Part shown: positions 1 through 60,490 of the stretch, in pieces
Layout of the letters: every line of letters starts with the position of its first letter
How positions within the stretch are numbered: the stretch's first letter is position 1
Source of the DNA: Acidobacteriota bacterium
GTDB taxonomy: Bacteria; Acidobacteriota; Vicinamibacteria; Vicinamibacterales; JAMQPK01
Reading direction: 5' to 3'
NCBI GenBank assembly: GCA_031395755.1
Contig: JANNJO010000428.1
Span: forward strand, 1 to 60,490
Length of the DNA stretch: 60,490 nucleotides
Translations under genes and position numbers: made by a program
Notes under the pieces: model-generated
What the model was told of the DNA's origin: nothing
The model's input: the letters and a program-made list of their open reading frames with translations, nothing else
Database searches by the model: none

Positions 1-607
1 CCCGCACGCGCTGGCGTCCGGCATCGGGACGCGGATCGCGGGTGCGCTCGGTCACTATCAAGCCGACAAGCCCGCCGGCGGTTGCCAGCGAGAAGACCAG
101 CGGCGGGTTGAGATCGTTGTCTATAAGCGCTGCAACACCCGCGCCCATCAGCGCGCCAGCACCGGTACCAAGTAGCCCCAGCCCGGCATCGGTCCGGCTA
201 TGGTCGGCACGGCGGACGAGGAAGCGATCCCCGGCAAGGACTCCAAGAACCCCGCCCACGGTCGCGGCCGCATAGGCGCTCGATGTACTGGGACTTTCGG
301 GGAGGAACGAGACGCCCGCCCCTACGCCGAGCAGTGTGGACGCCCACAGGATCTGGATGTCCCCCGGAGTCACGTTGTAGCTGGAGTTCTTTGGGTACAG
401 CACACCGAGCGGATACCCGACGAGGCCCGAGGCGAGGATGGTGACCACCCGGAACTTGTCCGAGATGCGCTCGCTGCAGCTCCCTCTCCCGGTTACGGGA
501 TCGACGGCACAGCTCCCATCCCCCTGGATCATTCCGGTCGTCCCAAAGGCGATGAGGGCACCGATATCCGCGCCGAATCCGGCGCCCACCGCCTCGGCCT
601 CCGTCAT
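1..607 (-). CDS. glycine-rich (glycine-zipper-like) membrane protein, 3' end cut by window edge
   Basis: Absent from the ORF track because its stop lies left of the window. The reverse frame from ATG (complement of 605-607) stays open to position 1 and is GC3-rich. It reads MTEAEAVGAGFGADIGALIAFGTTGMIQ...GLLGTGAGALMGAGVAALI with repeated small-xxx-small segments. Start uncertain. Confidence 0.4.
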   Translation of the reverse strand, partial: MTEAEAVGAGFGADIGALIAFGTTGMIQGDGSCAVDPVTGRGSCSERISDKFRVVTILASGLVGYPLGVLYPKNSSYNVTPGDIQILWASTLLGVGAGVSFLPESPSTSSAYAAATVGGVLGVLAGDRFLVRRADHSRTDAGLGLLGTGAGALMGAGVAALIDNDLNPPLVFSLATAGGLVGLIVTERTRDPRPDAGRQRVR

Positions 608-730
608 CCCCCGCGCCAGGCGAAGTCCTAGCGCAGTCCCGCCGAGTCCTCCGATGAACGCTCCCGCTGCCGGGACGCCGAGTCCCGCTCGAGTGAGGCG
701 TCAGGGACGCAGACCGAGCACGAGCAGGCG

Positions 731-1177
731 TTGGGAGGCGCGCAGCAGGCGTTGCGCGAGGCCGAGACGCGTGCCGAGATCGCGGAGGGCAAGCTCGCGC
801 TGCTGCACGCGGCCGTCCCTCCAGCCGCTGCGCCCCGACCGGTCGCCCCCAACGAGGAGTTTCGCGGGGTGCGGGCGGCGAAGCGGCTCACCATCTCCGG
901 CGAGCTCGACATCGAGATCGATGGCGTACCCGCCAAGCTGGTCGATGTGTCGGTGACCGGCGCCCAGATCCTTGCATCGGCGTCCATGAAGCCGAACAGG
1001 CTCGTCCGGCTTACGTTGCCCAGCGGTGACCAGACGATGGTCTGCAAGGCGAAAATCATGTGGTCGCGGCTCGAACCCAGAGCCGGGCAGATGTGGTATC
1101 GCGCGGGGTTGTCGTTCACCGCTGTTGACCAGATCGCGCTCGAAACCTTCATCGACGGACAGGATTCCCCCCGCTAG
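731..1177 (+). CDS. PilZ domain (c-di-GMP-binding) protein
   Basis: ORF 731-1177; TTG at 731 is the first possible start after the in-frame TAG at 629-631. Both PilZ signature motifs are present: RAAKR (RxxxR) and DVSVTG (D/NxSxxG). Confidence 0.8.
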   Translation: MGGAQQALREAETRAEIAEGKLALLHAAVPPAAAPRPVAPNEEFRGVRAAKRLTISGELDIEIDGVPAKLVDVSVTGAQILASASMKPNRLVRLTLPSGDQTMVCKAKIMWSRLEPRAGQMWYRAGLSFTAVDQIALETFIDGQDSPR

Positions 1178-1314
1178 TTCCGGCTTCACCATTCCTACAT
1201 GAATGTCTGGGTCGTTCGAGCTTCTCTGCATTTTTGTGTGACGAAGAATGGCGTCGCAAGTCCAGAAATCGCCGGAATCCTCAACGAATTATCCAAATCC
1301 GCCGTGCAGCGATG

Positions 1315-1330
1315 TGGAACCACCTTTGCT
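1315..1330 (+). promoter_or_regulatory. candidate sigma-54 (-24/-12) promoter of the NifA-like gene
   Basis: TGGAAC-CACCT-TTGCT: GG at 1316-1317 and GC at 1328-1329 are separated by exactly 10 nt. It lies about 26 nt upstream of ATG 1356. Confidence 0.4.
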
Positions 1331-1355
1331 CGTGTGTGCGCAGGGACCACACACC

Positions 1356-2930
1356 ATGGCAACGAGCGCGACAGCCGGGTTGAAATTTTCGGAGACGACC
1401 AGTAGCCATACGAGCGAGCTTCGCCGCCTCTCGACATTTCTGGAGGTCAGTCAGACGCTGGCGGCAGCGTCGAATCAGAAAACCGCGCTTCATCAGGTGC
1501 TCGGCATCCTCGAGCGCCATCACCACGTCGTCCGCAGCACGGTCGCGCTGCTCAACACGAACGACGAGATCGAGGTCGTCGCGGCCGAGGGGCCTCCGGG
1601 CGGCAAGGCCGACGCGAAGTTCCGCCTCGGTGAGGGGATCACCGGCCGCGTGGTGCAGAGCGGCAAGCCGATCGTCGTGCCGCGCGTCTCGCGCGAGCCG
1701 ATGTTCCTCCGGCGCACGTCGGATCGCCCTGAGCTCGCACGGGAGGAGATCAGCTACGTGTGCGTGCCGATTCTGTTGAACCGCAAGGCCGTTGGCGCCC
1801 TGGGCGCCGATTTTCGCTTCAAGGCGGATCGCGATTTCGATCGGAGCGTGAAGTTCCTGGGGGTGGTCGCCTCGCTCATGGCGCAGGCGATCCGCATTCA
1901 GCGCGTGATCGATGCGGAGCGCGATCGGCTGCGGGAGGAGAACACGCATCTCAAGCTCGAGCTGCGCGAGCGCTACGACTTCTCCAACATCCTGGGCACC
2001 AGCGGTCCGATGCGGCTCGTCTACGAGCAGGTGGCGCAGGTGGCGCGGACCGATACGACCGTGCTTGTGCGCGGCGAGTCGGGCACCGACAAGGAGCTCA
2101 TCGCTCAGGCCGTCCATTACAATTCGCTGCGCGCCAAGCGCCCGTTCATCAAAGTCAGCTGTGCTGCGCTGCCCGAAAGCCTGATCGAGTCCGAGCTCTT
2201 CGGCTATGAAAAGGGCGCGTTCACGGGTGCGCACGCACCCAAGAAGGGCCGCTTCGAGCTCGCCGAAGGGGGCACGCTGTTTCTGGACGAAATCGGCGAG
2301 CTCAACCTCTCGACGCAGATCAAGCTGCTGCGGGTGCTGCAGGAGCGCGAGTTCGAGCGGCTCGGCGGCACGAAGACGCTTCGCGCGAACGTGCGGATGA
2401 TCGCGGCGACGAACAAGGACGTCGAGAAGGCGATTGCCGACGGCAGCTTCCGCGAGGACCTGTATTACCGGCTCAACGTCTTCGCGATCTTCATCCCTCC
2501 GCTCCGGGAACGGAAGCCGGATCTTCTGCTGCTGGCCGATCATTTTCTCGAGAAGGCGTCGATCGCCAACAGCAGGCACATCAAGCGGATCTCCACCCCC
2601 GCGATTGACATGCTGATGGCGTATCACTGGCCGGGCAACGTGCGCGAACTGGAGAACGCCATCGAACGGGCCGTGGTGGTGTGCGACGGCCAGGTCGTCC
2701 ACGCGCATCATCTGCCGCCGACGCTGCAGACGGCGGCCTCCTCCGGCACCCTGACGAGCTTGTCGCTGGAGGAGGCGATCGCGGCCTACGAGAAAGATCT
2801 CATCCAGGACGCGTTGAAAACCTCACGTGGCAACCGCGCGAAGGCCGCCCGTTTGCTCAACACCACCGGCCGCATCATGAACTACAAGGTCCGCCAGCTC
2901 GGGATCGACTGGCGGAGATTCAAGAAGTAA
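1356..2930 (+). CDS. sigma-54-dependent transcriptional activator, NifA-like (GAF + AAA+ + Fis-type HTH)
   Basis: ORF 1248-2930. GAF region (GEGITGRVV), GAFTGA loop ([15 protein letters not shown]), Walker B (TLFLDEIGE) and a C-terminal HTH ([21 protein letters not shown]). ATG 1356 is preferred over 1248 because the paralogue at 15667-17232 aligns from here and the candidate sigma-54 promoter lies at 1315-1330. Walker A is atypical (GESGTDKE). Confidence 0.9.
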
Positions 2931-3010
2931 CAAAAACGCCTGCCGGTATTGTGCGACCGACAAGTTTGTCTGTCTGCATCCAACCCGCGATTCCGATGCA
3001 GATTCGGGCA

Positions 3011-3034
3011 CCGCGCCAGCGGATTCTGGCGCGG
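3011..3034. promoter_or_regulatory. 9-bp inverted repeat CCGCGCCAG-N6-CTGGCGCGG (candidate enhancer site or weak terminator)
   Basis: Perfect 9-bp arms at 3011-3019 and 3026-3034. It lies 80 nt after the regulator stop and about 120 nt upstream of the amtB sigma-54 promoter. There is no T-tract after it. Confidence 0.3.
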
Positions 3035-3151
3035 TAGAGGAACCTACATAAATGTATCCGAAGACGCGTGGTCATACGCGTTTGTGGGATCGAAGAAACC
3101 GCTCGCTCGCGAGTTTCCTTAGGAAAACTGCAGATGTGTCTGTTTGCGGGC

Positions 3152-3167
3152 TGGCGCCTGAATTGCA
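3152..3167 (+). promoter_or_regulatory. sigma-54 (-24/-12) promoter upstream of amtB
   Basis: TGGCGC-CTGAA-TTGCA: GG 3153-3154 and GC 3165-3166 with 10-nt spacing, matching the TGGCAC-N5-TTGCW consensus at 9 of 11 defined positions. It lies 68 nt upstream of ATG 3235 and just downstream of a sigma-54 activator gene. Confidence 0.55.
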
Positions 3168-3234
3168 AAATGACGTCGCGTCATCTTCGAGTGCCGCCGC
3201 GCGCGGCCGTTACTCACTGCTTCGAGGTGCTCAC

Positions 3235-4521
3235 ATGAATTCAGCCGATACCGCATGGATGTTGGTCTCCACCGCGCTCGTTCTCCTCATGACCCCGGCG
3301 CTCGCGTTCTTTTATGGCGGCCTCGTCCGCTCAAAGAATGCTCTCAACACGATGATGATGAGCTTTATCTCGCTCGGCTTCATCGGCGTGATGTGGGCCG
3401 TCGTGGGGTACTCGCTCTCGTTCGCCCCCGGCAATAACTACATCGGCGATCTCTCCCGCTTCGCGCTGAAAGGCGTCGGACTCGAGGCGCAGGGCACCAT
3501 TCCGCACTACCTGTTCATGGCCTATCAGGGCACGTTCTGCATCATCACGGCGGCGCTGATCTCGGGCGCCATCGTCGAGCGGATGCGGTTCTCGGCATAC
3601 CTGGCGTTCATCATCCTGTGGGCGCTGGTGGTGTACACGCCGGTGGCGCACTGGGTGTGGGGCGGCGGGTGGCTGGCCGACATGGGCGCGCTCGATTTCG
3701 CCGGCGGAACGGTCGTGCACGTCAACGCCGGCGTGGCGGCGCTGGTGGCGGCCATCGTCATCGGACGACGGAAGGATTATCCGAGCTCGTCGCTGCTGCC
3801 GCACAACGTGCCGTTCACGCTGCTCGGTGCCGGCCTGCTCTGGTTCGGCTGGTTCGGATTCAACGCCGGCAGCGCGCTGAGCGCGAGCCCGATTGCGGGA
3901 CTGGCGTTCGTGACGACGTTCCTCGCCCCGATGGGCACCCTCGTCGTGTGGACACTCCTCGATTACATGCGAGCAGGGAAGCCGACTGCCGTCGGATGCG
4001 CCACGGCCATCGTCGTTGGCCTGGTTGCGGTCACGCCGGCCGCCGGGTTCATCGGCCCGATGAGCGCCATCGCGCTGGGCGCCATCGCGGCGGTGCCGAG
4101 CTATTTCGGTCTGGTGTGGCGCGCGAAGACCTCGCTTGATGATTCGCTCGACGTCGTCGCCGCGCACGGTGTCGGCGGCACCGTGGGCGCGCTGCTCACG
4201 GGCGTGTTCGCCCAGAAGGCGCTCAACGGCATCGCCGACGGCGCGCTCTTCGGCAACCCGGCGCAGCTCGGGATTCAGGCGGCGGCCGTGGGCGCGACCA
4301 TCGTCTACAGCGGCGTCATGAGCTTTGTGCTGCTCAAGCTCATCGCGCTCGTCGTTCCGCTACGCGTCTCGGCGGCCGATGAAGACACCGGGCTCGACCT
4401 CAGCAATCACGGCGAAGAGGCGTACGTGCACGGCGAAAACCTCGGCATGTCCGAAACCGCCGCACCCGCCAAAGTGCCGGCACTGGCGCCGCGCTCTGAG
4501 CTCGCATCACAACGTTCTTAA
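3235..4521 (+). CDS. amtB: ammonium transporter (Amt family)
   Basis: ORF 3052-4521. The Amt-typical N-terminus MNSADTAWMLVSTALVLLMTPALAFFYGGLVR starts at the in-frame ATG 3235. About 11 TM segments. The upstream part of the ORF overlaps the promoter region. Confidence 0.9.
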   Translation: MNSADTAWMLVSTALVLLMTPALAFFYGGLVRSKNALNTMMMSFISLGFIGVMWAVVGYSLSFAPGNNYIGDLSRFALKGVGLEAQGTIPHYLFMAYQGTFCIITAALISGAIVERMRFSAYLAFIILWALVVYTPVAHWVWGGGWLADMGALDFAGGTVVHVNAGVAALVAAIVIGRRKDYPSSSLLPHNVPFTLLGAGLLWFGWFGFNAGSALSASPIAGLAFVTTFLAPMGTLVVWTLLDYMRAGKPTAVGCATAIVVGLVAVTPAAGFIGPMSAIALGAIAAVPSYFGLVWRAKTSLDDSLDVVAAHGVGGTVGALLTGVFAQKALNGIADGALFGNPAQLGIQAAAVGATIVYSGVMSFVLLKLIALVVPLRVSAADEDTGLDLSNHGEEAYVHGENLGMSETAAPAKVPALAPRSELASQRS

Positions 4522-4536
4522 ACGCAGGTCCATATC

Positions 4537-5436
4537 ATGGAGGCCCACTTGACCGCATTGCTCTCATTCCGTTCACGACTGCTTCGCCTCGCGCTTGCAG
4601 GCGCGATGCTACTCACGCTTACCGGCTCGGCGCGGGCGCAGGCAACCGATCCCAATCCCGGCGCGGTCACGCTGACGGCCGGTATCGACTTTCCCTCGGT
4701 GTACTTCTTCCGAGGCATCCGGCAGGAGGCCGAACCGAAGCTGACCACGTTTGCCTTTGGTGATGTCGGCATCGCGCTGTTCTCCGGCGACGGCGGTCTG
4801 AAAAGCGCCGGCGTCAACTTTGGTGTGTGGAACAGCCTCCATACGGGATCGTCCGGATCGGACGTACGCAACCAGGGGTTGCACTACGAAGAGGATTTCT
4901 ACGCCTCGTTGGCGCTGGGATTTGGTGGCGGCGTCACGGTCACTCCGACCTTTACCGCCTATACGAGCCCGAATGGATTGTTTGCCACGGTCCAGGAGAT
5001 CAGCCTCAAAGTCGCGCACGCCAGCAAGTTTGCTCCCTACGGCCTCCTGGCATTCGAAGTCGGAGGCCCCGGACAGGCCGACGGCGGCCACACGCACATC
5101 GGTGACCAGGGCGTGTATGCCGAATTCGGCGCTGGCCCGAGCTGGCCCCTTGGTGGCGACGGTGCCACCGTGGCTGTGCCCGTCAAGGTCGGCTTGAGCC
5201 TTGCCAACTACTACGAGACGTCCGATGGCAAGGACCACAAGTTCGGGTACTTCGATATCGGCGCCCTGTTCACGGTGCCGTTCACAACTGCACCGACGAA
5301 GTTCGGGACGTGGAATCTCCATGGCGGCGTGAACGTCCTCTCGCTCGGTGACGGAACCAAGCAGTTCAACGTCAAGGACGGCGAGGCCAAGGGCAGCCAG
5401 GTCATCGGCTCCGTCGGCATCGGGATGACGTACTGA
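4537..5436 (+). CDS. outer-membrane beta-barrel protein, TorF/Gcw_chp-like putative porin
   Basis: Signal peptide ending ARAQA, alternating beta-strand pattern, SVYFFRGIRQ motif typical of the TorF-type family, and a C-terminal aromatic residue (MTY). Confidence 0.65.
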   Translation: MEAHLTALLSFRSRLLRLALAGAMLLTLTGSARAQATDPNPGAVTLTAGIDFPSVYFFRGIRQEAEPKLTTFAFGDVGIALFSGDGGLKSAGVNFGVWNSLHTGSSGSDVRNQGLHYEEDFYASLALGFGGGVTVTPTFTAYTSPNGLFATVQEISLKVAHASKFAPYGLLAFEVGGPGQADGGHTHIGDQGVYAEFGAGPSWPLGGDGATVAVPVKVGLSLANYYETSDGKDHKFGYFDIGALFTVPFTTAPTKFGTWNLHGGVNVLSLGDGTKQFNVKDGEAKGSQVIGSVGIGMTY

Positions 5437-5470
5437 CGCAGCCCTGAATTCGGGCCCGCGAAGTATCCTT

Positions 5471-8047
5471 ATGTCCGTATGTGTGCCGATGGCGCCTGCT
5501 AAAGGTAAGGACGTCGATCAGGCGGAGCTTCGGCTCCGCCTGTCCGCGTCGCTCGACGAGGCGCGGCGCGAGCTCGTCGGCGCCACCGAGCGCGGCGAAG
5601 GCGGGCGCATGGCGCTGGCGCGCTTTTCGGAGTGCATCGACGGGATCATCCGCGACCTTGTCGACAGCGCGCGCACCCAGACCGCGGCGTCCCTCGCAGT
5701 GTGCGCGGTCGGCGGGTACGGGCGCCGGTCGCAGTTCCTCCACTCCGATATCGACCTGCTCGTCGTCTTCGGCGGCCCGATCGGCCGCCCGGAGGAGCGT
5801 TTCATCAAGGCGCTGCTGCATCCCCTTTGGGATCTGAAGTTCCAGGTCGGGCATCACGTCCGTGAGATAACCGATTTCGATCGGCTGGACACCGGCAACC
5901 CGGAATATCTGCTCTCGCTGATGGACCTGAGGCGGCTGGCCGGCGACCGCGATCTCCTCGATCGTCTGGAGGGGGCGATCAAATCCTCCGCGCCTCAGTG
6001 GCGCCCGCAGATCCTCGACGCGCTCGTGACGCTGACCGACCAGCGGCACAGCGAGTTCCACGAGACCGTGTACCAGCTCGAGCCGGATGTAAAGGACGGC
6101 CCCGGTGCGCTTCGTGACGTGTGGGCGACCCGGATGCTGCTGCGCCTCGGGGGCGATCGGCGGCACGCGCCGCGCCACGCATCGCCGGATCGGTTGAACG
6201 ACGCCGAAGAATTTCTCATGCGCATCCGTTCGGGCCTGCACCTCGACGCCGGGCGCAACGCGAACGTGCTGAGCTATGAGCTGCAGGAGAAGGCGGCCGA
6301 GCGGATGCGTTATGCCGGACCGGACGTGCGCCGGCGGGTGGAAGCGCTGATGACGGACTACTTCAAGGACGCGCGCAGCGTGACGCGCGCGCTCGGCCGT
6401 GTGCGGCGCGTGGCGGTGCCGCCGCCTCCGACCTCGATTCAGCTGATCGGCCAGAACCTGATGTGGGTGGTCGAAGGCATCACCTTCGACGATGCCGCCG
6501 CCGCCGCGGCATCGCCGGCCGAATGGCTCCGCGCGTTCGACGCCGCCGTGTCGCGCAACGTGCCGGTGGGCGACGATGCGCTGGCGATGATGGAGCGGGA
6601 GCAGCAGGTGCACAACCACGCGCCGGAGGTGTTGCACCCGACGGCCGAGCATCGGCAGCGAATCGTGGAGTTTCTGCGGCCGAGGCCGGGCCTGTCGGCG
6701 CGGCTCAGCGAGATGCGCGACTGCGGTCTGCTGGGCGCCATCTTTCCCGAGCTGAACGAAATTTCGTGCCGCGTGACCCGGGATTTCTACCACAAGTACA
6801 CGGTCGACGAGCACACGCTGCTGACGGTTCGCAACGTCGAACGGCTCCTGAGCAATCCGCGGTTCGGCCCCGTGCTGCGCGATCTGCGCGCGCCCGAACT
6901 GCTCGTCCTGTCGCTGCTGTATCACGACGTCGGGAAAGCCCGGGACGGCGATCATTCGATCGTCGGCGCGGAAATGGCCACCGGCATGATGTCGCGGCTG
7001 GGGCTGGACGACGAGGCGCGTCAGACGATCGATTTCCTGATCAGGAACCATCTGAAGATGTCGCGCGTGGCGTTCCGCCGCGATACCGAAGAGCCCGAGG
7101 TGGTGCGGCAGTTCGCCGCCCTGTTCAGTACGGAAGAGCAGCTGAAACTGCTCGTCCTGCTGACGCTGGCAGACGTCGGGGCCGTGAGCCCCGACACCCT
7201 GACGCCCTGGAAGGAAGAGCTGTTGTGGCGGCTCTACGTCGACGCCTACAACCAGATGACGCTGGGGTACGGCGACGACATCATCGATCGCGAGCAGGCG
7301 CTCGTTGCGGCGCTGCAGGCGAGCCGTCCCGCCGACATTTCGGAATCGGAGATGGCGAGCTTCCTCGAGGGGCTGCCGCGGCGCTATCTCATTCTGTTTT
7401 CGCCTGACGCCATCTATCGCCACGTGCGGCTCTCGCGGGACATCCGTCCCGACGAGGCGCATTTCTTTCTCGAAGAGAAAGCCAAGGCGTGGGAGCTGAC
7501 GGTCGTTTCGCTCGACAAGCCGTTCCTGTTCTCGAACATTTGCGGCGTGCTCGCCTACTTCGGGATGGATATTCTCCGCGGTCATGCGCTCACGAGCCTG
7601 GCGGGGACGGTCCTGGATGTCTTCGAGTTCGCCGACTCCGGCGAATTCTTCGAGCGCAACTCGGAAGGGCGGAAGGAGTTCGACCGCCGCCTCCACGAGG
7701 TCGTCAACGGCCAGGCCGACGTCACGACGCTGCTCAGGAGCAAGGAGCGGAGCGTGTTGTTCCGGCGCGCGCTCGTCCGCCGCCAGCCCGTCGTCTACTT
7801 TGACAGCGGCCACTCGCAGCGGTACACCGTGCTCGAGCTCGTGGCGGAGGATGCGCCCGGGTTGCTGTACCGGGTCAGCCGGGTCATCTCGGATCACGGG
7901 ATCGACGTCGATCTCGTGTTGATCTCGACCGAAGGACAGAAAGCCATCGACGTATTTCACATCACTCGCGGCGGGGCGAAGCTTTCGGAAGACGCCGAGG
8001 CGGCGTTGAAAGCGGACCTCGAACGCATGCTGAAGGAGAGCGCATGA
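5471..8047 (+). CDS. glnD: [protein-PII] uridylyltransferase / uridylyl-removing enzyme
   Basis: 858 aa. Nucleotidyltransferase motif GGYGRRSQFLHSDIDLLVVF, an HD domain (LLYHDVGK) and two C-terminal ACT-like regions. The stop overlaps the PII start (ATGA at 8044-8047). Confidence 0.9.
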   Translation: MSVCVPMAPAKGKDVDQAELRLRLSASLDEARRELVGATERGEGGRMALARFSECIDGIIRDLVDSARTQTAASLAVCAVGGYGRRSQFLHSDIDLLVVFGGPIGRPEERFIKALLHPLWDLKFQVGHHVREITDFDRLDTGNPEYLLSLMDLRRLAGDRDLLDRLEGAIKSSAPQWRPQILDALVTLTDQRHSEFHETVYQLEPDVKDGPGALRDVWATRMLLRLGGDRRHAPRHASPDRLNDAEEFLMRIRSGLHLDAGRNANVLSYELQEKAAERMRYAGPDVRRRVEALMTDYFKDARSVTRALGRVRRVAVPPPPTSIQLIGQNLMWVVEGITFDDAAAAAASPAEWLRAFDAAVSRNVPVGDDALAMMEREQQVHNHAPEVLHPTAEHRQRIVEFLRPRPGLSARLSEMRDCGLLGAIFPELNEISCRVTRDFYHKYTVDEHTLLTVRNVERLLSNPRFGPVLRDLRAPELLVLSLLYHDVGKARDGDHSIVGAEMATGMMSRLGLDDEARQTIDFLIRNHLKMSRVAFRRDTEEPEVVRQFAALFSTEEQLKLLVLLTLADVGAVSPDTLTPWKEELLWRLYVDAYNQMTLGYGDDIIDREQALVAALQASRPADISESEMASFLEGLPRRYLILFSPDAIYRHVRLSRDIRPDEAHFFLEEKAKAWELTVVSLDKPFLFSNICGVLAYFGMDILRGHALTSLAGTVLDVFEFADSGEFFERNSEGRKEFDRRLHEVVNGQADVTTLLRSKERSVLFRRALVRRQPVVYFDSGHSQRYTVLELVAEDAPGLLYRVSRVISDHGIDVDLVLISTEGQKAIDVFHITRGGAKLSEDAEAALKADLERMLKESA

Positions 8048-8373
8048 AGCTGATTAAGGCGATCGTCCGTCCCAACATGGTGGACAACATCAAGGAGGCC
8101 CTCGGCAAGATGAACATCGCGGGCATGACCGTCACCGAGGTGCGGGGTCACGGCCGCCAGAAGGGGCACACGGCGGTGTACCGCGGGCGCGAGTACGAAG
8201 TGAGCCTGCTGCCGAAGATGGAGATCGAGGTCGTCGTTCCGGATGGCTCCGTGGACGAAGCCATCAAGGCGATCATCGGCGCGGCGCGAACCGGCGAGAT
8301 CGGCGACGGCCGGGTGTTCGTGATGCCTGTCGAGCAGGGCTACAATATCCGCACCGGCGAGAAGGACGTCTAG
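8044..8373 (+). CDS. glnB: nitrogen regulatory protein P-II
   Basis: 109 aa, MKLIKAIVRP... T-loop GRQKGHTAVYRGREY retains the uridylylatable Tyr51 position. The glnB versus glnK assignment is not resolvable here. Confidence 0.95.
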   Translation: MKLIKAIVRPNMVDNIKEALGKMNIAGMTVTEVRGHGRQKGHTAVYRGREYEVSLLPKMEIEVVVPDGSVDEAIKAIIGAARTGEIGDGRVFVMPVEQGYNIRTGEKDV

Positions 8374-8386
8374 AAGCTCTGGGCGC

Positions 8387-9784
8387 GTGCCGACACCAGC
8401 CGATCTTTTTCTCTCTCCGGATCTCACAGAAGCTCAGGCGCGCGCGTACCTCGAGTCGCTCGGCTTCCGCGATCCGAAAGCGTCAGACGACCACCTGCAG
8501 CGGATGGCCGACGATCCTGTCGTCCGCGAAGCGCTCGGCCGCCTCGCGCAGTTGCTGTTCCCCGCTCTGCTCGAATCGCCCGATCCCGACGCGGCCGTCG
8601 TAGGCCTGTCGCGGTACGTGGCGGCGCGCACCGGCCGCGCCATGTTTCTGGACTACCTGCGCGAGGATCCGCGCGCGCTGCACGTCCTGACGTACGTCAT
8701 GGGCGCCTCGCCGGCGCTCAGCGAAATCCTCATCCGGACTCCCGAGTACTTTCATTGGCTCGTCGCTCAAGTGGAGCGAAGCGCCCCCGATCGCCAGGAT
8801 CACGAGGAAGAGCTCGTCTCGGTGTTCGCGACGGTGGACGATTCCGTCGAGGCGCTCAATATCCTCCGGCGCTGGAAGCGGCGGGAGACGCTGCGCATCG
8901 GCACGCGCGAGCTGCTGCGGCGCGAGACGGTTCAGACCGTGGCCGCCCAGCTCTCGGATATCGCGTGCGTGGCGATCGATTTCGCGCTGGCCATCGTGAC
9001 GCGGCAGCTGCTCGACGCCGAAGGGCGCGACAAGGCGCCCGGCACGTTTGCGGTCATCGCGACCGGGCAGCTCGGGGCGCAGGAATTGAGCTACAGCTCC
9101 AGCGTCGATCTGCTCTATGTCTACGAGGCGGCTGGCGTGGACGGCGCAGACGCCGAGGCCGCGCACGCGTTCTTCGTGAAGGCGGGCTGCGATTTGACGG
9201 CTGCCCTCAGGGACGAGACCCATGAGGGGCACCTGTATCGCGTGGGCGTGCCGCCGTGGCCCCAGGCCGACGGATGGCTCAAGGCGTGCTCTGTCGAGGA
9301 GTATGGCGAGCACTTTGCGGGTTCCGATGATCCCGCCGAAAGAGGCACGCTGACGAGAGCACGCGCGGTTGCCGGCGACGCGGAGCTCGGCCGACGTTTC
9401 ACGGTGAGCAGTCAGACGTTCGTGTTCGGCGGTTCCCATCAGAGCGCCGCCGCCGCGGCTGGTGGGGTCCGGCTTGAGCCGGACCTCACTGACACCGATC
9501 GCGGAGCAGAGGACATCGAGCGCCTGACACAGGCCTTCCAACTACGTTACGGCGCCGCGCACGCGCCGCTTCGCTATGCGGGCACTCTCGCTACGCTCCA
9601 GGCGATGGGCAGAGCGGGGTTGATCGACGAAGCCGTCCGGCGCGAGCTGGATCATGCGTACGTGTTCCTGCGGTCGGCGGAGCACCGCCAGCAGCTCGGC
9701 CTGAAGGAAGATGTCGACAAGCCGCTCGCCGCCTCGCGCGATCGCGTCCGCGAGATCTGCCGGGCGATCGTCGATCGGCCATAG
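8387..9784 (+). CDS. glnE: glutamine-synthetase adenylyltransferase-like protein, single-module (half-length GlnE)
   Basis: 465 aa with GlnE-type N-terminal helices and one nucleotidyltransferase module (ATGQLGAQELSYSSSVDLLYVY). E. coli GlnE is about 946 aa with two modules. Confidence 0.7.
   Translation: MPTPADLFLSPDLTEAQARAYLESLGFRDPKASDDHLQRMADDPVVREALGRLAQLLFPALLESPDPDAAVVGLSRYVAARTGRAMFLDYLREDPRALHVLTYVMGASPALSEILIRTPEYFHWLVAQVERSAPDRQDHEEELVSVFATVDDSVEALNILRRWKRRETLRIGTRELLRRETVQTVAAQLSDIACVAIDFALAIVTRQLLDAEGRDKAPGTFAVIATGQLGAQELSYSSSVDLLYVYEAAGVDGADAEAAHAFFVKAGCDLTAALRDETHEGHLYRVGVPPWPQADGWLKACSVEEYGEHFAGSDDPAERGTLTRARAVAGDAELGRRFTVSSQTFVFGGSHQSAAAAAGGVRLEPDLTDTDRGAEDIERLTQAFQLRYGAAHAPLRYAGTLATLQAMGRAGLIDEAVRRELDHAYVFLRSAEHRQQLGLKEDVDKPLAASRDRVREICRAIVDRP
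9461..9485 (+). repeat. REP-like hairpin copy inside the glnE-like CDS
   Basis: GGTGGGGTCCGGCTTGAGCCGGACC. The stem is GGTCCGGC/GCCGGACC. Translated in frame as GGVRLEPDL. Confidence 0.85.
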
Positions 9785-9822
9785 TCGATCGTCCCGACCG
9801 CAGCAGGGACCGGACTGTTTCT

Positions 9823-9896
9823 GATGGCGGGACGGTCCCGATGGCGGGACGGATCCCGATGGTGGAACGGATCCCGATGGTGGGACGGATCCCGAT
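9823..9896. repeat. 18-bp tandem repeat (minisatellite), 4 full units plus a partial one
   Basis: Units GATGGCGGGACGG(A)TCCC at 9823, 9840, 9858 and 9876. The fifth unit (9894) runs into the REP hairpin. Intergenic. Confidence 0.9.
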
Positions 9897-9921
9897 GGTG
9901 GGGTCCGGCTTTAGCCGGACC
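9897..9921 (+). repeat. REP-like hairpin, intergenic copy
   Basis: GGTGGGGTCCGGCTTTAGCCGGACC, differing from the 9461 copy only in one loop base. Confidence 0.9.
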
Positions 9922-9924
9922 GCC

Positions 9925-10192
9925 GCGGATGAGCCTGACACGCGATCCTGGCGTGATTCTTGTTCACGTCGGATGCGTGACCGCGCATCCAGAGCGCCTC
10001 GAATCCTTTGACTAGTTTGCAATTCTTGCGTACTGTTTCATGCCGGACCACGTGCACGTCATTGTGCGAGGCGGCAGTGAGACGGCAAACCTCAAAACGT
10101 TTGCGTCGAAAGCAAAACAGTGCAGTGGGTACGCCTACGCACAGCAAAACGACAAAAAGCCGAACCCCACAGATTTCCTACCCCAGCAATGA
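9925..10192 (+). pseudogene. decayed RAYT / IS200-like (HUH Y1) transposase remnant
   Basis: One frame reads ...VILVHVGCVTAHPERLESFD*FAILAYCFMPDHVHVIVRGGSETANLKTFASKAKQCSGYAYAQ..., with an in-frame TAG at 10013-10015. The HUH motif (HVH) is in its typical hydrophobic context. The C-terminal catalytic Tyr region is missing, and the remnant ends overlapping the PfkB gene. Confidence 0.5.
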
Positions 10193-11068
10193 CTGGACTT
10201 CCTCGAGTGTCGGCACCGATGGAATCGCCCCCAGACGCGTGCAACTCACGGCGCCCGCCGCATTCGCGAACCGCAGAATCTCCGGAACCGTCCATTGTCT
10301 CAGCATCCCGTAGATGAAGCCGGCTCGGAACACGTCGCCTGCGCCGGTGTTGTCCACGGCCCTCACCTTGAAGGCCGGGACCGCATGAAAGCGGTCCCCT
10401 TCAAGCGCGACCGAGCCGTCTTCGCCCAGGGTTATCACCAACAGATTGTGGTTCAGCCGACGGAGTTTGCGTAACGCTCGCTCCGGGTCGGCTTCTCCCG
10501 TCAGGCTCGCAGGAAGGGTCTGCTCGAAGATCGGGTACGTCACGGCCGCAATAATCTCTTCCGCCTTGTCTGAGACGTGCTCGATATCGCTGGTTATGAG
10601 GGTTCCACGACTGCGGGCCTCGATCGCGGTACGCAGGGCGATATCAGGCGCGTCATCATCGATATGGACAATCCGGGCGTCCAAAAAGTGCGGCTGGACG
10701 TCGTGCGGCAGCATTTTCAATCGATCGCTGAGATGCCATGTCACGGTGCGGCGCCCGTCCGGATCCACAAGAATCACCGCGCTGCGGTTCGGCGCGTCGC
10801 ATTCAATGGCATGCTCGAGATCGACACCGCGCTGCCGCAAAGCCTCTCGAACCAGTGTTCCATTGGCGTCTGACCCGAACGCCCCGATGTATCGGCTTCG
10901 CAATCCGAGCGCCGCACACGCCGCCACAGCTGTGGCCGTTTGCCCGCCACAGAGTACCTGCCGCTCCCTGACGCGAACTTTTCCCGTGGATGCCAGGTCG
11001 CGCACGGACACCGGGATACTAAGAACCTCGTCGGCAGAGTTGGTCCCGACGCCGACCACGTCAAACAT
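10178..11068 (-). CDS. PfkB-family carbohydrate kinase
   Basis: 296 aa with the ribokinase-fold signature DNTGAGDVF near the C-terminus and an N-terminal GG-containing lid region. Confidence 0.85.
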   Translation of the reverse strand: MFDVVGVGTNSADEVLSIPVSVRDLASTGKVRVRERQVLCGGQTATAVAACAALGLRSRYIGAFGSDANGTLVREALRQRGVDLEHAIECDAPNRSAVILVDPDGRRTVTWHLSDRLKMLPHDVQPHFLDARIVHIDDDAPDIALRTAIEARSRGTLITSDIEHVSDKAEEIIAAVTYPIFEQTLPASLTGEADPERALRKLRRLNHNLLVITLGEDGSVALEGDRFHAVPAFKVRAVDNTGAGDVFRAGFIYGMLRQWTVPEILRFANAAGAVSCTRLGAIPSVPTLEEVQSLLG

Positions 11069-11098
11069 GGGCGGTAGTTTACTGGAGGCGAGCCCGGG

Positions 11099-12127
11099 CT
11101 ACTGAATGCTGGCGACCTTGACCGGCTGGCCTGTGCGATGCGCCGCGGTGGCTGCCAGCGCGATCCGGAGGGCCTCCACGCCGTCCTTGATGACCACGGG
11201 CGGGACGCGATCGTGCAGCACGTTCTGCGCGAAATTCTGAAGCTGAATGGTGTAGGCGCGCTCGAACCGTTCCATGAAATAGGGCACCGTGTCATGCGTC
11301 ACGCTGTTCTTCGTCAGCGTCACAATCGGCGTTTCGCGAAGGTACCCGACGCGGACGGTGCCGGCGTCTCCAAGCAGCTCGGTGCTGATGTCGTATCCGT
11401 ACACGCCGTTCCGCGTCAGGTCAATCACTCCCAGCCGCCCGTCGGCAAACACCAGCGTCGCAATCGCGTTGTCGATGTCCCCGATCGAGGCCATCTCGGG
11501 ATAGGCAAGCACCGCGCCTACGGCGGACACCGTGTCGACCTCACCCATGAACCATCGGGCCAGATCGAAGTCGTGAATCCCCATGTCGACCATGATGCCG
11601 CCGCTGCTCGCCGGGTTCGCGTACTCGAGGCTGGGGCGGAACGGATCGCGCGAGGTCGACTTGAAGACCACGGGCCTCCCGATCGCCCCCTGGGAAATCT
11701 TCTCCTTCGCCGCCGCGTATCCCGGATCGAAGCGGCGCATGAAGCCCATCTGGAAGAAGGCCCCGGACGTCTCCACGGCGTCCGACATCGCGGCGCACTC
11801 GGCCAGGCTGAGGGCCGGCGGTTTCTCGCAGAACGTCGGCTTCCTGGAACGGGCCGCAGCCACCACGATCTCTCGATGGGTATGCGTCGGGCTCACAATG
11901 ACGACGGCGTCGACGTCGCGGTCGGCCATCAACTCTTCAGGAGAGCTGTACGCCTTCGGCACGTCGAACTCCTGCGCGATGCCTGTGGCCAGCGCGTGAT
12001 CCGTATCCGCGACGGCGACGACCGTCGTCTCGGAAATGCGCGCCGTCAGATCGCGGACGTAGACCTTTCCGAGACGCCCCAGGCCGACCACGCCCACCTT
12101 CAGCCGAGTGCGATTCTTCGAGGTCAT
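11099..12127 (-). CDS. Gfo/Idh/MocA-family oxidoreductase (inositol/sugar dehydrogenase-like)
   Basis: 342 aa with an N-terminal Rossmann motif [10 protein letters not shown] and the EKP motif (FCEKPPA). Confidence 0.85.
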
Positions 12128-12155
12128 CTCAGGCGGTGCTAGTGTATCTCAGCCC

Positions 12156-13598
12156 GTGCAGTATTTACTCGAAGTGGAGGGCGTGCGGAAGACCTTTCCG
12201 GGCGTCGTCGCGCTTGACGGCGTGTCGCTGAAGGTCCGCCAGGGCACCGTGCACGCGCTGATGGGCGAAAACGGTGCGGGCAAGTCGACGCTGATGAAGA
12301 TCATCGCCGGCCTGTACCGGCCCGACACCGGCCGCGTCACGCTGCGCGGCCGCACCGCGATGATCCACCAGGAGCTCACTCTGCTCCCCTCGATGACGGT
12401 TGCCGAGAACATCTGGATCGGCCGCGAGCCGCTGACCCGGATCGGGTTGATTGATCATCGCGCGCTCGACCGGAGTACGGTTGAGCTGCTCGCCGGATTG
12501 AACGTCGACATCGGACCCGGCGAGCGAATCTGCGAGCTGACGATCGCCGGCAGGCAGATGATCGAAATCGCGCGCGCGGTCTCCTACGAGTCCGACATCC
12601 TCATTATGGATGAGCCCACCTCGGCGTTGTCCGAGCCTGAAGTGGATCATCTCTTCCGGATCATCGCGGATCTGAAGGCCCGCGGCAGCGCGGTGATCTA
12701 CATCACGCACAAGATCAACGAAGTATTCAGAATCGCCGACGAGGTGTCGGTCCTGCGCGACGGTCGAATGGTCGGCTCGGATACCGTGGACAGGATGGAC
12801 CGCGACCGGCTGATTTCGATGATGGTCGGACGGGAGCTGACGCAGTTGTTCCCGAAAGACAACACCCCGGGCGATCGCGTGGCGCTGTCCGTGAACGCGT
12901 TGTCGCTGGCGGGGACCTTTGCCGACGTGTCGTTCGACGTGCGCGCGGGGGAAATTGTCGGGATTGCGGGCCTGGTCGGCTCCGGGCGGACAGAAGTGGC
13001 CGAGACCATCTTTGGCCTGAGGCGGGCGACGTCGGGCGAGATCCTGATCGACGGGGTCGGGGTGGACATCGATTCTCCAGCGACGGCCATCGGTCGCGGC
13101 ATGGCGTTTCTCACCGAAGATCGGAAGATGAGCGGGCTGTTCCTGCCGTTGAGTGTTCAGGAAAACATGGAGGTGACGGTGCTGAACGGCCGGTTCATCA
13201 CCAGGGGCTTCGTCCGACAAGGCAGGCTGCGCGCGGCGTGCAGTGCGATGGCGGCGACACTGCGGGTGAAGGCGCCAGACCTGTTCGAGCCCGTTCAGCA
13301 TCTCAGCGGCGGCAACCAGCAGAAGGTGCTGGTCGGCCGCTGGCTGTTGACGTCCCCGCGCATTCTGATCCTCGACGAGCCCACGCGCGGCGTCGACGTG
13401 GGAGCCAAGGCCGACATTCACCGGCTGATTTCCAGCCTGGCTGCCGGAGGCGCGGCGGTCGTCCTGATCTCGTCGGAGATGCCGGAGATTCTCGGGATGA
13501 GCGACCGGGTGATGGTCATGCGCGAGGGCCGCGTCGCGGGCATTCTCGACCGCGGCGACGCCAACCAGGTGGATCTTATGAGGCTGGCCGCGAATTGA
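12156..13598 (+). CDS. sugar ABC transporter ATP-binding protein (duplicated ABC domains, RbsA/MglA-like)
   Basis: ORF 12108-13598. Walker [10 protein letters not shown], signature LSGGNQQK, two ABC halves. The start is uncertain: GTG 12108 overlaps the divergent gene, and in-frame GTG codons at 12156 or 12174 are more plausible. Confidence 0.9.
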
Positions 13599-14569
13599 CG
13601 AACAGGAGGCTCTCAAATGAGGCGGGGATTCTCCTGGTCCTTGTCGGCATCGCGCTGCTGTTCGAGGCCGTCGGCTGGAGCGTTCGCGGCGCGAGCTTCC
13701 TCTTCAACGGGCAGCGCCTGCTCGTGATGGTGCTGCAGGTGTCCATCATCGGGCTGCTGGCCATCGGGATGACGCAGGTGATCCTGACGGGCGGCATCGA
13801 CCTCTCCTCCGGATCGATCGTCGCGCTGTCGGCGATGATTGCCGCCAGCCTTGCGCAGACGCCGAATGCGCGCGCGGTGTTTCCGTCGCTGACCGATCTT
13901 CCGTTCGTCATCCCGGTGGCCGCCGGCCTTGCGACCGGCGCGCTGGCCGGCCTGGTGAACGGCAGCCTCATCGCGTACACGGGAATTCCGCCGTTCATTG
14001 CCACGCTCGGGATGATGGTGAGCGCGCGCGGTCTCGCCCGGTATTACACCAGAGGCCAGCCGGTCAGCCTCTTGACGGAGAGCTACACGCGCATCGGCGA
14101 AGGCGCGCGGCCGGTGGTGATTTTCCTGGTCACGGCCATCTGCTTTCATGTGCTGCTGCGCCATACGCGATACGGCAAATACACGTATGCCATCGGTGCC
14201 AACGCGCAGGCCGCGCGTGTGTCCGGCATCCGTGTCAGCCGGCATCTGCGGCGTGTCTACACCGTCGCCGGGCTGCTGGCGGGTCTCGGCGGGGTCGTCA
14301 CCTCGGCGCGCGCCGCGAGCGGACAAGCGGGGATGGGCATGTCGTACGAGCTCGACGCGATTGCGGCGGCGGTGATTGGCGGGACGAGCCTCTCCGGAGG
14401 CGTCGGGCGCATCACCGGGACCGTCATCGGCACGGTCATTCTCGGGATTATGACGAGCGGGTTCACGTTCATCGGACTCGATGCCTACATCCAGGACATC
14501 GTGAAAGGCGCGGTCATCGTCCTGGCCGTGGTCGCCGACCGCTATCGTCATCGCGCGTCACACGTGTGA
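13595..14569 (+). CDS. sugar ABC transporter permease (RbsC-like)
   Basis: The membrane part of ORF 13238-14569. TTG 13595 overlaps the upstream stop (TTGA) and is the only canonical in-frame start before the first TM. The strong SD AGGAGG (13604-13609) with ATG 13617 is in a different frame. Confidence 0.85.
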
Positions 14570-14579
14570 AGGAGGAACC

Positions 14580-15509
14580 GTGCTCCGATTCGCCGCCCTG
14601 CTGATCGCGGTTGTCGGCTCGAGCTGCAGCAGCTCGACACCGCCCGCCACACCGGTCATTGGTGTGTCGATGGCGCATTTCGACGACAACTTCCTCACAA
14701 TCCTTCGTCTCGCGATGGCGGAGCACGCGGCCACGTTTCCCGACGTCGCCCTGCAGTTCACCGACGCGCAAGGCGACGTCGGCAGGCAGCTGAGCCAGAT
14801 CCAGAGCTTCGTCGCCCAGGATGCGGCAGCCATCATCGTGAACGCCGCCGACACCGCGGCCACGTCGAGTATGACGAAGGCGGCCCGCGAGGCGGGTGTG
14901 CCGCTGGTGTACGTCAACCGCCGTCCCGCGGAGGCCACGCTGCCCGACGGCGTCGTTTTCGTCGGCTCCGAGGACTTTCAGGCGGGAACACTGGAGATGG
15001 AAGAGCTCGCGCGGCTGATGAACCACAGGGGGAACGTCGCCATCATGGTCGGCGAGCTGGCGTCGAACGGCGCGCAGCTCCGAACACAGGCGGTCGAGGA
15101 TGTCGTGGCGAAATATCCGGGCATGACGATCGTCGAAAAGCAGGTCGGCAATTTTCAGCGCGAGCGCGGGCTCGATCTCATGAACAACTGGCTCACGGCG
15201 GGAACACGGATCGATGCGGTCGCCGCCAACAACGACGAGATGGCCATCGGCGCCATCATGGCGATCCAGCAGGCCGGTCTCCCTCCCGGGAAGATTCTTG
15301 TCGGGGGCGTCGACGCGACGCCCGACGCGCTCGCGGAGCTGGCGAAGGGTACGCTGGCGGTGACGGTGTTTCAGAACGCTCGCGGACAGGCGAGAGGGGC
15401 AGTGGAGGCTGCCGTGAAAATGCTGCGCGGCGAAAAAGTCGCCAGCTTCGTGTGGATTCCCTTCGAGCTGGTCACCCGCGAGAATTACAAGGGGTTTGTG
15501 GACAGGTGA
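14580..15509 (+). CDS. sugar ABC transporter periplasmic substrate-binding lipoprotein (RbsB-like)
   Basis: 309 aa with lipobox-like LIAVVGSSC and a periplasmic-binding-protein type I pattern. Confidence 0.85.
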   Translation: MLRFAALLIAVVGSSCSSSTPPATPVIGVSMAHFDDNFLTILRLAMAEHAATFPDVALQFTDAQGDVGRQLSQIQSFVAQDAAAIIVNAADTAATSSMTKAAREAGVPLVYVNRRPAEATLPDGVVFVGSEDFQAGTLEMEELARLMNHRGNVAIMVGELASNGAQLRTQAVEDVVAKYPGMTIVEKQVGNFQRERGLDLMNNWLTAGTRIDAVAANNDEMAIGAIMAIQQAGLPPGKILVGGVDATPDALAELAKGTLAVTVFQNARGQARGAVEAAVKMLRGEKVASFVWIPFELVTRENYKGFVDR

Positions 15510-15511
15510 TC

Positions 15512-15666
15512 ACAGTCGGCAGTCGACAGTCGACAGTGATCAGTCTGAGTCGCCAGTCATCGCCTCAGTCGGGCAGTCGTGCCTCGCGACTCCGGACTGA
15601 GGCTTGTCGGACTGGGACTCTCGACTGCTGACTGGGACTGATGACCGACGACTGCCGACTAACGAC
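15512..15666. repeat. palindromic heptamer-word element (family 1, AGTCGNN / NNCGACT), locus A
   Basis: Fills the whole gap between the TGA at 15507-15509 and the convergent TAA at 15667-15669. The left half is built of CAGTC words and the right half of GACTG words. Perfect inverted repeats are 15514-15525/15649-15660 (12 bp) and 15563-15570/15595-15602 (8 bp). Confidence 0.9.
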
Positions 15667-17232
<1,566 letters not shown>

Positions 17233-17337
17233 GAATCAGCTAATCTGACAATAATGTAAGGCAAAACAACCAGAACAACATGATTGTTACCGCTTGGTGC
17301 AGGTACGTCAAGAGCGGCGAGAACTTATAATCCAGAC

Positions 17338-18429
17338 GTGCCAGCCTTTGAGACCCTCGACCCCGAATTGCGGGGCGTCCTCGGCAAGCGGATCCGCGAG
17401 CTGGGGCTGCGCCTCGAGGGATCGCCTGTCGAGCCGTACGTGCGCCAGCTCTACAAGGAGCTCGAGCGGCGCGGCATGCACAAGTTCCGGCCCGTCTGCT
17501 ATCTCACCGACGAGTGGGGGTGTCCCGACATGCAGCCGGTGCTCGGCATCCCGTTTTATCTGGCCGACCCGAACCTCGGCAAGCTGGAGCGCGCCATCGA
17601 TGATCTCGAGGATGGCCGGGAGATCATGCGCTACATGCGGCACGAGGCCGGGCACGTCTTCAACTACGCGTACCGCCTCTACACGCGCCCGGACTGGCGC
17701 GCGACCTTCGGCCCGTTCGACCGGCCGTATCGTGACAAATACCGGCCCATCCCGTTCAGCCGCAACTACGTGCGCCACATGGAAGGGTGGTACGCGCAGA
17801 AGCACCCCGACGAGGACTTTGCGGAAACCTTCGCGGTGTGGCTGACTCCCGGAAGCGCGTGGCGCCGCCGATATAAAGGCTGGCCGGCGATGCGCAAGCT
17901 CCGATACGTGGATCGGATGGCGCGCGCCTTCGGCGATCAGGAGCCGATCGTGCGGACCGGTGAGGTCGACATCACCGTCGATGACATGCGACTGACGGTC
18001 GAGGAGTTCTACCGCCGCGCCGAAAAAGAGCGCGACATGCGGATTGATCTGGCCATGGACGGGCACTTATCCGAGATTTTCCTCACAAGAAAGCCGCGCG
18101 AGGGGCGCCTGGCGGCCACCATCGTCACGAAATACCGCCGCGAGCTGATCGACAAGATCACGTACTGGACCGGCGTAAGACGGCCCGTGGTCCGCGGCCT
18201 GGTCGAGGCAATCTGCAAGAACTGCGAGCGCCTGAAGCTCTGGGGAGAGATCGGCCGCGAGCCGGTCTACCTGGTCGAGCTGACCGCGTTCGGCACGACG
18301 CTGGCGATGAATTTCCTGACTCGTGGTACCTTCACGGGGGACACGGGGAGGAAAACAAAAGTTGAAGGTAAAAAGTCTAAAGTAGCAAATAAGTCGACAG
18401 TCGACAGTCCAAAGACCGCGGCGACCTGA
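17338..18429 (+). CDS. putative zinc metallopeptidase (HExxH; Peptidase_Mx-like)
   Basis: ORF 17284-18429 (TTG 17284 or GTG 17338). HEAGH motif in MRHEAGHVFNY, with a conserved DEDFAETFA downstream. The last ~25 aa are AT-rich, low-complexity and repeat-derived. Confidence 0.65.
   Translation: MPAFETLDPELRGVLGKRIRELGLRLEGSPVEPYVRQLYKELERRGMHKFRPVCYLTDEWGCPDMQPVLGIPFYLADPNLGKLERAIDDLEDGREIMRYMRHEAGHVFNYAYRLYTRPDWRATFGPFDRPYRDKYRPIPFSRNYVRHMEGWYAQKHPDEDFAETFAVWLTPGSAWRRRYKGWPAMRKLRYVDRMARAFGDQEPIVRTGEVDITVDDMRLTVEEFYRRAEKERDMRIDLAMDGHLSEIFLTRKPREGRLAATIVTKYRRELIDKITYWTGVRRPVVRGLVEAICKNCERLKLWGEIGREPVYLVELTAFGTTLAMNFLTRGTFTGDTGRKTKVEGKKSKVANKSTVDSPKTAAT
18392..18408. repeat. family-1 heptamer words inside a CDS tail (locus B)
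   Basis: AGTCGACAGTCGACAGT is identical to 15521-15537. Confidence 0.8.
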
Positions 18430-19454
18430 TGGCAGGAAAATTAAAACTCGTTGTCCTTTACGATCGGTGGGAGCCTGAGGACGAAGCCTCCGGCTCGAAC
18501 GGCAAATCGCCGCTCGTCCGCACGCTCGACAAGAAGGAAGTCGAGGACGAGGTCGTCGACGCGCTCACCAAGCTCGGCCACGAGCCGGCGCTTCACCAGC
18601 TGGACGGCTCCCTGAAGAGCCTCCACGCGCTCGCCAAGCTCGACTGCGATCTCATCTTCAACCTCAGCGAATCGTTCGCGGGCAACGACACCGCCGACTA
18701 CAACATCGCGGCGTATCTCGAGCTCATCGGCAAGAACTTCACGGGCGCCGGCAGCCATGGGCTGATGCTCGCGCAGGACAAGAGCGTCGCCAAGAAGATT
18801 TTCGCGTTCCATGGCATCGCCACGCCCATCTTCGCGCGGTCGTTCCGCGGCCGCCTGGCGTTTTCCGACGAGCTCCAGTTTCCGGTCATCGTGAAGCCGA
18901 TGCGCGAGGACGGCTCGATTGGCATCGAATTCAAAGCCGTCGTGTCGTCCATCAAGGAGCTGATGGAGCGCATCGACTGGCTCCACGAGCAGTTCGACTC
19001 GCCAATTCTGATCGAGGAGTACGTCGAAGGACGCGAGATGTACGTCGGCGTGCTCGGCAACGAGACGCCCGAGGCCCTGCCGGTCATCGAGCTCGACTTG
19101 TCGAAGCTGCCGGAAGGCACGCCCAGGATCGCGGCGGCCGAAGTGAAGTGGGGGAAGGGCACGAAGGCCTACCGCGACACAAAATCGATCGTGCCGACCA
19201 ACCTGTCGGAGGAGACCGCGGGCCTTCTGCAGTCGACCGCCATCTCCGCGTACCAGGCGCTGGAGCTGCGCGATTACGGACGCGTCGACATGCGCCTGAA
19301 GCCGGACGGCACGGTCGCCGTCATCGAAGTGAATCCCAACCCCTGGCTCAACTCGCGCGCCGAGCTGGCGCAGGCGGCGCGAAAGGCGGGCCGCACGTAC
19401 AACCAGTTGATCGAAGAAATCGTCAGCATGGCCATGGCGAGATACTCGCGATGA
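18429..19454 (+). CDS. ATP-grasp ligase, D-alanine--D-alanine-ligase family
   Basis: 341 aa. The start overlaps the upstream stop (TGATG). ATP-grasp pattern (VIVKPMREDGSIGI, EEYVEGREM, RVDMRL...IEVNPNP). Confidence 0.85.
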   Translation: MAGKLKLVVLYDRWEPEDEASGSNGKSPLVRTLDKKEVEDEVVDALTKLGHEPALHQLDGSLKSLHALAKLDCDLIFNLSESFAGNDTADYNIAAYLELIGKNFTGAGSHGLMLAQDKSVAKKIFAFHGIATPIFARSFRGRLAFSDELQFPVIVKPMREDGSIGIEFKAVVSSIKELMERIDWLHEQFDSPILIEEYVEGREMYVGVLGNETPEALPVIELDLSKLPEGTPRIAAAEVKWGKGTKAYRDTKSIVPTNLSEETAGLLQSTAISAYQALELRDYGRVDMRLKPDGTVAVIEVNPNPWLNSRAELAQAARKAGRTYNQLIEEIVSMAMARYSR

Positions 19455-19663
19455 AAGGGGACCATCACGTGCTGTGGGAAGTCTCGGGCGATGAGGCGAC
19501 CACGTCGTGCGTCATGGTGAGCTGCTGCGGCGGCGCCGAGCTCCAGATCGTGCGCGCGCGGCACGGCGACGAGGAGATCGTCCTCCGCGAGCTGTATCCC
19601 GATCGCTCGTCGGTCTATGAGCGGGCTCGCGAGCTGCAGGCCGAGTGGTCCCCTCAATTCTGA
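19451..19663 (+). CDS. small hypothetical protein (70 aa), translationally coupled to the ATP-grasp gene
   Basis: ATG 19451 overlaps the TGA at 19452-19454 (ATGA). Reads MKGDHHVLWEVSGDEATTSCVMVSCCGGAELQIVRARHGDEEIVLRELYPDRSSVYERARELQAEWSPQF. Codon usage looks coding, but no family is recognised. Confidence 0.4.
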   Translation: MKGDHHVLWEVSGDEATTSCVMVSCCGGAELQIVRARHGDEEIVLRELYPDRSSVYERARELQAEWSPQF

Positions 19664-19732
19664 AAGACGCGTTCGTCCCCGGAACTCCGGTCTTCTTTCT
19701 GTTGGCCGCCACCGTTGGAACGCTCCTGCTGT

Positions 19733-19759
19733 ACAGAAGAACATCTCCTGATCTTCTGT
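19733..19759 (-). terminator. hairpin at the 3' end of the PhoR-like gene
   Basis: ACAGAAGA (19733-19740) pairs with TCTTCTGT (19752-19759) around an 11-nt loop that contains the family-2 word (ATCTCCTGA). It overlaps the stop codon. There is no clear U-tract. Confidence 0.3.
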
Positions 19760-20967
19760 CACCGGGTATTCGATTTCTTGCTCTGATGCGGCAGTGAGAT
19801 GGTGAAGATCGCGCCGCCGTCCCTGCGATTTTCGGCGTGGACGCGGCCGCCGTGCAGCTCGACCAGGTGGCGCACGATCGAGAGCCCGAGGCCCGTCCCG
19901 CCCGGATCGCGCGTGCGCGATTTGTCAACCCGGTAGAAACGCTCGAAGACGCGCCCGAGGTCCGCCTGCGGAAGCCCGGGACCGTAATCGCCCACCGTCA
20001 GCAGCACACGGCCGTCCTCGACGCGGGCGCCGAGCTCGATGCGCCCCCCTTCGGCCGAGTAGTTCACGGCGTTCTCGATCAGATTGCGCAGCGCGTCGTG
20101 CAGCTTGGTCGGATCGGCGTCGATCACGGCGGCCGCCGCGTCGACCGAGACGTCGACGCGAACTTTCTGTTTTTCGATCCGTTCCGACAGATCCACAGAC
20201 ACCGATCGGAAGAGCGCGCCGATCTCAATCGCGTGCGGTTCGGCGATCTCCTGCTGCGCGTCCAGACGCGCCAGCCTCAGCAGATCGCGAACGAGGCGCT
20301 CCATCCGTCCGGTGTGGCGGTCGATGACCTCGAGAAACTTCTTCCGCTGCGTGGGATCGATCGGCTCCTCCATCAGCGCCTCGACGTACCCGCGCACGGC
20401 CGTGAGCGGCGTCCGCAGCTCGTGGGAGACATTCGCGACGAAATCGCGCCGCACGCGGTCCACTCTCCGCAGATCGCTGATGTCGTGGAGCACCAGGACG
20501 GCGCCTCCGCCGGAGGCGCTGGCGGGGGTCGCCTGCGCCCTGAAGATGCGAGGGCCTCCGGTTCCACCGCCTCCCGCATCCAGCGGCACTTCGATCGGCG
20601 GGCGATGCTCGCCCTTCAGTGCGGCGCCCAGTTGCTGCACGACTCCGGGCTGACGCACGGCCTCGACGTAGTGGCGCCCGAGCAGATCGGTCTCGAGGTT
20701 CAGCATCTGGCGCGCGGCATCGTTCACGAGCCGGAGGCGGCCCTCGCCGTCGACGACGAGCACCCCCTCCACCATGCCCGAGAGGAGGGCGGCCATACGG
20801 GTGCGATCGGTTTCGAGCTCGTTTAAGCGCGCCGCGGCCTGGTTCGCCGCGTTGCTCGATCGGGCCTCGATCTCGTGCACGCGCCGCCGGGCGATCGCCC
20901 CGCCGGCCCAGGCGCCGGCGAGCCCCGCCAGCGCAATCAGCGCAAGGGTGACAAGATCGAAGGGCAT
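19759..20967 (-). CDS. sensor histidine kinase, PhoR-like (TM, PAS, HisKA, HATPase)
   Basis: 402 aa with H-box [14 protein letters not shown] and a G-box [10 protein letters not shown]. It lies directly downstream of an OmpR-family regulator. Confidence 0.8.
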
Positions 20968-20970
20968 GTC

Positions 20971-21651
20971 TTACGGCTCGATGAGCTTGTAGCCGAACTG
21001 TTGGACGGTGACCAGCGCCTGCTCGAGGAAGGGGAGCTTTTCTCTCAGACGCCTTACGTGTACATCGACCGTGCGGGTGGCGCCGGGATACTGATAGTCC
21101 CACACGTCTGAGAGCAGCCGGTCGCGTGAGAGCACGCGGCCCCGGTGCTCGAGCAGGTACTGAAGCAGGAGAAACTCCTTCGCCGTCAAGCGCACGGCGT
21201 TGCCCTCATCCGAGACCGTGTGGCGCTCGACGTCGACCGTGATCGGTCCGCAGCGAAGCACGCGCTCTGTGATCGCTGGCGGCGCGGTGCGCCGCAGGAG
21301 CGCACGGACGCGCGCCATCAGCTCGTTGGGGCTGAAGGGCTTCACCACATAGTCGTCCGCGCCCACGTCGAGACCGAGAATCCGCTCAGACTCTTCGCCG
21401 CGCGCCGTCAGCATGATGATAGGCAGGCCCGCCGTGCCGTTGTCCGCGCGCAGCGCCTTGCAGACCTCCAGCCCGCTCAGGCCGGGAAGCATGAGATCAA
21501 GGATAACGAGATCTGGTCGGGTGTCCCGGGCCTGCGTCAGCGCCCGGCCGCCGTCCGTGATCGTTTCGGCGGTGTATCCCGCCTTCTCGAGATAGTGGGC
21601 GATGAGGGCGGCAATGTCGCCATCGTCCTCCACGATCAGCACGCGCGGCAT
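20971..21651 (-). CDS. OmpR/PhoB-family response regulator
   Basis: 226 aa with a REC domain (DLVILDLMLPG) and a winged-helix C-terminus. Confidence 0.9.
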   Translation of the reverse strand: MPRVLIVEDDGDIAALIAHYLEKAGYTAETITDGGRALTQARDTRPDLVILDLMLPGLSGLEVCKALRADNGTAGLPIIMLTARGEESERILGLDVGADDYVVKPFSPNELMARVRALLRRTAPPAITERVLRCGPITVDVERHTVSDEGNAVRLTAKEFLLLQYLLEHRGRVLSRDRLLSDVWDYQYPGATRTVDVHVRRLREKLPFLEQALVTVQQFGYKLIEP

Positions 21652-21738
21652 GAGTACCGGGCAGTATAGCTGACCGCCTTGTCAGGGATCGTCTGACAGC
21701 CTCCCCTCCATGTCTGCACAAAAAGGCGTTAGAAGCCT

Positions 21739-23838
21739 ATGGGGGAACGAGACTTCGGCCGAAAGAGAGGTGAGATGGGCTGGCTTGCGCTCGGCGTCGC
21801 GTATTCAATTATTTATGCCGTGATCGGCGCCTTCCTCAGGCCCTTTCCCGAGCTTGTGCCCTGGTTCCGCATCATTGCCCTGCTGCTTCCGCCGCTGGCG
21901 GGCGTCGCCGTCATCCTTCGGCGCCGTCATGCCTGGGCCGGATGCCAGTGGCTGTTCTGGGCCACCCTTGCGCTCGGGCTGCTGATGTCGGGCATCAGCG
22001 TGGTCGGCTGGTCGGTCGACGAGATGCTCCTCGGTGTGAGCACGTCGTGGCTGGGATGGCACGCGGTCTTCGCGCTCTTCGGCGGAGTCGCGCCGCTGCT
22101 GGCGCTGCTCTCCCAGCCCCATCGCGGCGTGCGCGAAAAAGTCACGGCCACTATCGCGGTCGACATCGCCGGCATCGCGGTGCTGACCGGCTTCCTCTAT
22201 TCGCATTTCGTGGTCGCATCTGATCCGGGCGCGGTGATGCAGGGGGCGTCGGGATCGCTGATGCTTCTCTCGGAGCTGCAGCAGTTTCTCGCGTGCGTCG
22301 GCATGATTATCGCGGCGATCTTTTCACCGGATCCTGCCTGGAAGCAAGTATACCGGCGTCTGGCCATCGGGCTGTCGGTGTCGTTCGTCACGCTGACGCT
22401 CGGCAACGCCGAGATCTGGCAGGGGTTTTATCAATCCGCGTCGCTCGGCGACGTCATGTGGATCCTGCCGTTCGCCTTCTACCCGTGGGCGGCGTCTGAG
22501 GCCCCGAAGTCGGCCATTTCGGCGATCGAAGCCGACGAAGCCAATCCCGCGACCTCGCGCCCCTGGGTGATATTCGGCGGTCTCGCGCTCCTGCCGGTCA
22601 TCGACTACGGGCTCCGGCTCGCCGCTCCGGCCGGGCCCGCCGACACGTTCCAGGATCTCTCGATGGCTGTCGCGATCGTGTCGGTGTTGCCGCTGCTGAT
22701 GGCGCGGCTGGCTGTGGAGCGCGCTGAGCTGCGGCAGGTCGATGCGAAGCTGCGGCTCATGGGCGCCGCGGTCGAAGAAGCCAACGAGCTGATCGTCATC
22801 GTGTCGCGCGACGGGCGCATCAGGCACGCCAACCGCGCGTTCTGCAAAGCGGTTGGATACGAGCTGGCAGATCTGCTCGATAAACCGCGCGAGTCCGTCA
22901 TCGCGGAGGAATCGCTGTTGAAGCTGGAAGACCTGAAGAAGGTCACACAGGGACAGGCGTGGAACGGTACGCTGGTCCATCAGCGCAGCGACGGGTCCAC
23001 GTTCCAGGCGGCCTGCGCGATTGTTCCGCTTACCAACGACCGGGGACAGACAACCCACTTCGTGCACATGGAACGCGACATCACTGAAGAGCTTCGCCTG
23101 CGCGGCCAGTTGATCCACAGCGAGCGGCTTTCGGCAGTCGGGCAGCTGGTGTCAGGCGTCGCCCACGAGCTGAACAACCCGCTGCAGTCAATCCTCGGCT
23201 TCACGGAGCTGCTGATTGACGCCGAAGACCGGCCGGAGCCGCGCCGCGACCTCGAGCAGGTGCGATCGGAAGCCATCCGCGCGGGAAAAATCGTGCGAAA
23301 CCTGCTGGCATTCGTCCGGCGCTCGTCGTCCGAGCGCACGACTGTGAGCGTCAACGACATCGTGAAGACGACCATCTCGCTGCGCTCGTACGAGTTCGGC
23401 ACGGCGAACATCCGGCTGTTCGAAAGTTATGCCGAAGGGTTGCCGGCGGTCCTCGCTAACCCGGAAGAAATTCAGCAGGTCATCCTCAACCTGATTCTCA
23501 ACGGCGAGCAGGCGATGCGCGGGGCGCATCGCGGCGGAACGTTGACCGTCACGACGAACTGCGCTCACGGCATGGTCACGATTGAGATTCAGGACGATGG
23601 GCCTGGAGTGCCGGTGGCGCTGGCGGGACGGGTGTTCGAGCCGTTCTTCTCGACCAAGGAAGTCGGCGAAGGCACCGGCCTTGGCCTGTCGATCGGGATG
23701 GGCATTGCCGAAGCGCATGGCGGCACGCTGGCGCTGGTTCCCACGCAAAAGGGTGCGTGTTTTCGCCTGTCGATTCCGGCCGTCGAGACCGTCCATGGCC
23801 TTCCGGTCCCCAGCCTCGTAAGCGCCACCCGCCAGTGA
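21739..23838 (+). CDS. membrane-bound PAS sensor histidine kinase
   Basis: 699 aa with a multi-TM N-terminus, a PAS domain, H-box VAHELNNPL and an HATPase_c domain (GTGLGLSIG). ATG 21775 is an alternative start. Confidence 0.8.
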   Translation: MGERDFGRKRGEMGWLALGVAYSIIYAVIGAFLRPFPELVPWFRIIALLLPPLAGVAVILRRRHAWAGCQWLFWATLALGLLMSGISVVGWSVDEMLLGVSTSWLGWHAVFALFGGVAPLLALLSQPHRGVREKVTATIAVDIAGIAVLTGFLYSHFVVASDPGAVMQGASGSLMLLSELQQFLACVGMIIAAIFSPDPAWKQVYRRLAIGLSVSFVTLTLGNAEIWQGFYQSASLGDVMWILPFAFYPWAASEAPKSAISAIEADEANPATSRPWVIFGGLALLPVIDYGLRLAAPAGPADTFQDLSMAVAIVSVLPLLMARLAVERAELRQVDAKLRLMGAAVEEANELIVIVSRDGRIRHANRAFCKAVGYELADLLDKPRESVIAEESLLKLEDLKKVTQGQAWNGTLVHQRSDGSTFQAACAIVPLTNDRGQTTHFVHMERDITEELRLRGQLIHSERLSAVGQLVSGVAHELNNPLQSILGFTELLIDAEDRPEPRRDLEQVRSEAIRAGKIVRNLLAFVRRSSSERTTVSVNDIVKTTISLRSYEFGTANIRLFESYAEGLPAVLANPEEIQQVILNLILNGEQAMRGAHRGGTLTVTTNCAHGMVTIEIQDDGPGVPVALAGRVFEPFFSTKEVGEGTGLGLSIGMGIAEAHGGTLALVPTQKGACFRLSIPAVETVHGLPVPSLVSATRQ

Positions 23839-23946
23839 GCGGGCACGCGGCCGTCGGTCGCGGCGATCGACGTGCGACGGGCGAAACCCTCTGGACCTAT
23901 CGCCTCGATGAAGGTGCGTGGCGACATGGCTCCGCGCGGTCTTCGA

Positions 23947-26583
23947 TCAGTGTTTCGCGGGGATATTGGACGGCGCGGCCAGCGTTTCGCGGATCTTATT
24001 GGCAAGGGCGTCGACGGAGAAGGGCTTCTGAATGAAGTGCGCGGTGGCCTTCTTCACGCCGTGGCGAAGAATCGCGTCGTCTGAGTAACCCGACATGTAA
24101 AGCACGCGGGTGTCCGGGCGCACGGCGGTGAGGCGCTCCGAGAGCAGTCGGCCGCTCAGACCGGGCATGACGACATCGGTCAGCAGCAGATGGATTCGGC
24201 CGCGATGGCGCGCCGCGATCTCCATAGCCTGATCGCCCGCCGACGCGAGCAGCACGGTGTAGCCGTACTTCCTGAGCATGTTCGCGACCAGCGCGCGTAC
24301 CCGATCGTCGTCTTCGACCAGCAGCACCGTTTCCGTTCCCGTCATCGACGTCAACAATTTCATCGGCGCTGGCTTGCCAAGGTCCACCGCGCGCGGCAGG
24401 TAGATGTAGAACGTGGTGCCGTGCCCCACACGGCTCTGCACTTCGATCGCGCCATTGCTCTGGCTGACGATGCCGTAGACGGTGGCGAGGCCGAGGCCCG
24501 TGCCTTTACTGCCTTCCTTGGTCGTGAAGAACGGCTCAAAGATTTGCGAAGCGGTCTCCGCATCCATGCCGCGGCCGTTGTCGCTGATCGCCATCTCGAC
24601 GTAGTCGCCCGGCTGCAGCCCGGGATGGGCGGCGACGCCGATCTTGTCGAGCTCGACGTTGCGCAGCTCAATCAGGATTCTGCCCCCTCCAGGCATCGCA
24701 TCGCGCGCGTTGATGATGAGATTCACCAGAATCTGCTCGATTTGCGTGCGGTCGGCCAGCACCGGCGTCAGGTCTGGCCAGATCTCGGTCGTGATCTGGA
24801 TGTCCGATCCAATCAGGCGCTGCAGCATGTTTCGCATGCTTTCGACGAGCTGATCGAGCTCGATGGCCTGTTGCGTAATCACCTGCCGCCGGCTGAAGGC
24901 CAGCAGCTGCCGCGTCAGGCCGGCTGCGCGGTCAGCCGCCTTGATGATCTCCTCGGCGTCGGCGCGCCTCTCGTCGCCTTCGCTGAGATTCAGGACGAGC
25001 ATTTCCGCGTAGCCGTGAATCGCCATCAGCAAATTGTTGAAGTCGTGCGCCACGCCGCCGGCGAGCCGGCCGATCGCTTCCATCTTCTGCGCCTGGCGGA
25101 GCTGTTCGTCGCGCTGGCGGAGGGTGTCCTGCGATAACTTGCGCTCCATCACGTCGCGGATGACGGCCGTAAACATGGTGCCGCCGGAGCCATGGAGTAC
25201 GGCCAATGAGAACTCGCTGGGAAATGTCCCGCCGTCCTTGCGCAGGGCCGCCACTTCGATGATCCTCCCGAACGTCAAATCGTCGGCGTTCGGCGCCGGC
25301 AGCGCGGCCGCGTACGCCGCGCGATCGGCCTCGGCGATGAGCATCGTCATGGACTGGCCGAGCGCTTCGTGTTCGGAATAGCCGAATGTGGCTTCCGCGC
25401 TTCGGTTCCAGAAGGTGATGTTGCCTTTTTCATCGGTCGAGACGATGGCGTCACGCGCGGATTGCGTGACGGTGGAGAAGCGCTCGTAAGACGCCTTCAA
25501 CCGCTCAGCCTGATCGCGCAAGCTGCGTGTCATGTCGTTGAAGGCCATCGCCATCGTCGTGGCTTCGGCGCTGCCGCGCGCCGGTACGGTCCGTGTCCAG
25601 TCTCCCCCGGCAATGTCGCGCGCTGCAGCAGCCATGTCCATCAGCGGACGGCTGGTGCGGCGGCTGAAGACGAGGCCGCCCGCCAGCGCGAGCGCGAAGC
25701 CGCCGACGCCGGCCAGGAGCAGGGCGTTCCGAAGCTCGTCCACGAACGCTTGCGTCGGCGCCCAGTCCTGGAGGAGCACGAGATGGCCGACGTCGGCCGA
25801 GCGTTGGTCGCGGAAGAGCGGGAACGTGCCCTCGATGAACTCGCGTCCTCCCAGCGTCCGCAGCGCGGACGACACACCGCGCACCTCCGTCAGGCTGCCG
25901 GCCGCCAGCGCCGCGGCCACTTGCTGTTGCTCGGGTCCGCTCAGGCTGCTCCCCGCGAGCAGGCTGCCTGAGACAAAATTGACGTCGGCTCGCGTCACCT
26001 GCGAGAGATCCTGCGCGACGCGATCATTGAGCGGAAACCCGAACGTCACGGTGCCGAGCAGTTCCGCTTCTGCGAACGTCGCCGGCTCGGAGGTGACGAG
26101 AAACAGGTTGCCCTCGACCGGCACGATGTCGCGCCGCGACTCTCCGGCCATGGCGCCGCGAATCGCGCGCTGCAGCCCCGGCGGCAGCGCGAGGTTCGGC
26201 GGCCAACCCGGCATGGCCGTCGGTGTGCCCGCGGGGTCCGTGAGAATCGAGAACTGCGCGCGGAGATCCTGCCTGTAGCTGTCCGCGAGCTGCGTCAGTG
26301 TCGCCACGTCGCCGGCGATCATCGGATTGATCATGGCGGAACGGAAGACGGGAAGCGCGATGATGAGGCGCGTCTGCTGTGCGGCAAACGACGCGCGATC
26401 GTCGACGAGCCTGTAGAAGGCGGACCGGGCGTCTTCGAGGTTATCCGCCGCGCGCGCCACGGCGCTCCTCGTCGCCACGCGAGTCGCGGTCACGATCACG
26501 GCGGAGAGCGCCAGCGCGACGAGGAGAAGCACACCCGCGGCCACGCGGGCTTCCATGCGGCGGTGCCACCTGAGCTGGGCCAT
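23947..26583 (-). CDS. hybrid sensor histidine kinase / response regulator (TM sensor, HAMP, PAS, HisKA, HATPase, REC)
   Basis: Part of ORF 23947-26835. ATG 26583 gives [27 protein letters not shown] (TM1). H-box VAHDFNNLL and a C-terminal REC domain ([11 protein letters not shown]). Confidence 0.85.
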
Positions 26584-26590
26584 GGTACCT

Positions 26591-26622
26591 GGTGATCTCG
26601 TGACCTTGTGATCTAGCGATCT
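26591..26622. repeat. octamer word array (family 2, reverse orientation), locus L
   Basis: GGTGATCT CGTGACCT TGTGATCT AGCGATCT lies between the kinase start (26583) and the stop of the truncated upstream gene (26621-26623). Confidence 0.85.
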
Positions 26623-26965
26623 ACTCGTAATGAGTATGTCGCGCTGAAGTCGAGCGAGTGTTTCCATCCCGGAACGAGAAGACGTTGTGAAACACCTTGT
26701 CGTTGTTCGGGAAGTCGACGGTCGTGCCGACTCGAACCACCAGGACGCCAGGCACGAAGCTGAGATTGCGCTGGTCGATGACGACCTTCGTGGTCTGCAC
26801 GAAGGCGAACGGACGCTCGACCTCCAGCCAGACAACGGCCTGCCCCGCAGGCTTTCCGGACGACTGAACCGTCCCGGTCAGGTCGGCGGCCAGAGCGGCT
26901 CCGGGCGTGAGGCACGTCAGCCCAATCGTGCCAATCGCCACAATAATGATGGCAAAGCGCTGCAT
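26621..26965 (-). pseudogene. cupredoxin-fold (plastocyanin-like) secreted protein, apparently C-terminally truncated
   Basis: From ATG 26965: MQRFAIIIVAIGTIGL...VGTTVDFPNNDKVFHNVFSF. The sequence then diverges and stops. As I recall the family, it continues with FDLGLY...CNIHxxM (Cu ligands), which are absent here. Confidence 0.45.
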
Positions 26966-27032
26966 GGCTGGCTTATCGGATCGAACGGGGGGTAGAATTA
27001 CCGCTCCGCGGGCCATTGTGAAGGAGGTTGGG

Positions 27033-28163
27033 ATGCGAAAAGGGCTTGTCAGTCTTGCCGTACTCTGCATCGGTGCGGCGATCCCCGCCGCCCAGGCCCC
27101 CTACTACCCTCCTTCGGGGCAGTGGGCCCTCAGGGCCCCGGCCGCGGTCGGCATGGACGCGGCCCGGCTGGCCGAGGCGGTGGAGTTCATGAAGACGCAT
27201 GAAACGGCCTCGCCGGCCCGCGATTTCTCCGACCAGGAAGTCGTCAACGGGAAACTTCTGGCCTCGATTCCGACCGAGCGCGCCGCGACCAACGGGCTCA
27301 TCATTCGCCGCGGCTACATCGTGGCAGAGTTTGGCGACACGCAGCGTCCCGATCCGACTTACAGCGTGGCGAAAAGCATGGTCTCGACGCTCGCGGGCAT
27401 CGCCCTCGATCGCGGCCTGATTCCCGCGCTGGACCAGCCTGTCGCGGGTGTGGTGAAGGACGGCGGCTACGACTCGCCGCAGAACAGCCGCGTGACGTGG
27501 CGCCACCACCTGCAGCAGCAGTCCGAGTGGGAAGGCGAGCTCTGGGGTAAGAACGCCAACTTCCTCGGGCTCGAGGCCTTCGGCAGAGGGCAGATGAAAC
27601 CGCGGCACCTCCAGGCGCCCGGCAGCCACTACGAATACAACGACGTACGGATCAACCGTTTCACGTTGTCGCTCCTGCGCCTCTTCAAGAAGCCCCTGCC
27701 CGACGTGTTTCGAGACGAGGTGATGAACCCCATCGGCGCATCGACGACGTGGAAGTGGGTGCCTTACACCAATTCCTACGTGGACATCGACGGCAAGCGC
27801 ATGGCGTCGGTCGCGGGCGGCACCCGCTGGGGCGGCGGCATGTGGATCAACAGCCACGACATGGCGCGATTCGGCCTGCTCTGGCTGAGAAACGGCAAGT
27901 GGGGCGACCGGCAGATCGTGCCGCCGTCGTTTGTGAAAGATGCCACTACTCCCAGCGCGCACGGGCCCGACTACGGGTTCTTGTGGTGGCTGAACACCAA
28001 GCAGGCGCAATGGGCCGGCTCGCCCGCCAATGCGTTCAGTGCGAGAGGGCAGGGGGGCAATATCATCTTCATTTCTCCGAGCCACGATCTCGTCGTGGTC
28101 TGGCGCTGGAGCGCTCAGGCCAACGAAGGGTTCAGGCGAATCGTCGCCTCCATTACGAGCTGA
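27033..28163 (+). CDS. serine hydrolase (beta-lactamase/transpeptidase-like fold)
   Basis: SD GAAGGAGG at 27020-27027, then ATG 27033. Signal peptide, and an SxxK motif (YSVAKS). Confidence 0.85.
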   Translation: MRKGLVSLAVLCIGAAIPAAQAPYYPPSGQWALRAPAAVGMDAARLAEAVEFMKTHETASPARDFSDQEVVNGKLLASIPTERAATNGLIIRRGYIVAEFGDTQRPDPTYSVAKSMVSTLAGIALDRGLIPALDQPVAGVVKDGGYDSPQNSRVTWRHHLQQQSEWEGELWGKNANFLGLEAFGRGQMKPRHLQAPGSHYEYNDVRINRFTLSLLRLFKKPLPDVFRDEVMNPIGASTTWKWVPYTNSYVDIDGKRMASVAGGTRWGGGMWINSHDMARFGLLWLRNGKWGDRQIVPPSFVKDATTPSAHGPDYGFLWWLNTKQAQWAGSPANAFSARGQGGNIIFISPSHDLVVVWRWSAQANEGFRRIVASITS

Positions 28164-31035
28164 GAAAACGACACTGCAGCTTCAGAGCGATCTTCAAACC
28201 CATACGACCGGGGAGGTTCGATTCGATCGGATCTCCCGCGCTTTGTATTCCACCGACGCGAGCGTGTATCGGATAGAGCCGAAGGGTGTCGTGCTTCCGC
28301 GCTCGCGCGATGACCTGATCCGCATCGTGCGCATCTGCGCCGAGCACGGCTGTGCGGTGACGCTGCGCGGCGGCGGCACCTCGCAGGCCGGCCAGGCCAT
28401 TGGCGCGGGCGTGATCGTCGACACGTCCAAGTATCTCCACCGCATCATCGAGCTGAACGTCGAGGAGCGCTGGGCGCGTGTTGAACCGGGAATCGTGCTC
28501 GACGAGCTGAACGCGCAGCTCAAGCCGTACAACCTGCGATTCGCACCCGATATTTCCACCGCCAGCCGCGCGACGATCGGCGGGATGATCGCGAACAACT
28601 CGAGCGGCGCGCGGTCGGTGCTGTACGGGAAGACGATCGATCATGTCCTGGAGCTGGAGGTCGTCCTGTCCGACGGATCGGTCACGAGATTCCTGCCGCT
28701 CACGCGTGACGAGCTCGAGGCGAAGTGCGCAGGCCAGGGGCTGGAGGCCGATGGCTATCGTCTGGTTCGTGCCCTCGCGGTCGAGTACGCCGATGAAATT
28801 CAGCGGCGGTTTCCCAAGGTGCTGCGCCGCGTGGGGGGGTATAACCTCGACGAGTTCACCGATCCCTCGAAGCCGTTCAACATGGCAAAGCTCATGGTCG
28901 GATCGGAGGGCACGCTCGGCGTCGTGCTCGAGGCCAGGATCAATCTCGTTCCGCTGCCGAAGGCGAAGGCCGTCCTGGCGATTCAATTCACCGATTTGCT
29001 CGAGGCATTGCAGGCGACGCCGCTGATCCTGCGCCACCGGCCTTCGGCAGTCGAAGTGATGGACGGGTTCATCCTCGCTCACACGCGCCAGAGCGCGCAG
29101 CTCGATGCCCTGCGCAACAGCTTCATCGAAGGCGAACCCGGGGGTCTGCTGTGTGTGGAGTTCTACGCGGACAGACAGGAAGAGCTGCCGCCGCGCCTGC
29201 AGGCGCTGGAGCGCGATCTGCGCGAGCATGGCCTCGGCTACCGCTATCACCATGCGCTCGACCTGCCGGGGCAGGCCAAGATCTGGAGCCTGCGCGAAGC
29301 GGCGCTCGGCTTATCGATGGCGATGAAGGAGGAAGCGAAATCGCTGTCGTTCGTCGAAGACACGGCGGTCGCGCCGGAGCGCCTGCGCGAGTACATCGCC
29401 AGGTTTCTTCAGCTCATCGAGCGCCACGGCACGTCAGCCGGCATCTACGCCCACGCCTCCGTCGGATGCCTGCACGTGCGGCCGGTCGTGAACCTGAAGA
29501 CCGACGAGGGCGTTCGCAAGTTCGAGGCGATCGCCAACGAAGTCAGCGATCTCGTGCTCGAGTTCGGCGGCGCGCTGTCGGGCGAGCACGGCGACGGGCT
29601 CGTCCGCAGCCCGTTCATGGAGAAAATGTTCGGGCCGGTCCTGTATGAGGCGTTCCGGCGGGTGAAGCGCACGTTCGATCCGCAGGGCATTCTCAATCCG
29701 GGCAAAATCGTCGACGCGCCGCCGCTCACGTCGAACCTGCGGTTCGGCGGCGGCTACACCACTCCCACGCCGGTCACCTATTTCGACTACTCGGAATACG
29801 GCGGCCTGGGTGGAGCGGTCGACATGTGCAGCGGCCTGGGCGCGTGCCGCAAGAAGCTCGACGGCACCATGTGCCCGTCATACATGGCGACCCACGAGGA
29901 GGCGGACTCGACGCGGGGGAGAGCGAACGTCCTGCGCCTCGCCATGGCGGGCCGCCTCGGCGAATCGGGCCTTGGCGACGAGGGTGTGTATCAGGTCCTC
30001 GATCTCTGCCTCGAATGCCGCGCGTGCAAGGCGGAGTGCCCGGTGGGCGTCGACATGGCGAGATACAAGAGCGAGTTTCTCGCCGACTACTGGTCGCGGC
30101 ACGGCGTGTCGCGTCACGCGCGGGTGTTGGGCCACGCGCGCACGCTGGCGAAGTGGGGAAGCGCGTTCGCGCCCGTCTCGAACTGGGTGATGAACAGCGG
30201 CGTGTCGAAGTACCTCGCGGAGAAATCGCTCGGCATCGACAGACGCCGCGCCCTGCCGGCGTTTGCGTCGCGAACGCTTGCGTCCATGGCGCCCCGGGCA
30301 GACGAGCGCAGCGACGCGATCCTCTTCAGCGACACATTCACGAACTACTACGACCCCGAGATCGGCATGGCCGCGCTCGAGGTCCTTCGCGCAGCAGGGA
30401 CGCGAGCCGGAGTGGCCGAGCACCATTGCTGCGGCCGGCCGCAGATCTCCAAGGGGCTGCTTGGAGAAGCGCGAACGCTCGCCGCGCGCAACGCCGACGC
30501 GCTGTACCCGCACGCGCGCGCCGGGCGGAAGATCGTGTTCTGCGAGCCGAGCTGTCTGTCCGCGGTCCGCGAGGACGCGCCGTCGCTGCTTCGCGGAGCG
30601 GCGCGCGACAAGGCGAACGCCGTCGCGGCGGCGTGCATGCTGTTCGAGGAGATCGTCCAGACGGCCGTCAAGACATTGCGGCTCAAGGACGGCCCTGGCG
30701 AGATCCTGCTTCACGGCCATTGCCATCAGAAGTCGATGGGGCTGCTGGCGCCGGCCAAATCCCTTCTGGCGAGTATTCCCGGCGCGATGGTCGTGGACCT
30801 CGATGCCGGCTGCTGCGGCATGGCGGGATCGTTCGGCTACTCGGCCGACCATTTCGACGTATCGCGCGCGATCGGCGAGCGTAAGCTGTTGCCGGCGGTG
30901 CGCAACAAGAAACCCGGGGCCGTTCTGGTGGCCTCGGGCACATCCTGCCGCCATCAAGTGCAGGACTTCACCGGAGAGCGCGCCGTTCATCCCGCCGTCC
31001 TGCTTCGCTCACTGCTCGCAGGGGGCGCCGAATGA
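28030..31035 (+). CDS. FAD-binding oxidase fused to an Fe-S/CCG domain (GlcD-GlcF/D-lactate or 2-hydroxyacid dehydrogenase-like)
   Basis: FAD PCMH domain (RGGGTSQAGQA), 4Fe-4S motif CLECRACKAECP and two CCG motifs (HHCCGRP, AGCCGMAG). Start ambiguous: ATG 28030 overlaps the upstream gene by 134 nt. The only start-like in-frame codon after its stop and before the conserved N-terminus is CTG 28174. Confidence 0.85.
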   Translation: MRSVREGRGAISSSFLRATISSWSGAGALRPTKGSGESSPPLRAEKTTLQLQSDLQTHTTGEVRFDRISRALYSTDASVYRIEPKGVVLPRSRDDLIRIVRICAEHGCAVTLRGGGTSQAGQAIGAGVIVDTSKYLHRIIELNVEERWARVEPGIVLDELNAQLKPYNLRFAPDISTASRATIGGMIANNSSGARSVLYGKTIDHVLELEVVLSDGSVTRFLPLTRDELEAKCAGQGLEADGYRLVRALAVEYADEIQRRFPKVLRRVGGYNLDEFTDPSKPFNMAKLMVGSEGTLGVVLEARINLVPLPKAKAVLAIQFTDLLEALQATPLILRHRPSAVEVMDGFILAHTRQSAQLDALRNSFIEGEPGGLLCVEFYADRQEELPPRLQALERDLREHGLGYRYHHALDLPGQAKIWSLREAALGLSMAMKEEAKSLSFVEDTAVAPERLREYIARFLQLIERHGTSAGIYAHASVGCLHVRPVVNLKTDEGVRKFEAIANEVSDLVLEFGGALSGEHGDGLVRSPFMEKMFGPVLYEAFRRVKRTFDPQGILNPGKIVDAPPLTSNLRFGGGYTTPTPVTYFDYSEYGGLGGAVDMCSGLGACRKKLDGTMCPSYMATHEEADSTRGRANVLRLAMAGRLGESGLGDEGVYQVLDLCLECRACKAECPVGVDMARYKSEFLADYWSRHGVSRHARVLGHARTLAKWGSAFAPVSNWVMNSGVSKYLAEKSLGIDRRRALPAFASRTLASMAPRADERSDAILFSDTFTNYYDPEIGMAALEVLRAAGTRAGVAEHHCCGRPQISKGLLGEARTLAARNADALYPHARAGRKIVFCEPSCLSAVREDAPSLLRGAARDKANAVAAACMLFEEIVQTAVKTLRLKDGPGEILLHGHCHQKSMGLLAPAKSLLASIPGAMVVDLDAGCCGMAGSFGYSADHFDVSRAIGERKLLPAVRNKKPGAVLVASGTSCRHQVQDFTGERAVHPAVLLRSLLAGGAE

Positions 31036-32270
31036 ATCTTGCGTACGTCTCTCTCGGGGCGCTGGTCATCGCGATTCTGGTCAGCTGCTTTACCGAGCTG
31101 AACGTCGGGATTCTCGCCCTGGCCCTCGCCTGGATCGTCGGCGTGTATGTGGGCGGCATGCCGCTGAACGAGGTCATCAGCGGCTTCCCGGTCTCGCTGT
31201 TTCTGACGCTCGCCGGCGTGACGCTGCTGTTCAGTCAGGCGCAGTTGAACGGCACGCTCGACCGCCTGGCGCACCGCGCCGTGCGCCTGTGCCGCGGCAA
31301 CGCCGGGCTCATTCCGATCGCGTTTTTCATTCTCGGCTGCGCGCTCGCGTCGATGGGGCCAGGAAACGTATCGACGGCCGCGCTCCTCGCGCCGATGGCG
31401 ATGGCGGCGGCAGGACGCGCCGGCATACCGGCGTTTCTGATGATCATCATGGTTGGCAACGGTGCGCAGGCAGGATCCTTGTCGCCCTTTGCGCCGACCG
31501 GCGTCATCGTCAACGGCCTGATGGAAAAGATCGGTCTGGATGGCTATGAATGGTTTACGTACTGGACAAACCTGGTGGCGCACGCGGTCGTCGCCTTCGG
31601 AGGGTACGCCGTCTTCGGCGGGCTGAAACTCTTCAAGGCCGGGTCGATTGGCGCCGTCGAGCAGGCGCCGGAGGATGTACGGTTCGACAGGAACAACGTC
31701 ATCACGATGGTGGTGATCGCCGCGCTGCTCACCGGGGTGCTGTTTTTCGGGGTCAACGTCGGGATGGGCGCGTTTGCCGGCGCGGTGATTCTGGCCGTTC
31801 TGGGCGCCGCCGACCACAGGGATGCGGTCAAAAACATGCCGTGGTCGGTCATCGTGATGATGAGCGGCGTCACGGTGCTGATTGCGCTGATGGAGCGGAC
31901 CGGCGGGCTCGATCTGTTTACCGCGGCGCTGGCGCGGCTCGCGACGCCGGGCACCATTACGGGCGTGATCGCCTTCGTGACGGGGTTGATCTCGGTCTAC
32001 AGCAGCACGTCCGGCGTGGTGCTGCCCGCCTTTCTCCCCACGATTCCCGGCCTGATCGAGCGGCTGGGGGGCGGCGATCCACTGGCGATTGCGGCGTCGA
32101 TGAACATCGGCGCACATCTGGTCGACCTCTCGCCGCTCTCCACGACCGGCGCCCTCTGTATCGCAGCCGTGGCCTCCGGAGAAAACATCCGGAGCGTCTT
32201 CAACAAGCTTCTCGCCTGGGGCCTGTCGATGACCATCGTCGGCGCGATTCTCTGCTGGGTGTTTTTCTGA
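31032..32270 (+). CDS. anion permease of the ArsB/NhaD/CitT-type superfamily (dicarboxylate/hydroxyacid carrier-like)
   Basis: 412 aa, about 12 TM. The ATGA overlap with the oxidase stop suggests co-expression. The substrate is not inferable. Confidence 0.7.
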   Translation: MNLAYVSLGALVIAILVSCFTELNVGILALALAWIVGVYVGGMPLNEVISGFPVSLFLTLAGVTLLFSQAQLNGTLDRLAHRAVRLCRGNAGLIPIAFFILGCALASMGPGNVSTAALLAPMAMAAAGRAGIPAFLMIIMVGNGAQAGSLSPFAPTGVIVNGLMEKIGLDGYEWFTYWTNLVAHAVVAFGGYAVFGGLKLFKAGSIGAVEQAPEDVRFDRNNVITMVVIAALLTGVLFFGVNVGMGAFAGAVILAVLGAADHRDAVKNMPWSVIVMMSGVTVLIALMERTGGLDLFTAALARLATPGTITGVIAFVTGLISVYSSTSGVVLPAFLPTIPGLIERLGGGDPLAIAASMNIGAHLVDLSPLSTTGALCIAAVASGENIRSVFNKLLAWGLSMTIVGAILCWVFF

Positions 32271-32275
32271 CTGTG

Positions 32276-33352
32276 ATGAAAACGATGAGAGCGGTTGGTC
32301 TTTACAAATATCTTCCTGTCGAAGATCCGGAAAGTCTGCTCGACCTCGACATTCCCAAGCCTGAAGCCGCGGGGCGAGACCTGCTGGTGCGCGTGCGCGC
32401 GGTGTCGGTGAATCCGGTCGATACCAAAGTGCGTGCGCCGAAAGATAAAGTCGAAGCAGCGCCGCGCATCCTCGGTTGGGACGCCGCGGGCACAGTCGAG
32501 GCCGCCGGCGATCAGGTGACGCTGTTTCAACCCGGTGATGAGGTGTATTACGCCGGAAGCATCACCCGGCCTGGGTCGAACAGCGAGTATCACCTCGTCG
32601 ATGAACGCATCGCCGGGCGTAAGCCGCGCAATCTGTCGTTCGAGGACGCAGCGGCGATGCCGCTGACGACGATCACGGCGTACGAAGCGCTTTTCGATCG
32701 CATGGGCGTGGTCCGGCTAAAGCCGGACGCCACCAAGCAGGCAGCCAAGGAGCAGGTGGGGTCTGCCTTCAGGCGGACCGACGCGTCCATCCTGATCATC
32801 GGCGGGGCAGGTGGCGTGGGCTCCATCGCGATTCAGCTCGCGAAGAAGCTGGCCGGGCTGCGGGTCATCGCAACCGCGTCACGCAAGGAAAGCGGCGAGT
32901 GGTGCCGGTCTCTGGGCGCCGACGACATCATCAACCATCATCATGCGTTTCAGGAGGAGTTCAAGATGGCCGGCCTGCCCGAGGTCGACTACATCCTGTG
33001 CCTCAACAGCACTGAGAAGCACATCCAGAACATGGCTGACGTCATCAAGCCGCAAGGCAGGCTCTGCGCCATCGTCGAGACCAAAGGGGGTGTGCCGGTC
33101 AACATCAACCCGTTTCAGCGGAAGAGCGTCGCATTCTGCTGGGAGCTGATGTTTACGCGCTCGATATTCCAGACCCCCGACATGCAGGCGCAGCACGACC
33201 TGCTCAACGAAACGGCGGGCCTGTTCGAGAACGGCACGCTGCGCACAACCAGGACGACGGGCTTTGGAGAAATGAACGCGGAAAATCTCAGGAAGGCCCA
33301 CGCCGAGATCGAGCGCGGCGACATGATTGGGAAGCTCACGCTCAGCAACTAA
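32276..33352 (+). CDS. zinc-type alcohol dehydrogenase / quinone oxidoreductase family protein
   Basis: The C-terminal 358 aa of ORF 31550-33352, starting at the in-frame ATG 32276 (MKTMRAVG...). MDR pattern ILGWDAAGTV, PGDEVYYAG, and Rossmann motif IIGGAGGVGS. Confidence 0.9.
   Translation: MKTMRAVGLYKYLPVEDPESLLDLDIPKPEAAGRDLLVRVRAVSVNPVDTKVRAPKDKVEAAPRILGWDAAGTVEAAGDQVTLFQPGDEVYYAGSITRPGSNSEYHLVDERIAGRKPRNLSFEDAAAMPLTTITAYEALFDRMGVVRLKPDATKQAAKEQVGSAFRRTDASILIIGGAGGVGSIAIQLAKKLAGLRVIATASRKESGEWCRSLGADDIINHHHAFQEEFKMAGLPEVDYILCLNSTEKHIQNMADVIKPQGRLCAIVETKGGVPVNINPFQRKSVAFCWELMFTRSIFQTPDMQAQHDLLNETAGLFENGTLRTTRTTGFGEMNAENLRKAHAEIERGDMIGKLTLSN
32710..32734 (-). repeat. REP-like hairpin, reverse orientation, inside the ADH CDS
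   Basis: GGTCCGGCTAAAGCCGGACGCCACC is the reverse complement of the REP consensus with one substitution. Translated as VVRLKPDAT. Confidence 0.85.
32755..32779 (+). repeat. REP-like hairpin variant inside the ADH CDS
   Basis: GGTGGGGTCTGCCTTCAGGCGGACC. The stem GGTCTGCC/GGCGGACC keeps its pairing through a compensatory G/C swap plus one G:T wobble. Confidence 0.8.
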
Positions 33353-33365
33353 GAATTGAACAGAA

Positions 33366-33408
33366 GACCAGGAGATCAGGAGTTTTGAACGATTTGTCTC
33401 CTGAACTC
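33366..33408. repeat. octamer word element (family 2), locus I
   Basis: CAGGAGAT CAGGAGTT (33369-33384), then the 7-bp stem TCAGGAG/CTCCTGA (33376-33382/33398-33404). Shares CTCCTGAACTC with 57539-57549. Confidence 0.85.
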
Positions 33409-33409
33409 T

Positions 33410-33776
33410 TTCCTTGCTCCCCATTCCAAGCGCGCACGACACGATGGCCGCGCCTTGCCACAGTCGTGGCCGGCTGGAAGATTGGCTTCGCGCGGCGGCG
33501 TACAGCGTCAGCAGATAGAACAACCCGAACAGGAGCTCGGTGCGCTGGGTGAGGTAGTTCACCGCCTCGGTGTTCAATGGATGGACCGCCCAGACAAGCG
33601 CAACGTCAACGTGCGTCGCACGAAGCCAAGAGCAGCAGGGCCGAACCGAGATGGATCGCGATGTTCGTGACGTGATAGCCGGTCACGTCGAGATCGCCGA
33701 ACGCGAAATTGAGCGCGAACGTGAACCCGACCACAGGCCGGCCCGCCAGCGGAGAGTTAACGCGATCGGATGTCAC
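33410..33776 (-). pseudogene. remnant of a TMTC/PMT-like membrane glycosyltransferase (N-terminal ~120 aa, frameshifted and truncated)
   Basis: Two reverse frames read ...NSPLAGRPVVGFTFALNFAFGDLDVTGYHVTNIAIHLGSALLLLAS* and ...VALVWAVHPLNTEAVNYLTQRTELLFGLFYLLTLYAA...GMGSKE. They join with a 1-nt frameshift near 33600-33620. No first TM and no downstream domains are present. Confidence 0.5.
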
Positions 33777-33788
33777 CGCTACCCAACG

Positions 33789-34361
33789 ATGGCCCTGGCT
33801 CAGGCGTCTATAGAGTGCGTGACAGACGGCGAGCTCGTCGAGCAGGTGCGCTCCGGCAATAGCGCCGCGTTCGGGGAGCTGGTCGAGCGGCATCAGGGCG
33901 CCGTCTATCGCGCGGCGCTGGCGGCCCTGGGCAACACCGCTGACGCTGAAGATGTTGCGCAGGAGGCGCTGGTGCTGGCCTTTCGGCGGCTGGATCAGTT
34001 CCGCGGCGACGCGAGCGTCAGGACATGGATGGTGTCGATCGCGTGGCGCCTTTCGCTGAGCCGGCGGCGCCGGATGGTCTGGAAGTTGAGGCGCATGATG
34101 GGATCCGGTGCGGAGCTCGATGCGGTGCACGCGCCGACGCCTTCACCCGAGGCACGCATGCAATCGGTCGAGTTGATGGCGTCAGTGCGGCGACACATCC
34201 GGCAGCTGCCGCCGAAGCTCCGTGACGCGCTCCTCCTGACGGCCGCAGGCGATCTCACGCAGGAAGAGATCGCGTCGGCGCTGCAGATTCCCTCGGCCAC
34301 CTTTCGTGGGCGCGTGCGTGATGCGCGGCTGCGCTTGAAGCAGAAGCTGAATCAGACGTGA
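33789..34361 (+). CDS. ECF-type RNA polymerase sigma-70 family factor
   Basis: From the in-frame ATG 33789. Region 2 (DAEDVAQEALVLAFRRLDQF) and region 4 (LTQEEIASALQIPSATFRGRVRDARLRL). Confidence 0.85.
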   Translation: MALAQASIECVTDGELVEQVRSGNSAAFGELVERHQGAVYRAALAALGNTADAEDVAQEALVLAFRRLDQFRGDASVRTWMVSIAWRLSLSRRRRMVWKLRRMMGSGAELDAVHAPTPSPEARMQSVELMASVRRHIRQLPPKLRDALLLTAAGDLTQEEIASALQIPSATFRGRVRDARLRLKQKLNQT

Positions 34362-34879
34362 TGAACAACCAGGAGTGCGATCGCCTCATCGACCGCGCCG
34401 CCGCGCAGATCGTCGCGCGCGAACCGGGGCGCGCGTTGACGAGGGCCGTCATGGCGAGCGTCCGCGAGCCCGAAGCGCCGGTGCCCGGGCGATTCATCTG
34501 GGCGACCGCCGCGGCAACCGCGGTGTTGTGCGGCGCGATCGCCATCGCGGTGGTGAATCGAACGCCCGCGCCGGCCACTCAGGCGCCGGCTCCCGCGCGA
34601 CCGCTCGTCGTGCAGCTGGCGGTGGTCACGGCGGCTCCGCCTGTTCTGCGGCCCGAGACGGCGCGCGCGCGGCCGGCTGTGGCGGTGACGGTGGCGAACC
34701 AACGATCGTCTCCAGTACTGCTGCCGCCAAACGATGTCTCCGCCATCGACCCTCTTGAAACGGAGCCGATCAGCGTATCGGCGATCGAGGTGCCGCCGAT
34801 CGAGAACCAAACGACATCGATTGCGGACATCGGAATCGGCGACCTCACAATCGATCCGTTGGCGGCGTCCAATGACTAA
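34358..34879 (+). CDS. putative anti-sigma factor (single TM)
   Basis: Overlaps the sigma-factor stop (GTGATG). One TM (FIWATAAATAVLCGAIAIAVV). The call rests on position only. Confidence 0.45.
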   Translation: MMNNQECDRLIDRAAAQIVAREPGRALTRAVMASVREPEAPVPGRFIWATAAATAVLCGAIAIAVVNRTPAPATQAPAPARPLVVQLAVVTAAPPVLRPETARARPAVAVTVANQRSSPVLLPPNDVSAIDPLETEPISVSAIEVPPIENQTTSIADIGIGDLTIDPLAASND

Positions 34880-34891
34880 GGAGAGAGAAGC

Positions 34892-35419
34892 ATGAAGCGC
34901 TACGTTCCGTTCTTCGTTATTCTGTTGACCGTTTCCTCGGCGGCGCAGCAACCCGCACCGCCAAAACCACCGGCTGCACCTCCGGCTCCCAGTGCGCCCG
35001 CAGCACCGAAGCCGCCGCCGCCGAGCCCGGATATCGATCCGTTAAGGGGACAGCGCGTCAACATCCGCTTGGATGTGTCGGTCAGTGACCAAAGCGAAGT
35101 TGTGCCGAATCCGCCAAAGACGTTGATGGTTATGCTGGCGGACAGAGCGCTCGGGCGAACGCGCGGCGCCTTTGAAGATCGGTCGATCTCTGTTGACGCG
35201 ACGCCTATCATCGTCGATGGTCGCATTCGTCTGAGTCTCACGATTGAGAGCCGCGCCAATACCGGCCCTGGCAAGCCCCCACCCGATCTCACTCTCTTCT
35301 GGCAGAATTCCTTCTCGCTCCTGCTGGAGAACGGACAACCGATGCTGGCGTTTGAAACGTCGGATCCAATAGCCAAGCGGAAGCTCGCGATCGAGGTGAA
35401 GGCAACAATTCAGAAGTGA
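34892..35419 (+). CDS. secreted hypothetical protein with a Pro-rich linker
   Basis: Signal peptide MKRYVPFFVILLTVSSAAQ, followed by a PAPPKPPAAPP low-complexity stretch and a beta-rich domain. Confidence 0.55.
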   Translation: MKRYVPFFVILLTVSSAAQQPAPPKPPAAPPAPSAPAAPKPPPPSPDIDPLRGQRVNIRLDVSVSDQSEVVPNPPKTLMVMLADRALGRTRGAFEDRSISVDATPIIVDGRIRLSLTIESRANTGPGKPPPDLTLFWQNSFSLLLENGQPMLAFETSDPIAKRKLAIEVKATIQK

Positions 35420-35423
35420 CGCG

Positions 35424-35458
35424 TGACTGACGACCGACGACTGCCGACCGACGACTGT
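35424..35458. repeat. family-1 heptamer array (five units), locus C
   Basis: TGACTGA CGACCGA CGACTGC CGACCGA CGACTGT lies between the TGA at 35417-35419 and the convergent stop at 35460-35462. The 17-nt block 35432-35448 is identical to 15643-15659. Confidence 0.9.
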
Positions 35459-35459
35459 C

Positions 35460-36281
35460 TCAGTGCGTCATCGCATACAGCAGCACGTCGATCCCGATGG
35501 CGTAGCCGTTGATCGAGAACGTGCGGAAATAGCTCGGGTCGTCTGACTCGCGCTCGTAGGCGTCGCCGAAGTCGGTGTTGTGCGTCATGAGCACCATCAC
35601 GCGGCCGTGGCGATCGGGGATGCCGCGCACGTGCAGCTCGTCGCTGTCGGCGCCGCGCTCGGAGGTGCGTCGCTCATACCTCCAAAGTCCGACGTTCGGA
35701 ATCTGCGGCAGCGTCTCGACAGGGAAGAGCATGCGGAACATCGTATGGCCGACGGCGAGATCGACAATTGGATATTCCGACAGCGACAAAGCCTTGCCGA
35801 TTTGATTCTCCCAGTTCCGCCAGGCCACGCTCCCCCAGAAATCGTCGACCCACAGGAAGCCGCCCTTGAGTAAATACGCGCGCAGGTTCGCCGCTTCTTC
35901 ATTGCTGAAGAATGACCCGCCAGGCTCGCTCATCATGATGAACGGACAACGGAAGAGCGACGGATCGGTCAGCCGCACGATCACCGGATAGGGATGGCCT
36001 TCCCCGTCCTGCGTCACCGGGGCCCTGGTCAGCTCCATCAACCGTATGGACAGATTCTCGTCGGCGCGCGGGTAGTCGACGTACCAGCCGTCGCCATCGC
36101 CCGCTGATCCGTTGCGAAACCAGACCCGGCAGAATCGGAACCCGCCATCGTAATCAGGGAGAGCGCCGGACGGATCGGACGCGAGTGGGGCGCGGCGAGA
36201 CAGTCCACGTGGAAATTGCATCTGCGCGGCGCTATCGGCCGCGAGCAGGAGGGGCACAAGGAGCAGAGCCACAGCTCGCAT
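35460..36281 (-). CDS. DUF4159-like secreted protein
   Basis: 273 aa with a signal peptide. The pattern DYPRADENL...FIMMSEPG...LRAYLLKGGFLWVDDFWG matches my recollection of DUF4159. Confidence 0.6.
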   Translation of the reverse strand: MRAVALLLVPLLLAADSAAQMQFPRGLSRRAPLASDPSGALPDYDGGFRFCRVWFRNGSAGDGDGWYVDYPRADENLSIRLMELTRAPVTQDGEGHPYPVIVRLTDPSLFRCPFIMMSEPGGSFFSNEEAANLRAYLLKGGFLWVDDFWGSVAWRNWENQIGKALSLSEYPIVDLAVGHTMFRMLFPVETLPQIPNVGLWRYERRTSERGADSDELHVRGIPDRHGRVMVLMTHNTDFGDAYERESDDPSYFRTFSINGYAIGIDVLLYAMTH

Positions 36282-36321
36282 ATAACGTCCGGCGAATGCC
36301 GGGTACTATATTGATTGTTTC

Positions 36322-36858
36322 ATGGAATTCATCCGCCATCCCAGGGCCCGGCGTTATCTGATCCGAGTGAGACCCGACGGCTCTGTCAGGGTCACCGTGC
36401 CTCGCTGGGGCTTGCGGCGCCGCGCCGAGCTGTTTGCCGAGCAGCAGCGACCCTGGATTGACCGGCAGAAGGCCCGTGCCGAAGTCGGCCGGGCGACCGG
36501 CGTGGTCCATACGCCGGAAGCGATCTGCGAACTGCGGCGTCGTGCCGTGCTCGAGCTGCCCGTTCAGCTGCGTCTTCTCGCCGAGCGTCATGGCTTGGCT
36601 GTCTCGCGGGTGAGCGTTCGCAACCAGCGGTCGCGCTGGGGATCGTGTTCACCCACGGGCCACATCTGCCTGAACTGGCGCCTGGTCCTGATGCCGGACG
36701 CCGTCCGCGACTATGTCCTGATCCACGAACTGATGCACCTTCGCCGGCTCGATCATTCCCGGCAGTTCTGGCGGCTCGTCGCGCATGCCTGCCCCGGCTA
36801 CGAGAGCGCGCGCCGCTGGTTGCGCGAGAACCGACGAACATTGGAGATTGGCGGATAG
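36322..36858 (+). CDS. M48/YgjP-like (DUF45) zinc metallopeptidase
   Basis: 178 aa. Contains RWGSCS followed by the HELMH zinc motif. Confidence 0.8.
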   Translation: MEFIRHPRARRYLIRVRPDGSVRVTVPRWGLRRRAELFAEQQRPWIDRQKARAEVGRATGVVHTPEAICELRRRAVLELPVQLRLLAERHGLAVSRVSVRNQRSRWGSCSPTGHICLNWRLVLMPDAVRDYVLIHELMHLRRLDHSRQFWRLVAHACPGYESARRWLRENRRTLEIGG

Positions 36859-36871
36859 GTCATCAGGATCG

Positions 36872-37867
36872 TCACTCGATCCAGCCGACCAGCGGCCGAT
36901 GATCTGATCCGTAGCGCTGACTGAGCTGCCGGTAATGCGCGCGCCGATGCTCCCCCGCGCGGAAGAACAGATAGTCGAGCACGCGAAGCCCCAGGCCGTG
37001 GCGCTCGAGCGAAACCGGAGTCGCGCGCGGGAGCTTCGCCAGGAAGTGCACTGCGCGCTCGTCGATCCCGTGCCACGTGTTGAGATCGGCGCCAAGCACG
37101 AGCGGCCCATCCCCCAGGAGCGCTGCGAGCGCTCTCACCTGCACGTCCCGCATCCAGGGCGTCCAGAATCCCCACAACCTCCTTGCGCTTCCGAGCGCGT
37201 CGAGATGAATCACGCCGACCGACACAGCGGCGAGCTTCGCGAAAATCACGACGCGGCGCTGGCGCTCGCCAGGCAGCTCCACCGCGACGGGCTCGCTGAG
37301 CGGGAACGTGGAGAGGATGGCGCTCCCGCGATCGGCGGCAGGATCCGTAGAAGATTTGCCGTTGCGCATTGACGGCACGTAGATCAGCGAGAGGCCGAGC
37401 TCCTGACTGACATGGACGATGTCGGTGCGGCGGTCGAGGTGTGCGGGAATATGGGCGGCGCCTCTTGCGCCGGCGGCGAACGGTGGGACGCCTTCGGTTC
37501 GCACGGTCTCCTGCAGCATCAGGATGAAATGCTCGACCTTGCGGTTGCCGGTGTGCAAGCCGGCGCGCAGGTCCCTGACGAACGCCCCGATGTCACCGTT
37601 GCCGACGTGCACGTTCCAGCTGACGAACGTAATGTCGTCCAGCGCTGGTGCTTGAGCGCCGGCAGGAGCCGGCTGAATCACGGCTCCTCCGACGCCGTCA
37701 CACCATGACGCGAGCCGCTTGCGCTCTCCGGCATCGGCAGGGGAGATCCAGCGCAGCGATGACGAGCGGCACGAGCCTGCAGCTGTCGCATCCATGACCA
37801 GCGGCGACCACCGTACGCAGCCGGTCAACGCGAACGCGACGAGCACACACAGAAGCAGACGGTGCAT
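36872..37867 (-). CDS. endonuclease/exonuclease/phosphatase (EEP) family lipoprotein
   Basis: Lipobox LTGC, SWNVH near the N-terminus of the domain, and SDHRPL at the C-terminus. Confidence 0.75.
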   Translation of the reverse strand: MHRLLLCVLVAFALTGCVRWSPLVMDATAAGSCRSSSLRWISPADAGERKRLASWCDGVGGAVIQPAPAGAQAPALDDITFVSWNVHVGNGDIGAFVRDLRAGLHTGNRKVEHFILMLQETVRTEGVPPFAAGARGAAHIPAHLDRRTDIVHVSQELGLSLIYVPSMRNGKSSTDPAADRGSAILSTFPLSEPVAVELPGERQRRVVIFAKLAAVSVGVIHLDALGSARRLWGFWTPWMRDVQVRALAALLGDGPLVLGADLNTWHGIDERAVHFLAKLPRATPVSLERHGLGLRVLDYLFFRAGEHRRAHYRQLSQRYGSDHRPLVGWIE

Positions 37868-37894
37868 GGAATCTCAGTATAATTACCGTTCCTG

Positions 37895-37983
37895 GCCGGA
37901 GTGGTGAAACTGGCAGACGCGCGGGACTCAAAATCCCGTGGGGTTCACTCCCCGTGAGGGTTCGATTCCCTCCTCCGGCACCA
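37895..37983 (+). tRNA. tRNA-Leu (anticodon CAA), CCA encoded
   Basis: Acceptor stem GCCGGAG/CTCCGGC, anticodon stem CGGGA/TCCCG with loop CTCAAAA, long variable arm (class II), T-arm GGTTCGATTCC, discriminator A plus CCA. TATAAT lies at 37878-37883, 11 nt upstream. Confidence 0.9.
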
Positions 37984-38026
37984 TTCCACGCTTCAATCCG
38001 AAGATTTTCCGGCTACGAGCTTTCAG

Positions 38027-40051
38027 CTAGCGAGCCGAGATATATGGCCGGCGCGCTGTGAATAGTGCCTGGTGCGAGCGGATCATCAAGGCGAGCTGAG
38101 CGGGCGGACTGAGGGCGAGCGCTTCGTCGACGACCGTCAGCGCGCGCTCGAAATCGCCGCCCGCGGCATAAGCGATCGCCAGCACGTCGAGCGTGTTGGC
38201 GTCTCGGCGTGACGTCAGCCTGGCGGCATGCTCGGCCAGGCGTACCGCCTCGGCGGGATTTCGGACCGCGGCTTCAGGGGCCGCCGCCAGAACGGACGCC
38301 AGGCTCGCCACGGCCGTCACCCAATCCGGGTTCAGCTGCACGGCCTGTCGAAACCGCGCCACCGCCTCGGAAAAATCTCCTGCAGCACGAGAGAGCAGGC
38401 CGGCGTTGAGGTGTGCCTCGCCAAGGCGCGGGTCGATGTGCGCTGCCTCGCGGAACGAAGCAAGCGCCTGCTGGGGACGGCCGAGCTGCAGCAGCGCGGT
38501 TCCGAGATTGTTGTGGGCAACCGCGTAGCTCGGCCGGAGTTCGAGCGCGCGCTGATACGCCGCAACCGCCAGGTCCAGCCGTCCAGAGGCGGCGAGCGCA
38601 GTGCCGACATTGAAGTGGGCGGACGGAGAGTCCGGCTTCAGCTTCAGCGCGGCCTCGAAGTGGACCGTCGCTTCGGCCGGCCTGTGTAATTCCATGTAGA
38701 GGACCGCCGCGTCCTCACGGAGCGCGGCGCGATCGGGCTCCCGCTGGATCAGCGTCTCGAGTCCGATCACGTCGGTCGCCATCCATTTTTCGCGGAACGT
38801 GCGGTCCAGCAGCGCTCGATCGCGCGGGTCTTTCGCCATCACCTGAAGCCAGAAATCAGCCATTTCCTCTCTGGATTGCTGACCCCACGGCACGCGCACC
38901 GGGGGCACAGCCGGATTGCGCGGGTTCTCCGGGGAGTTGTCGTAGCGATACCGCATGCTCACCGTCGTGCCTCTCGGCAGCGATACCGGCGTCTCGTATC
39001 GATAGATGTGCTGCCAGCGGAGGTCCCAGTCAGGAATGGAGATCAGCGTCCGGCTCGTGCCGTCCGGCAAGGTCGCGATGCCGGTCACCTCGCGCGCCAG
39101 GTAATGCGCGTGCGGCTGCACGGCGAGCACCTCGACGTCGGTCGGCAGGACGAATGCGTCCATGACGGTGTAATGGCCATCGCCCGCCGGGATGTCGATA
39201 CGCTGATTCGACAGGCGCAGCATGACCGGCGCCTGGTCCGGCGGATCCTCGGTGAAATACAACCCGATCGACGGTTGAATGAACTCGGGCTTGCCGCCCG
39301 GCACGAGGTGAAGTTGAACGACCAGGTCGCTGTTCGGGGCAAGGTTCCAGGCGAGCCCCTTTGGCAGCAGAGGAGCGGCCTGCCCAGGCGTCCATCCGAG
39401 AAAGTGCCCATCGGGGTACACCGCCGATCGCAGGACGATGCCGTCGTAGCCCGGCGAGGGGTCCTGCTCGTCCAGCTGCCGCGACGCCGGCGTCGAATCG
39501 ACGCGGATGTTCGCGTGATGGATACGCGGATTGCCCGCGCGAAATTCTATGCCGCGCACGTAACGGAGTCGAGCCACCGGCAGGGGGAGCACAAAGACGC
39601 GAGAGGTATCTGAACCGTCAGCTGCCAGCAGGTACGGCTTCGGCAGCGTGACGACGACATCAGGGGTGCCGAGCTGCCAGCCGCCGGTCCATCGCGGGGT
39701 GGCCGGCAAGTCGCGGCGATTCCCTTCCCGCGCGCCTTGAGCGACCCAGCGCTGAAAAGTCTCAATTTCAGCGTTGCTCAGCAGATCCAAGCCGATGAAC
39801 TTCTCGTGGTCAGGAGCCACTTTCCATGGCGGCATCACCCGGGTCTTCGTGAGCAGCGCCATCTGCGTGGCGTGCGGTCGCGCCATCTGGTAGGTGAGGA
39901 GGCTAAAGGGGGCCGACCCGCCAGGATGGTGGCACTGGGCGCACCTGGTGAAGACGATCGGGGCAATGTCCTTTGCGAAGGTCACCTGGCCAAAAGCGGG
40001 TTCTCCCAGAAAGACGATCGCGGAGAAGACGACGGCTACTTGCTTGTACAT
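38027..40051 (-). CDS. secreted multidomain protein: CxxCH cytochrome-c-like module + monooxygenase-like beta-sandwich + C-terminal TPR repeats
   Basis: ORF 38027-40135. ATG 40051 gives a signal peptide (MYKQVAVVFSAIVFLGEPAFG). Contains CAQCHH, VQPHAHYLAREV (HxH) and at least 6 TPR-like repeats at the C-terminus. Confidence 0.75.
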   Translation of the reverse strand: MYKQVAVVFSAIVFLGEPAFGQVTFAKDIAPIVFTRCAQCHHPGGSAPFSLLTYQMARPHATQMALLTKTRVMPPWKVAPDHEKFIGLDLLSNAEIETFQRWVAQGAREGNRRDLPATPRWTGGWQLGTPDVVVTLPKPYLLAADGSDTSRVFVLPLPVARLRYVRGIEFRAGNPRIHHANIRVDSTPASRQLDEQDPSPGYDGIVLRSAVYPDGHFLGWTPGQAAPLLPKGLAWNLAPNSDLVVQLHLVPGGKPEFIQPSIGLYFTEDPPDQAPVMLRLSNQRIDIPAGDGHYTVMDAFVLPTDVEVLAVQPHAHYLAREVTGIATLPDGTSRTLISIPDWDLRWQHIYRYETPVSLPRGTTVSMRYRYDNSPENPRNPAVPPVRVPWGQQSREEMADFWLQVMAKDPRDRALLDRTFREKWMATDVIGLETLIQREPDRAALREDAAVLYMELHRPAEATVHFEAALKLKPDSPSAHFNVGTALAASGRLDLAVAAYQRALELRPSYAVAHNNLGTALLQLGRPQQALASFREAAHIDPRLGEAHLNAGLLSRAAGDFSEAVARFRQAVQLNPDWVTAVASLASVLAAAPEAAVRNPAEAVRLAEHAARLTSRRDANTLDVLAIAYAAGGDFERALTVVDEALALSPPAQLALMIRSHQALFTARRPYISAR

Positions 40052-40141
40052 CAAAGCCTTACAGCTAAAATTACCGCACGAGTGCAGCCCTGCGCAATAG
40101 CGAATAAAGAGCGAAAATATGCGTTTTTTTGGCACATTCCG

Positions 40142-40171
40142 TTGCCTTACGGGCCATTTCCGCAGTATACT
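40142..40171 (+). promoter_or_regulatory. candidate sigma-70-type promoter of carD
   Basis: TTGCCT (40142-40147), an 18-nt spacer, then TATACT (40166-40171). It lies about 60 nt upstream of GTG 40234. Confidence 0.35.
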
Positions 40172-40233
40172 GGCAGGACGTACTGCGACAGTCTCGCGCC
40201 TTCATCTAAGCACCTCATGACGGGGGAACCACT

Positions 40234-40812
40234 GTGACATTCGAGGTTGGAGACAAGGTCATTTACCCCAACCAGGGGCTCGGCGTCGTCACTCGTATCG
40301 AAGAGAAGACCATCCTCGGTACTACCTGCGGCTTCTACCATCTTCGCATCGTCGCCAACGAAACGACTGTGCTCGTGCCGCTCGACAACGTCGACGGCGT
40401 CGGGCTGCGTCGCGCGATCGGCGATGCCGAGGTCGAGCGGCTGTTCGGCGCGCTCGGTAACGGGAAGATCGACAATCACCAGAACTGGAAGGGTCGATTC
40501 AAGGACAATTCGGACAAGATGCGGACCGGCTCTATTTATGATGTGGCGGATGTGCTGAAGAGCCTGACGCTGCTCAGCCGATCCAAGAGCCTGTCGTTCC
40601 GCGAGAAGCGCATGCTCGATCGGGCGAAGTTCCTCATCGTCTCGGAGATTTCCGAGGTCATGCGCGAGACGTCGGAATCGATCGAAGGCCGCGTCGAGAA
40701 AGCGCTCGAGCGGAGCTTCACGACGCGCACGCGCGCCATCGCGCGCGCGAAAGCCGCCAAGGCGACTCCAGCGCCGCGTACGCCGGCACGCAGGGCCGCG
40801 CGCGCCTCGTAA
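40234..40812 (+). CDS. carD: CarD/CdnL-family RNA-polymerase-binding transcription factor
   Basis: 192 aa. The N-terminal Tudor-like FEVGDKVIYPNQGLGVV and the following region are typical of CarD. Confidence 0.9.
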   Translation: MTFEVGDKVIYPNQGLGVVTRIEEKTILGTTCGFYHLRIVANETTVLVPLDNVDGVGLRRAIGDAEVERLFGALGNGKIDNHQNWKGRFKDNSDKMRTGSIYDVADVLKSLTLLSRSKSLSFREKRMLDRAKFLIVSEISEVMRETSESIEGRVEKALERSFTTRTRAIARAKAAKATPAPRTPARRAARAS

Positions 40813-40847
40813 GTGATGTCCGGCGTGAGCCCGAAGTGAATGCAAAG

Positions 40848-40878
40848 GGGCGGTGATTTCCGGATCACCGCCCTTTTT
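40848..40878 (+). terminator. rho-independent terminator after carD
   Basis: GGGCGGTGAT (40848-40857) pairs with ATCACCGCCC (40864-40873) around a 6-nt loop, followed by TTTTT (40874-40878). Confidence 0.8.
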
Positions 40879-40900
40879 GCTGTACGCTCTCGACGCTCCC

Positions 40901-41665
40901 ATGTCGTCCACGGTCGCCGCCATCCGCTCCGTCGCTGCCTACGTGGCGGTCTCCCTTTACGTCGCCATCGCAGCGCCGATCGGCATCGCGCTCGCGCTTG
41001 CTTTTCGCTGGAAGAACCTGCTGTACGTCCTGGGACATTGGGGGGTTGCCCTCGGCACCTCCCTCGCCGGCATCCGCGCCTGCGTTGCGGGCCGTGAGCA
41101 CCTTCCAGCCGGACAGGCGGTGGTCTTCTGCTCCAACCATCAAAGCAACGTCGATCCGCCGATCCTGTTCCAAATATTGCACCCGCGGCTGCATGTGCTG
41201 TTCAAGCGCGAGCTGACGAAGCTGCCGCTTCTCGGCAAGGTGTTTCTACTCGGCGGCTTCGTGCCGATCGATCGGAGCAGCCGCGAGCACTCGATGGCCG
41301 CGATCGATCAGGCCGCCCAATCGCTGCGAGATGGAAACTCGTTCCTCACATTTCCCGAGGGCACACGCAGCCGAACGGGCGCCATGCTGCCGTTCAAGCG
41401 CGGCCCATTTCTGATGGCACTCAAAGCCCAGGTGCCGGTCGTGCCGGTCGCGATTCAGGGGGGGGCCGCATCGATGAGAAAGGGGAGCTGGATTGTGAGG
41501 CCGACGAACGTCAGTGTTCGGATTGGCGCGCCCGTCGAGACTCGCGGTATGGAGATGTCAGATCGGGAGAGGCTCGCCGACCTGGTGCGAACCCGGGTGG
41601 AGGAGTTGCTGGCGCAAGGACCGGTCACTTCGCGCCGAAGGCGAACGTCAGCACCCACGGCTTGA
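40901..41665 (+). CDS. plsC: 1-acyl-sn-glycerol-3-phosphate acyltransferase
   Basis: From ATG 40901, downstream of the terminator. HX4D motif NHQSNVD and the FPEGTRS motif. Confidence 0.85.
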   Translation: MSSTVAAIRSVAAYVAVSLYVAIAAPIGIALALAFRWKNLLYVLGHWGVALGTSLAGIRACVAGREHLPAGQAVVFCSNHQSNVDPPILFQILHPRLHVLFKRELTKLPLLGKVFLLGGFVPIDRSSREHSMAAIDQAAQSLRDGNSFLTFPEGTRSRTGAMLPFKRGPFLMALKAQVPVVPVAIQGGAASMRKGSWIVRPTNVSVRIGAPVETRGMEMSDRERLADLVRTRVEELLAQGPVTSRRRRTSAPTA

Positions 41666-42788
41666 GCTTCGCGCCGTCGGTGGCGGCGATTCCGTCGAGT
41701 AATTCAACCAGGACGTCGCGGTACGGGGCCGACGCGTCGATGTCGAGAGAAATTTCGAGCGCGCGTCTCGCTCGGTCGTACTTGAATGCAGGAGTCCTGG
41801 GAGCTTCGCGCGGAGTGGTGGCGCCCACGTTCACCGCGTCGGAGGCCGCGAAGCTCCAGCGGACGCGCCCCGTGAACGTGTCCGGATTCATGTCGCGCGA
41901 GAACTGCACGCGGATCGGCGCCTTCAGCGGCACGTCGAGTTCGCCGTCGCCCGGGTCGCTGAAAATCACGTCGGGGGGTGGGCCCATCTGCGGAATCGGC
42001 GGCGTCTCCGCGTTTTTCATCTCGAGCGTCGCCTTGGTCAGCGCGAGCTGCTGCGCTTCGATCCAGACGAGCCCCTTGCCCTCTTTGACAATGCCCGTGG
42101 CTTCGAGCCAGCTGCCCGTGTCCACGCGGGCACCTGGGTTGAGGTTGAAGCCTTTTCCGCGCGGGCGAAGGCCAGTGACCCAGACCGCCGAATCGGCAGC
42201 CCGGAGAACGAAGTCCCACTGGCTGAGGCCCGGCCCCTGCGGCAAATCGCCGTACAGGTTCTTGCCACGAAATTGCCCCGTGATTGTCACGCGCTTGCCG
42301 GCGTAGCTGGCCGGATCGAGCGCAATCTGTCGGAGCGATGGCTCCCCCTCCAACGGCTTGACCGACATCGCGTCGGTGACCGCAAGCGCGACGACTTCAC
42401 CCGGTCGTGGCCAGTTGGTCGCCTGCAGCCCGTTCGGGATCAGTCGGTCGAGGCCGAGCGTCACGATCCGCGGATCCTCACGCTGCATCCGTCCCACGTC
42501 CCAGAAGCTGGCGCGCAGTTCGACCGGCCCGTCTATGGGGGAGGGCCCGCTGAAAATCAACGGAATCGATCGGTCAATCGTGGCGGAGAGCAGCACGGGC
42601 TGATCGCGTGTGGCCAGCGTGCCCCGTACGACGACCGGCTGGCCCAGGTAAAAGCCGGCGAACGCGATGAGCGCCCCCGCCGTCGTCCCCCGGCGCTGCG
42701 CCGGCTGGGCATGGGGGTTCCCGGCGTTCCAGATGAAGAGCGCGGCAACCGCCATCCAGAAGGCAGTCCGCAGGCGTGCGTGCAGCAT
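41625..42788 (-). CDS. secreted hypothetical protein with a C-terminal Ig-like (Big_5/SbsA-like) domain
   Basis: 387 aa with an N-terminal signal/TM. C-terminal DGELDVPLKAPIRVQFSRDMNPDTF pattern. Its 3' end overlaps plsC by 41 nt (convergent). Confidence 0.55.
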   Translation of the reverse strand: MLHARLRTAFWMAVAALFIWNAGNPHAQPAQRRGTTAGALIAFAGFYLGQPVVVRGTLATRDQPVLLSATIDRSIPLIFSGPSPIDGPVELRASFWDVGRMQREDPRIVTLGLDRLIPNGLQATNWPRPGEVVALAVTDAMSVKPLEGEPSLRQIALDPASYAGKRVTITGQFRGKNLYGDLPQGPGLSQWDFVLRAADSAVWVTGLRPRGKGFNLNPGARVDTGSWLEATGIVKEGKGLVWIEAQQLALTKATLEMKNAETPPIPQMGPPPDVIFSDPGDGELDVPLKAPIRVQFSRDMNPDTFTGRVRWSFAASDAVNVGATTPREAPRTPAFKYDRARRALEISLDIDASAPYRDVLVELLDGIAATDGAKLKPWVLTFAFGAK

Positions 42789-42853
42789 GATGGGCTGTCG
42801 GTCTCGACTGTTTCGATTGTACCTGTTCCGACTGGAACCGCTATAAAATCCTT

Positions 42854-43516
42854 GTGAAATTGGCGATCAAACGCAAACAACTCAGCGACCAGGTCTCCGA
42901 GCTCACGACCAATCGCCTCTCGGTGTACCTCCGATGCCTCAACTCTCTGGATGCGGCAGGAGTGAAGACCGTGTCGTCGCAGTCGCTGGCGCACCAGTTC
43001 CACCTGAACGCGGCGCAGATTCGGAAGGACCTGGCGAATTTCGGCGAGTTCGGCGTCCGCGGGGTCGGCTACTACGTCAAGGATCTGCAGCAGCATCTTC
43101 GGCAGATCCTGGGACTCGAGCGACGGCTGAAGGTCGCGATACTCGGCGCGGGGAACCTCGGCCTCGCCCTCGCGGACTATCCGGGCTTCCGTCAGGAAGG
43201 ATTCCAGATGGTCGCGTTATTCGACGCGCTCTCGTCGAAGGTCGGGCAGCGTTCGCGGGCGGGCGTGCCGATCTTCGACATCAAGGATCTCCGGAAGATC
43301 GCGGCGCGCGAGAAAATCGCCATCGCCGTCATTGCTGTCCCCGCCGACTCGGCCCAGCACGTCGTCAATCAGGTGGTCGCCGCCGGCATCAAAGCGATCC
43401 TGAACTTTTCACCAGGAACGCTGCGAGCCCCCGACGATGTGAAATTGAAGAGCGTCGATCTGACCGTCTCGCTCGAAAGCTTGTCGTTCTACCTTGCGCA
43501 GGAAGAGGAAGAGTAG
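42854..43516 (+). CDS. rex: redox-sensing transcriptional repressor Rex
   Basis: 220 aa. Winged-helix N-terminus (RLSVYLRCL...SSQSLA) and a Rossmann NADH-binding motif (VAILGAGNLG). Confidence 0.9.
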   Translation: MKLAIKRKQLSDQVSELTTNRLSVYLRCLNSLDAAGVKTVSSQSLAHQFHLNAAQIRKDLANFGEFGVRGVGYYVKDLQQHLRQILGLERRLKVAILGAGNLGLALADYPGFRQEGFQMVALFDALSSKVGQRSRAGVPIFDIKDLRKIAAREKIAIAVIAVPADSAQHVVNQVVAAGIKAILNFSPGTLRAPDDVKLKSVDLTVSLESLSFYLAQEEEE

Positions 43517-43555
43517 GGATTAGGGATTGGGGATTAGGGATTAGGGATTAGATTA
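43514..43555 (+). repeat. TAGGGAT heptamer array (family 3, telomere-like, G-tract rich), locus F left arm
   Basis: TAGGGAT TAGGGAT TGGGGAT TAGGGAT TAGGGAT TAGATTA. It begins with the rex TAG stop and ends at the ATG of ORF 43555. Confidence 0.9.
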
Positions 43556-44136
43556 TGGCGGTACAAAGACGTGAGGCGCGACGACTGCCACGGCGACGCA
43601 GAACTAATCCCAAACCCCCGAGCCCTGATCCCCGGCAACTGTCACACGTCGACACGTCCGGGCGTGTCCGCATGGTGGACGTCGGGGACAAGGCGGAGAC
43701 GGCGCGCGAAGCGGTCGCTCGAGGCCGCATCAGCGTCGGCGCGGCAGCGTTGCGCGCGATTCGTGCCGGTAAGGTGAAGAAAGGGGACCCGCTCCAAACC
43801 GCCAGGCTTGCGGGCATCGTCGCGGCCAAGCGCACGTCCGACTTGATCCCTCTCTGCCATCCGCTGCCGATTTCGCACGTCGACGTCGAAATCACCCGTG
43901 TGAAGAACGGCTACACGATTGAATCCCGGGTGCGGACGACCGCGAGAACCGGCGTCGAGATGGAAGCGCTCACGGCGGTGGCCATCGCAGCGCTCACGAT
44001 CTACGACATGCTGAAAGCGATCGACAAGACAATGGTCATCGGGGAGATCTGCGTGCTCGAGAAACGGGGAGGACGCTCGGGGGAGTACCTTCGGAGTCGG
44101 CAGTCGGCAGTCGTAAGGCGTAAGGCCAGGAAGTGA
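43555..44136 (+). CDS. moaC: cyclic pyranopterin monophosphate synthase MoaC
   Basis: Conserved core from LSHVDTSGRVRMVDVGDK to EKRGGRSGEY. The first ~28 aa (from ATG 43555) and the last 15 aa are encoded by repeat elements. Alternative in-frame starts are CTG 43639 and ATG 43672. Confidence 0.85.
   Translation: MAVQRREARRLPRRRRTNPKPPSPDPRQLSHVDTSGRVRMVDVGDKAETAREAVARGRISVGAAALRAIRAGKVKKGDPLQTARLAGIVAAKRTSDLIPLCHPLPISHVDVEITRVKNGYTIESRVRTTARTGVEMEALTAVAIAALTIYDMLKAIDKTMVIGEICVLEKRGGRSGEYLRSRQSAVVRRKARK
43604..43633 (+). repeat. C-tract partner arm of locus F
   Basis: CTAATCCCAAACCCCCGAGCCCTGATCCCC. Its first 8 nt are the perfect complement of 43544-43551, and further C-tracts face the G-tracts. 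Confidence 0.75.
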
Positions 44137-44221
44137 GTACCGACGGAGACTCTCGACTGCTGACTGGGACTACTGACTGCTGACTGAGACTGACGACTAA
44201 CGACTGCTGACTGACGACTCC
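44093..44221. repeat. family-1 heptamer-word element with 22-bp terminal inverted repeats (MITE-like), locus D
   Basis: GGAGTCGGCAGTCGGCAGTCGT (44093-44114) matches the reverse complement of 44200-44221 (GGAGTCGTCAGTCAGCAGTCGT) at 20/22. The 24-nt block 44148-44171 is identical to 15616-15639. Confidence 0.85.
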
Positions 44222-45114
44222 TTCGGTGGCGGTTCAATGTGGATGATTGCATCCGCGATTTGCGGATAACGTTCCATCAGGAGATCCTTCACCTGGTGCG
44301 ACACGGCGTGCGCATCGGTGAGCGGGGTCGCGCCATCCAGCCAGACGTGGAGATCGAGAAAGACGTGGTCGGCCGAGCCGCGGGAACGGATGTGGTGGCA
44401 GCCAAGCACGGTGGGCACGCTTTGCACGACCCGCCGGACATCGTCCTCGGAAATCACAATCGCATCCGACAGAATCTTGGCGGCATCGCGCGCGATGGTG
44501 AAGCCCGCATAGCCGATGAAGCCGATGATGACGACCGCCGCGAGCGGATCGAGAATGGGATACCCGATGGCCGAGCCCGCGAGCGCGGCGATGACCGCAA
44601 TCGACGTCAGCACGTCGCTCTGCGTGTGGCGCGCATCGGCGAGCAGCAGCTCACTGGAAAGACGCCGGCCGGCCCCGCGTTCGAACCGCACGACGGCTAT
44701 ATTGATGGCCAGCGTGGCGAACATGATGGCGAAACTGGCCGCTGTGACGGACGGCGCGCCGCCGGTCCGAAACCTGGCGAAGGCCAACTGCGCGATTTCG
44801 ACGACGATCACGAGGAGGAAGAGCGCGACGGCCGCGGCTGCGAGCGTTTCGAACTTTCGGTGGCCGTAGGGATGATTGGCATCAGGCGGCTTGTTCGCGA
44901 GCCGCAGACCGACGAGCGCCACGACGTTCGACGCGCCGTCGGTCAGGGAGTGGAACCCATCCGACAGAATGCTGATCGAGCCGGTCAGGTGGCCGAAGGC
45001 GACCTTGGTGAGTGCGACGGCCAGGTTGAGGAGAAGGATGCGGAGGAGGACGCGCCGGACTTCGCGGTAGCGGGAGTCGCGGGTTAGAAAAGTCGTGCGG
45101 TCGGTATCGGCCAC
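44197..45114 (-). CDS. cation diffusion facilitator (CDF) family metal efflux transporter
   Basis: ORF 44197-45243. GTG 45114 is the last canonical in-frame start before TM1. Contains SILSDGFHSLTDG and HPYGHRKFE motifs and a C-terminal cytoplasmic domain. Confidence 0.85.
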   Translation of the reverse strand: MADTDRTTFLTRDSRYREVRRVLLRILLLNLAVALTKVAFGHLTGSISILSDGFHSLTDGASNVVALVGLRLANKPPDANHPYGHRKFETLAAAAVALFLLVIVVEIAQLAFARFRTGGAPSVTAASFAIMFATLAINIAVVRFERGAGRRLSSELLLADARHTQSDVLTSIAVIAALAGSAIGYPILDPLAAVVIIGFIGYAGFTIARDAAKILSDAIVISEDDVRRVVQSVPTVLGCHHIRSRGSADHVFLDLHVWLDGATPLTDAHAVSHQVKDLLMERYPQIADAIIHIEPPPKESSVSSR

Positions 45115-45713
45115 CAGCGGATTTGCACCTTCCCGATGATGTAGCGCTTCGGCACGAAGCCCCAGTGGCGGCTGTCTGAGCTGTTGTTCCGGTGATCGCC
45201 GAGCACGAAGTAGTAGCCTTCGGGAATCACCTGCGGGCCCCAATCGTCGTGCGCCCGGTAGTCTTCCGGCACGAAGTCGTCTTTCATGGGCGATTCGTTG
45301 ACGAACACGTTGCCGTCGACGATGCGCACCGTATCGCCTTCTTCGGCGATCACGCGTTTGACGAACGACTTGTTGGGATCGATGGGGTAGTACAGCATCA
45401 CGATGTCGCCGTGATGCGGCTCGCCGATGCGATAGGCGAGCTTGTTGACGATCAGACGATCCTGATCTTCGAGCGTCGGCGCCATGCTCATGCCTTCGAC
45501 GCGTGCGACCTGGAAGCCGAAGGTGACGATCAGTGTGGCGTACACCGCTGCCGACGCCAGTGTCTTGAACCAGGCGACGAGCTCGTCGCGGACCAGCTGC
45601 AGCCGCTCCGCGGTCTTGGACCGGGCCGCGGGGTCGGCAGGCACCGGCACGGTGACGATGACGGGAGCGACGACCGATCCCGCTGACGGGTCGCCGGCCA
45701 GGGCGGGCTCCAT
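45084..45713 (-). CDS. lepB: signal peptidase I
   Basis: 209 aa with GMSMAPTL (catalytic Ser) and the GDHRNNSSDSR box. Confidence 0.9.
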   Translation of the reverse strand: MEPALAGDPSAGSVVAPVIVTVPVPADPAARSKTAERLQLVRDELVAWFKTLASAAVYATLIVTFGFQVARVEGMSMAPTLEDQDRLIVNKLAYRIGEPHHGDIVMLYYPIDPNKSFVKRVIAEEGDTVRIVDGNVFVNESPMKDDFVPEDYRAHDDWGPQVIPEGYYFVLGDHRNNSSDSRHWGFVPKRYIIGKVQIRWWPIPTARLF

Positions 45714-45781
45714 GCCCAGATGCAGCTGTTCGGCCTCGCCGAGCTGGATGCGGGGGCCTGCCCCGAGCGACGTCGAGGCGG

Positions 45782-46555
45782 TTACAACCGCAGGTACTCC
45801 CGTAACCGCTTCGTCTGAGCGCGGCTCACCGGGATCTCCGTCGCCTTCGCGTCCTTCATCCTGAGGATGTAATTCCTGCTGAACCAGGGGACTATCTCCT
45901 TGACCTTGTTGATGTTAACCAGGTGGGACCGATGGACCCTCCAGAAGATGCTAGGGTCGAGTCGCGCCTGCAGCTCATCCAGCGTTCTAAAGTTAGAGGT
46001 CCCCGCCAGCTGGCTGGTTACTATGTTAATCGAGTCGTCCGTCAGCGAGGCATAGATAATCTCTTCGGCCTGGACGAGCAGAAACCGGTCGCCGACCTTG
46101 ACGGCGACGCGCTCCCGCTTGCTCTGCCGCTCCGACATGAGTTGCACGATGCGCTCGATCTGGCCGTCCAGCGGGGCGTCGTTGGTCGGCACCACCCGCT
46201 GGCGCGCCCGTTCAACGGCCTTCTCGAGCCTGGCCGCCTCGACAGGTTTTAACAGGTAATCCACGGCATTCACTTCGAACGCTTCAATCGCGTGGCGATC
46301 GAACGCCGTGACGAACACGATATTCGGCGAGCTCCCGTTCTGAATGAGCCGATGCGCCACTTCGAAACCATTGAGGCCCGGCATCTGCACGTCGAGAAAC
46401 ACCACGTCGGGCGCCAGGCGCTCGACCATACCGACGGCCTCGAGGCCGTTGCCGGCCTGCGCGATGACCTCGACGCTGCCCATCTGCTCGAGCATGTAGC
46501 ACAGCTCTTCGCGGGCAAGCTGCTCGTCGTCGACGACGATGGCTTTCAATGACAT
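45782..46555 (-). CDS. LytR/AlgR-family response regulator (REC + LytTR)
   Basis: 257 aa. REC (VVFLDVQMPG) and a LytTR C-terminal domain. Confidence 0.9.
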   Translation of the reverse strand: MSLKAIVVDDEQLAREELCYMLEQMGSVEVIAQAGNGLEAVGMVERLAPDVVFLDVQMPGLNGFEVAHRLIQNGSSPNIVFVTAFDRHAIEAFEVNAVDYLLKPVEAARLEKAVERARQRVVPTNDAPLDGQIERIVQLMSERQSKRERVAVKVGDRFLLVQAEEIIYASLTDDSINIVTSQLAGTSNFRTLDELQARLDPSIFWRVHRSHLVNINKVKEIVPWFSRNYILRMKDAKATEIPVSRAQTKRLREYLRL

Positions 46556-46571
46556 AAGAAGCTACCAGCTG

Positions 46572-47900
46572 TCATGCCGTGATCCTCTCGGCAGAGGTCA
46601 TGTCAGGAATTTCCAGCCGGATGATGGTGCCGAGGTTCGGTACGCTCGTGATTCTGACGCGATAGGCGGCGCCGTAGATCACGCTGAGGCGCTCGTTCAC
46701 GTTGCTGAGTCCGATGCCGTCGGTGAGCGCGGTGCCCATGCGCTCGTCGGTCATGCCGAGCCCGTCGTCTTCGACCTCGAGGATCGCATGTCCGTTCTGA
46801 CGCACGCTGCGGATGATGATGCGGCCGCCGCCGACCTTGCGCGAGAACCCGTGCTTGATGGAGTTCTCGACGAGCGGCTGCAGGATCATGCTCGGCACGA
46901 TCACATCGAGCGTGTCGGGGCTGATCTGCTTTTCGACCTTGAGCTGGGGCCCGAAGCGGATGACCTCGATATCGAGGTACTCGTCGATCGACTCCAACTC
47001 CTCGCGGAGCGTGACGAAATGATCGCCGCTGCGCAGCAGCCGCCGCAGCAGCCCCGAGAGCTTCACGATGACGGTCCGGGCCGTCTCCGGGTCCGATCGG
47101 ATGAGGGACTGGATGGACGTCAGGGTGTTGAAGAGGAAGTGCGGGTTAATCTGGCTCGCCAGCGCTTCCACGCGCGCCGTGAGCAACAGCTTTTCCTGTT
47201 CTTCCAGGCGATGCTCGATGCGCGCGTTGTTCCAGATTTTGATGGGGGTGGCCACGCACAACACGGTCGTCAGCACCACCAGGAAGATCCACCACGCCGA
47301 CATGTCCTCCATGTGAAGGAAGAAGAGACGCTCCACGCTGAACCGCCAGCCCAGCGCCTGCCGCAGCAACTCGAGCATCACGGGCGCGAGGAGGAGGATG
47401 ACGGCCCAGTCGACGCTCACCGTCTTGACCATGCGCCAGACATGCCGATGCAGCTTGGTGAACACGAACGGCGAGAAGTGCCAGATCTCTTCCTTGTTGG
47501 GGCACGCCTCGCGGAGTCCGCCGCCCGCGAAGCCGCACCCGACCGCGAAGAACAGCGCGATGAACTCCCCGTTCAGCAGCGCGGGCGTGGCCACCATCAG
47601 CCCGACGAGGGCGCCGGCGTAGGGCCCCGCAATCAGTCCGGCCAGGAACGCGCCTTCGAGCGTCAGATCGGCCGCGTCGTAGTGGAGCAGGACACGCGAG
47701 GCCACGCCTGCCGCGAGCGGCACTCCGAGGCTGACCGCGAACAGCAGCCGCTCAGGCCATGCCCGCCGCTCCGAAATGAGAATGTGTCGGAAGCGGTGAT
47801 ACCGGACGAGGATCGTCGCGAGGGCCGCGACGATCGTGATCTTGACGACCAGCGTCGTCAGCAGAATCTGATCGGCCGGAAGGAATTTCGGCTCTGGCAT
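46572..47900 (-). CDS. LytS-like sensor histidine kinase (5TM receptor + His_kinase/HATPase)
   Basis: Part of ORF 46572-48482, from the in-frame ATG 47900 (MPEPKFL...). Contains the QINPHFLFNTL motif typical of LytS/YehU kinases. The rest of the long ORF overlaps nuoI on the other strand. Confidence 0.85.
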   Translation of the reverse strand: MPEPKFLPADQILLTTLVVKITIVAALATILVRYHRFRHILISERRAWPERLLFAVSLGVPLAAGVASRVLLHYDAADLTLEGAFLAGLIAGPYAGALVGLMVATPALLNGEFIALFFAVGCGFAGGGLREACPNKEEIWHFSPFVFTKLHRHVWRMVKTVSVDWAVILLLAPVMLELLRQALGWRFSVERLFFLHMEDMSAWWIFLVVLTTVLCVATPIKIWNNARIEHRLEEQEKLLLTARVEALASQINPHFLFNTLTSIQSLIRSDPETARTVIVKLSGLLRRLLRSGDHFVTLREELESIDEYLDIEVIRFGPQLKVEKQISPDTLDVIVPSMILQPLVENSIKHGFSRKVGGGRIIIRSVRQNGHAILEVEDDGLGMTDERMGTALTDGIGLSNVNERLSVIYGAAYRVRITSVPNLGTIIRLEIPDMTSAERITA

Positions 47901-47927
47901 GCCCGACAGGGAAGAGCTTAACCCATT

Positions 47928-48413
47928 GTGGCTTACAATGTTGGGAGCATGATTAAGCAGATTCTGGAGAACACCGGCGCGTTGATCACCGGGTTCGCGA
48001 CGACCTTCAAGTACATGTTCAAGCCTTCGGTCACCGTGAACTACCCCGATCAGAAAGTGCCGATGTTTCCCAAGTGGCGAGGCAAGCAGGTACTGATGCG
48101 CGACGAGGCCGGCCTGGAGAAATGCGTCGCGTGCGGGCTGTGCGCGGTTGCGTGCCCGGCAGACGCGATTTACCTCGAGGCAGCTGAAAACGACGGCACG
48201 GTCATGGCGGGGCCGCGCTACGCCGTGACCTACCAGATTCACAAAACGCGCTGCATCTTCTGCGGGTACTGCGAAGAAGCGTGCCCGGTGTCGGCGATTT
48301 TCATGGGCAAGGATTACGAGCTTGCGGTCTACAACAAGAGCGACTTCATCTGGGACAAGACGGATCTTCTCGTCCCGGTGCCTGCCGACGCACCCACTCC
48401 AGCGCAGAGATAA
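47928..48413 (+). CDS. nuoI: NADH-quinone oxidoreductase subunit I-like 2x[4Fe-4S] ferredoxin (orphan)
   Basis: Strong collinearity with NuoI/Nqo9: YPDQK...GLEKCVACGLCAVACPADAI...CIFCGYCEEACPVSAI. ATG 47949 is an alternative start. No other nuo genes lie nearby. Confidence 0.85.
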   Translation: MAYNVGSMIKQILENTGALITGFATTFKYMFKPSVTVNYPDQKVPMFPKWRGKQVLMRDEAGLEKCVACGLCAVACPADAIYLEAAENDGTVMAGPRYAVTYQIHKTRCIFCGYCEEACPVSAIFMGKDYELAVYNKSDFIWDKTDLLVPVPADAPTPAQR

Positions 48414-49067
48414 GTGACCTTCGGGGCAGTCGGCGATATTCACGGAGACTTCGAGGCGCTCGATCGTGTGATGGCGTCCCACCCGGAGGTGGCCTTCTGG
48501 CTGTGCCCCGGAGATCTTCCCGACGAAAACGGCGAGTATCCGCGGCCGCGCGCGCCCCTGTATTGGATCAAAGGCAACAACGAAGACTTCGACTTCGTGG
48601 CGGCTCAGCCTTCAGGGTCCGGGACCATCCCGAACCTGTTCTACATTCCCAATGCACATGCCGTCCAGGTATCCGGTCTGACGATCGCGGGCCTCGGCGG
48701 CACCTTCGCGCCCACGTGGTACGACAAGCCGGCCACTGACCTGCGGCGTCTGACCGCGCGTGACGATCGGCGCCGTCATTTTGTGCAGGAGGAAGTCGAG
48801 GCGTGCAAAGCGCTCTCGGGCGTTGACGTGTTCTTATCCCACGAAGCGCCGCGGCCGTTTCCGCTGGCGCGCGTCAAGGACGCGGGAAAGACACAAATCA
48901 ACGAAGTGCTGTCGGCCATGCGTCCCCGGCTGCACCTCTTCGGGCATCATCACAGGTACACGGCGGCCGAGCGCCAGCACGTCCCCTCCATCGGGCTCGC
49001 GGTGGTGTCCGATTCCTATCTCGTTGTCGACGGCACCACCCTCGCTCACGAACACCTGACAATCTGA
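48414..49067 (+). CDS. metallophosphoesterase (calcineurin-like)
   Basis: GDIHGD, GNNED and GHHH motifs in order. The GTG start immediately follows the nuoI stop. Confidence 0.75.
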   Translation: MTFGAVGDIHGDFEALDRVMASHPEVAFWLCPGDLPDENGEYPRPRAPLYWIKGNNEDFDFVAAQPSGSGTIPNLFYIPNAHAVQVSGLTIAGLGGTFAPTWYDKPATDLRRLTARDDRRRHFVQEEVEACKALSGVDVFLSHEAPRPFPLARVKDAGKTQINEVLSAMRPRLHLFGHHHRYTAAERQHVPSIGLAVVSDSYLVVDGTTLAHEHLTI

Positions 49068-49090
49068 TATATAGTCCTGACCGGAGGGGT

Positions 49091-49795
49091 ATGGCGCTGC
49101 TTTTTCCGCGAGAACCGAACTACGACAAGGACTTCGCGGGCAGCGACGCGGCGACCCGCTCGTTGTCGGCCATCTCGCTCGAGACGTCGTTTGTCGAAGG
49201 CGTCTACGAGAAAATGGCGTCGGTGTACGATCTCTTTTTCTGGCTTCCACTGCATCCTGGCCGCGCGAGAGCCATCCTGCGCATGGCGATCAGCCCGGAG
49301 GATCAGATTCTTGAAGTCGGCGTCGGCACCGGCATCAGCCTGCCGCTCTATCCCCGGCGCTGCTCGGTGACGGGGATCGATCTCTCGGAAGGGATGCTCG
49401 ATCGCGCCCGCACGCGCGTGGCGCAGTACAACCTGAGCCACGTCCGGCTCATCCAGATGGACGCCACCGAGTTGAGATTTCCCGACGATTCATTCGACAT
49501 CGTCTACGCGCCGTACTTCATCAACTGCGTACCCGATCCGCTGGCGGTGACCCGCGAGATGAGGCGGGTCTGCCGGCCGGGTGGGCGGCTCGTGTTCCTC
49601 AATCACTTTCTGAGCGACAACCCGATTCCGTCGAGAATCGAGCGCGCGATCGCGCCGCTGACCCTGCACCTCGGCTTCAAATCGGATTTCGATCTTCCGG
49701 CGTTTCTCGCGCAGACCGGTTTGCACGCCGAGTCGATCGAAAAGGTGAACGTTCCAAGAATCTGGTCGCTCGTGATTTGTCCAAATGGGCAATGA
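49091..49795 (+). CDS. class I SAM-dependent methyltransferase, Rhodobacter-type phospholipid N-methyltransferase-like
   Basis: SAM motif ILEVGVGTGISLPLY. The overall pattern resembles R-type PmtA as I recall it. Confidence 0.7.
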   Translation: MALLFPREPNYDKDFAGSDAATRSLSAISLETSFVEGVYEKMASVYDLFFWLPLHPGRARAILRMAISPEDQILEVGVGTGISLPLYPRRCSVTGIDLSEGMLDRARTRVAQYNLSHVRLIQMDATELRFPDDSFDIVYAPYFINCVPDPLAVTREMRRVCRPGGRLVFLNHFLSDNPIPSRIERAIAPLTLHLGFKSDFDLPAFLAQTGLHAESIEKVNVPRIWSLVICPNGQ

Positions 49796-50436
49796 ACCGA
49801 CTATCGGATTACCAGACCTTCCTTACCCAGTTCCTTCGTAATCACGAGACGACGGGGTCGCTGATTCCCAGCGGGCGGGCGCTCGGCAACGCGCTGTGCC
49901 GCCACGTCGGTCAGGGCAACGCTCCGCAGAAAATTCTTGAAGCCGGACCGGGAACGGGCGCGGTCACGGGCTGTATTATCGAGCGGCTGCGTCAGGACGA
50001 TCGGCTCTGGATGGTCGAGCTCAATCCGATGTTTGCCGCGCACCTGCGCAGCGCCTTCAAGGAGAAGCCGTCGTTCCGGGACGCCGCCAACCGCTGCCAC
50101 CTCGTGGAAGGATCGGTGCAGGAGCTCGGCCCGCTGGGCAATGACGGGCAGTTCGATCTCGTCATCTCGGGTCTCCCGCTCAATAACTTCTCGTCTGAAA
50201 ACGTCCGCGACATCCTTCAAGCCTACTCGAAGCTGTTGAAGCCGGGCGGGGTTCTCTCGTTTTTTCAGTACATCCTGATCCGCCCGGCAAAGATGTTCGT
50301 AAGCGGTGGCCTGGAGCGCGATCGGCTGAAAGGGGTCGGCGAGGCCATCGAAGGAGTGCTGGGCGAGAAAGAGTTCGCCCGAGAATGGGTCTGGCCGAAC
50401 GTGCCGCCGGCCTGGGTCCACCACATTCGGTTCTGA
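49792..50436 (+). CDS. SAM-dependent methyltransferase, Sinorhizobium-type (COG3963-like) phospholipid N-methyltransferase-like
   Basis: ATGA overlap with the upstream stop (49792-49795). Contains TGSLIPSGRAL...ILEAGPGTGAVT...ISGLPLNNF. Confidence 0.7.
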   Translation: MNRLSDYQTFLTQFLRNHETTGSLIPSGRALGNALCRHVGQGNAPQKILEAGPGTGAVTGCIIERLRQDDRLWMVELNPMFAAHLRSAFKEKPSFRDAANRCHLVEGSVQELGPLGNDGQFDLVISGLPLNNFSSENVRDILQAYSKLLKPGGVLSFFQYILIRPAKMFVSGGLERDRLKGVGEAIEGVLGEKEFAREWVWPNVPPAWVHHIRF

Positions 50437-50437
50437 C

Positions 50438-50486
50438 GCAGAGAGGGCAGAGGGCGGAGGGAAGAGAACTTAGAACTTAGAACCTA
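50438..50486. repeat. seven phased heptamers (family 4): GCAGAGA GGGCAGA GGGCGGA GGGAAGA GAACTTA GAACTTA GAACCTA, locus G
   Basis: Starts 2 nt after the TGA at 50434-50436 and runs across the convergent stop (50470-50472) into the last 5 codons of the glycosyltransferase. Confidence 0.9.
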
Positions 50487-51600
50487 GCGCCAGGATCTCA
50501 TCCGCCGCGACGTCAGCGCCGTTCAGCGCGGGTGTTTCAGGCGGCGCCGGCTGGCTCAGCAGCGCCTCGAGCGCCGGCGCCCAGTTCCCCTTCAGCAAGT
50601 CCTCCTGCTCGATGAACTGCGCGCGGAGATAGCGCGGCATCTCTCGCACGAGCACCTCGTATTCGACGAAGCGGCCGCGCGACGTGTAGAGGATGGCCGT
50701 ATCGTTGGCGATCGATTCGCTGATGATCCCGTAGCCGGGTTTCGTCACGACGACATCTGCGGCGCGGACGAGATCTTCGTACCGATACCCGTCGGCGTGC
50801 AGTTGCTGCTCCGACAGATAGAGCACCCCCGGCGCCAGTTCGATCGCATGATCGCGGGTGGGCAGGTCGGTCGTCGCGATGCGGTAGTCTCGCAGCGCGC
50901 CGACCCTGCTGCTCTCGAGGTCCGCCAATCCGTACCCACCGAATGACATCAGGACGAGCGGCTTGTCCCCTGCGCGCGGCGGCAGGCCGAGCGCTCGCCG
51001 CACCTCATCCGGTTCGCGCCGCGATTGCCGGGCGACGAAAGGGATGTCGCGCGTGACGCGCTCGAGTCCCGCGAAACCTCCGGACGCGGGGAGCCGCAGC
51101 GCCCTGGTCGCCTTCTGGTAGGTTGCGCGAATCTCCTGCGAGAGCTCGAAAGGCGACTGCTCCGGGTACCCCTCGTAGATCCAGTCCCACGTGAAGTTGC
51201 CGATCGCCACCGCAGGTACACCGGCGGCGGCCGCCGCCGCAAAGGCCAGCGGCGGAATATCGCCGACCACCACTCGCGCGCCCGCCTGCCGAAGAAATGC
51301 GGCTTCGCTCTCGGCTTTGTGCGGCAGCTCTGCCTGAAACGCCCGTGCCTGCCTGATGCTCTCAGCTTCGTCGATATGAAGACTGTCGATCTGGACCATG
51401 CCGGTGTCGCATGACAGCTCCGCGAACTCGATTCGACCCGCCAGCGCGCGTTCGAACAGGCGTCTGGGCGCCGGCGTCTTTACAACAATCGCGGCGTCCG
51501 GCCGGCGGCGAAGGACCGCCTGGATGACTTCGATGGTCCGCGACGTGTGGCCGAAACCGTGCCCCGACACGTAAAAGACGATGGGATATGATGGGCTCAT
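50470..51600 (-). CDS. glycosyltransferase (GT-B fold, MurG/GT28-like)
   Basis: 376 aa. N-terminal FYVSGHGFGHTSR and a C-terminal nucleotide-sugar-binding-like region (VVTKPGYGIISE). Confidence 0.65.
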   Translation of the reverse strand: MSPSYPIVFYVSGHGFGHTSRTIEVIQAVLRRRPDAAIVVKTPAPRRLFERALAGRIEFAELSCDTGMVQIDSLHIDEAESIRQARAFQAELPHKAESEAAFLRQAGARVVVGDIPPLAFAAAAAAGVPAVAIGNFTWDWIYEGYPEQSPFELSQEIRATYQKATRALRLPASGGFAGLERVTRDIPFVARQSRREPDEVRRALGLPPRAGDKPLVLMSFGGYGLADLESSRVGALRDYRIATTDLPTRDHAIELAPGVLYLSEQQLHADGYRYEDLVRAADVVVTKPGYGIISESIANDTAILYTSRGRFVEYEVLVREMPRYLRAQFIEQEDLLKGNWAPALEALLSQPAPPETPALNGADVAADEILALGSKF

Positions 51601-51931
51601 GGATGAACGGGACTTTTTTACCGAGCGCCCTGAGCAGAAGCCTGCTCAATATTCCTGCCCCCGCTGCAAGCGCCGCAACGAGTACATGGTGCGCTGGATG
51701 CGTCGCACGAAAAAGCCATCGCTGCCGCCCCGCGCTGACGCCCGCGATCGCGCGCTGTACGCCAAGCTCCGCGATTATCTCATCAGGTTGGACGATGACG
51801 TCGTCTGCAAGGCCTGTAGCAAGCGGTTCGAGATCCCGTCGCACCAGTCGATGGTGTTCGTGGACGAACAGGGGAAGACGCCCCAGGGCAACGACGATCC
51901 GGACGACGACAACCGCGGCAATCGCGCATAA
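51599..51931 (+). CDS. small zinc-ribbon protein (CxxC...CxxC)
   Basis: MDERDFF...YSCPRCKRRNEY...VVCKACSKRFEIP. The ATG at 51599-51601 interlocks with the divergent ATG (complement of 51598-51600). Confidence 0.45.
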   Translation: MDERDFFTERPEQKPAQYSCPRCKRRNEYMVRWMRRTKKPSLPPRADARDRALYAKLRDYLIRLDDDVVCKACSKRFEIPSHQSMVFVDEQGKTPQGNDDPDDDNRGNRA

Positions 51932-51934
51932 TCA

Positions 51935-54376
51935 ATGCTCTCCATGAAATCAGGGTTCTGGCGCGGCGCGCTGTTTCGACTCCTCGCCGTGGCGCTGGCC
52001 ATCGGCACGGTGTCCGACGGCCGGGCGAGCCGCGTGGCGTACGCCCAGGGCGCCATCGATCCCACGGTCGTCAAGGCGCGTGCCGCGATCAACCGCGGTC
52101 AATATGCCGAGGCGGAAGCGCTTCTGCAGCCGATGGCGGTGCGCACGCCGGAGGGTGAAGCGGCCCTCGAGTTGGGGCTGCTCTACGAGATGATGGGGCG
52201 CCGCGACGAGTCGCGCCCGCTGCTCCAGCGCGTCTCGAACATGGAAGCCGGAACGCGCACGTCCTCCTCGGAGTACGCGCGTATGGGCCGGGCGGCCCGT
52301 GCGCTCGGGGAGTTCCAGCTCGCCAACGACGCCTATCGCATCGCGTCGGAAAAAACTCCAAAAGACCCCGCCGTTCACACCGGCTGGGGAGAACTGTTCC
52401 TGCAGGTTCACAACAACGCCGAAGCTGCAAAGTCTTTTCAGGACGCGCTCGAGGCGGACGACAAGTGGATCCCGGCGCTGTTAGGCATGGCCCAGGCGCT
52501 GCTGGACGTGAACCCGCCGGCTGCGGCGAAGGCCGTGCAGCAGGCGCTGGCGCTCGATCCCGATGTCGTGGCCGGCCACCTCCTGATGGCGCAGCTTCAG
52601 CTCGACAAGAGCGATCGCGAGGCCGCGAAAGCGTCGATCGCGAAGGCGAAGGCCATCAATCCTCTCGGCCTCGACGCGCTGGCGCTGAGCGGGGCGGTCG
52701 CGTACATCGAAGACCGCCACAGCGACTTTCAACAGGAGGCCGCGGCTGCGCTGAAGATCAACCCGCGCTTCAGCGATGCGTATCGCGTGCCCGGCGATCT
52801 GGCGGCGGCGAACTATCGGTTCGACGAAGCGGTCGCGTTGAGCCGCAAGTCGCTGGGGATCGATCCCAACGACGTGCGCACGCTCTCGGCGCTTGGCGTG
52901 CAGCTGTTGCGAACGGGCGACGAGGCTGAAGCGCGCACCGTGCTCGAGAGGGCATTCGCCATCGACAAGTTCGATCAGACGACGTTCAACCTCCTGACGA
53001 TGCTCGATTCGCTCGAGAAGTTCGAGACCATCACCGAGGGCAACCTCGTCGTCAAATTGCATCCCAGTGAGATGCCCGTCATGCGCGAGTACGTGCTGCC
53101 GCTCGCGCAGCACGCGCTCGAGACATTCTCGAAGAAGTATCAATTCACGCCGGCAGGCCCGATTCTGATCGAGATGTTCCCCAAGCACGACGACTTCGCC
53201 GTGCGTACCGTCGGACTGCCCGGCATGATCGGCGCGCTCGGCGCCTGCTTCGGGCGCGTCGTAACACTCGACTCGCCGAGGGCGCGGCCGCCGGGAGATT
53301 TCAACTGGGCGCCAACCCTCTGGCACGAGCTGGCGCACGTGATGACGCTGCAACTGTCGAAGCAGCGTGTGCCTCGCTGGCTGACGGAGGGCATCTCGAC
53401 CTACGAGGAAAAGCTCGGCTCTCCGGCCTGGGGGCGTGAAGGCGAGCTCACCTTCGCCATGGCGTACGGCCAGGGCAAGCACATGAGCCTTCGAGAGCTG
53501 AACGCGGCTTTCCAGGATCCCGAAAAGATCTCACTGGCGTACTACGAGGCCTCCATTCTCACCGAGCACATCGTCGAGACCTACGGCATGGCCGCCCTTC
53601 GCAAGCTGCTCGTGACCTACGGAGAGGGGCTCGAGGGGGAGGCGGCGCTCAAAGCGGGGTTGGGCGTCGAGATCGACAAGCTGCAGGCCGACTTCGACAA
53701 AGTGCTGGCGGCCAGGTACGGCGCGGTCGTGAAGGCGCTTACCCCGCCGAAGGAGCTGGAGCCGGGAAAGGGCAACCCCGAGGCGATAGCCGCGGCCTTT
53801 CCGGACAGCTTTCAGGCGCAGGTTGCGATGGGCGAGTTCCTTTGGAAGTCCGGCCGCCTCGATGAAGCGTTTACGGTCCTCGAGCGTGCGGCGCAGATGG
53901 TGCCGATGGCGACCGGGCCGAAAAGCCCGCACACGATGATGGCGCAGATGGCGCTGCAGCGGAACGATCGCGCCCGCGCCATCAGCGAGCTGGAGAAGGT
54001 GCTCCAGCACGCGAACACGGACCTGGACTCGGCTCGCCTGCTGGCCAGGCACTTGCAGGAAGCTGCCGCACCGTCGGCGAGCTTGATGGCCGCTTACGAG
54101 CGCGTTGCACAGCTGGATCCGTTCGATGCGGCCAACCACACACTGCTGGGACGCCTGAAGCTGCAGGCGGGGGACTCGCGCACGGCCGCGCGGGAATTCC
54201 GCGCCGCCATCGCCTCGGGGTCGCTCGACCCCGCGTCGGCGCACTCCGATCTCGCGGAGAGCTATCTCGCGCTTGGCGACAAGGCGCAGGCCAGGCGCGC
54301 AGTCCTCGCCGCCATCGAAGTCGCGCCTGGGTACCCGCGCGCGCAGGATCTCCTGCTGAAGGTGGTGGGCCAGTGA
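51935..54376 (+). CDS. TPR-repeat protein with an embedded gluzincin (peptidase MA-like, HExxH...E) domain
   Basis: 813 aa with a signal peptide, N- and C-terminal TPR blocks, and WHELAHVMT...WLTEGISTYEE. Confidence 0.75.
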   Translation: MLSMKSGFWRGALFRLLAVALAIGTVSDGRASRVAYAQGAIDPTVVKARAAINRGQYAEAEALLQPMAVRTPEGEAALELGLLYEMMGRRDESRPLLQRVSNMEAGTRTSSSEYARMGRAARALGEFQLANDAYRIASEKTPKDPAVHTGWGELFLQVHNNAEAAKSFQDALEADDKWIPALLGMAQALLDVNPPAAAKAVQQALALDPDVVAGHLLMAQLQLDKSDREAAKASIAKAKAINPLGLDALALSGAVAYIEDRHSDFQQEAAAALKINPRFSDAYRVPGDLAAANYRFDEAVALSRKSLGIDPNDVRTLSALGVQLLRTGDEAEARTVLERAFAIDKFDQTTFNLLTMLDSLEKFETITEGNLVVKLHPSEMPVMREYVLPLAQHALETFSKKYQFTPAGPILIEMFPKHDDFAVRTVGLPGMIGALGACFGRVVTLDSPRARPPGDFNWAPTLWHELAHVMTLQLSKQRVPRWLTEGISTYEEKLGSPAWGREGELTFAMAYGQGKHMSLRELNAAFQDPEKISLAYYEASILTEHIVETYGMAALRKLLVTYGEGLEGEAALKAGLGVEIDKLQADFDKVLAARYGAVVKALTPPKELEPGKGNPEAIAAAFPDSFQAQVAMGEFLWKSGRLDEAFTVLERAAQMVPMATGPKSPHTMMAQMALQRNDRARAISELEKVLQHANTDLDSARLLARHLQEAAAPSASLMAAYERVAQLDPFDAANHTLLGRLKLQAGDSRTAAREFRAAIASGSLDPASAHSDLAESYLALGDKAQARRAVLAAIEVAPGYPRAQDLLLKVVGQ

Positions 54377-55302
54377 ACCTCGCCCGCACCGCTCTGCTGG
54401 CGATGCTCGCTGTTGCGGCGCTGCCGGCGCCCGCCCTGGCCGAAGAGCGGTTCGCCGTCATCGTGTCTGGCGTATCCGGAAGCGAGAAGTTCGCCGAAGC
54501 GCAAAAGGGGTGGGTGTCGTCGCTTGTATCCACGTTGCAGAAAGGTTTCGGCTTTGCAGCCGATCGCATCACCGCGCTGTCTGAGAACGGCACGGCTCCC
54601 ACCTCGGCAACCAGGGAGAATCTGACGCGCACCCTCGCGGCGTTGAAGCCGCGGCTCACTGCGGACGACACGCTGCTCGTGGTGCTGATCGGGCACGGTA
54701 CGTTCGACGGGACGGTGGCGAAATTCAACCTCGTCGGTCCCGATATGGACTCGAAGGAGTGGAAGGCGGCGCTGGACGGCAATCCGGCGCGCCTGGTGTT
54801 CGTCAACACCACGAGCTCGAGCTTCCAGTTCGTGCCGGCGCTGGCCGGGAAGAACCGCATCGTCATCGCGGCGACCGATTCTGCCGCGCAGAAATACGCC
54901 ACGATGTTCCCGCAGTACTTCATCGAGGCGCTGGATCAGGTCGCGAACGCCGACAACGACAAGAACGGCCGCCTGTCTGTCTGGGAGGCGTTCACGTACG
55001 CCGGGCAGGCCGTGAAGCAGGCGTTCGATTCGAAAGGCACGCTGGTGACCGAGCGATCGATTATCGACGACGGCTCGAACGGCGTGCTGGCCAAGACGAC
55101 GTTTCTCGACCCGCCGCCCGCCGCGACGTCGGCCAACGCCGCCCTTGCCGGGCTCGAGAAGCGCCGCATCACCCTCGAAACGGAGATCGAGCAGTTGAAA
55201 GGCCGCAAGGGCCAGATGCCTGCCGGCCAGTACGAAGAGGAATTCGAGCGCCTCGCCATCGAGCTTGCGAAAATCTCCGCGCAGATCCGATCGGCGAAGT
55301 AA
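54373..55302 (+). CDS. secreted caspase-fold (peptidase C13/legumain-like) homologue with a C-terminal coiled coil
   Basis: GTGA overlap with the upstream gene. Signal peptide. LLVVLIGHG (His-Gly dyad), but VFVNTTSSSF where family members carry the catalytic Cys. Confidence 0.5.
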   Translation: MNLARTALLAMLAVAALPAPALAEERFAVIVSGVSGSEKFAEAQKGWVSSLVSTLQKGFGFAADRITALSENGTAPTSATRENLTRTLAALKPRLTADDTLLVVLIGHGTFDGTVAKFNLVGPDMDSKEWKAALDGNPARLVFVNTTSSSFQFVPALAGKNRIVIAATDSAAQKYATMFPQYFIEALDQVANADNDKNGRLSVWEAFTYAGQAVKQAFDSKGTLVTERSIIDDGSNGVLAKTTFLDPPPAATSANAALAGLEKRRITLETEIEQLKGRKGQMPAGQYEEEFERLAIELAKISAQIRSAK

Positions 55303-55311
55303 CTGCCCTGC

Positions 55312-55968
55312 TCAGGCCCACTGTTTGCTCGCCGGCCTGCGGAGCACGAGCACCGCTCCCATGCCGGCGACGAAACCCGCGACGTGAGCCCAGAAGGCGA
55401 CCCCGCCCGAGTCCGCGCCCCCATCCGCCGCAATCGATCCCACGCCGCTGAAGAACTGCATCAGGAACCAGATGCCGAGAAAGAGGATCGCGGGCACCTC
55501 GATGATTTCCCAGATGATGATGAGCGGCACGAGCGCAAGCACCCGCGAGTGTGGATACAGCACGAAGTACGCACCCATCACGCCCGCGATGGCGCCGCTG
55601 GCGCCGATGGTGGGAACGGTGGAGAGCGGATTCATGAACACGTGCGCGAGCGAGGCCGCCGCGCCGCAGAAGAGATAGAACAGCACGAAGCGTCCATGGC
55701 CGAGGCGATCCTCGACGTTGTCTCCGAAAATCCAGAGGTACAGCATGTTGCCGAGGAAGTGCAGCCAGCCGGCGTGCAGGAACATCGACGTCAACACGGG
55801 CAGCCATCTGAACTGCGCAGGCACCACGCCGTAGACGTACATGAACGCCTCGAGCGCGCGATCGCCGAGCGACAGCTCCAAGATAAACGCGGCGCTGTTG
55901 AGAGCGATGAAGGCGATGTTAAAGAAGGGAAACGTTCGCGACGGGATGACGTCGCGCAGCGGGATCAT
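55312..55968 (-). CDS. rhomboid-family intramembrane serine protease
   Basis: 218 aa. WLHFLGNMLYLWIFG, catalytic GASGAIAG, and a downstream His (AHVAG). Confidence 0.9.
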   Translation of the reverse strand: MIPLRDVIPSRTFPFFNIAFIALNSAAFILELSLGDRALEAFMYVYGVVPAQFRWLPVLTSMFLHAGWLHFLGNMLYLWIFGDNVEDRLGHGRFVLFYLFCGAAASLAHVFMNPLSTVPTIGASGAIAGVMGAYFVLYPHSRVLALVPLIIIWEIIEVPAILFLGIWFLMQFFSGVGSIAADGGADSGGVAFWAHVAGFVAGMGAVLVLRRPASKQWA

Positions 55969-55997
55969 GGACGCGATTGTGCCATACTCGGACGCCG

Positions 55998-56183
55998 ATG
56001 AAATGCCGTGAGTGCGGGACCGAAATCGCCGAGAAGGCGCTGATTTGCTTCCGGTGCGGCGCGTCGGTCGAAGAGCCGGTGACGAAGCCGTACGTCGTCA
56101 AAAAAACCAGGCGGCCGCTGATCGTCTACGCCGTCTTTGCGATATTGGTTCTCATCGCACTGCTGATGATGTTGTTCCGGTAG
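55998..56183 (+). CDS. zinc-ribbon membrane protein (61 aa)
   Basis: MKCRECGTEI...CFRCGA followed by one TM (LIVYAVFAILVLIALLMMLF). The ORF-track start is TTG 55977. Confidence 0.5.
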   Translation: MKCRECGTEIAEKALICFRCGASVEEPVTKPYVVKKTRRPLIVYAVFAILVLIALLMMLFR

Positions 56184-56196
56184 CGACAAAAATTTT

Positions 56197-56268
56197 AAAC
56201 AGGAGCTCAGGAGGTTAGGAGAATGTATTTCAAGAGCCAAGCTTCTGATCTCGTGATCTCCTGTCTGG
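56197..56268. repeat. family-2 octamer element forming an imperfect hairpin around a start codon, locus K
   Basis: Left arm CAGGAGCT CAGGAGGT TAGGAGAA (56200-56223) and right arm TCTGATCT CGTGATCT CCTGTCTG (56244-56267). ATG 56223 and codons 2-7 lie in the loop. Confidence 0.85.
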
Positions 56269-57530
56269 TTTGTGTTGTCGTCGCGGGCGTTGCGCTGGCA
56301 GCTGCGCCGGATTTCGAGGCGTCGGGGCGCGAGACCGTGGCGGAGTTGTCGACACGCTCCTTCGATAAGGTCATCGCCCGCTTCGACGAGACGATGACCC
56401 AGAGGCTGCCGCGCGAAAAACTGGCCCTGGCCTGGGGCTCGGTGATCGGGCAGTTCGGCGAGTTCCAGAGCATCACGACGGTTCGGGTAAGGGAGGTGCC
56501 GGCGCAAGGTGTCTACGTCGTCGAGTTGACGTCGGCGTTCGAAAAGGCGCCGCTGCTGATTCGCCTCGCGTTCAACGATGCCGGCAGGATCGCTGGCCTG
56601 TTCTTCCTGCCCGTCGCGCCCCCCGCGGCCGGGGGGACGCCACCGCCGTACGCCGATCCTTCAACCTTCATTGAAATCCCGATCAGCGTCGGCCCGTTCA
56701 AGCTGCCCGGCACGTTGTCGATGCCCAGAGGCCCAGCCCATGTACCCTCGGTGGTGCTCGTGCATGGCTCCGGCCCTCACGATCGCGACGAAACGATCGG
56801 ACCGAACAAGGTATTCAGGGATCTCGCGTGGGGATTGGCATCCCGCAACATCGCCGTTCTCCGCTATGACAAGCGCTCGCTCTTAGTCCCGCTCAAGGAA
56901 GGCACCGTCAAGGAAGAGGTGACGGAGGACGCGAGCGCCGCTGTGGATGTTCTCGCATCGCAGCCGGGCATCGCGGCCGGAAAAGTCTTTGTCCTCGGGC
57001 ACAGCCTCGGCGGGACCCTCGCTCCGCGCATTGCTGCCGCCAATCCGAAGGTCGGCGGCATCATCATCATGGCCGGCACTACCCGGCAGATTGAAGACAT
57101 CATTCTCGAGCAGGTCCGGTATCTGAAAGGGGCGGAGTCGCGCGAGATGGCGGCAGCAGAAGAGTTTGCGCGCCGGGTCCGCGATCCTCAGCTGCGCGCC
57201 GACGCGACGATCGATGTCATGGGTGCGCCGATGCCGGCCGCCTACTGGTTGGATCTGCGCGCCTATCGGTCGGCTGAGGTGGCCGCGTCGCTGAGAATTC
57301 CGATGCTCGTCCTGCAAGGTGAGCGCGATTACCAGGTGAGAATGGCTGACTTCGAAGGTTGGAAGAACGCCGTGGACGGACGCCGCTATGCGACCTTGAA
57401 ATCGTACCCCTCGCTGAACCATCTCTTCATCGCCGGGATCGGCGACTCGAAACCCGAAGAATATTTCCGTCCAGGCCACGTCGACCCGCAGGTGATCGCC
57501 GACATCGTGTACTGGATCCAACGTCAATAA
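56223..57530 (+). CDS. alpha/beta hydrolase (S9/dienelactone-hydrolase-like) with an N-terminal DUF3887-like domain
   Basis: 435 aa with a signal/TM, nucleophile elbow GHSLGG, and HGSGPHDRDE. Confidence 0.8.
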   Translation: MYFKSQASDLVISCLVCVVVAGVALAAAPDFEASGRETVAELSTRSFDKVIARFDETMTQRLPREKLALAWGSVIGQFGEFQSITTVRVREVPAQGVYVVELTSAFEKAPLLIRLAFNDAGRIAGLFFLPVAPPAAGGTPPPYADPSTFIEIPISVGPFKLPGTLSMPRGPAHVPSVVLVHGSGPHDRDETIGPNKVFRDLAWGLASRNIAVLRYDKRSLLVPLKEGTVKEEVTEDASAAVDVLASQPGIAAGKVFVLGHSLGGTLAPRIAAANPKVGGIIIMAGTTRQIEDIILEQVRYLKGAESREMAAAEEFARRVRDPQLRADATIDVMGAPMPAAYWLDLRAYRSAEVAASLRIPMLVLQGERDYQVRMADFEGWKNAVDGRRYATLKSYPSLNHLFIAGIGDSKPEEYFRPGHVDPQVIADIVYWIQRQ

Positions 57531-57537
57531 AACAAAA

Positions 57538-57564
57538 CCTCCTGAACTCCTTATCTCCTGTTTG
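57538..57564. repeat. family-2 octamer element, locus J (inverted relative to K)
   Basis: The reverse complement CAAACAGGAGATAAGGAGTTCAGGAGG equals the K left arm (AAACAGGAG-C-TCAGGAGGTT) with one extra 8-nt unit. It lies between two convergent stops. Confidence 0.85.
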
Positions 57565-57565
57565 A

Positions 57566-58474
57566 TTATTTCGACAGCCGCGCTTCGATCGGTCCGAGCG
57601 ACCCAAGCACGACGTCACCGACGATCTGCAGGCTGCGCGCCGAGGTCTGGTCCAGCGTGTCGCCGGCGGTGTGCCAGGCGGGGTAGTCGAGGTCGATGAT
57701 GTCGGTGGCCGGTACGCCGGCTTTCAGAAACGGGACGTGATCGTCTTCGATGGGCGTGTTCGCGTTGACGAAGACGGCGCCGTGACCCAGACGCTGGGCG
57801 GTGGTCCAGATGATGTCGGTGAGCCACGGCGTTGAATTGGTCTCGCGGATGAAGCGCTGGGAGCGTTCGGCGATCATGTCCACCAGCACCAAGGCCTTCA
57901 GGCCGGACAGCGTTCCGGAGTTCCGGGCGTGATCCACGTAGTACTGGCTGCCGTAGGTGTGGTCCGTCCCGCCCCAATCCCGCAGCGTGGCCTCTTCGCC
58001 GTCGAAAAAAATCAGCTCGATTGTGAACGCGTTCGGCCGGCCCTTCAGCACGCGCGCCAGTTCAATCAGGAACGCCGTGCTCGAGCCGCCGTCGTTGGCG
58101 CCCACGAACCGGAATTCCCGGAACAGCTTCGTGTCGTAGTGGCCGGCGAGGGCGATCCGTTCTTTGCGCGCGCCCGGGATCGTGGCGATCAGGTTCACCA
58201 TCGGAATCTCGCCAATGGGGGTCTTCGCCGTGAACGGCTGCCGAACGACCGTCACGCCTGCCGTCGTGAGCTGCTCGATGATATAGCCGCGGGTGCGCTC
58301 GATGGCAGGAGAACCCGCCGGCCGCGGTCCCAAGGCCACGACCTGGCGCAGGTGCTCGTACGCGCGGGCGGCATCGAAGACGGCTTCTGGCTTCCGGCCC
58401 TGGGCTTCGGGGCTGGTCGCGCACGCGACGACGCCGATGAGCGCCAGGACCCAGAACCTAGAACCTGGAACCAA
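57566..58474 (-). CDS. M28-family peptidase / glutaminyl-cyclase-like
   Basis: 302 aa. AGHYDTK, GANDGGSSTA and FFDGEEA motifs. TTG start at 58474. N-terminal residues VPGSRFWVL are encoded by heptamer repeats. Confidence 0.85.
   Translation of the reverse strand: MVPGSRFWVLALIGVVACATSPEAQGRKPEAVFDAARAYEHLRQVVALGPRPAGSPAIERTRGYIIEQLTTAGVTVVRQPFTAKTPIGEIPMVNLIATIPGARKERIALAGHYDTKLFREFRFVGANDGGSSTAFLIELARVLKGRPNAFTIELIFFDGEEATLRDWGGTDHTYGSQYYVDHARNSGTLSGLKALVLVDMIAERSQRFIRETNSTPWLTDIIWTTAQRLGHGAVFVNANTPIEDDHVPFLKAGVPATDIIDLDYPAWHTAGDTLDQTSARSLQIVGDVVLGSLGPIEARLSK
58447..58474. repeat. family-4 heptamers GGACCCA GAACCTA GAACCTG GAACCAA, locus H
   Basis: Uses the same GAACYTA word as 50466-50486. 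It covers the first 9 codons of the M28 gene and ends 2 nt from the gltA stop. Confidence 0.85.
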
Positions 58475-58475
58475 T

Positions 58476-59753
<1,278 letters not shown>

Positions 59754-59759
<6 letters not shown>

Positions 59760-59802
59760 CAGTCGTCAGTCATCAGTCGTCAGTCGTCAGTCGTCAGTCG
59801 CA
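59754..59802. repeat. family-1 heptamer array, seven units AGTC(A/G)TC, locus E
   Basis: AGTCATC AGTCGTC AGTCATC AGTCGTC AGTCGTC AGTCGTC AGTCGCA. It contains the gltA start codon (59757-59759) and the yacG stop (59787-59789). Confidence 0.95.
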
Positions 59803-59978
59803 CCGTCGGTGTCGCCGTCGCCCGGCTCGGAGTCTTGCCGAACCGGCTCGGCCGGCACGCGATAGCGACCGTCGACCCACCCGGCAAGATCCTGAAGTTT
59901 GCAGCGCTGGCTGCAGAAAGGCGCCCAGGGCGGCTGCGCCGGTTGCTGGCGGCAGAACACGCATGGGCGCGCAGACAC
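59787..59978 (-). CDS. yacG: DNA gyrase inhibitor YacG-like zinc finger protein
   Basis: 63 aa. CVFC...PFCSQRCKLQDLAGW matches the YacG zinc-finger pattern. The acidic tail (DGATDD*) is partly encoded by the heptamer array. Confidence 0.7.
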   Translation of the reverse strand: MSARPCVFCRQQPAQPPWAPFCSQRCKLQDLAGWVDGRYRVPAEPVRQDSEPGDGDTDGATDD

Positions 59979-59992
59979 AGCCCGATATTCTA

Positions 59993-60490
59993 TTAGATCT
60001 GATGGTCTGCCGCGTGATGTCGAACGTCGCGGCCCGACACCATGAAGATGACGTCTTCGGCGACGTTCGTCGCGTGGTCGCCGATCCGCTCGAGGTGGCG
60101 CGAGATCAGAATGAGGTCCAGGGCCGGTTCGATCGTGGTCGGGTCCTGCAGCATGTAGGTGAGCAGCTCCCTGAAGACCTGCGTTTTCAGCGAGTCGAGC
60201 ACGTCATCCTCATCGAGCACGTGCTGGGCGAGCTCCATGTCGCCTCGGACGTAGGAATCCAACGCATCCCGCAGCATGGTTTGCGCCGTGGTCGCCATCC
60301 GGGGAATGTCGATCAGCTTCTTGACCGGAGGATGCGCCGTATACCGCCGCGCGGCTTCGCCGATGTTCACGGCCATATCGCCGACCCGCTCGAGGTCGCT
60401 GTTGATCTTGATGGCCGCCATCACTGCGCGCAGGTCTGCTGCCATCGGCGAGTGCAGCGCGAGGAGCTTCAGGCACAGATCGTCGATCTC
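59993..60490 (-). CDS. phoU: phosphate signalling regulator PhoU, N-terminus outside the window
   Basis: Two PhoU repeats (DLERVGDMAVNI, HLERIGDHATNV). The frame stays open upstream of M at 60445 to the window edge (...EIDDLCLKLLALHSP). Confidence 0.9.
   Translation of the reverse strand, partial: EIDDLCLKLLALHSPMAADLRAVMAAIKINSDLERVGDMAVNIGEAARRYTAHPPVKKLIDIPRMATTAQTMLRDALDSYVRGDMELAQHVLDEDDVLDSLKTQVFRELLTYMLQDPTTIEPALDLILISRHLERIGDHATNVAEDVIFMVSGRDVRHHAADHQI

Follow-up and report, generated by a model that had tools for sequence, protein, structure and literature searches.

The window analysed here is a 60,490-nt stretch of DNA from a member of the Acidobacteriota (Vicinamibacterales), and it contains four copies of a short hairpin, distributed between a locus of glnD-like, PII and GlnE-like genes and an alcohol dehydrogenase (ADH) gene. 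One copy lies inside the GlnE-like coding sequence and a second in the 394-nt gap between the GlnE-like gene and a convergent gene for a PfkB kinase, where it is preceded by an 18-nt tandem array and followed, from about position 9968, by a fragment of a RAYT transposase gene. The remaining two copies form an inverted pair within the ADH gene. The features are listed below in window coordinates, with the hairpins labelled as REPs and the inverted pair as a REPIN.

5471-8047: glnD-like gene
8044-8373: PII gene
8387-9784: GlnE-like gene, 465 aa, with PF03710 and a weak match to PF08335
9461-9485, plus strand: REP copy 1, head GTGG, stem GGTCCGGC/GCCGGACC, loop TTGA; in frame in the GlnE-like coding sequence
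9823-9902, plus strand: 18-nt tandem array, 4.5 units of GATGGTGGGACGGATCCC (TRF: period 18, 93% matches)
9897-9921, plus strand: REP copy 2, loop TTTA; intergenic, same strand as the RAYT remnant and 5' of it
9968-10159, plus strand: RAYT (TnpA_REP, HUH-Y1) pseudogene fragment, matching residues ~37-102 of intact RAYTs of ~170 aa
10178-11068: PfkB kinase gene, on the strand opposite to the GlnE-like gene
32285 (start in the public record) to 33352 (end of the stop codon): zinc-type alcohol dehydrogenase/quinone reductase gene, nearest structures 4dvj and 3fbg
32710-32734, minus strand: REP copy 3, head GTGG, first stem base C; left unit of the dimer, encodes VVRLKPDAT
32755-32779, plus strand: REP copy 4, stem GGTCTGCC/GGCGGACC; right-hand unit of the dimer, read in another frame as VGSAFRRT
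32710-32779, no strand assigned: REPIN of two inverted REPs with their heads towards a 20-nt spacer; in frame in the ADH gene

A search of the window for the motif GGTGGGGTCCGGCTT[T/G]AGCCGGACC, allowing up to three mismatches, returned the copies at 9461(+), 9897(+) and 32710(-, one mismatch); written as a single 25-mer the motif is GGTGGGGTCCGGCTTKAGCCGGACC. The copy at 32755-32779(+) reads GGTGGGGTCTGCCTTCAGGCGGACC and has four changes relative to the 25-mer, which places it outside a three-mismatch search, and it was read directly. These changes are one loop base, a C to T change at stem position 5 that gives a T:G wobble, and a G to C change at stem position 7 together with a C to G change on the partner arm, which make up a compensatory pair. 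There was no match to the 25-mer pattern in 100 dinucleotide-preserving shuffles, and a chance origin of the hairpin copies is excluded. As single-stranded DNA each copy forms a stem of 7-8 bp and a loop of 4 nt, with energies of -6.7 to -9.9 kcal/mol and z scores of -3.3 to -5.6. All four have in common a 5-base 5' tail, GGTGG, and therefore carry the tetranucleotide GTGG, a GTAG-like head of the sort that marks one side of a REP hairpin. Copies 3 and 4 are inverted with respect to each other and fold as one long hairpin (a 91-nt region at -25.6 kcal/mol, z -3.7), so that they constitute a REPIN-type dimer.

The preliminary description of this DNA had given the four copies at these positions and orientations, had placed the first in the GlnE-like coding sequence, the second between genes and the others in the ADH gene, and had drawn attention to the compensated and wobble pairs of the 32755 copy. 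The pattern search and direct reading of the sequence bear this out, and translation of the coding sequences returns the frames and peptides that had been quoted for the intragenic copies. Three of the four copies are thus intragenic and one intergenic, which is atypical for an element named “extragenic”, in what is a small sample of four copies in 60 kb.

To see whether the hairpin recurs elsewhere we searched one genome per GTDB species for the bare 20-nt hairpin GGTCCGGCTTNAGCCGGACC, a pattern that leaves out the 5' tail. The exact hairpin is present in at least 118 loci, the great majority of which belong to Vicinamibacterales, Vicinamibacteria or unclassified Acidobacteriota metagenome-assembled genomes (MAGs), and one related MAG (CAVYRS01) carries at least 29 exact copies, so further copies, for which the preliminary description had proposed a search, do exist in other genomes. 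None of the loci has DNA nearly identical to that of the window, the best match being 76% over 1.2 kb, and the nearest relatives are annotated as Vicinamibacterales. Of 145 exact hairpins listed for genome loci, most have GTGG or GTAG directly upstream, on one side only. When all perfect hairpins with an 8-bp stem and a 4-nt loop in 970 kb of loci are taken together, the heads GTGG (121) and GTAG (42) far outnumber any other. The family unit is a GTGG/GTAG 5' head, a GC-rich stem of 7-8 bp and a TTYA loop. Its second commonest stem is GGTCCGCC/GGCGGACC, of which the stem of copy 4 is a one-base variant (C to T at position 5).

The same hairpin with a GTGAG head is found beside an intact RAYT gene in a bin labelled Cyanobacteriota (JAIEMQ01; loci L016, L035, L048 and L081), which is either a mis-binned set of contigs or a sign that the family extends beyond the Acidobacteriota. 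A few single matches to the hairpin in Bifidobacterium and proteobacterial genomes are without the head and may be due to chance.

Whether the stem is conserved as a pairing or as a sequence was examined on sites picked by the head GT[AG]G and the loop TTYA only, with both arms left free, which avoids circularity. Once the sites with the canonical left arm had been dropped 146 remained, of which 44 have all eight pairs and 33 have seven of the eight, while in a reversed-motif control none of 34 sites has six or more pairs. A second selection used the head, the loop and a left arm one or two changes from the canonical one, ignoring the right arm; here 47 left-arm substitutions at stem positions 2-8 have a matching Watson-Crick change in the right arm and 7 are broken. 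Since pairing is mostly absent at stem position 1, the stem in effect comprises 7 bp. Among 46 distinct sequences changes on both sides are seen in six of the eight pairs, and the covariation score is 0.230, compared with 0.099 ± 0.013 in shuffles (none of 500 reaches the observed value); with the partner slid the score does not exceed 0.059. G:T wobbles are also present in stems of the family. The conserved feature of the hairpin is its pairing and not its sequence, as expected of a REP, and the covariation suspected from the single compensated pair at 32755 is real across the family.

The transposase fragment downstream of copy 2 aligns with residues 53-102 of a 170-aa relative at 44% identity and with residues 37-100 of another. 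It has an in-frame TAG at 10013-10015 and an HUH motif (HVH) at 10049-10057, in the context MPDHVHVIV, and it lacks the N-terminal ~36 aa and the whole WQ...YIxNNP half, which holds the catalytic tyrosine. With a stop codon and no catalytic tyrosine the RAYT gene of the window is a pseudogene, and the locus a dead REPtron. The fragment matches Pfam Y1_Tnp with E=4.7e-4, below the gathering score, and scores 28.7 bits on the NCBIfam model NF047646 (REP_Tyr_transpos), which has a cutoff of 80, so that by this model it does not qualify as a RAYT by itself; both matches, sub-cutoff as they are, agree with the earlier description of an HUH, RAYT-like remnant beside the intergenic copy. The 60-kb window contains no intact RAYT, and a protein search with the 83-aa remnant gave three matches only, two of them also truncated or frameshifted RAYTs. 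What is left of the transposase reading frame is a 50-aa ORF at 10040-10192, whose last 15 nt (10178-10192) also belong to the 3' end of the convergent PfkB gene. The public record lists this ORF as a protein (P0001); it should be listed there as a transposase pseudogene.

Intact relatives were found by tblastn in loci that had been gathered for the hairpin alone. A Vicinamibacterales MAG (L026) encodes a RAYT of 170 aa that scores 96.7 bits on NF047646 (equivalog cutoff 80), and L016 encodes one of 167 aa that scores 86 bits against the same cutoff. The signature DHVH...WQ...YI[IL]NNP is present in both, as is a similarity to E. coli TnpA_REP (4er8, E=2.4e-5), and the L026 gene has hairpins of the family and 19-nt half-unit arrays on both sides. 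A metagenome scan seeded only with the L026 and L016 proteins gave at least 595 contigs that encode this RAYT family. For the analysis of flanks we took the best 80 of these (47-60% identity), which come from soil metagenomes, are listed largely under JGI metagenome accessions and were chosen by protein alone.

In 77 of these 80 contigs a GT[AG]G-headed 7-bp hairpin lies within 400 nt of the RAYT gene, which is the arrangement of a REPtron. The flanks hold 283 such hairpins, with the loop TTCA in 138 and TTTA in 116, and with the stem GTCCGGC in 139 and GTCCGCC in 56; the remaining stems include several fully compensated variants. Hairpins upstream of the gene are on the gene strand in 111 cases versus 26, those downstream are on the opposite strand in 117 cases versus 23, and the heads therefore point outward. 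The nearest upstream hairpins begin 51-72 nt before the RAYT gene. Of a complete REPtron the window keeps the upstream REP and a gene fragment only, with copy 2 on the RAYT strand as upstream REPs of the family mostly are; it is the upstream half of exactly this layout, which supports a REP/RAYT reading of the locus. The preliminary description had compared the arrangement with proteobacterial REPtrons. The REP/RAYT arrangement stands and an intact gene flanked by the hairpins has now been seen in L026, in L016 and in the metagenome contigs, but the layout is not specifically proteobacterial.

The 18-nt array at 9823-9902 runs into copy 2, and the two have the 5' flank and head in common (CCCGATGGTGGG), while the arm has diverged. 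Arrays of half-REPs, consisting of a short flank, the GT[A/G]G head and the 5' arm only and repeated with a period of 16-21 nt, are present in at least 14 other loci and always lie 5' of a full REP. They include L026 (4660-4720 and 5392-5470) and L127 (6130-6180), and further arrays occur in L109, L134, L148, L149, L166, L178 and L206. The array of the window is the analogue of these. Half-REP arrays could be the product of hairpin slippage or scars left by RAYT cleavage and rejoining, and in the latter case they would be a sequence-level record of REP processing in vivo. We did not find half-unit arrays described in the REP catalogue paper (PMC3733652), and they are the only feature of the system for which we came across no earlier description.

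Copy 1 encodes GGVRLEPDL at residues 359-367 of the GlnE-like protein, in the linker between PF03710 and PF08335. Across 120 GlnE-like homologues the stretch of this linker from FV[FY]G to IE.LTQ is hypervariable in both length and sequence, and GGVRLEPD is confined to the window protein and its three closest relatives (80-85% amino acid identity). At the DNA level the 25-mer of copy 1 is 100% identical in the orthologues L125/L126 and L127 and absent from the other listed homologues; the GlnE-like gene as a whole is 85-86% identical to these copy-1-bearing relatives, with an identity of 74-75% at third codon positions. In L127 a tandem half-unit is also in frame just upstream of the GlnE REP. 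In other lineages the GlnE linker contains the repeat-like peptides LRSPLDFARGDPEHVEG, SRVEG and SGVEGP, the last of these twice (P0177, P0185, P0153, P0145), and comparison of these sequences suggests that other palindromic repeat families may insert at the same tolerant spot. Short tandem repeats of the CGATCGT type straddle the stop codon of the GlnE-like gene (window 9765-9793), and a GGCGATCGGCAATAG repeat is found at the equivalent place in L209 (~4395-4445).

Copy 2 also has counterparts in relatives. The same REP is found at the orthologous intergenic site in L127, with 27 nt identical, and the orthologous glnE-PfkB spacer of L209 has a REP with a degenerate head (GGAG). In both spacers (L127 6543-6660, L209 ~4480-4510) the REP is present and the RAYT fragment is absent, which indicates that at this locus the repeats have outlived the transposase gene. 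The L127 spacer additionally contains a REPIN of a sister subfamily (GTAG TGTCCGGCCTTAGCCGGAC).

The REPIN of the ADH gene lengthens, by about 15-17 residues, a loop that immediately precedes the GGAGGVG Rossmann strand. In comparison with the structures 4dvj and 3fbg the window protein is longer here by about 15-16 residues, which lie at VVRLKPDATKQAAKEQVGSAFRRTD. Among 32 close ADH homologues, those with a length of 339 aa (78-88% identity) have a loop of 9-11 residues with no insert, and the DNA of L122 provides the empty site. P0005, an ADH with 90% identity, has the same dimer as the window. The dimer is also present in the ADH gene of L121, with a spacer of 23 nt that differs from the 20-nt spacer of the window in sequence as well as in length. 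Between the window and L121 50 of 51 bases in the REP arms are identical, compared with a third-codon identity of 72% for the ADH gene. A separate clade of 13 ADH proteins (70-76% identical to that of the window) carries a diverged derivative, ...L.PD.TGE...SAFRRTSG. Four further homologues (P0006 and P0008-P0010) have unrelated loops of 15-19 residues, which might be fully decayed inserts.

The two insert-bearing ADH groups are apart in a neighbour-joining tree built with the loop masked, which implies that the insert was gained twice at this loop, or was gained once and then lost several times. The loop has probably been hit twice independently. Within the older clade the state of the hairpins varies with lineage, from intact through nicked to largely decayed. 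Such uneven decay gives no support for long-term selection on intragenic hairpins, and in these older proteins the segment is by now evolving as protein or as neutral sequence. An AlphaFold2 model of the window ADH has a mean pLDDT of 85.5, and the sole segment below 50 is residues 148-163, which are inside the insert; a helix that ends at residue 139 precedes them and the first Rossmann strand follows. The insert-bearing loop is therefore predicted by the model to be disordered.

The ADH and GlnE copies thus have the properties listed for palindromic elements of the Rickettsia RPE type: they are in frame, introduce no stop codon or frameshift, are missing from homologues and occupy tolerant surface sites. 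The intragenic copies are in-frame insertions at sites where extra residues are tolerated, and are most simply read as passengers that now appear in the proteins as loop residues. That the younger copies are better conserved than synonymous sites would allow for a constraint at the nucleic acid level or for homogenisation, but a lasting constraint of that kind is argued against by the decay of the hairpins in the older ADH clade.

Taken together, we consider that the 25-mers belong to a REP family of Vicinamibacterales-type Acidobacteriota that is tagged with GT[A/G]G and includes REPIN dimers, and that they are non-autonomous elements handled in trans by a RAYT, a reading to which we assign a probability of roughly 0.88. 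By analogy with E. coli TnpA_REP and the IS200/IS605 transposases the RAYT would bind the folded hairpin on single-stranded DNA, would read the 5' tetranucleotide and cleave and rejoin there, and in doing so may spread or maintain copies of the REP. The RAYT of the window is dead, so that activity in this genome would require a further copy elsewhere in it; otherwise the family is now inert there.

Two more far-reaching readings would take the half-unit arrays as natural scars of RAYT cleavage and rejoining, and the REPINs of the ADH loop as the result of targeted insertion and maintenance at the nucleic acid level instead of mere tolerance. The second draws on the inserts in two clades and on REP arms that, in the younger clade, are far better conserved than synonymous sites. 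We regard these readings as speculative and rather unlikely.

One alternative to a RAYT-dependent repeat is that the hairpins are structural signals of the host, acting in RNA or DNA and spread by selection without being mobile, with the transposase fragment a coincidence. Copy 2 lies between convergent genes just 3' of a coding sequence, which PMC3733652 gives as the usual location of REPs, and the same source states that REPs are thought to act as RNA elements; in addition REPs have been kept at this intergenic place in three relatives, L127 and L209 among them, and the stems contain G:T wobbles. No copy is followed by a T-run, however, and an intrinsic terminator was rejected on that ground; the terminator and promoter scan gave nothing at the hairpins and only an unrelated terminator site at 9939-9955. 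An Rfam search of the locus returned only a sub-threshold hit to ATPC (E=0.089), which we take as chance. Three of the four copies are inside coding sequences, in two frames and both orientations, and a pure RNA-signal model leaves unexplained both the asymmetric GT[AG]G head and the outward layout at 77 of 80 RAYT genes. We therefore judge it improbable as a full account, and the hairpins may have a secondary role in RNA on top of their dependence on a RAYT. It is less probable still that the window contains a broken insertion sequence of the autonomous IS200/IS605 type, with the repeats as its subterminal hairpins (LE/RE). The fragment does match the Pfam family Y1_Tnp, “Transposase IS200 like”, and the ends of such insertion sequences are also hairpins with a guide tetranucleotide (PMC6006769), yet the L026 and L016 proteins pass the REP transposase model NF047646 (96.7 and 86 against 80) and fail NF033573 (22.5 and 31.1 against 55). 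No ORF of tnpB size lies beside the RAYT genes of L026 or L016, and the hairpins occur singly, as dimers or in arrays far from transposase genes, and also inside genes.

A third possibility is that the motif is driven by protein sequence, the peptides VRL[KE]PD and GSAFRRT being needed by both enzymes and the likeness in DNA a by-product. In its favour, the large ADH clade keeps ...L.PD.TGE...SAFRRTSG... while its DNA hairpins decay. Against this, the same 25-mer is intergenic at 9897, the coding copies are read in two frames and in both orientations, and third codon positions within the REP arms show much higher conservation than the gene does on average. The segment is moreover the only low-confidence region of the ADH model, and ADH orthologues at 78-88% identity do without the motif. 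The preliminary description had held that the hairpin and not any encoded peptide is conserved, a view that would fall if orthologues free of the element encoded the same peptides. Orthologues without the motif exist for both the GlnE-like protein and the ADH, and the claim stands; we attach almost no weight to the protein-driven explanation.

The RAYT-associated repeat that we favour belongs to a kind of element that is already known. GTAG-tagged REPs were catalogued across prokaryotes in 2013 by Di Nocera, De Gregorio and Rocco (PMC3733652), and that catalogue describes a superfamily, including the E. coli REP/BIME, with GT[A/G]G at the foot of the hairpin and GC-rich stems of 6-9 bp, occurring as singletons, dimers and clusters, located between convergent genes and associated with RAYT genes flanked by repeats, all of which is shared by the present family. 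The GTGG form of the head is found there in most GTAG-20 units of Opitutus terrae. Intragenic REPs are also reported there, more than half of them as dimers or grouped repeats that encode 20-30 aa. In the text of the catalogue consulted here Acidobacteria appear only for TIR-flanked transposases, and neither the stem-loop GGTCCG[G/C]C TTYA G[C/G]CGGACC nor a Vicinamibacterales host is included. Our literature search found no paper with the hairpin sequence or its peptides.

With the REPIN-RAYT systems of Pseudomonas and Enterobacteria (Bertels and Rainey 2011, PMC3116915; Bertels et al. 2017, PMC5581495) the present family shares the inverted REP doublet that forms a long hairpin, a dedicated RAYT family and the persistence of REPs at orthologous places in relatives. 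It differs in that the copy in the window is a pseudogene and in the signature of its RAYT, DHVH/WQ/YI[IL]NNP. Judged by motifs alone, the closest counterparts of this signature appear to be subclasses 2.4/2.7 in the scheme of Quentin et al. 2018 (PMC6006769) and not the proteobacterial groups 2/3. Rickettsia RPE and the intragenic REPs of Opitutus terrae resemble the ADH and GlnE copies as in-frame palindromes translated as loop residues, with dimers of ~20-30 aa, but they represent another repeat family in other hosts, and the genes that PMC3733652 emphasises are DNA-repair genes instead of an ADH loop and a GlnE-like linker. IS200/IS605 elements have in common with this system an HUH-Y1 enzyme, which in their case recognises subterminal single-stranded hairpins with a 5' guide tetranucleotide; in contrast, the hairpins described here are dispersed without a gene, the protein passes the REP transposase model and there is no TnpB.

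The new elements are the particular REP family, the clade of its hosts, how abundant it is in metagenomes, and two in-frame insertions that are well resolved. They document a REP/REPIN-RAYT system in a major and poorly studied soil phylum and provide clean pairs of filled and empty sites for in-frame REPIN insertions in conserved enzymes, and none of them overturns the current understanding of REPs. They also explain the recurrence of the odd peptides GSGFSRT, VRLKPD and SAFRRT in predicted proteins of these organisms, and the extra residues of the ADH and GlnE proteins should be annotated as repeat-derived.

The window contains a second dispersed repeat, made up of tandem heptamers of the GACTGAC/TCAGTCG kind with up to 8.7 units, at 15512-15558, 35425-35457, 44142-44219 and 59752-59800. 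A TAGGGAT array of 5.4 units lies at 43514-43551.

Follow-up and report, generated by a model that had tools for sequence, protein, structure and literature searches.

What is the sequence that fills the space between two convergent genes in this Vicinamibacterales (Acidobacteriota) genome, how did it arise, and what might it do to the transcripts that run into it? The window, by which we mean the whole 60,490-nt stretch of DNA that was analysed, carries at 14580-15509 (+) a gene for a periplasmic sugar-binding protein of an ABC transporter (Peripla_BP_4, PF13407, E 9e-57) and at 15667-17232 (-) a sigma-54 activator gene in which a domain search found GAF, Sigma54_activat and HTH_8 domains; orthologues of the latter, at 76-95% identity, bear Vicinamibacterales source names. 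The complete 157-nt gap between this convergent pair (15510-15666) is occupied by one imperfect palindrome of heptamer units, referred to below as the focal element. Its left arm (15512-15579) consists of about nine (C)AGTCGNN units, mostly of 7 nt with some of 6 nt or longer, and its right arm (15586-15667) of about 11 GACTGNN units. TRF reports a period of 7/14 at 15512-15558. The outer arms, 15514-15558 and 15623-15667, are 78% complementary, and the best-paired central section is an inner core hairpin at 15562-15603, GCCTCAGTCGGG ... CCGGACTGAGGC, with 92% complementarity, inside which the perfect inverted pair CCTCAGTC/GACTGAGG was verified. Direct reading of the sequence, the pairing of the arms and the fold all bear out the first-pass annotation, which had described a gap-filling imperfect palindrome of period-7 words with CAGTC on the left and GACTG on the right; the inverted blocks that it listed (15514-15525/15649-15660 and 15563-15570/15595-15602) are exact. 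It had also placed the element directly against the flanking stop codons, and this is what we find: the first unit of the left arm begins 2-3 nt past the TGA of the + strand gene, and the final CGACT of the right arm shares 1 nt with the TAA that ends the sigma-54 activator gene (-). The gap contains two opposed heptamer arrays on opposite strands, close together and near an ORF end, an arrangement like that of the inverted pairs of Xanthomonas discussed below. The word GTGATCA occurs at 15506-12 and again at 15535-41, an observation that fits local duplication better than insertion.

RNA folding, a check that had been proposed for each such locus, showed the focal hairpin to be stable on both strands. 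The minimum was -91.0 kcal/mol on the + strand and -90.1 on the - strand, compared with -63 and -59 for dinucleotide shuffles (z = -6.5 and -6.6, respectively), and 0 of 200 shuffles were equally stable. When the order of the words within the arms was shuffled, the energy rose from the observed -91 to -79 (sd 5; P 0.02), and for the relative L210 the same treatment gave a change from -107 to -96 (P 0.05). Since word-order shuffling lowers stability only modestly, pairing comes mostly from complementary vocabulary, and we rejected the idea that the arms are word-for-word mirror copies of each other. We also rejected a canonical intrinsic terminator: the stem is present, but no T/U run follows it on either strand and a consensus terminator scan did not call the focal site. 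An Rfam covariance-model search of the window at the gathering score gave a tRNA at 37895-37980 as its sole match. Going by the modelled fold, the element may nonetheless serve as a bidirectional terminator or as a 3′ stem-loop.

Heptamer arrays in the window and in its relatives

The focal element is one of nine array loci in the 60 kb, each at a gene junction or ORF tail, which together account for about 530 of some 6500 non-coding bases (strands are given below where a feature has one). At 18358-18409, AAAGTNN units followed by AGTCGAC x2.6 lie in the 3′ tail of a Peptidase_Mx-like ORF; this array has a 17-nt block in common with the focal left arm, and AAAGTNN arrays stand at this junction in relatives too. 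A single-arm array of GACTGAC/GACCGAC x4.4 lies between convergent stop codons at 35425-35457 (+). The TAGGGAT x5.4 array at 43514-43551 (+) starts within the TAG stop of a Rex-like gene and, with a degenerate ATCCC-type partner arm at 43604-43633 (+), makes a hairpin upstream of MoaC. At the other end of MoaC, whose ORF runs into the array, a short arm of AGTCGGC x3 (44091-44113) faces a long arm of about 11 GACTGNN units (44148-44222) that includes the stop and last codons of a CDF transporter gene (-). Abutting arrays of AGAGGGC x3.6 and AGAACTT x3.3 (50442-50487) fill a 33-nt convergent gap, and GAACCTA x3.4 (58449-58472) lies between the citrate synthase stop and the start of the next gene. 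Finally, from (CGACTGA/TGACTGA) x7 at 59751-59800 (-), the upstream yacG-like ORF takes its TGA (first unit) and citrate synthase (gltA) its ATG (last unit). Not all of these loci fold. The Rex/MoaC pair reaches -54.6 kcal/mol (z -4.0) on the + strand and -47.9 (z -2.1) on the - strand, and the folds of the single-arm array at 35425-35457 (z -0.2 and -0.8) and of the abutting arrays at 50442-50487 are not significant.

A second proposed check was a search for periodicity at lag 7. In a scan of the window over lags 3-15, with self-identity of 75% or more required across 28 nt, lag 7 alone, apart from its multiple 14, gave several stretches (15510-40, 35425-52, 43507-52, 44089-123 and 59747-800); lag 8 gave one. 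A period of 7, 14 or 20 was found in 8/9 tandem arrays of the window. Across the 187 kb of clade sequence on which we judged the period-7 excess, 60 kb of it from the source genome, 35 arrays had period 7, 11 period 8 and 7 period 6, compared with period 7 in 5/58 arrays from a 0.8-Mb control of loci not chosen for repeats. Segments initiated by GAC(T/C) in the GACTG-type arrays of the window were exactly 7 nt long in 34 of 48 cases. GACTGNN x4 with up to two mismatches matched the window 11 times, against 0.00 expected from shuffles, and GACTGNN x4 was found at 120 or more loci in many phyla, against about one by chance. The words in use include GACTGNN, TAGGGAT, GAACCTA and GCCCTCT, with at least five unrelated words in one genome, and differing words abut at many loci besides 50442-50487. 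Arrays were more frequent at convergent junctions (11/34) than at others (17/119; P 0.02), a bias that would arise just as well if junctions free of promoters and ribosome-binding sites were simply the places that tolerate arrays best. By crude detection, the CAGTC arm lay 5′ of GACTG in nine array-strands at seven loci with G+C of at least 0.55, and the reverse order was seen in none; among low-GC loci with an inverted partner, also crudely detected, the GACTG arm 5′ of CAGTC was the commoner order.

We compared relatives for presence or absence of the arrays, as the first-pass annotation had advised, and found that orthologous gaps differ in unit number, in word, or in having an array at all. 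At the MoaC/CDF junction the two arms have 11+3 units in the window, 10+3 in L208, 5+0 in L209 and 13+9 in L210. At the gltA/M28 junction the window carries GGTTCYN x3.4, versus about nine units in L206 and L207, and the junction at 50442-50487 has GCCCTCT x7 in L208 and other words in L209 and L210. L208 also has the Rex/MoaC architecture of a TAGGGAT array with its partner arm. At the yacG-like/gltA junction, relatives read TAA, 5-6 nt and ATGGCTGAY, and the window runs (CGACTGA)x7 into the gltA ATG. In L121 and L123 the focal gap holds a TGGGCTY/AAAGYCC hairpin instead, and in L122 it is without heptamers, though L122 and L121 share 97% identity across 11.7 kb. Arrays or hairpins nevertheless stay at the same junctions across species whose flanking proteins are 84-91% identical, and the same words (GACTGNN, TAGGGAT, GAACCTA and GCCCTCT) are used by different species at loci that are not orthologous. 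In more distant metagenome relatives (L126-L143, L192), the region downstream of the sigma-54 activator gene was no longer syntenic and had no arrays. Because single-arm arrays at other convergent gaps do not fold and L209 is without a partner arm, a hairpin is not needed for array persistence.

Relation to known heptanucleotide repeats

Heptanucleotide repeats in bacteria have been on record since the STRRs of cyanobacteria, and to our knowledge there is no established reason for their length of 7 nt and no established function. Cyanobacterial STRRs comprise several heptamer words per genome in non-coding tandem arrays, in which different words may abut. The arrays described here resemble them in all three respects, unlike them in that cyanobacterial genomes are low in G+C and their arrays often long and perfect. 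Our genome scan turned up arrays of GACTGGG and of GACTGTT in Nostoc, Microcoleus, Tychonema and Calothrix; the first of these words is the complement of CCCCAGT in rotated form. The repeats of the window show the features by which LSSR/STRR-type repeats are recognised, namely tandem units of 7 nt, a period-7 excess, many non-coding loci and variation in unit number.

The statement that the element belongs to no described family therefore has to be withdrawn, since over-represented bacterial heptanucleotide repeats, genomes with more than one such word, inverted pairs near ORF ends and arrays abutting start codons have all been published (PMC4692102, PMC4679880, PMC2700814). The focal element is a new example of a known phenomenon, not a new kind of element. 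As summarised in PMC4679880 and PMC4692102, both of which cite Mrazek 2007, no other class of longer simple repeats is as strongly over-represented as heptanucleotides. A close parallel is the GGGAATC repeat of Xanthomonas campestris and X. axonopodis (Rehm et al. 2015), which is present in hundreds of copies per genome, about 90% of them intergenic, with degenerate positions, and whose arrays lie on average 28 nt from the end of the upstream ORF (PMC4692102). There are 70-75 cases in Xanthomonas of two convergent, opposite-strand arrays able to form stem-loops, and the repeats occupy the same junctions in related species while their length and sequence vary widely; no function was found (PMC4692102). 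Tandem degenerate heptamers, inverted pairs near ORF ends and conserved junctions with variable arrays are common to both systems. The differences are that the focal word is another one, that the phylum is Acidobacteriota, that several unrelated words coexist and that words are swapped at the focal junction. No G-quadruplex is expected from GACTGNN units, because they are without regular G-tracts. Unlike GACTGNN and AGTCGNN units, the TAGGGAT arrays of the window do carry G-tracts, and they resemble Xanthomonas and Nostoc words. Among the repeats cited in PMC4692102 are the GGGGA(C/T)T repeats of Nostoc and the cyanobacterial STRR heptamers; few inverted pairs were reported in Nostoc (PMC4692102).

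Two further systems share parts of the pattern. The TAACTGA direct repeats of marine Beggiatoaceae (MacGregor 2015) are mostly intergenic, often end at or a few nt from a start codon and are patchy across phyla, with one dominant word, one inverted case and a proposed role in translational regulation (PMC4679880). The (CGACTGA)x7 array that reaches the gltA start is similarly placed, and ACTGA is common to both words; unlike the Beggiatoaceae, with their single dominant word, this lineage uses several. Geobacter metallireducens has GGGACCG x4 at 49 sites and MTYCTGA x5 at 15 sites, annotated as putative regulator sites or RNA elements of fixed unit number, with no hairpin pairs described (PMC2700814). 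These too are short arrays, of 4-5 heptamers, that occupy many intergenic sites, and CTGA closes one of the two Geobacter words. Our literature search found no paper joining Acidobacteria and heptanucleotide. The present data add a high-G+C soil lineage (Vicinamibacterales, Acidobacteriota) in which several words coexist and entire convergent gaps are made of them. They also provide comparable orthologous junctions at which an array may be retained, gain or lose units, give way to another word or disappear, and this makes the lineage a comparative system for array origin and for hairpins as U-tract-less terminators.

Origin and possible function

We consider it probable, at roughly 0.7, that the opposed heptanucleotide arrays of the focal gap are one locus of a lineage-wide system, with an origin by a slippage-type process and a stem-loop as the likely consequence. 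In such a system, 7-nt arrays of a few words would colonise short intergenic gaps of the genome, the probable seed being whatever sequence the gene ends already contained, and occasional copying between arrays may contribute. By slippage-type events they would gain and lose 7-nt units and change word in place, as the comparison of orthologous junctions supports. Because the arms use complementary vocabularies, either convergent transcript would end in a stem-loop of about -90 kcal/mol. Such a structure could impede read-through and 3′-to-5′ exonucleases, and might act as a U-tract-less bidirectional terminator, an insulator or an mRNA stabiliser. Its particular sequence would be dispensable and its turnover fast.

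A quite possible alternative, though one we hold short of probable, is that the arrays are selectively neutral by-products of 7-nt-biased mutation which persist wherever they are harmless, any effects on transcripts being incidental. Turnover is very fast, as illustrated by L121 and L122, one of which has the element while the other does not; different words stand at the same junction in different relatives; arms at one junction can be as unequal as 11+3 and 5+0 units; and arrays that are single-armed or do not fold occupy equivalent junctions. All of this would be expected of a by-product, as would the finding that Xanthomonas heptamer repeats have no detected regulatory role (PMC4692102). 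Less readily accommodated are the persistence of arrays at the same junctions between proteins that have diverged to 84-91% identity and a vocabulary common to several species at non-orthologous sites. In addition, the sense strand of the L121 element and of the Rex/MoaC locus folds better by about 7-10 kcal/mol through G.U pairs, an advantage that hints at constraint at the RNA level.

By itself, slippage accounts neither for the preferred length of 7 nt nor for the recurrence of words across non-orthologous loci and species, and related words (xxACTGA, GGGAxTx) are found in distant phyla. It is conceivable, though unlikely, that the preference and the recurrence together reflect a conserved machinery that writes or reads a 7-nt register, be it a property of a polymerase or primase or a ring-shaped RNA/DNA-binding protein, and not passive slippage. 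If this were true, heptamer arrays, hairpin pairs included, would constitute a widespread, functionally used and unexplained intergenic layer.

The proposal that the element is a REP-like mobile hairpin fared poorly. REP, BIME and REPIN sequences of proteobacteria are discrete, conserved palindromes of 20-40 nt mobilised by RAYT transposases, and in enterobacteria REP/BIME hairpins protect mRNA 3′ ends and attenuate read-through. The focal element resembles them in being extragenic, in its place at 3′ ends between convergent genes, and in forming a hairpin in the transcript, and these effects on mRNA make REP/BIME the likely analogue in function; unlike REP, it consists of tandem 7-mers, is conserved in neither unit, length nor ends, and varies by unit number. 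No conserved 20-40-nt unit was found in the window, where array loci range from 18 to 157 nt and differ in word order, and the window has no RAYT gene flanked by these words. A small non-autonomous hairpin, REP/REPIN- or MITE-like and copied by a transposase such as a Y1 enzyme (IS200/RAYT-type), could account for the same words at non-orthologous loci in several species, and a Y1_Tnp-like fragment does occur at 10008-10192. This fragment, however, scores under the Pfam cut-off (E 5.5e-4), is interrupted by a stop and is not flanked by these words. The MoaC/CDF orthologues differ by whole units and not by presence or absence, arms range from 0 to about 13 units at this one site, no empty site was found there among relatives, single-arm arrays exist (35425-35457, 59751-59800), and arrays merge with local codons such as the gltA ATG and the Rex TAG. 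We examined CCTTCGG, a 7-bp direct repeat on both sides of the element at 44.1 kb, as a candidate target-site duplication and rejected it as a transposition scar, because comparison with relatives shows both copies to be conserved coding sequence, one at the end of the CDF gene and one at the end of MoaC. A CRISPR array was also rejected, the 7-mers being contiguous and without spacers.

The first-pass annotation had listed five blocks (24, 17, 17, 12 and 12 nt) that recur at distant loci. They are exact, and none can be extended. The accompanying claim that this recurrence goes beyond low complexity holds in so far as the same words and exact blocks do recur, but not for the 17- and 12-nt blocks, which are expected from the vocabulary: under word permutation the median longest shared block was 18 nt. 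This leaves as unusual (P ~0.015) the 24-nt block at 15616-15639 and 44148-44171, which holds a rare word and an irregular 6-nt unit. That block alone hints, on sequence grounds, that copying between arrays may have occurred, and we do not regard shared blocks as proof of mobility. Taken with the features above, mobile hairpins appear quite improbable.

Equally doubtful is a reading in which the arrays are phased binding sites, their 7-nt register read by a putative multimeric RNA/DNA-binding protein that regulates translation or transcript fate. It draws on the array that runs into the gltA start codon, leaving no room for a separate ribosome-binding site, on the Beggiatoaceae repeats just upstream of start codons (PMC4679880), and on words that are conserved across species and resemble those of other phyla (xxACTGA and GGGAxTx). 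Such a protein would have to contend with five or more unrelated words in one genome, with close relatives that swap words at the same junction and with neighbouring genes that have no common function, and no candidate for it was identified.

The first-pass annotation further noted that the words close all reading frames. Each strand of the element does contain stops in all three frames, but this is not a design feature: as 7 is not a multiple of 3, any stop-bearing heptamer word closes all frames. A dedicated translation-stop module closing three frames after each gene, for which these stops and the several window ORFs that end inside arrays might be cited, is refuted as a selected feature and very improbable overall, since the gene-adjacent arm closes one frame only and it is the far arm that closes three, many words are stop-free (AGTCGGC, AGAGGGC, GACTGGG, GACTGCC), and stop-containing words in a set of 153 heptamer arrays chosen without regard to GACTG, most of them from loci fetched by the GACTGNN scan, number 87 versus 87.3 from letter shuffles (P 0.56).

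The arrays also bear on annotation. Because they encode spurious C-terminal tails and N-terminal extensions, ORF ends and starts in these genomes are often miscalled; for citrate synthase, to take one example, the calls were 581 and 471 residues where 427 is correct.

Structure of the focal hairpin

The focal element (15510-15666) occupies all 157 nt separating two convergent ORFs: a periplasmic binding protein gene on the + strand (14580-15509; PF13407, E 9e-57) and, on the - strand, an activator gene with domain matches to GAF, sigma-54-interaction and HTH_8 (15667-17232). (C)AGTCGNN units make up its left half and GACTGNN units its right half. The left arm's first unit starts 2-3 nt past the TGA of the + strand gene, and the last CGACT of the right arm overlaps the TAA of the activator gene by 1 base, so the element does abut both flanking stops, as the first-pass annotation had stated. 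RNA of either strand is predicted to form a single long imperfect hairpin (-91.0 and -90.1 kcal/mol); dinucleotide shuffles fold at -63 and -59 kcal/mol (z -6.5 and -6.6), and none of 200 equalled the observed stability. Sequence and fold thus agree with the earlier description of the whole gap as an imperfect palindrome, CAGTC-type on the left and GACTG-type on the right. When word order was shuffled inside each arm, the energy averaged -79 kcal/mol (sd 5) versus -91 observed (P 0.02). The hairpin thus derives mainly from two arrays with complementary vocabularies.

Stops occur in all three frames on each strand of the element. The claim that heptamer words close all three frames is therefore true per strand, but the arm adjoining each gene closes one frame only, and it is the far arm that closes three. 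Since 7 is not divisible by 3, any stop-holding heptamer word closes all frames. In a set of 153 period-7 arrays picked without regard to GACTG, mostly at loci of the GACTGNN scan described below, 87 contain a stop-containing word on either strand, and letter shuffles predict 87.3 (P 0.56). Frequency thus follows composition, and we reject three-frame closure as a design in favor of the arithmetic of 7-nt words.

As a side effect, arrays disturb ORF annotation: ORFs end or begin inside them at the tail of MoaC, the final codons of the CDF transporter gene, the stop of a yacG-like ORF and the ATG of gltA (citrate synthase). Arrays are called as coding at 44084-44136 and 44197-44225 (C-terminal tails of MoaC and CDF), 18358-18429 (tail of a Peptidase_Mx-like ORF) and 58449-58474 (start of a lipoprotein-like ORF after gltA). 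In two related contigs, the called length of citrate synthase is 581 and 471 residues (L206 10001-11746; L207 10001-11416) versus 427. Where the MoaC ORF start overlaps the Rex gene end in a third relative (L210 11530-11570), a period-7 run, GGCTCCG GGCTCCC GGCTTCG GGCCTGA, appears to encode an N-terminal extension of the MoaC ORF. A 104-nt run of about 15 GCCCTYT units lies within a called CHAD-domain gene (L206 4530-4633); this word is also found in intergenic arrays, at 50442-50466 in the window (as complement) and in the related contig L208.

Period-7 arrays and shared blocks in the window

GACTGNN x4, allowing up to 2 mismatches, matches 11 times in the window versus 0.00 expected. Of the 9 arrays that TRF found with 2.8 copies or more, 8 have period 7 (or 14, 20), and in a scan of lags 3-15, only lag 7 and its multiple 14 gave several highly self-similar 28-nt stretches, bearing out the proposed periodicity. 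GACTG-type arrays are present at five loci: the focal hairpin at 15.5 kb, a short run within an ORF tail at 18.39 kb, a single arm at 35.43 kb, a hairpin at 44.1 kb whose arms have 3 and about 11 units and, on the - strand at 59.75 kb, (CGACTGA)x7 running from the TGA of the yacG-like ORF into the citrate synthase ATG. Other words form further arrays. TAGGGAT x5.4 (43514-43551) begins inside the stop codon (TAG) of a Rex-like gene and pairs with a degenerate ATCCC arm (43604-43633), AGAGGGC x3.6 adjoining AGAACTT x3.3 occupies a convergent gap (50442-50487), and GAACCTA x3.4 (58449-58472) lies between the stop of citrate synthase and the start of the following gene. Significant folds are given by the focal element, by the hairpin at 44.1 kb (z -2.6) and by the TAGGGAT array with its partner arm (z -4.0 on the + strand); the single-arm array at 35.4 kb and the mixed-word array at 50.4 kb have no significant fold.

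All five blocks that the first-pass annotation reported as shared between loci, and both perfect inverted blocks, are exact and none is extendable. Only 12 words account for the 34 units of 7 nt in the window's GACTG-type arrays. When all 48 GAC(T/C)-initiated segments of these arrays were pooled and redealt, the longest block common to two loci had a median of 18 nt, so the 17- and 12-nt blocks are expected from vocabulary. The 24-nt block (15616-15639 = 44148-44171), which includes an irregular unit of 6 nt as well as a rare word, is indeed unusual, being matched in 1.5% of permutations. It is a weak hint of copying, e.g. ectopic conversion between two arrays, and not proof of a mobile family. 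We judge that the focal element is not a REP, a MITE or a CRISPR array, and it has no match to an Rfam RNA.

The window also contains a second family, of period 8, built of CAGGAGNN or its complement CTCCTGNN with a Shine-Dalgarno-like AGGAG (33361-33382, 56200-56221, 57539-57560). At 56200-56221, three units, CAGGAGCT CAGGAGGT TAGGAGA, end 1 nt short of the ATG at 56223. The locus at 33361 has two units opposite an inverted CTCCTG. The sole lag-8 signal of the window is a run at 26587-26616, GTGATCTC GTGACCTT GTGATCTA GCGATCTA, close to the 5′ end of a large ORF on the - strand (23947-26835). The 393-nt glnE/pfkB gap carries an 18-nt tandem repeat, GATGGTGGGACGGATCCC x4.5 with 93% matches (9823-9902), followed by a perfect 8-bp hairpin, GGTCCGGC TTTA GCCGGACC; this gap in relatives holds CAATCTN heptamer arrays instead. 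Beyond the 8-bp hairpin, a stop-interrupted fragment at 10008-10192, FAILAYCFMPDHVHVIVRG..., resembles an IS200-type Y1 transposase (PF01797, E 5.5e-4, below cut-off).

Orthologous junctions and other phyla

Activator orthologues (76-95% identity) have source names within Vicinamibacterales, Acidobacteriota. We compared syntenic contigs around the activator (L121-L125, coding DNA 75-85% identical to the window), citrate synthase (L206, L207) and CDF/MoaC (L208-L210). In L121 and L123 (94% protein identity), the focal gap is filled by a hairpin made of another heptamer, TGGGCTY x4-5 opposite AAAGYCC x4 (-48.6 and -39.1 kcal/mol; z -4.9 and -5.7). L122 has an activator protein identical to that of L121 and matches L121 at 97% identity across 11.7 kb, and its focal gap is 55 nt with heptamers absent; L124 and L125 have other neighbours at the activator and no array.

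At MoaC/CDF the word family is kept: AGTCGNN/GACTGNN units number 11+3 in the window, 10+3 in L208, 5+0 in L209 (no fold) and 13+9 in L210 (-117.6 kcal/mol, z -10.8). Between gltA and the next gene, GGTTCYN x3.4 in the window corresponds to about 9 units in L206 and L207. The TAGGGAT-type hairpin at Rex/MoaC is a hairpin in L208, a single arm in L209 and missing from L210, and the GCCCTCT-type + AGAACTT array of the 50.4-kb convergent gap is GCCCTCT x7 in L208 and other words in L209 and L210. Three junctions without heptamer arrays in the window have them in relatives: upstream of glnD (a TAGGGAT/ATCCCTA hairpin of 26 contiguous pairs in L121, z -7.0; GGGAATC-like in L123), glnE/pfkB (CAATCTN x5-9 in L121 and L123) and the divergent activator/peptidase junction ((N)GAACC(N) x9 in L121-L123). 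In L206 and L207, the position of the window's (CGACTGA)x7 upstream of gltA holds TAA, 5-6 nt and ATGGCTGAY. Arrays at one junction may therefore persist with altered unit number, swap word or be absent, and the words GACTGNN, TAGGGAT, GAACCTA, GCCCTCT and GGAATCT reappear in different species at non-orthologous sites.

Across 187 kb of the clade, 35 arrays have period 7, versus 11 at period 8 and 7 at period 6, and arrays occur at 11/34 convergent junctions versus 17/119 others (P 0.02). In a control of 0.8 Mb of loci not selected for repeats, period 7 was found in only 5/58 arrays. Exact GACTGNN x4 fixes 20 bases, so about one chance match is expected in the 596 Gb (one genome per species) of our cross-phylum scan, which found at least 120 loci. 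The matches listed include Cyanobacteria (Microcoleus, Nostoc, Tychonema, Calothrix, Dolichospermum), Acidobacteriota, Gemmatimonadales, Chloroflexota, Planctomycetota, Bacteroidota, Omnitrophota, Actinomycetota and others; among them, period 7 is found in 256/370 tandem arrays, arrays of unlike heptamers frequently adjoin, and inverted CAGTC.../...GACTG pairs occur in several phyla (e.g. L002, L041, L088, L093, L116). Among these listed loci (L001-L120), paired arms at G+C ≥0.55 have CAGTC 5′ of GACTG in every case (7 loci vs 0), the order also seen in both window hairpins; low-GC loci, mostly cyanobacterial and Bacteroidota, more often show the opposite order (6 loci vs 3).

A probable repeat process in 7-nt register

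The first-pass annotation recognised no described family, yet bacterial heptanucleotide repeats are published. Xanthomonas genomes each carry about 185 GGGAATC arrays, about 90% intergenic and lying at a mean distance of 28 nt from the upstream ORF, with 70-75 inverted pairs capable of stem-loops; they occupy the same junctions in two species with varying length and sequence, and the study found no function for them (PMC4692102). That paper also mentions three tandem heptamers in Calothrix and GGGGAYT arrays in Nostoc. Beggiatoaceae have TAACTGA repeats immediately upstream of start codons (PMC4679880), and Geobacter metallireducens has GGGACCG x4 and MTYCTGA x5 elements (PMC2700814). Polymerase slippage was proposed for bacterial heptanucleotide repeats in 2007, as cited in PMC4679880 and PMC4692102. 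Our literature search found no paper naming both Acidobacteria and heptanucleotide. The focal element shares the inverted-pair form of the Xanthomonas repeats and differs in words and lineage. It adds a new lineage and new words to a phenomenon that is not itself new, and for which the window and its relatives are a useful comparative system.

The data fit a process of simple-sequence repeats that works in 7-nt register on the intergenic DNA of this lineage. As judged from the compared sequences, arrays change unit number, form word mosaics, turn over fast, merge with local codons and are dominated by period 7. Growth and loss would proceed by replication slippage or unequal recombination, with occasional conversion between arrays. 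Two arrays of complementary words that face each other yield a long hairpin.

In a convergent gap, both mRNAs would carry such a hairpin at their 3′ ends, where it could block read-through or give 3′-end protection. REP/BIME hairpins and the U-tract-less terminators of high-G+C bacteria are analogues. A small strand asymmetry via G.U pairs, at L121 and the Rex/MoaC locus, hints at RNA-level constraint. Against a 3′-end role, the focal hairpin has no U-run, which by sequence inspection and a terminator scan rules out a canonical terminator; equivalent gaps contain non-folding arrays; and two contigs at 97% identity (L121 vs L122) show the element to be dispensable. The first-pass observation is confirmed, and its interpretation as a bidirectional terminator or REP-like mobile hairpin is supported in part.

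Separately, L121 carries its CAATCTN array downstream of glnE (17095-17205, - strand as fetched). This array is rich in C, poor in G and practically without structure (-9 kcal/mol over 111 nt, z 0.0), a composition expected of a Rho-loading site, not of a hairpin terminator.

Follow-up and report, generated by a model that had tools for sequence, protein, structure and literature searches.

Results

A pair of translated hairpins in an oxidoreductase gene

Within the 60,490-nucleotide stretch of DNA analyzed here, hereafter the window, an inverted-repeat search identified two 25-nt hairpin units arranged head-to-head around a 20-nt spacer at 32710-32779, inside an open reading frame (ORF) for an oxidoreductase (Table 1). 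The sequence and coordinates that the initial annotation gave for this pair are confirmed directly in the window sequence. The left arm (32710-32734, GGTCCGGCTAAAGCCGGACGCCACC) is 80% complementary to the right arm (32755-32779, GGTGGGGTCTGCCTTCAGGCGGACC; 20 of 25 positions), and each folds on itself, the left as GTCCGGC-TAAA-GCCGGAC and the right as GGTCTGCC-TTCA-GGCGGACC with one G-T pair. In the orthologous locus L001, which comes from an independent assembly, the right unit is a perfect hairpin (GGTCCGCC-TTCA-GGCGGACC) and the left arm is identical to that of the window. The 91-nt stretch folded at this locus has a predicted energy of -49.7 kcal/mol, compared with -34.8 +/- 3.2 kcal/mol for shuffled sequences (z = -4.6; 0 of 200 shuffles as good). 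In the predicted fold each arm pairs with itself, and only the GGTGG and CCACC heads pair with one another across the pair. The segment is translated as G144-VVRLKPDATKQAAKEQVGSAFRRT-D169 in ORF 32276-33352, and ILIIGGAGGVGS begins three residues later.

An Rfam scan of the whole window returned a tRNA at 37895-37980 alone, with no match at the hairpin locus. A promoter and terminator scan of 32200-33500 found nothing at the hairpins and no terminator-like tail, ruling out an intrinsic terminator.

Table 1. Features of the hairpin locus and of related repeats in the window
Feature	Position	Strand	Description
Host gene	32276..33352 (stop codon included)	+	358-aa MDR-superfamily oxidoreductase, NCBIfam TIGR02817 adh_fam_1
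Left REP unit	32710..32734	-	GGTGGCGTCCGGCTTTAGCCGGACC on - strand; major stem subtype GGC...GCC; peptide VVRLKPDAT
Spacer	32735..32754	.	20 nt between the two heads; peptide KQAAKEQ
Right REP unit	32755..32779	+	GGTGGGGTCTGCCTTCAGGCGGACC; minor stem subtype GCC...GGC, one G-T pair; peptide VGSAFRRT
Extra DNA, one probable in-frame delimitation	32711..32770	+	Codons V146-F165, 60 nt; from alignments with P0004 (L002) and P0008 (L005)
Second intragenic unit	9461..9485	+	GGTGGGGTCCGGCTTGAGCCGGACC; peptide GGVRLEPD in GlnE-like ORF 8387-9784
Intergenic unit copy	9897..9921	+	A short way downstream of GlnE-like ORF 8387-9784
Tandem array	9823..9902	+	18 nt x 4.5, GATGGTGGGACGGATCCC; units with the REP head only; abuts copy 9897..9921

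The host protein matches TIGR02817 with 435.8 bits (residues 5-357; profile positions 1-334 of 336), exceeding the curated NCBIfam cut-off of 284.05 over the full length of the profile. It also matches PDB entry 4dvj (E = 1.7e-97), with a Foldseek TM-score of 0.87 between the host model and that structure. Comparison with the L001 orthologue gives a dN/dS of 0.10 (dS 0.52, pS 0.375), and the CitMHS-ADH gene order is kept in orthologous contigs; the host gene remains under purifying selection. The initial annotation had called the enzyme a Zn-dependent dehydrogenase, and the TIGR02817 score bears out the MDR family, with "Zn-dependent" serving as a family label only. TIGR02817 falls within the quinone-oxidoreductase-like MDR branch and, in our own reading of the AVSVNPVDTKVR region, the host protein appears to lack the classical catalytic-zinc Cys/His pattern.

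The AlphaFold model of the host protein has a mean pLDDT of 85.5 and falls below 50 only at residues 149-162, between two confident domains. The model supports the view that the insert is a low-confidence, flexible loop joining the two domains, in keeping with the surface loop proposed at the outset.

The segment is an insertion with diffuse boundaries

The segment is missing from syntenic orthologues of 339 aa (P0004, P0008, P0010, and P0014; 79 to 88% identity) and from the solved structures 4dvj and 3fbg, as expected for the lineage-specific insertion that the initial annotation had postulated. The loop from FDRM to IIGGAGG is 29 residues long here, compared with 11 to 16 residues in insert-free close relatives and outgroups and 17 to 21 in a few others; the linker lengths given in the initial annotation, about 27 residues against about 10, were thus roughly right. 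The longer loops of 17 to 21 residues (P0003, P0005, P0006, P0007, and L124) were considered as possible insert remnants and rejected, because their extra residues come after the native (P)RT and the REP insert before it, and because the corresponding DNA has no hairpin.

The gain is in frame, as proposed, with the ORF intact, but it is not the clean addition of 70 nt that had been assumed. The net gain over empty-site orthologues is 51 to 60 nt; relative to P0004 it is 51 nt, with 15 nt replaced by 66 nt. Since the native loop likewise starts Arg-(Arg)-Thr, the boundary of the extra DNA is ambiguous by about 10 nt, and the extent given in Table 1 is one that the alignments suggest. Aligning filled with empty sites revealed neither a target-site duplication at the junctions nor a clean 70-nt insertion.

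The units belong to a dispersed, REP-like family

The family unit, GGTGG[C/G]GTCCG[G/C]CTTNAG[G/C]CGGACC, spans 25 nt, with five unpaired nucleotides (GGTGG) as its head and a stem of 7 to 8 bp that ends in a 4-nt loop; the left unit of the pair fits this pattern exactly. A 23-nt unit pattern allowing up to three mismatches has five matches in the window, representing four units, where 0.01 are expected, and no shuffled sequence reached five. A window match at 19290-19307 (two mismatches) was regarded as chance or degenerate and was rejected as a family unit. Beyond the window, the exact family pattern occurs in at least 114 stretches, nearly all from Vicinamibacterales or other Acidobacteriota metagenome-assembled genomes (MAGs), with at least 136 exact copies in the loci fetched; among the loci listed, the MAG CAWGAS01 alone has at least 25 exact copies. 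Four loci from near orthologues (L003, L005, L007, and L008; 7 to 21 kb each) contain no unit copy, so that the density of the family is not the same across all relatives. A full-text literature search returned no description of this REP-like family or of its signature peptides.

At its two free stem positions the unit has G-C in 122 of 136 copies, C-G in 13, and a non-complementary combination in one, indicating compensatory change. By a heuristic composition test, 109 of 125 non-edge units lie outside ORFs with coding composition and 16 (about 13%) lie inside. The family thus shares three features with REP sequences: a short palindrome with a stem-loop, a mainly extragenic location, and a stem kept by compensatory changes. 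Head-to-head pairs combine the major and minor stem subtypes in 13 of 21 cases, although the minor subtype makes up only 11% of units, and spacers among family pairs range from 4 to 86 nt. The REP- or BIME-like character suggested earlier holds insofar as the units are dispersed, mostly extragenic, and form heterotypic head-to-head pairs. The inverted pair is not the main arrangement, however; direct tandem arrays are the commonest among the sampled loci and outnumber head-to-head dimers.

Units recur in frame in other genes

All 16 units that lie within ORFs with coding character on both sides are in stop-free frames. Outside the window, 13 of 14 intragenic units fall in ORFs with Pfam domains, at least 6 of those within a domain envelope. 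In-frame copies occur in genes for QueG, a class-III aminotransferase, TrmFO/GIDA, an HI0933-like flavoprotein, a CitMHS transporter, an SNF2 helicase, and others; the SNF2 helicase of L120 contains an in-frame tandem array of units. In the window itself, the peptide GGVRLEPD of the GlnE-like ORF is common only to its closest orthologues (P0121 to P0124), at a site that is a hypervariable linker with unrelated sequence in the remaining orthologues. The earlier suggestion that REP dispersal remodels proteins in this lineage is borne out by the intragenic fraction of the family and by this second case in the window.

The insert is shared, divergent, and partly lost among relatives

A sister lineage at 90% identity carries the segment with identical junctions. 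In L001, which has these junctions, the arms match at 49 of 50 nt, while the gene-wide dS is 0.52. Aligned with that of L001, the spacer shows 8 differences in 21 positions plus a 3-nt indel; it looks unconstrained, because it has diverged about as much as synonymous sites across the gene (pS 0.375). In L123 the left arm is kept with its stem intact, 33 nt have been lost in frame, and the right arm is gone. On a bootstrapped tree, the insert-bearing trio of P0001, P0002, and L123 is nested among insert-free lineages, with support of 95 for (P0003,(P0004,trio)) and 100 for the grouping of L123 with P0002. At the corresponding codon, clade B orthologues (70 to 77% identity) also contain a related insert. 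The insertion event may be much older than the ancestor of P0001 and P0002, with repeated losses.

Discussion

We consider it very probable that the 70-nt feature is a composite of two head-to-head REP-type units, BIME- or REPIN-like and of a Vicinamibacterales family, that was inserted into an MDR oxidoreductase and is tolerated there. The composite would have joined the coding sequence in the common ancestor of the source genome and its closest sampled relatives, at the loop through which the catalytic domain connects with Rossmann-domain strand beta-A. Its tolerance may reflect a length gain divisible by three (net +51 to +60 nt), a unit free of stop codons in the reading frames concerned, and a host loop that is probably solvent-exposed and varies naturally in length. 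Read-through would then yield the complete enzyme plus 17 to 20 residues of additional flexible loop, and the host protein is presumably made and active. Thereafter, with the gene under purifying selection, the spacer would have drifted neutrally while the hairpin arms stayed nearly intact, and the L123 lineage would have dropped part of the insert through an in-frame deletion. The composite could have arrived by RAYT-like transposition, or by recombination or template switching at a site already resembling half a stem.

The near identity of the arms raises the question of whether the hairpins are merely tolerated passengers. They could be kept by nucleotide-level selection as an RNA or DNA element within the ORF, possibly as a ribosome or RNA-polymerase pause at the domain boundary, an RNase processing or protection site, or a site for a REP-recognizing protein. 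Compared with L001, the window has a single change among the 50 nt of the arms, against 8 of 21 plus an indel in the spacer; with about 15.6 synonymous arm sites and a pS of 0.375, about 5.9 synonymous differences are expected where one is seen (Poisson P of about 0.02), and that sole change, C to T, preserves a G-U pair. The intact left stem of L123 and the right arm of clade-B L125, which still matches the consensus at 24 of 25 positions, point the same way. However, the statistics come from essentially one lineage pair, and gene conversion from other genomic copies would give the same pattern without function. The loss of the right arm in L123, the decayed hairpins of clade-B L006, L007, and L127 (in which the peptide is retained), and the lack of a terminator-like tail or Rfam match at the locus also argue against such selection, which we regard as unlikely. 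A related and similarly improbable possibility is that the translated hairpins have a dual use, the arms being under selection for nucleic-acid structure or by a REP-binding or -cutting protein while the peptide is a neutral loop. The same codon would then have been hit twice or the insert held for very long, and in one clade it would have become a fixed-length, constrained segment.

The number of insertion events bears on the age of the composite. A single insertion before clades A and B split, at one shared codon lying between G-[IV]-(P) and R-T, would agree with the shared position and frame (…SAFRRT) in the two clades. It would have been followed by scarless or near-scarless losses in at least five clade-A lineages and by fixation and constraint in clade B, where all 12 full-length sequences are equal in loop length and the insert is 65% identical, compared with 82.5% over the remainder of the protein. 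L123 provides a direct example of loss through in-frame deletion, and Y1-transposase elements (IS200/IS605 family) excise precisely, which would also favor one ancient event. Parsimony on the bootstrapped tree, though, prefers two gains over one gain with at least five losses; insert-free loops (GIPRTPAPDGKSV) align scar-free with outgroup loops (GIPRSQGSSGKSL); and the arms of P0001 and P0002 match the present consensus perfectly, while most clade-B arms are decayed. We take a single ancient origin seriously but doubt it. That the segment is instead a native ancestral loop resembling the repeat, or that the repeat family was born from the host gene, is improbable in the extreme. The insert-free loop does start Arg-Arg-Thr or Pro-Arg-Thr (CGG CGC ACG), like the 3' half of the right stem (GGCGGACC), but both arms fit a 25-nt pattern found at many unrelated loci and genomes, with a chance expectation of 0.01 matches per window, and the segment is missing from outgroups and most close relatives. 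There is likewise next to no probability of an assembly artefact or pseudogene. The window is a metagenome-assembled contig, in which repeats can misjoin, but the same insert and junctions occur in independent assemblies (Logan SRR8561390, the source of L001, and a 35,087-nt ENA contig encoding the same protein) and a JGI metagenome (L123) contains a deletion derivative; these assemblies, together with the intact ORF, a dN/dS of 0.10, and synteny on both sides, rule it out.

An inserted and tolerated REP composite can be set beside several known systems. E. coli BIMEs are mosaics of the REP subtypes Y and Z in alternating orientation; they are extragenic and bind IHF or gyrase. The pair described here is likewise built from oppositely oriented units of two distinct REP subtypes, the minor of which occurs mainly in pairs of this kind, but it differs in being translated. 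REPINs likewise consist of two inverted REPs with a short spacer, form a recurrent composite, and are described as extragenic (Bertels & Rainey 2011, PMC3116915; PMC3337134). They are characterized by a single long hairpin and by a cognate single-copy RAYT transposase gene that REPs flank. The inverted order, 20-nt spacer, and recurrence of our composite are like those of REPINs, whereas its arms are of different stem subtypes and only 80% complementary, and family pair spacers span 4 to 86 nt. No RAYT gene could be linked to the composite; a search by motif regular expression, which is a weak test, gave no credible RAYT-like ORF in about 1.02 Mb of fetched sequence. MITEs such as ERIC, BOX, and the cyanobacterial elements are small non-autonomous repeats able to make translational fusions within genes (PMC10969869). 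Their defining marks are terminal inverted repeats and target-site duplications, and they derive from insertion sequences (ISs); the hairpin pair, with neither a duplication nor a parent IS seen, falls outside that definition.

The closest published parallels are intragenic. GTAG/CGTC-tagged REPs are 20 to 40 bp long and mostly intergenic, with a minority wholly within ORFs of known proteins (Di Nocera, De Gregorio & Rocco 2013, PMC3733652). More than half of these intragenic inserts are dimers or groups encoding 20 to 30 residues; head-to-head is a common dimer arrangement, and the larger clusters code for 43 to 82 residues (PMC3733652). Our family shares the short palindromes and the intragenic minority, and the SNF2 tandem array of L120 is comparable to the larger clusters. 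It does not belong to the tagged superfamilies, however. Its pattern is GGTGG[C/G]GTCCGGCTTNAGCCGGACC with a stem of G+C only, whereas CGTC families have A/T pairs at the first stem positions, which are absent here, and a CCA-like tail (PMC3733652). The GTAG tag is absent, and CGTC, present in 92 of 136 units, overlaps the stem (GG-CGTC-CGG) instead of forming an unpaired tag. The unpaired GGTGG end, CCACC on the other strand, is loosely like the CCA tail of CGTC families. Among the loci sampled here, moreover, direct tandem arrays outnumber the head-to-head dimers. That paper describes no such family for Acidobacteria, mentioning the phylum only for TIR-flanked tyrosine transposases (PMC3733652).

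Rickettsia palindromic elements (RPEs) are, as recounted in PMC10969869 and PMC3733652, palindromes found in frame in unrelated housekeeping genes, with a peptide judged compatible with fold and function (Ogata et al. 2000, 2002). The initial annotation had drawn this comparison, and it fits in that both are in-frame palindromic repeats adding a tolerated peptide to unrelated genes, a likeness of mode of action and not of sequence membership. On those accounts, RPE-1 is about 100 to 150 bp long and belongs to an alphaproteobacterial endosymbiont lineage, whereas the repeat here is a pair of 25-nt units (70 nt) in free-living soil Acidobacteria; the G+C content also differs, and most copies here are intergenic.

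Intragenic REP dimers encoding 20 to 30 residues are thus already established (Di Nocera 2013; Rickettsia RPEs), and our finding overturns nothing, since in-frame REP and RPE insertions are known in other phyla. What is new is the setting, a repeat family and a phylum with no description of in-frame insertion in the literature searched. Vicinamibacterales are known mostly from MAGs, and the family leaves peptide signatures in their annotated proteins (VRL[KQE]PDAT, SGFSRT, GSAFRRT, and WGPALAGP) that help annotators tell real insertions from spurious ORFs and explain length variation in otherwise conserved enzymes. The host enzyme provides a dated series of states at one site, comprising the empty site, the intact pair, the half-deleted pair, and the decayed pair with retained peptide, and so offers a way to follow small palindromic repeats as they enter proteins, persist there, and are absorbed. 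If the dual-use reading were true, one could trace how a selfish repeat became protein-coding sequence in a phylum abundant in soil.

Hairpin pair in a dehydrogenase reading frame

The initial annotation had described two REP-like hairpins facing each other in frame, just ahead of the Rossmann motif of a Zn-dependent dehydrogenase, and sequence, fold and translation confirm the arrangement, coordinates, frame and site. A repeat search finds two 25-nt arms with 80% complementarity, separated by 20 nt. The left arm alone forms the hairpin GTCCGGC/TAAA/GCCGGAC and the right arm alone forms GGTCTGCC/TTCA/GGCGGACC, with one G-T pair. RNA folding of a 91-nt stretch yields these two local hairpins plus a short CCACC/GGTGG pairing of the heads (-49.7 kcal/mol; z = -4.6 versus dinucleotide shuffles). 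A promoter and terminator scan showed no terminator-like tail at the hairpins, and they match no Rfam family. The translated segment reads G144-VVRLKPDATKQAAKEQVGSAFRRT-D169 and ends 3 residues ahead of ILIIGGAGGVGS.

Repeat units and other features of the window
Feature	Position	Detail
GlnE-like gene	8387-9784	PF03710 + PF08335
Intragenic REP unit	9461-9485	GGVRLEPD
Tandem array	9823-9902	18 nt x 4.5, GATGGTGGGACGGATCCC
Intergenic REP unit	9897-9921	
Heptamer array	15512-15558	CGACTGA/TCAGTCG
Spurious ORF	31550-33352	600 aa
Dehydrogenase ORF	32276-33352	starts MKTMRAV...
REP pair	32710-32779	GGTCCGGCTAAAGCCGGACGCCACC + 20-nt spacer + GGTGGGGTCTGCCTTCAGGCGGACC
Heptamer array	35425-35457	CGACTGA/TCAGTCG
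tRNA gene	37895-37980 (+)	sole Rfam match in window
Separate short array	43514-43551	TAGGGAT x5.4
Heptamer array	44142-44219	CGACTGA/TCAGTCG
Heptamer array	59752-59800	CGACTGA/TCAGTCG

Many long spurious ORFs overlap real genes in other frames on this high-G+C contig, one of them running into the dehydrogenase frame, so a long ORF cannot by itself be taken as a gene here. Against NCBIfam TIGR02817 the host protein reaches 435.8 bits, above the cut-off of 284. Among solved structures it matches 4dvj (E = 1.7e-97) and 3fbg, each alignment being gapped by ~16 residues precisely at the insert. An AlphaFold model built with a 40-sequence alignment has a mean pLDDT of 85.5, a pTM of 0.87 and a TM of 0.87 to 4dvj. 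Its pLDDT falls below 50 only at residues 149-162 of the window protein, the middle of the insert, which lie between the catalytic domain's last helix and Rossmann strand beta-A, as expected of the surface loop that had been proposed.

The insertion is lineage specific

Orthologous contigs keep the gene neighbors (a CitMHS transporter upstream; TPR, cupin and ECF-sigma genes downstream), indicating that proteins with and without the insert are compared as true orthologues. The closest named relatives are "Vicinamibacterales bacterium" MAGs. Among 40 aligned homologues, the loop from FDRM to IIGGAGG spans 29 residues in the window protein, 30 in P0002 and 29-35 in a separate orthologue group, clade B (P0009 and P0011-P0023; 70-77% identity). 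It spans 17-21 residues in P0003, P0005, P0006 and P0007, and 11-16 in the outgroups and in P0004, P0008, P0010 and P0014, which are 79-88% identical to the window protein. Absence of the segment from these close orthologues and from 4dvj and 3fbg bears out the suggested lineage-specific insertion.

The window has 66 nt where L002, the contig encoding P0004, has 15 nt (ARRVE). The net gain is 51 nt, or 60 nt if a native Arg-Arg-Thr is counted as retained, both multiples of three. The claim that a 70-nt element entered without breaking the frame therefore stands for the frame but not for a clean 70-nt addition. Filled and empty orthologue DNA revealed no target-site duplication at the junctions either, and the boundaries of the insert are ambiguous by ~10 nt.

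In L001, the independently assembled contig encoding P0002, both arms are present with junctions identical to those of the window. Conservation is far higher in the arms than in the spacer: 49/50 arm nucleotides match, whereas 8/21 aligned spacer positions differ and the L001 spacer is 3 nt longer. L123, a JGI metagenome contig and sister to P0002 (bootstrap 100), keeps the left arm but has an in-frame loss of 33 nt that takes out the spacer together with the right arm's 5' half. The shared insert implies entry before these three lineages split, and the insert is now decaying by in-frame deletion in L123. Throughout the time it has been carried, the host gene has been under purifying selection (dS 0.52 and dN/dS 0.10, window versus L001; dN/dS 0.09, L001 versus L123). 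By our own calculation for one lineage pair, the arms show 1 synonymous difference where ~5.9 are expected (P about 0.02), which only hints that the hairpins are under selection or have been converted by other copies.

One or two gains

The clade B insert occupies the same codon and frame (...SAFRRT) as that of the window. At the nucleotide level, its hairpins have largely decayed in L006, L007 and L127; the right arm of L125 matches 24/25 consensus positions. In a bootstrapped NJ tree, clade B (support 92) is separate from the trio of window, P0002 and L123, which is nested among insert-free lineages ((P0003,(P0004,trio)), support 95); a single gain, requiring at least 5 scarless losses, is less parsimonious than two. 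Because L123 demonstrates that loss can occur, we favor two gains only slightly and regard a single gain with losses as rather unlikely. The clade B insert has a fixed length in 12/12 full-length sequences and a pairwise identity of 65% versus 82.5% for the remaining protein, and the AlphaFold prediction points to two short paired strands at the base of the insert and disorder at its tip. Its behavior is thus that of a protein segment under moderate constraint.

The repeat family

A 23-nt unit pattern with up to 3 mismatches matches the window 5 times (4 units) versus 0.01 expected. Searching GGTGGSGTCCGSCTTNAGSCGGACC in one genome per species returned at least 114 stretches with the family pattern, almost all from Vicinamibacterales/Acidobacteriota MAGs; among the matches listed, one MAG supplied 25 exact copies. 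Exact copies also occur in MAGs labeled "uncultured Bifidobacterium sp." or "Bifidobacteriaceae" (L026, L027, L035, L048, L049, L060, L070, L071, L076 [CAZOAZ01...] and L087), and these labels look wrong.

The retrieved loci hold 136 exact units, or 238 at up to 3 mismatches. At two stem positions the pattern allows either G or C; 122 units have G-C there, 13 have C-G and 1 is noncomplementary, a compensatory exchange that marks selection for the stem. Units at up to 3 mismatches lying within 100 nt of each other form 58 direct (head-to-tail) pairs with a modal gap of 11 nt, 21 head-to-head pairs (gap 4-86 nt) and 10 tail-to-tail pairs (4-89 nt). The minor stem subtype (GCC...GGC) makes up only 11% of units, yet 13/21 head-to-head pairs combine it with the major subtype (GGC...GCC), just as the dehydrogenase insert does. 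E. coli BIMEs are mosaic arrangements of REP units, and these heterotypic pairs, which uphold the BIME-like character first proposed, resemble their logic more than that of a REPIN with two identical arms.

Copies inside genes

We called a unit intragenic when it was crossed by an open frame that extended 50 codons or more in both directions and had GC3 > GC1 > GC2 in each flank. By this composition test, 16/125 non-edge units lie within coding sequence. If a coding density near 90% is assumed, random harmless insertions would be mostly genic; the family is thus heavily underrepresented in genes, though not barred from them. Pfam identified real genes in 13/14 intragenic cases outside the window. 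In at least 6, the unit or array lies within or splits a domain: QueG_DUF1730 (L009), Aminotran_3 (L016), GIDA/TrmFO (L066), HI0933_like (L093), CitMHS (L118) and Helicase_C of an SNF2 helicase (L120, a tandem array encoding ...VRLKPDATDIRPDTTDIRPDTTDIKPDTT...). The helicase gene (L120:711-3446, minus strand) carries full and head-only units in frame, adding ~60 residues (GVRLKPDATGIKPDTIDAQVRLKPDATDIRPDTTDIRPDTTDIKPDTTDIRPDATDIKPDTTE). In L029 a heterotypic head-to-head pair is translated in frame (VVRLKPDAT...GSAFRRT), as in the dehydrogenase. The translated frames are the stop-free ones: VRL[KQE]PDAT, SGFSRT and WGPALAGP.

The intragenic unit in the GlnE-like gene falls in a hypervariable linker, and its peptide is present only in the closest orthologues. 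This protein has one nucleotidyltransferase module and only 465 aa, unlike the ~950-aa bifunctional GlnE, and the short form is kept across many acidobacterial metagenome proteins. Two more distant orthologues (P0174 and P0182; alignment columns ~400-425) have the repeat-like RLRSPLDFARGDPEHVEG in frame in the same linker; the likely source of this peptide is a different acidobacterial family of palindromic repeats. Each copy of the 18-nt array begins with the REP head GGTGGG, and the array continues straight into the intergenic unit. In-frame GGPRPMGGVRPIGGVRLEPD in the orthologue P0124 looks like its translated equivalent.

Comparison with known systems

For Rickettsia, a review (PMC10969869) credits Ogata (2000, 2002) with describing palindromic repeats in frame within genes. 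Di Nocera et al. 2013 (PMC3733652) reported that some GTAG and CGTC REPs, variable in number, fall wholly inside ORFs encoding known proteins and that over half of these inserts are dimers or groups encoding 20-30 residues; in the same paper, CGTC-type REPs are reported to lack a dedicated transposase. A motif search of ~1 Mb of retrieved sequence showed no RAYT-like ORF. The dehydrogenase insert works like these intragenic REPs, but the acidobacterial family does not fit their tag definitions: it has no GTAG, and its CGTC overlaps a stem made up solely of G+C. Full-text literature searches found no published description of the family or its signature peptides. The reading of the dehydrogenase insert as an in-frame REP/BIME-like element is supported overall. 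In-frame REP insertion is already known, and the acidobacterial family is a further case of the same kind; its coding units in Pfam-identified genes support the proposal that proteins of this lineage are being remodelled by it.

Follow-up and report, generated by a model that had tools for sequence, protein, structure and literature searches.

The window analysed here, a stretch of 60,490 nucleotides from an Acidobacteriota contig, contains a convergent pair of genes, moaC and a gene for a CDF transporter (Table 1), within a gene order, rex-moaC-CDF-lepB, that is conserved in relatives. No protein on record proved identical to the window's MoaC in an exact look-up. The region where the two genes meet, 44093-44221, consists of tandem 7-nt units throughout, as judged by TRF: CAGTCGN and AAGGCGN units on the left and GACTNNN units on the right. 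The left array forms arm 1 of an inverted repeat, I1, and encodes the MoaC tail S-R-Q-S-A-V-V-R-R-K. The right array, to which TRF assigns a period of 7 over 44155-44213 and again over 44182-44219, and one of 20 over 44142-44219, forms arm 2; read on the minus strand, as the CDF gene is, its units become CAGTCNN, and it contains the CDF stop and the CDF tail E-S-S-V-S-S-R. At the Rfam gathering threshold there was no match at 44093-44221, the only one in the window being to a tRNA.

Table 1. Genes and heptamer arrays discussed in the text, with positions in the window
Feature	Position	Strand	Details
moaC	43555..44136	+	Cyclic pyranopterin monophosphate synthase; Pfam PF01967, E = 4e-55, residues 40-173 of 193
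CDF transporter, maximal ORF	44197..45243	-	Pfam PF01545 and PF16916; orthologues called at ~303 aa
Left array of the moaC-CDF spacer	44093..44124	+	(G)AGTCGG-CAGTCGG-CAGTCGT-AAGGCGT-AAG, moaC sense direction; TRF period 7 at 44091-44113 and 44112-44126
Hairpin centre	44125..44147		Non-repetitive, 23 nt; contains moaC stop TGA 44134-44136; from sequence and fold
Right array of the moaC-CDF spacer	44148..44221	+	~11 GACTNNN units (GACTCTC, GACTGCT, GACTGGG etc.); TRF
TAGGGAT x5.4 (TAGGGAT/TGGGGAT)	43514-43551	+	Ends in moaC ATG; TRF
AATCCCN, degenerate inverted partner	43596-43630	+	Inside moaC 5' extension
Second CAGTCGN / NCGACTG inverted pair	15512..15670	+	Between convergent periplasmic-binding-protein and sigma-54 activator genes
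GACTGAC-GACCGAC-GACTGCC-GACCGAC-GACTG	35425..35457	+	Single orientation; between ORF 34892-35419 (+) and DUF4159 gene (-), convergent
TCAGTCG x7	59752..59800	+	On minus strand CGACTGA, directly upstream of and into ATG of citrate synthase gene (58476-59759, -)
AGAGGGC x3.6 then AGAACTT x3.3	50442..50487	+	Between convergent genes; minus-strand gene runs into array
AGAACCT-type x3.4	58449..58472	+	Junction of two minus-strand genes; TRF
AGTCGAC x2.6	18392..18409	+	Just upstream of ORF start 18429; TRF

Repeat-derived protein tails and inverted ends

Both stop codons lie within the repeat region, the TGA of moaC and, on the minus strand, the TAG of the CDF gene (44197-44199), as an earlier sequence-only reading of this DNA had noted and as ORF calls agree. 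The same reading correctly saw that the repeat region supplies the last residues and stop codons of both genes, which is evident from the sequence, the ORFs and the tails of orthologues. The conserved core of MoaC stops at ...GGRSGEY-L-R, the final 13 codons coming from the repeat, and that of the CDF protein at ...IIHIEPPP(K), with the final seven codons repeat-derived. Since the Pfam match of MoaC reaches only residue 173 of 193, and the ZT_dimer match finishes 10 residues short of the CDF stop, both tails are outside the conserved domains. The flanking ORFs run into the arrays up to a chance stop, giving hypervariable MoaC and CDF tails; MoaC homologues vary from 144 to 217 residues, and much of this spread is made up of repeat-derived extensions at either terminus. 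These repeat-encoded tails are probably functionless, and what is known of MoaC and CDF function is unchanged.

The inverted ends from which a MITE had been proposed are indeed present: 44093-44114 reads GGAGTCGGCAGTCGGCAGTCGT, the reverse complement of 44200-44221 reads GGAGTCGTCAGTCAGCAGTCGT, and the two match at 20 of 22 positions. An inverted-repeat search lengthens them to 32-nt arms (44093-44124 and 44190-44221) with 84% complementarity and 65 nt between them. They are not the unique terminal inverted repeats they were taken for, but arise because two arrays of 7-nt units oppose each other, a tandem structure that the sequence-only reading overlooked. Equally, CCTTCGG was located on both sides (44088-44094 and 44220-44226), and its two copies turn out to be conserved coding sequence rather than a target-site duplication. 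The left copy belongs to the MoaC codons TAC-CTT-CGG (Y-L-R), where orthologues have CCTGCGG, CGTGCGG or CCGTCGG; the right copy belongs, on the minus strand, to the CDF codons CCG-AAG-G (P-K-E), where orthologues have TCTTTCGG, CTCCTGAGG or CCTTAGG. At orthologous loci read as nucleotides the duplication is absent.

Orthologous moaC-CDF spacers

The comparison covers 22 distinct orthologous spacers between moaC and CDF genes, on contigs of related Acidobacteriota; of the P0022 contig only the gene order was used. The spacers measure 11-221 nt and are nearly always made of short tandem units, with unit type, copy number and protein tails all variable. The units seen are CAGTCGN, TAGTCGG, AAGTCGA/AAGGCGN, AGATTGG, CAATTGN, CGTCCAT, the 9-mer GGTGCGNNN with CTACCNG, and CACCAAC, in arrays of three to more than 15 units. 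Within the window's own clade the codon at which the array begins, following GEY-x-R, is constant. One locus, L091, has no array, and there moaC and the CDF gene overlap by 28 nt with separate stops. The contig matches listed for MoaC were distant relatives, at 75% identity or below, in which a different co-directional gene comes after moaC; they served to place the lineage and contained no orthologous junction.

Comparison of similar sequences captures the arrays in the course of change. The MoaC proteins of P0048 and P0057 are near-identical apart from one 21-nt block; L107 and L108, 98.6% identical, differ by a block of around 19-20 nt; and in a more distant group L117 and L121 make an exact empty/filled site pair which whole-module insertion and deletion fit equally. 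Whole blocks of units come and go between sequences that are nearly identical, and unit number and, at longer distances, unit sequence turn over fast at an orthologous position that is kept. When MoaC and CDF C-termini are compared with those of orthologues, a check that the sequence-only reading had proposed for its mobile element, the tails are found to differ from locus to locus along with unit type and copy number. The spacer series, with full turnover of units and inverted symmetry often retained, offers a natural data set with which to ask whether hairpins of this sort are under selection, or in what way the arms co-evolve.

Heptamer arrays in the window and in the lineage

Around nine heptamer arrays are present in the 60-kb window, composed of many unrelated units and having no palindrome in common. 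Seven are strict period-7 arrays, against none in shuffled sequence and none for periods 8-12, and these all lie outside gene interiors, the MoaC tail excepted. In a TRF census, 7 of the window's 10 arrays had period 7. So did 29 of the 46 arrays found in close relatives and, in the distant group (CDF 56-63% identical), 35 of 43, as against only 6 of 31 over 564 kb from other genomes. Heptanucleotide arrays filling gene-gene spacers are a lineage-wide class in Vicinamibacteria-like Acidobacteriota. Searching the literature on Acidobacteria or Vicinamibacter for heptamer or tandem repeats brought up nothing of relevance; the phenomenon is of a known type (see below), undescribed for Acidobacteria in the searchable literature.

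The array running into the moaC start and its degenerate partner in the 5' extension of the gene form a pair (43514..43630) predicted to fold into a hairpin around the start codon, at -54.6 kcal/mol (z = -4.4). At this position relatives have 14 units (L083), about one (L081) or none (L082). An array matching that at 50442-50487 was sought in L081 downstream of the methyltransferase gene and was absent, so that this array is not shared.

The second inverted pair, at 15512..15670, has a predicted fold of -96 kcal/mol (z = -6.4). Aligned with 44093-44221, its similarity consists of heptamer words plus a single exact 24-nt run of units (44148-44171), a block that was not found in 163 fetched loci. 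The occurrence of this block at two loci could reflect copying between them; the probability of its arising by chance is estimated at around 0.05-0.2.

Hairpins and a possible RNA role

With CAGTCGN/AAGGCGN units on the left, the reverse-complement family GACTNNN on the right and a 23-nt centre, either strand of 44093-44221 would fold into a long imperfect hairpin. The minimum free energy is -61.8 kcal/mol for the plus strand (z = -2.55), with 3 of 200 dinucleotide shuffles as good, and -55.4 kcal/mol for the minus strand (z = -4.0), where none of 200 shuffles matched it. Despite their differing units, 12 of the 22 orthologous spacers have z <= -2 on both strands; nine have arrays without a significant hairpin and the remaining one has no array. 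Other hairpins at CDF 3' ends include an inverted-heptamer one, AGAATCC/GAATTCT, in L002 and, in the group with 56-63% CDF identity, CAAATCC/GGGATTT hairpins with z of -3.7 to -6.2. More generally, at least two inverted units occur within 160 nt of 47 of 71 distinct arrays, and further direct units accompany 18 of the 71.

Once transcribed, such a hairpin would place a 3'-end structure on both convergent mRNAs, and might act as a barrier to transcription, protect against 3' exonucleases, or both, roles that have been suggested for the STRR hairpins of cyanobacteria and for REP elements. 44093-44221 has the G+C-rich hairpin of an intrinsic terminator and lacks the U-tract: a terminator and promoter scan covering 43300-44500 gave no match and no terminator-like site, and the stems are bordered by coding sequence. 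Any function of the hairpin would be dispensable, because many orthologous spacers are without one. We suggest that it probably provides the two convergent transcripts with an RNA 3'-end structure that they can do without. No one RNA role fits all of the arrays, since those at 35425, 59752 and 18392 are of single orientation and/or sit at gene 5' ends.

Origin of the arrays

In our judgement 44093-44221 is likely to be a compound simple-sequence repeat, filling the gap between convergent moaC and CDF genes, and not a transposon. Replication slippage would lengthen and shorten the arrays. Slippage alone leaves unexplained why both arms bear one unit; the arms may stay alike through template switching inside the quasi-palindrome or because selection favours their pairing. 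A CRISPR array, a protein-coding low-complexity domain and an assembly artefact were rejected on anatomy alone; this architecture is found again in many independent assemblies.

Two kinds of mobile element deserve comparison. The region resembles MITEs in being small, having inverted ends and occurring in several copies, and the sequence-only reading described a MITE-like copy that donates stops to both genes; on that view a MITE, with terminal inverted repeats of 22 bp and a target-site duplication of 7 bp, would have landed between the moaC and CDF genes and brought the new stops. The 20/22 inverted repeat bordered on either side by CCTTCGG would agree with this, as would the second inverted copy at 15512-15670 with its shared 24-nt block, and MITEs with minisatellites inside them are known (PMC4596501). 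Unlike MITEs, however, 44093-44221 has no target-site duplication, unique core or conserved termini: the supposed duplication is made of conserved codons of two genes with no counterpart at orthologous loci, and the termini consist of heptamer arrays in which the variable position shifts from one locus to the next. The second copy has no flanking duplication, an outcome that the sequence-only reading had itself named as refuting its proposal, and has no unique internal sequence in common with the first. Orthologous sites show graded change, varying continuously in the kind and number of units rather than by presence and absence, and the empty site in L091 is no product of precise excision. Indeed, as L091 has overlapping genes with their own stops, excision of 44093-44221 cannot be reconstructed, a caveat which the sequence-only reading itself had rightly entered. 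An autonomous transposon with matching ends was not found in the 60-kb window, the part of the genome covered. That the region is a copy of a repeated, inverted-symmetric type of sequence thus stands, while its identity as a MITE we consider extremely improbable; hairpin-forming heptamer arrays are evidently liable to be misread as MITEs or elements with terminal inverted repeats. Very improbable, too, is a REPIN-like doublet, that is, two inverted REP-type sequences spread by a RAYT (a Y1/HUH enzyme). The inverted-pair layout, the hairpin, the location outside genes, the many copies and the 24-nt run of units common to two loci are all as in REPINs, and an HUH motif (FAILAYCFMPDHVHVIV) is found in a truncated ORF, 10016-10189, the one RAYT candidate in the window, which has a weak Y1_Tnp match (E = 5.5e-4, under the Pfam cut-off) and adjoins an 18-nt hairpin array. 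Against this, the Y1 remnant is truncated and sub-threshold and is bordered by that 18-mer array, not by heptamers; the arrays comprise many unrelated 7-nt tandem units and not one conserved palindrome of 20-40 nt; and orthologous positions retain an array as its sequence turns over, which suggests evolution in place and not repeated insertion.

The question of whether the compound repeat has any function admits of more than one answer. The arrays may be nothing more than neutral debris of slippage, functionless both as RNA and as DNA, their symmetry being an unselected mutational by-product, for example of fold-back template switching. The extreme variation in unit number and type, the missing U-tract, the orthologous spacers in which hairpin or array is missing and the occurrence of arrays in all contexts, gene starts included, would be in keeping with this. 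However, arrays have inverted partners far more often than further direct ones (47 versus 18 of the 71 arrays), and the CDF 3'-end hairpin persists over 56-90% CDF identity although the units are entirely different and the downstream neighbours differ, and we therefore see complete neutrality as possible but somewhat unlikely. At the other extreme, Vicinamibacteria-like bacteria might have a dedicated system that builds and maintains intergenic hairpins from interchangeable heptamer arrays. In it hairpin-templated repair or template switching, for instance, would homogenise the arms, or else whole modules would be copied from locus to locus, or a heptad-spaced nucleic-acid-binding protein would read the arrays. 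This we regard as speculative and improbable; if true, the arrays would be regulated, lineage-specific 3'- and 5'-end controls that drive fast evolution of protein termini, not passive microsatellites.

Comparison with known heptanucleotide repeats

Among the long SSRs of bacteria, heptanucleotide repeats form the commonest class, and they have been ascribed to slippage (Mrazek 2007, as relayed in PMC4679880). The present arrays are like these LSSRs (Mrazek et al. 2007) and the TAACTGA repeats of Beggiatoaceae, Cyanobacteria and Bacteroidetes (MacGregor 2015, PMC4679880) in that heptamers are the dominant class of long SSR, mostly intergenic and often abutting start or stop codons. A further likeness to TAACTGA, from which the CGACTGA of 59752-59800 differs at two positions, is that the xxACTGA orientation places stops in all frames while the opposite orientation is open and translated into ORF ends. 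In Maribeggiatoa (BOGUAY), however, there are 169 direct sets of TAACTGA to one indirect repeat, the majority placed just ahead of start codons (PMC4679880), whereas here inverted pairs predominate, many unit types coexist and the 3' ends of convergent genes are favoured.

Among the closest parallels are the 7-bp STRR hairpins found between cyanobacterial genes, such as hupS-hupL, for which transcript stabilisation or termination has been proposed (PMC2670836). STRRs of heterocystous cyanobacteria likewise consist of tandem 7-bp intergenic units, with several unit families per genome, variable copy number and hairpins. They differ from the present arrays, which belong to Acidobacteriota (~64% G+C), have other units and routinely run into conserved ORFs at both their 3' and their 5' ends; nor did we find for STRRs a description of a single orthologous spacer changing its units from relative to relative, as shown here. 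Some classical STRR units appear to have an ACTG core like that of units here, CCCCAGT and CAACAGT becoming ACTGGGG and ACTGTTG as reverse complements. A literature search on classical STRR unit strings returned unrelated papers only.

The REP, BIME and REPIN sequences of proteobacteria are extragenic hairpins, often in inverted pairs at gene 3' ends, and are tied to mRNA 3'-end protection. Here the difference is that REPs are conserved palindromes of 20-40 nt mobilised by RAYT, not tandem 7-mers of changing sequence. Quadruplex-forming heptamers, GGGNATC and GGGGA(C/T)T, have been described in Xanthomonas and Nostoc (Rehm 2015, PMC4692102). The array at 43514-43551 is akin to them, being of the G3-N4 type by sequence and lying between co-directional ORFs no more than 50 bp from a start codon, whereas the CAGTCGN units of the moaC-CDF spacer are not based on G-tracts. 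Heptanucleotide repeats of the kind already documented in cyanobacteria, Beggiatoaceae, Xanthomonas and Burkholderia are thereby extended to the abundant, poorly studied soil Acidobacteria. In practical terms heptamer arrays displace called stops and starts and break short-read assemblies; three contigs end within arrays.

Composition and predicted fold of the spacer

The moaC gene and that of a cation-diffusion-facilitator (CDF) transporter are convergent, and the feature at 44093-44221 fills the gap between them (see table). The sequence-only reading took it for a MITE-like copy, and the inverted ends, the CCTTCGG pair and the internal stop codons that it described are all present. The segments 44093-44114 and 44200-44221 form an inverted repeat matching at 20 of 22 positions, with a longer version having 32-nt arms of 84% complementarity; CCTTCGG occurs at 44088-44094 and 44220-44226; and both the moaC TGA (44134-44136) and the CDF TAG (44197-44199, minus strand) lie inside. 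Nearly all of the feature, as analysed with Tandem Repeats Finder, consists of tandem 7-nt units into which both reading frames extend. What was read as ‘terminal inverted repeats’ is therefore a pair of opposed arrays of a single unit family. The predicted hairpin is more stable than dinucleotide shuffles of the segment, with z = -2.55 for the plus and -4.0 for the minus strand.

Genes and repeat arrays of the window
Feature	Position	Strand	Description
moaC	43555-44136	+	Pfam MoaC, E = 4e-55
CDF transporter gene	3' end at 44197	-	Pfam Cation_efflux and ZT_dimer
Left array	left part of 44093-44221		AGTCGG-CAGTCGG-CAGTCGT-AAGGCGT-AAG (Tandem Repeats Finder)
Right array	44148-44221		~11 GACTNNN units (Tandem Repeats Finder)
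CAGTCGN / NCGACTG, second inverted pair	15512-15670		between convergent genes; fold -96 kcal/mol, z = -6.4
AGTCGAC x2.6	18392-18409		immediately upstream of an ORF start
GACTGAC, GACCGAC and related units	35425-35457		one orientation only; convergent genes either side
TAGGGAT/TGGGGAT x5.4	43514-43551		ends exactly at the moaC ATG
AATCCCN	43596-43630		degenerate inverted partner of the TAGGGAT array, within the moaC 5' coding extension
AGAGGGC then AGAACTT	50442-50487		flanked by convergent genes
AGAACCT-type units	58449-58472		junction of two minus-strand genes
TCAGTCG x7	59752-59800		extends into the citrate synthase start codon

Comparison of orthologous spacers

Homologues of the MoaC protein are found in metagenomes at up to 93% identity. 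Among the matches listed, the sole taxon-bearing source name is ‘Acidobacteria bacterium’, and, of the species-representative genomes listed, the closest are MAGs of Acidobacteriota and Vicinamibacterales (67-75% MoaC identity), in which a co-directional gene directly follows moaC with no array. Closer relatives keep the gene order rex-moaC-CDF-lepB. Scanning metagenomes for the CDF protein yielded around 30 loci at 76-90% identity and these, together with L081 and L083 (L handles denote fetched loci of relatives), provided 22 distinct moaC-CDF junctions.

GEY, which ends the conserved MoaC core, and the EP that ends that of CDF lie 11 to 221 nt apart. The spacers nearly always comprise short tandem units, and the unit changes between loci: CAGTCGN, TAGTCGG, AAGTCGA/AAGGCGN, AGATTGG, CAATTGN, CGTCCAT, CACCAAC, or a 9-mer, GGTGCGNNN, paired with CTACCNG. 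In the clade of the window (L083, L084/85; also L081, L082 and L092) the arrays begin at the same codon, ...GAR-TAC-NTN-CGG-AGTCG..., and differ in content and length; in L084/85 the right arm is missing and the moaC side is reduced to three units. An array persists at the orthologous position while unit number and type change rapidly. Whole blocks are also gained or lost between near-identical sequences: the MoaC proteins P0048 and P0057 differ essentially by one 21-nt block (SRKAQVG), and L107 and L108, 98.6% identical, by one block of around 19-20 nt. Both pairs are probable cases of recent slippage.

As in the window, orthologous genes draw their stops and C-terminal tails from the repeats. 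Compared across orthologues, the tails proved variable, reaching 3-43 residues past GEY in MoaC and 2-20 past EPPP in CDF, and are never identical in two lineages; the 43-residue MoaC tail, that of L081, should be treated with caution. In the L081 contig (6551-7433 and 11540-12250) the CDF gene is called in two pieces, with ZT_dimer and Cation_efflux in separate ORFs, and the methyltransferase gene is seemingly split too, probably through assembly frameshift errors.

At L082 (2470-2753; MoaC 86% identical) a CACCAAC array comes after that of moaC, and beyond it lie low-G+C DNA and an ORF that, judged by eye, resembles the helix-turn-helix region at the N-terminus of IS630-family transposases; the CDF gene is missing from the position after the arrays, which suggests a rearrangement or insertion there. 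The L098 metagenome contig ends within a long, near-perfect AGTCGTC x15 array (2399-2501) and those of L102 and L106 within a GGACGAT x8 array (2356-2447). Long heptamer arrays evidently break short-read assemblies.

A mobile element or a simple-sequence repeat?

Insertion of a MITE would account for the CCTTCGG pair as a target-site duplication, but both copies are coding sequence. The left encodes part of Y-L-R in MoaC (TAC-CTT-CGG), where Y-x-R is conserved even in array-free homologues, and is replaced in orthologues by CCTGCGG, CGTGCGG or CCGTCGG; the right encodes P-K-E in CDF (CCG-AAG-G, minus strand) and is replaced by TCTTTCGG, CTCCTGAGG or CCTTAGG. Judged from these codons, the pair is a coincidence of two coding sequences. 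No flanking duplication was seen in the orthologues read at the nucleotide level or at the second inverted copy, 15512-15670. Nor do this second copy and the feature have conserved termini, sharing no sequence beyond heptamer words except a 24-nt exact run, GACTCTCGACTGCTGACTGGGACT, of three to four unit variants (15616-15639 and 44148-44171). The run is absent from all 163 fetched loci and is weak evidence that one array was copied from, or converted by, another; it may also have arisen by chance, with a probability estimated at ~0.05-0.2 since unit variants are few.

One orthologous locus, L091, is free of arrays; its moaC and CDF genes share 28 nt and have a stop each. The ancestral genes, to judge from this locus, probably overlapped or abutted, which would explain why excision of the feature leaves both without a stop, a caveat already attached to the MITE proposal. 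With termini, duplication and empty site all failing, a MITE with target-site duplication is not supported.

Inverted arrangement

Of the 22 orthologous spacers folded, 12 reach z <= -2 for both strands despite their different units, nine lack a hairpin and one is borderline. Among the 71 distinct period-7 arrays of all fetched loci, counts that are not independent since the loci are partly related, 47 are accompanied by two or more inverted units no further than 160 nt away, compared with 18 having further direct units. In L002, a more distant MAG, the CDF gene ends in an inverted-heptamer hairpin (AGAATCC ... GAATTCT) and its convergent neighbour is not moaC. A group at 56-63% CDF identity has a CAAATCC ... 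GGGATTT hairpin (z -3.7 to -6.2), and the DNA downstream, with its conserved ATGGCGAACCCGGACT..., looks by eye like a co-directional gene. In two of its members, L121 and L114, this module of around 110 nt exactly fills the gap from the CDF stop to a conserved CAGGCATCCGGATTGC sequence, and in a third, L117, it is precisely missing; the conserved flank holds a palindrome, ATCCGGAT, whose core is that of the array units. For these reasons, inverted pairing is a general, non-random property of these heptamer arrays, and the hairpin at the CDF 3' end outlives full turnover of its sequence. Selection for pairing and mutational copying of arm from arm fit equally well.

Possible mechanism and relationship to known repeats

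Template switching in quasi-palindromes is established from E. coli mutagenesis, and could homogenise the two arms here. The transcribed hairpin would probably serve both convergent mRNAs as a dispensable 3'-end barrier or stabiliser. Such a role was proposed for 7-bp hairpins of short tandemly repeated repetitive (STRR) sequences between cyanobacterial genes (PMC2670836), and it is known for REP elements. The absence of a U-tract at the feature counts against a classical terminator. The arrays themselves would be driven by replication slippage, the standard account of heptanucleotide long simple-sequence repeats (Mrazek 2007, as summarised in PMC4679880).

In the CAGTCGN orientation, arrays with the common variants (N = G, T or A) are free of stop codons in all three frames, and a gene reading in therefore gains a variable tail rich in S, R, Q and V. 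Stops arise only through variant units, such as a T-ending unit followed by an AAG- or AGT-initial one (TAA, TAG). The CGACTGA orientation has stops in all frames, an asymmetry also noted by MacGregor for TAACTGA repeats (PMC4679880).

The closest known systems are the heptanucleotide long simple-sequence repeats, namely cyanobacterial STRR, TAACTGA repeats (PMC4679880) and the quadruplex-type GGGNATC/GGGGAYT repeats (PMC4692102), the last resembling the TAGGGAT array of the window. REP/REPIN sequences would act similarly at the RNA level but differ in being conserved palindromes mobilised by REP-associated tyrosine transposases (RAYT). The feature is an ordinary member of a known bacterial repeat class; the searchable literature yielded no account of such arrays for Acidobacteria, the phylum in which it occurs. 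The moaC-CDF spacers offer an unusually clear comparative series.

Other arrays in the window

A strict period scan of the window gave seven matches at period 7, compared with none in shuffles or at periods 8-12, and all lie outside gene interiors, the MoaC tail excepted. The TAGGGAT array and its AATCCCN partner are predicted to form a hairpin around the moaC ATG (z = -4.4), and the G3-N4 spacing of the former is of the quadruplex motif type. Such units number 14 in L083, about one in L081 and none in L082. Homologous MoaC N-termini (‘NPKSQIPNP...’) resemble translated TAGGGAT/AATCCCN-type arrays. At 58449-58474, AGAACCT units extend across the start of an ORF on the minus strand whose N-terminus, (M)VPGSRFWVLALIGVVAC..., is like a lipoprotein signal peptide; the array seems to supply its first residues.

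An 18-nt unit, GATGGTGGGACGGATCCC, with a small palindrome in each copy, is repeated 4.5 times at 9823-9902. Some 110 nt downstream, at 10016-10189, lies a truncated ORF (FAILAYCFMPDHVHVIVRGG...) with an HUH motif, weakly matching positions 42-85 of the 121 in the Pfam Y1_Tnp profile (IS200/RAYT-like; E = 5.5e-4, 20.5 bits against a cut-off of 23). Together they look like a decayed Y1 transposase beside REP-like hairpins, the remnant adjoining the 18-nt hairpin array rather than heptamers.
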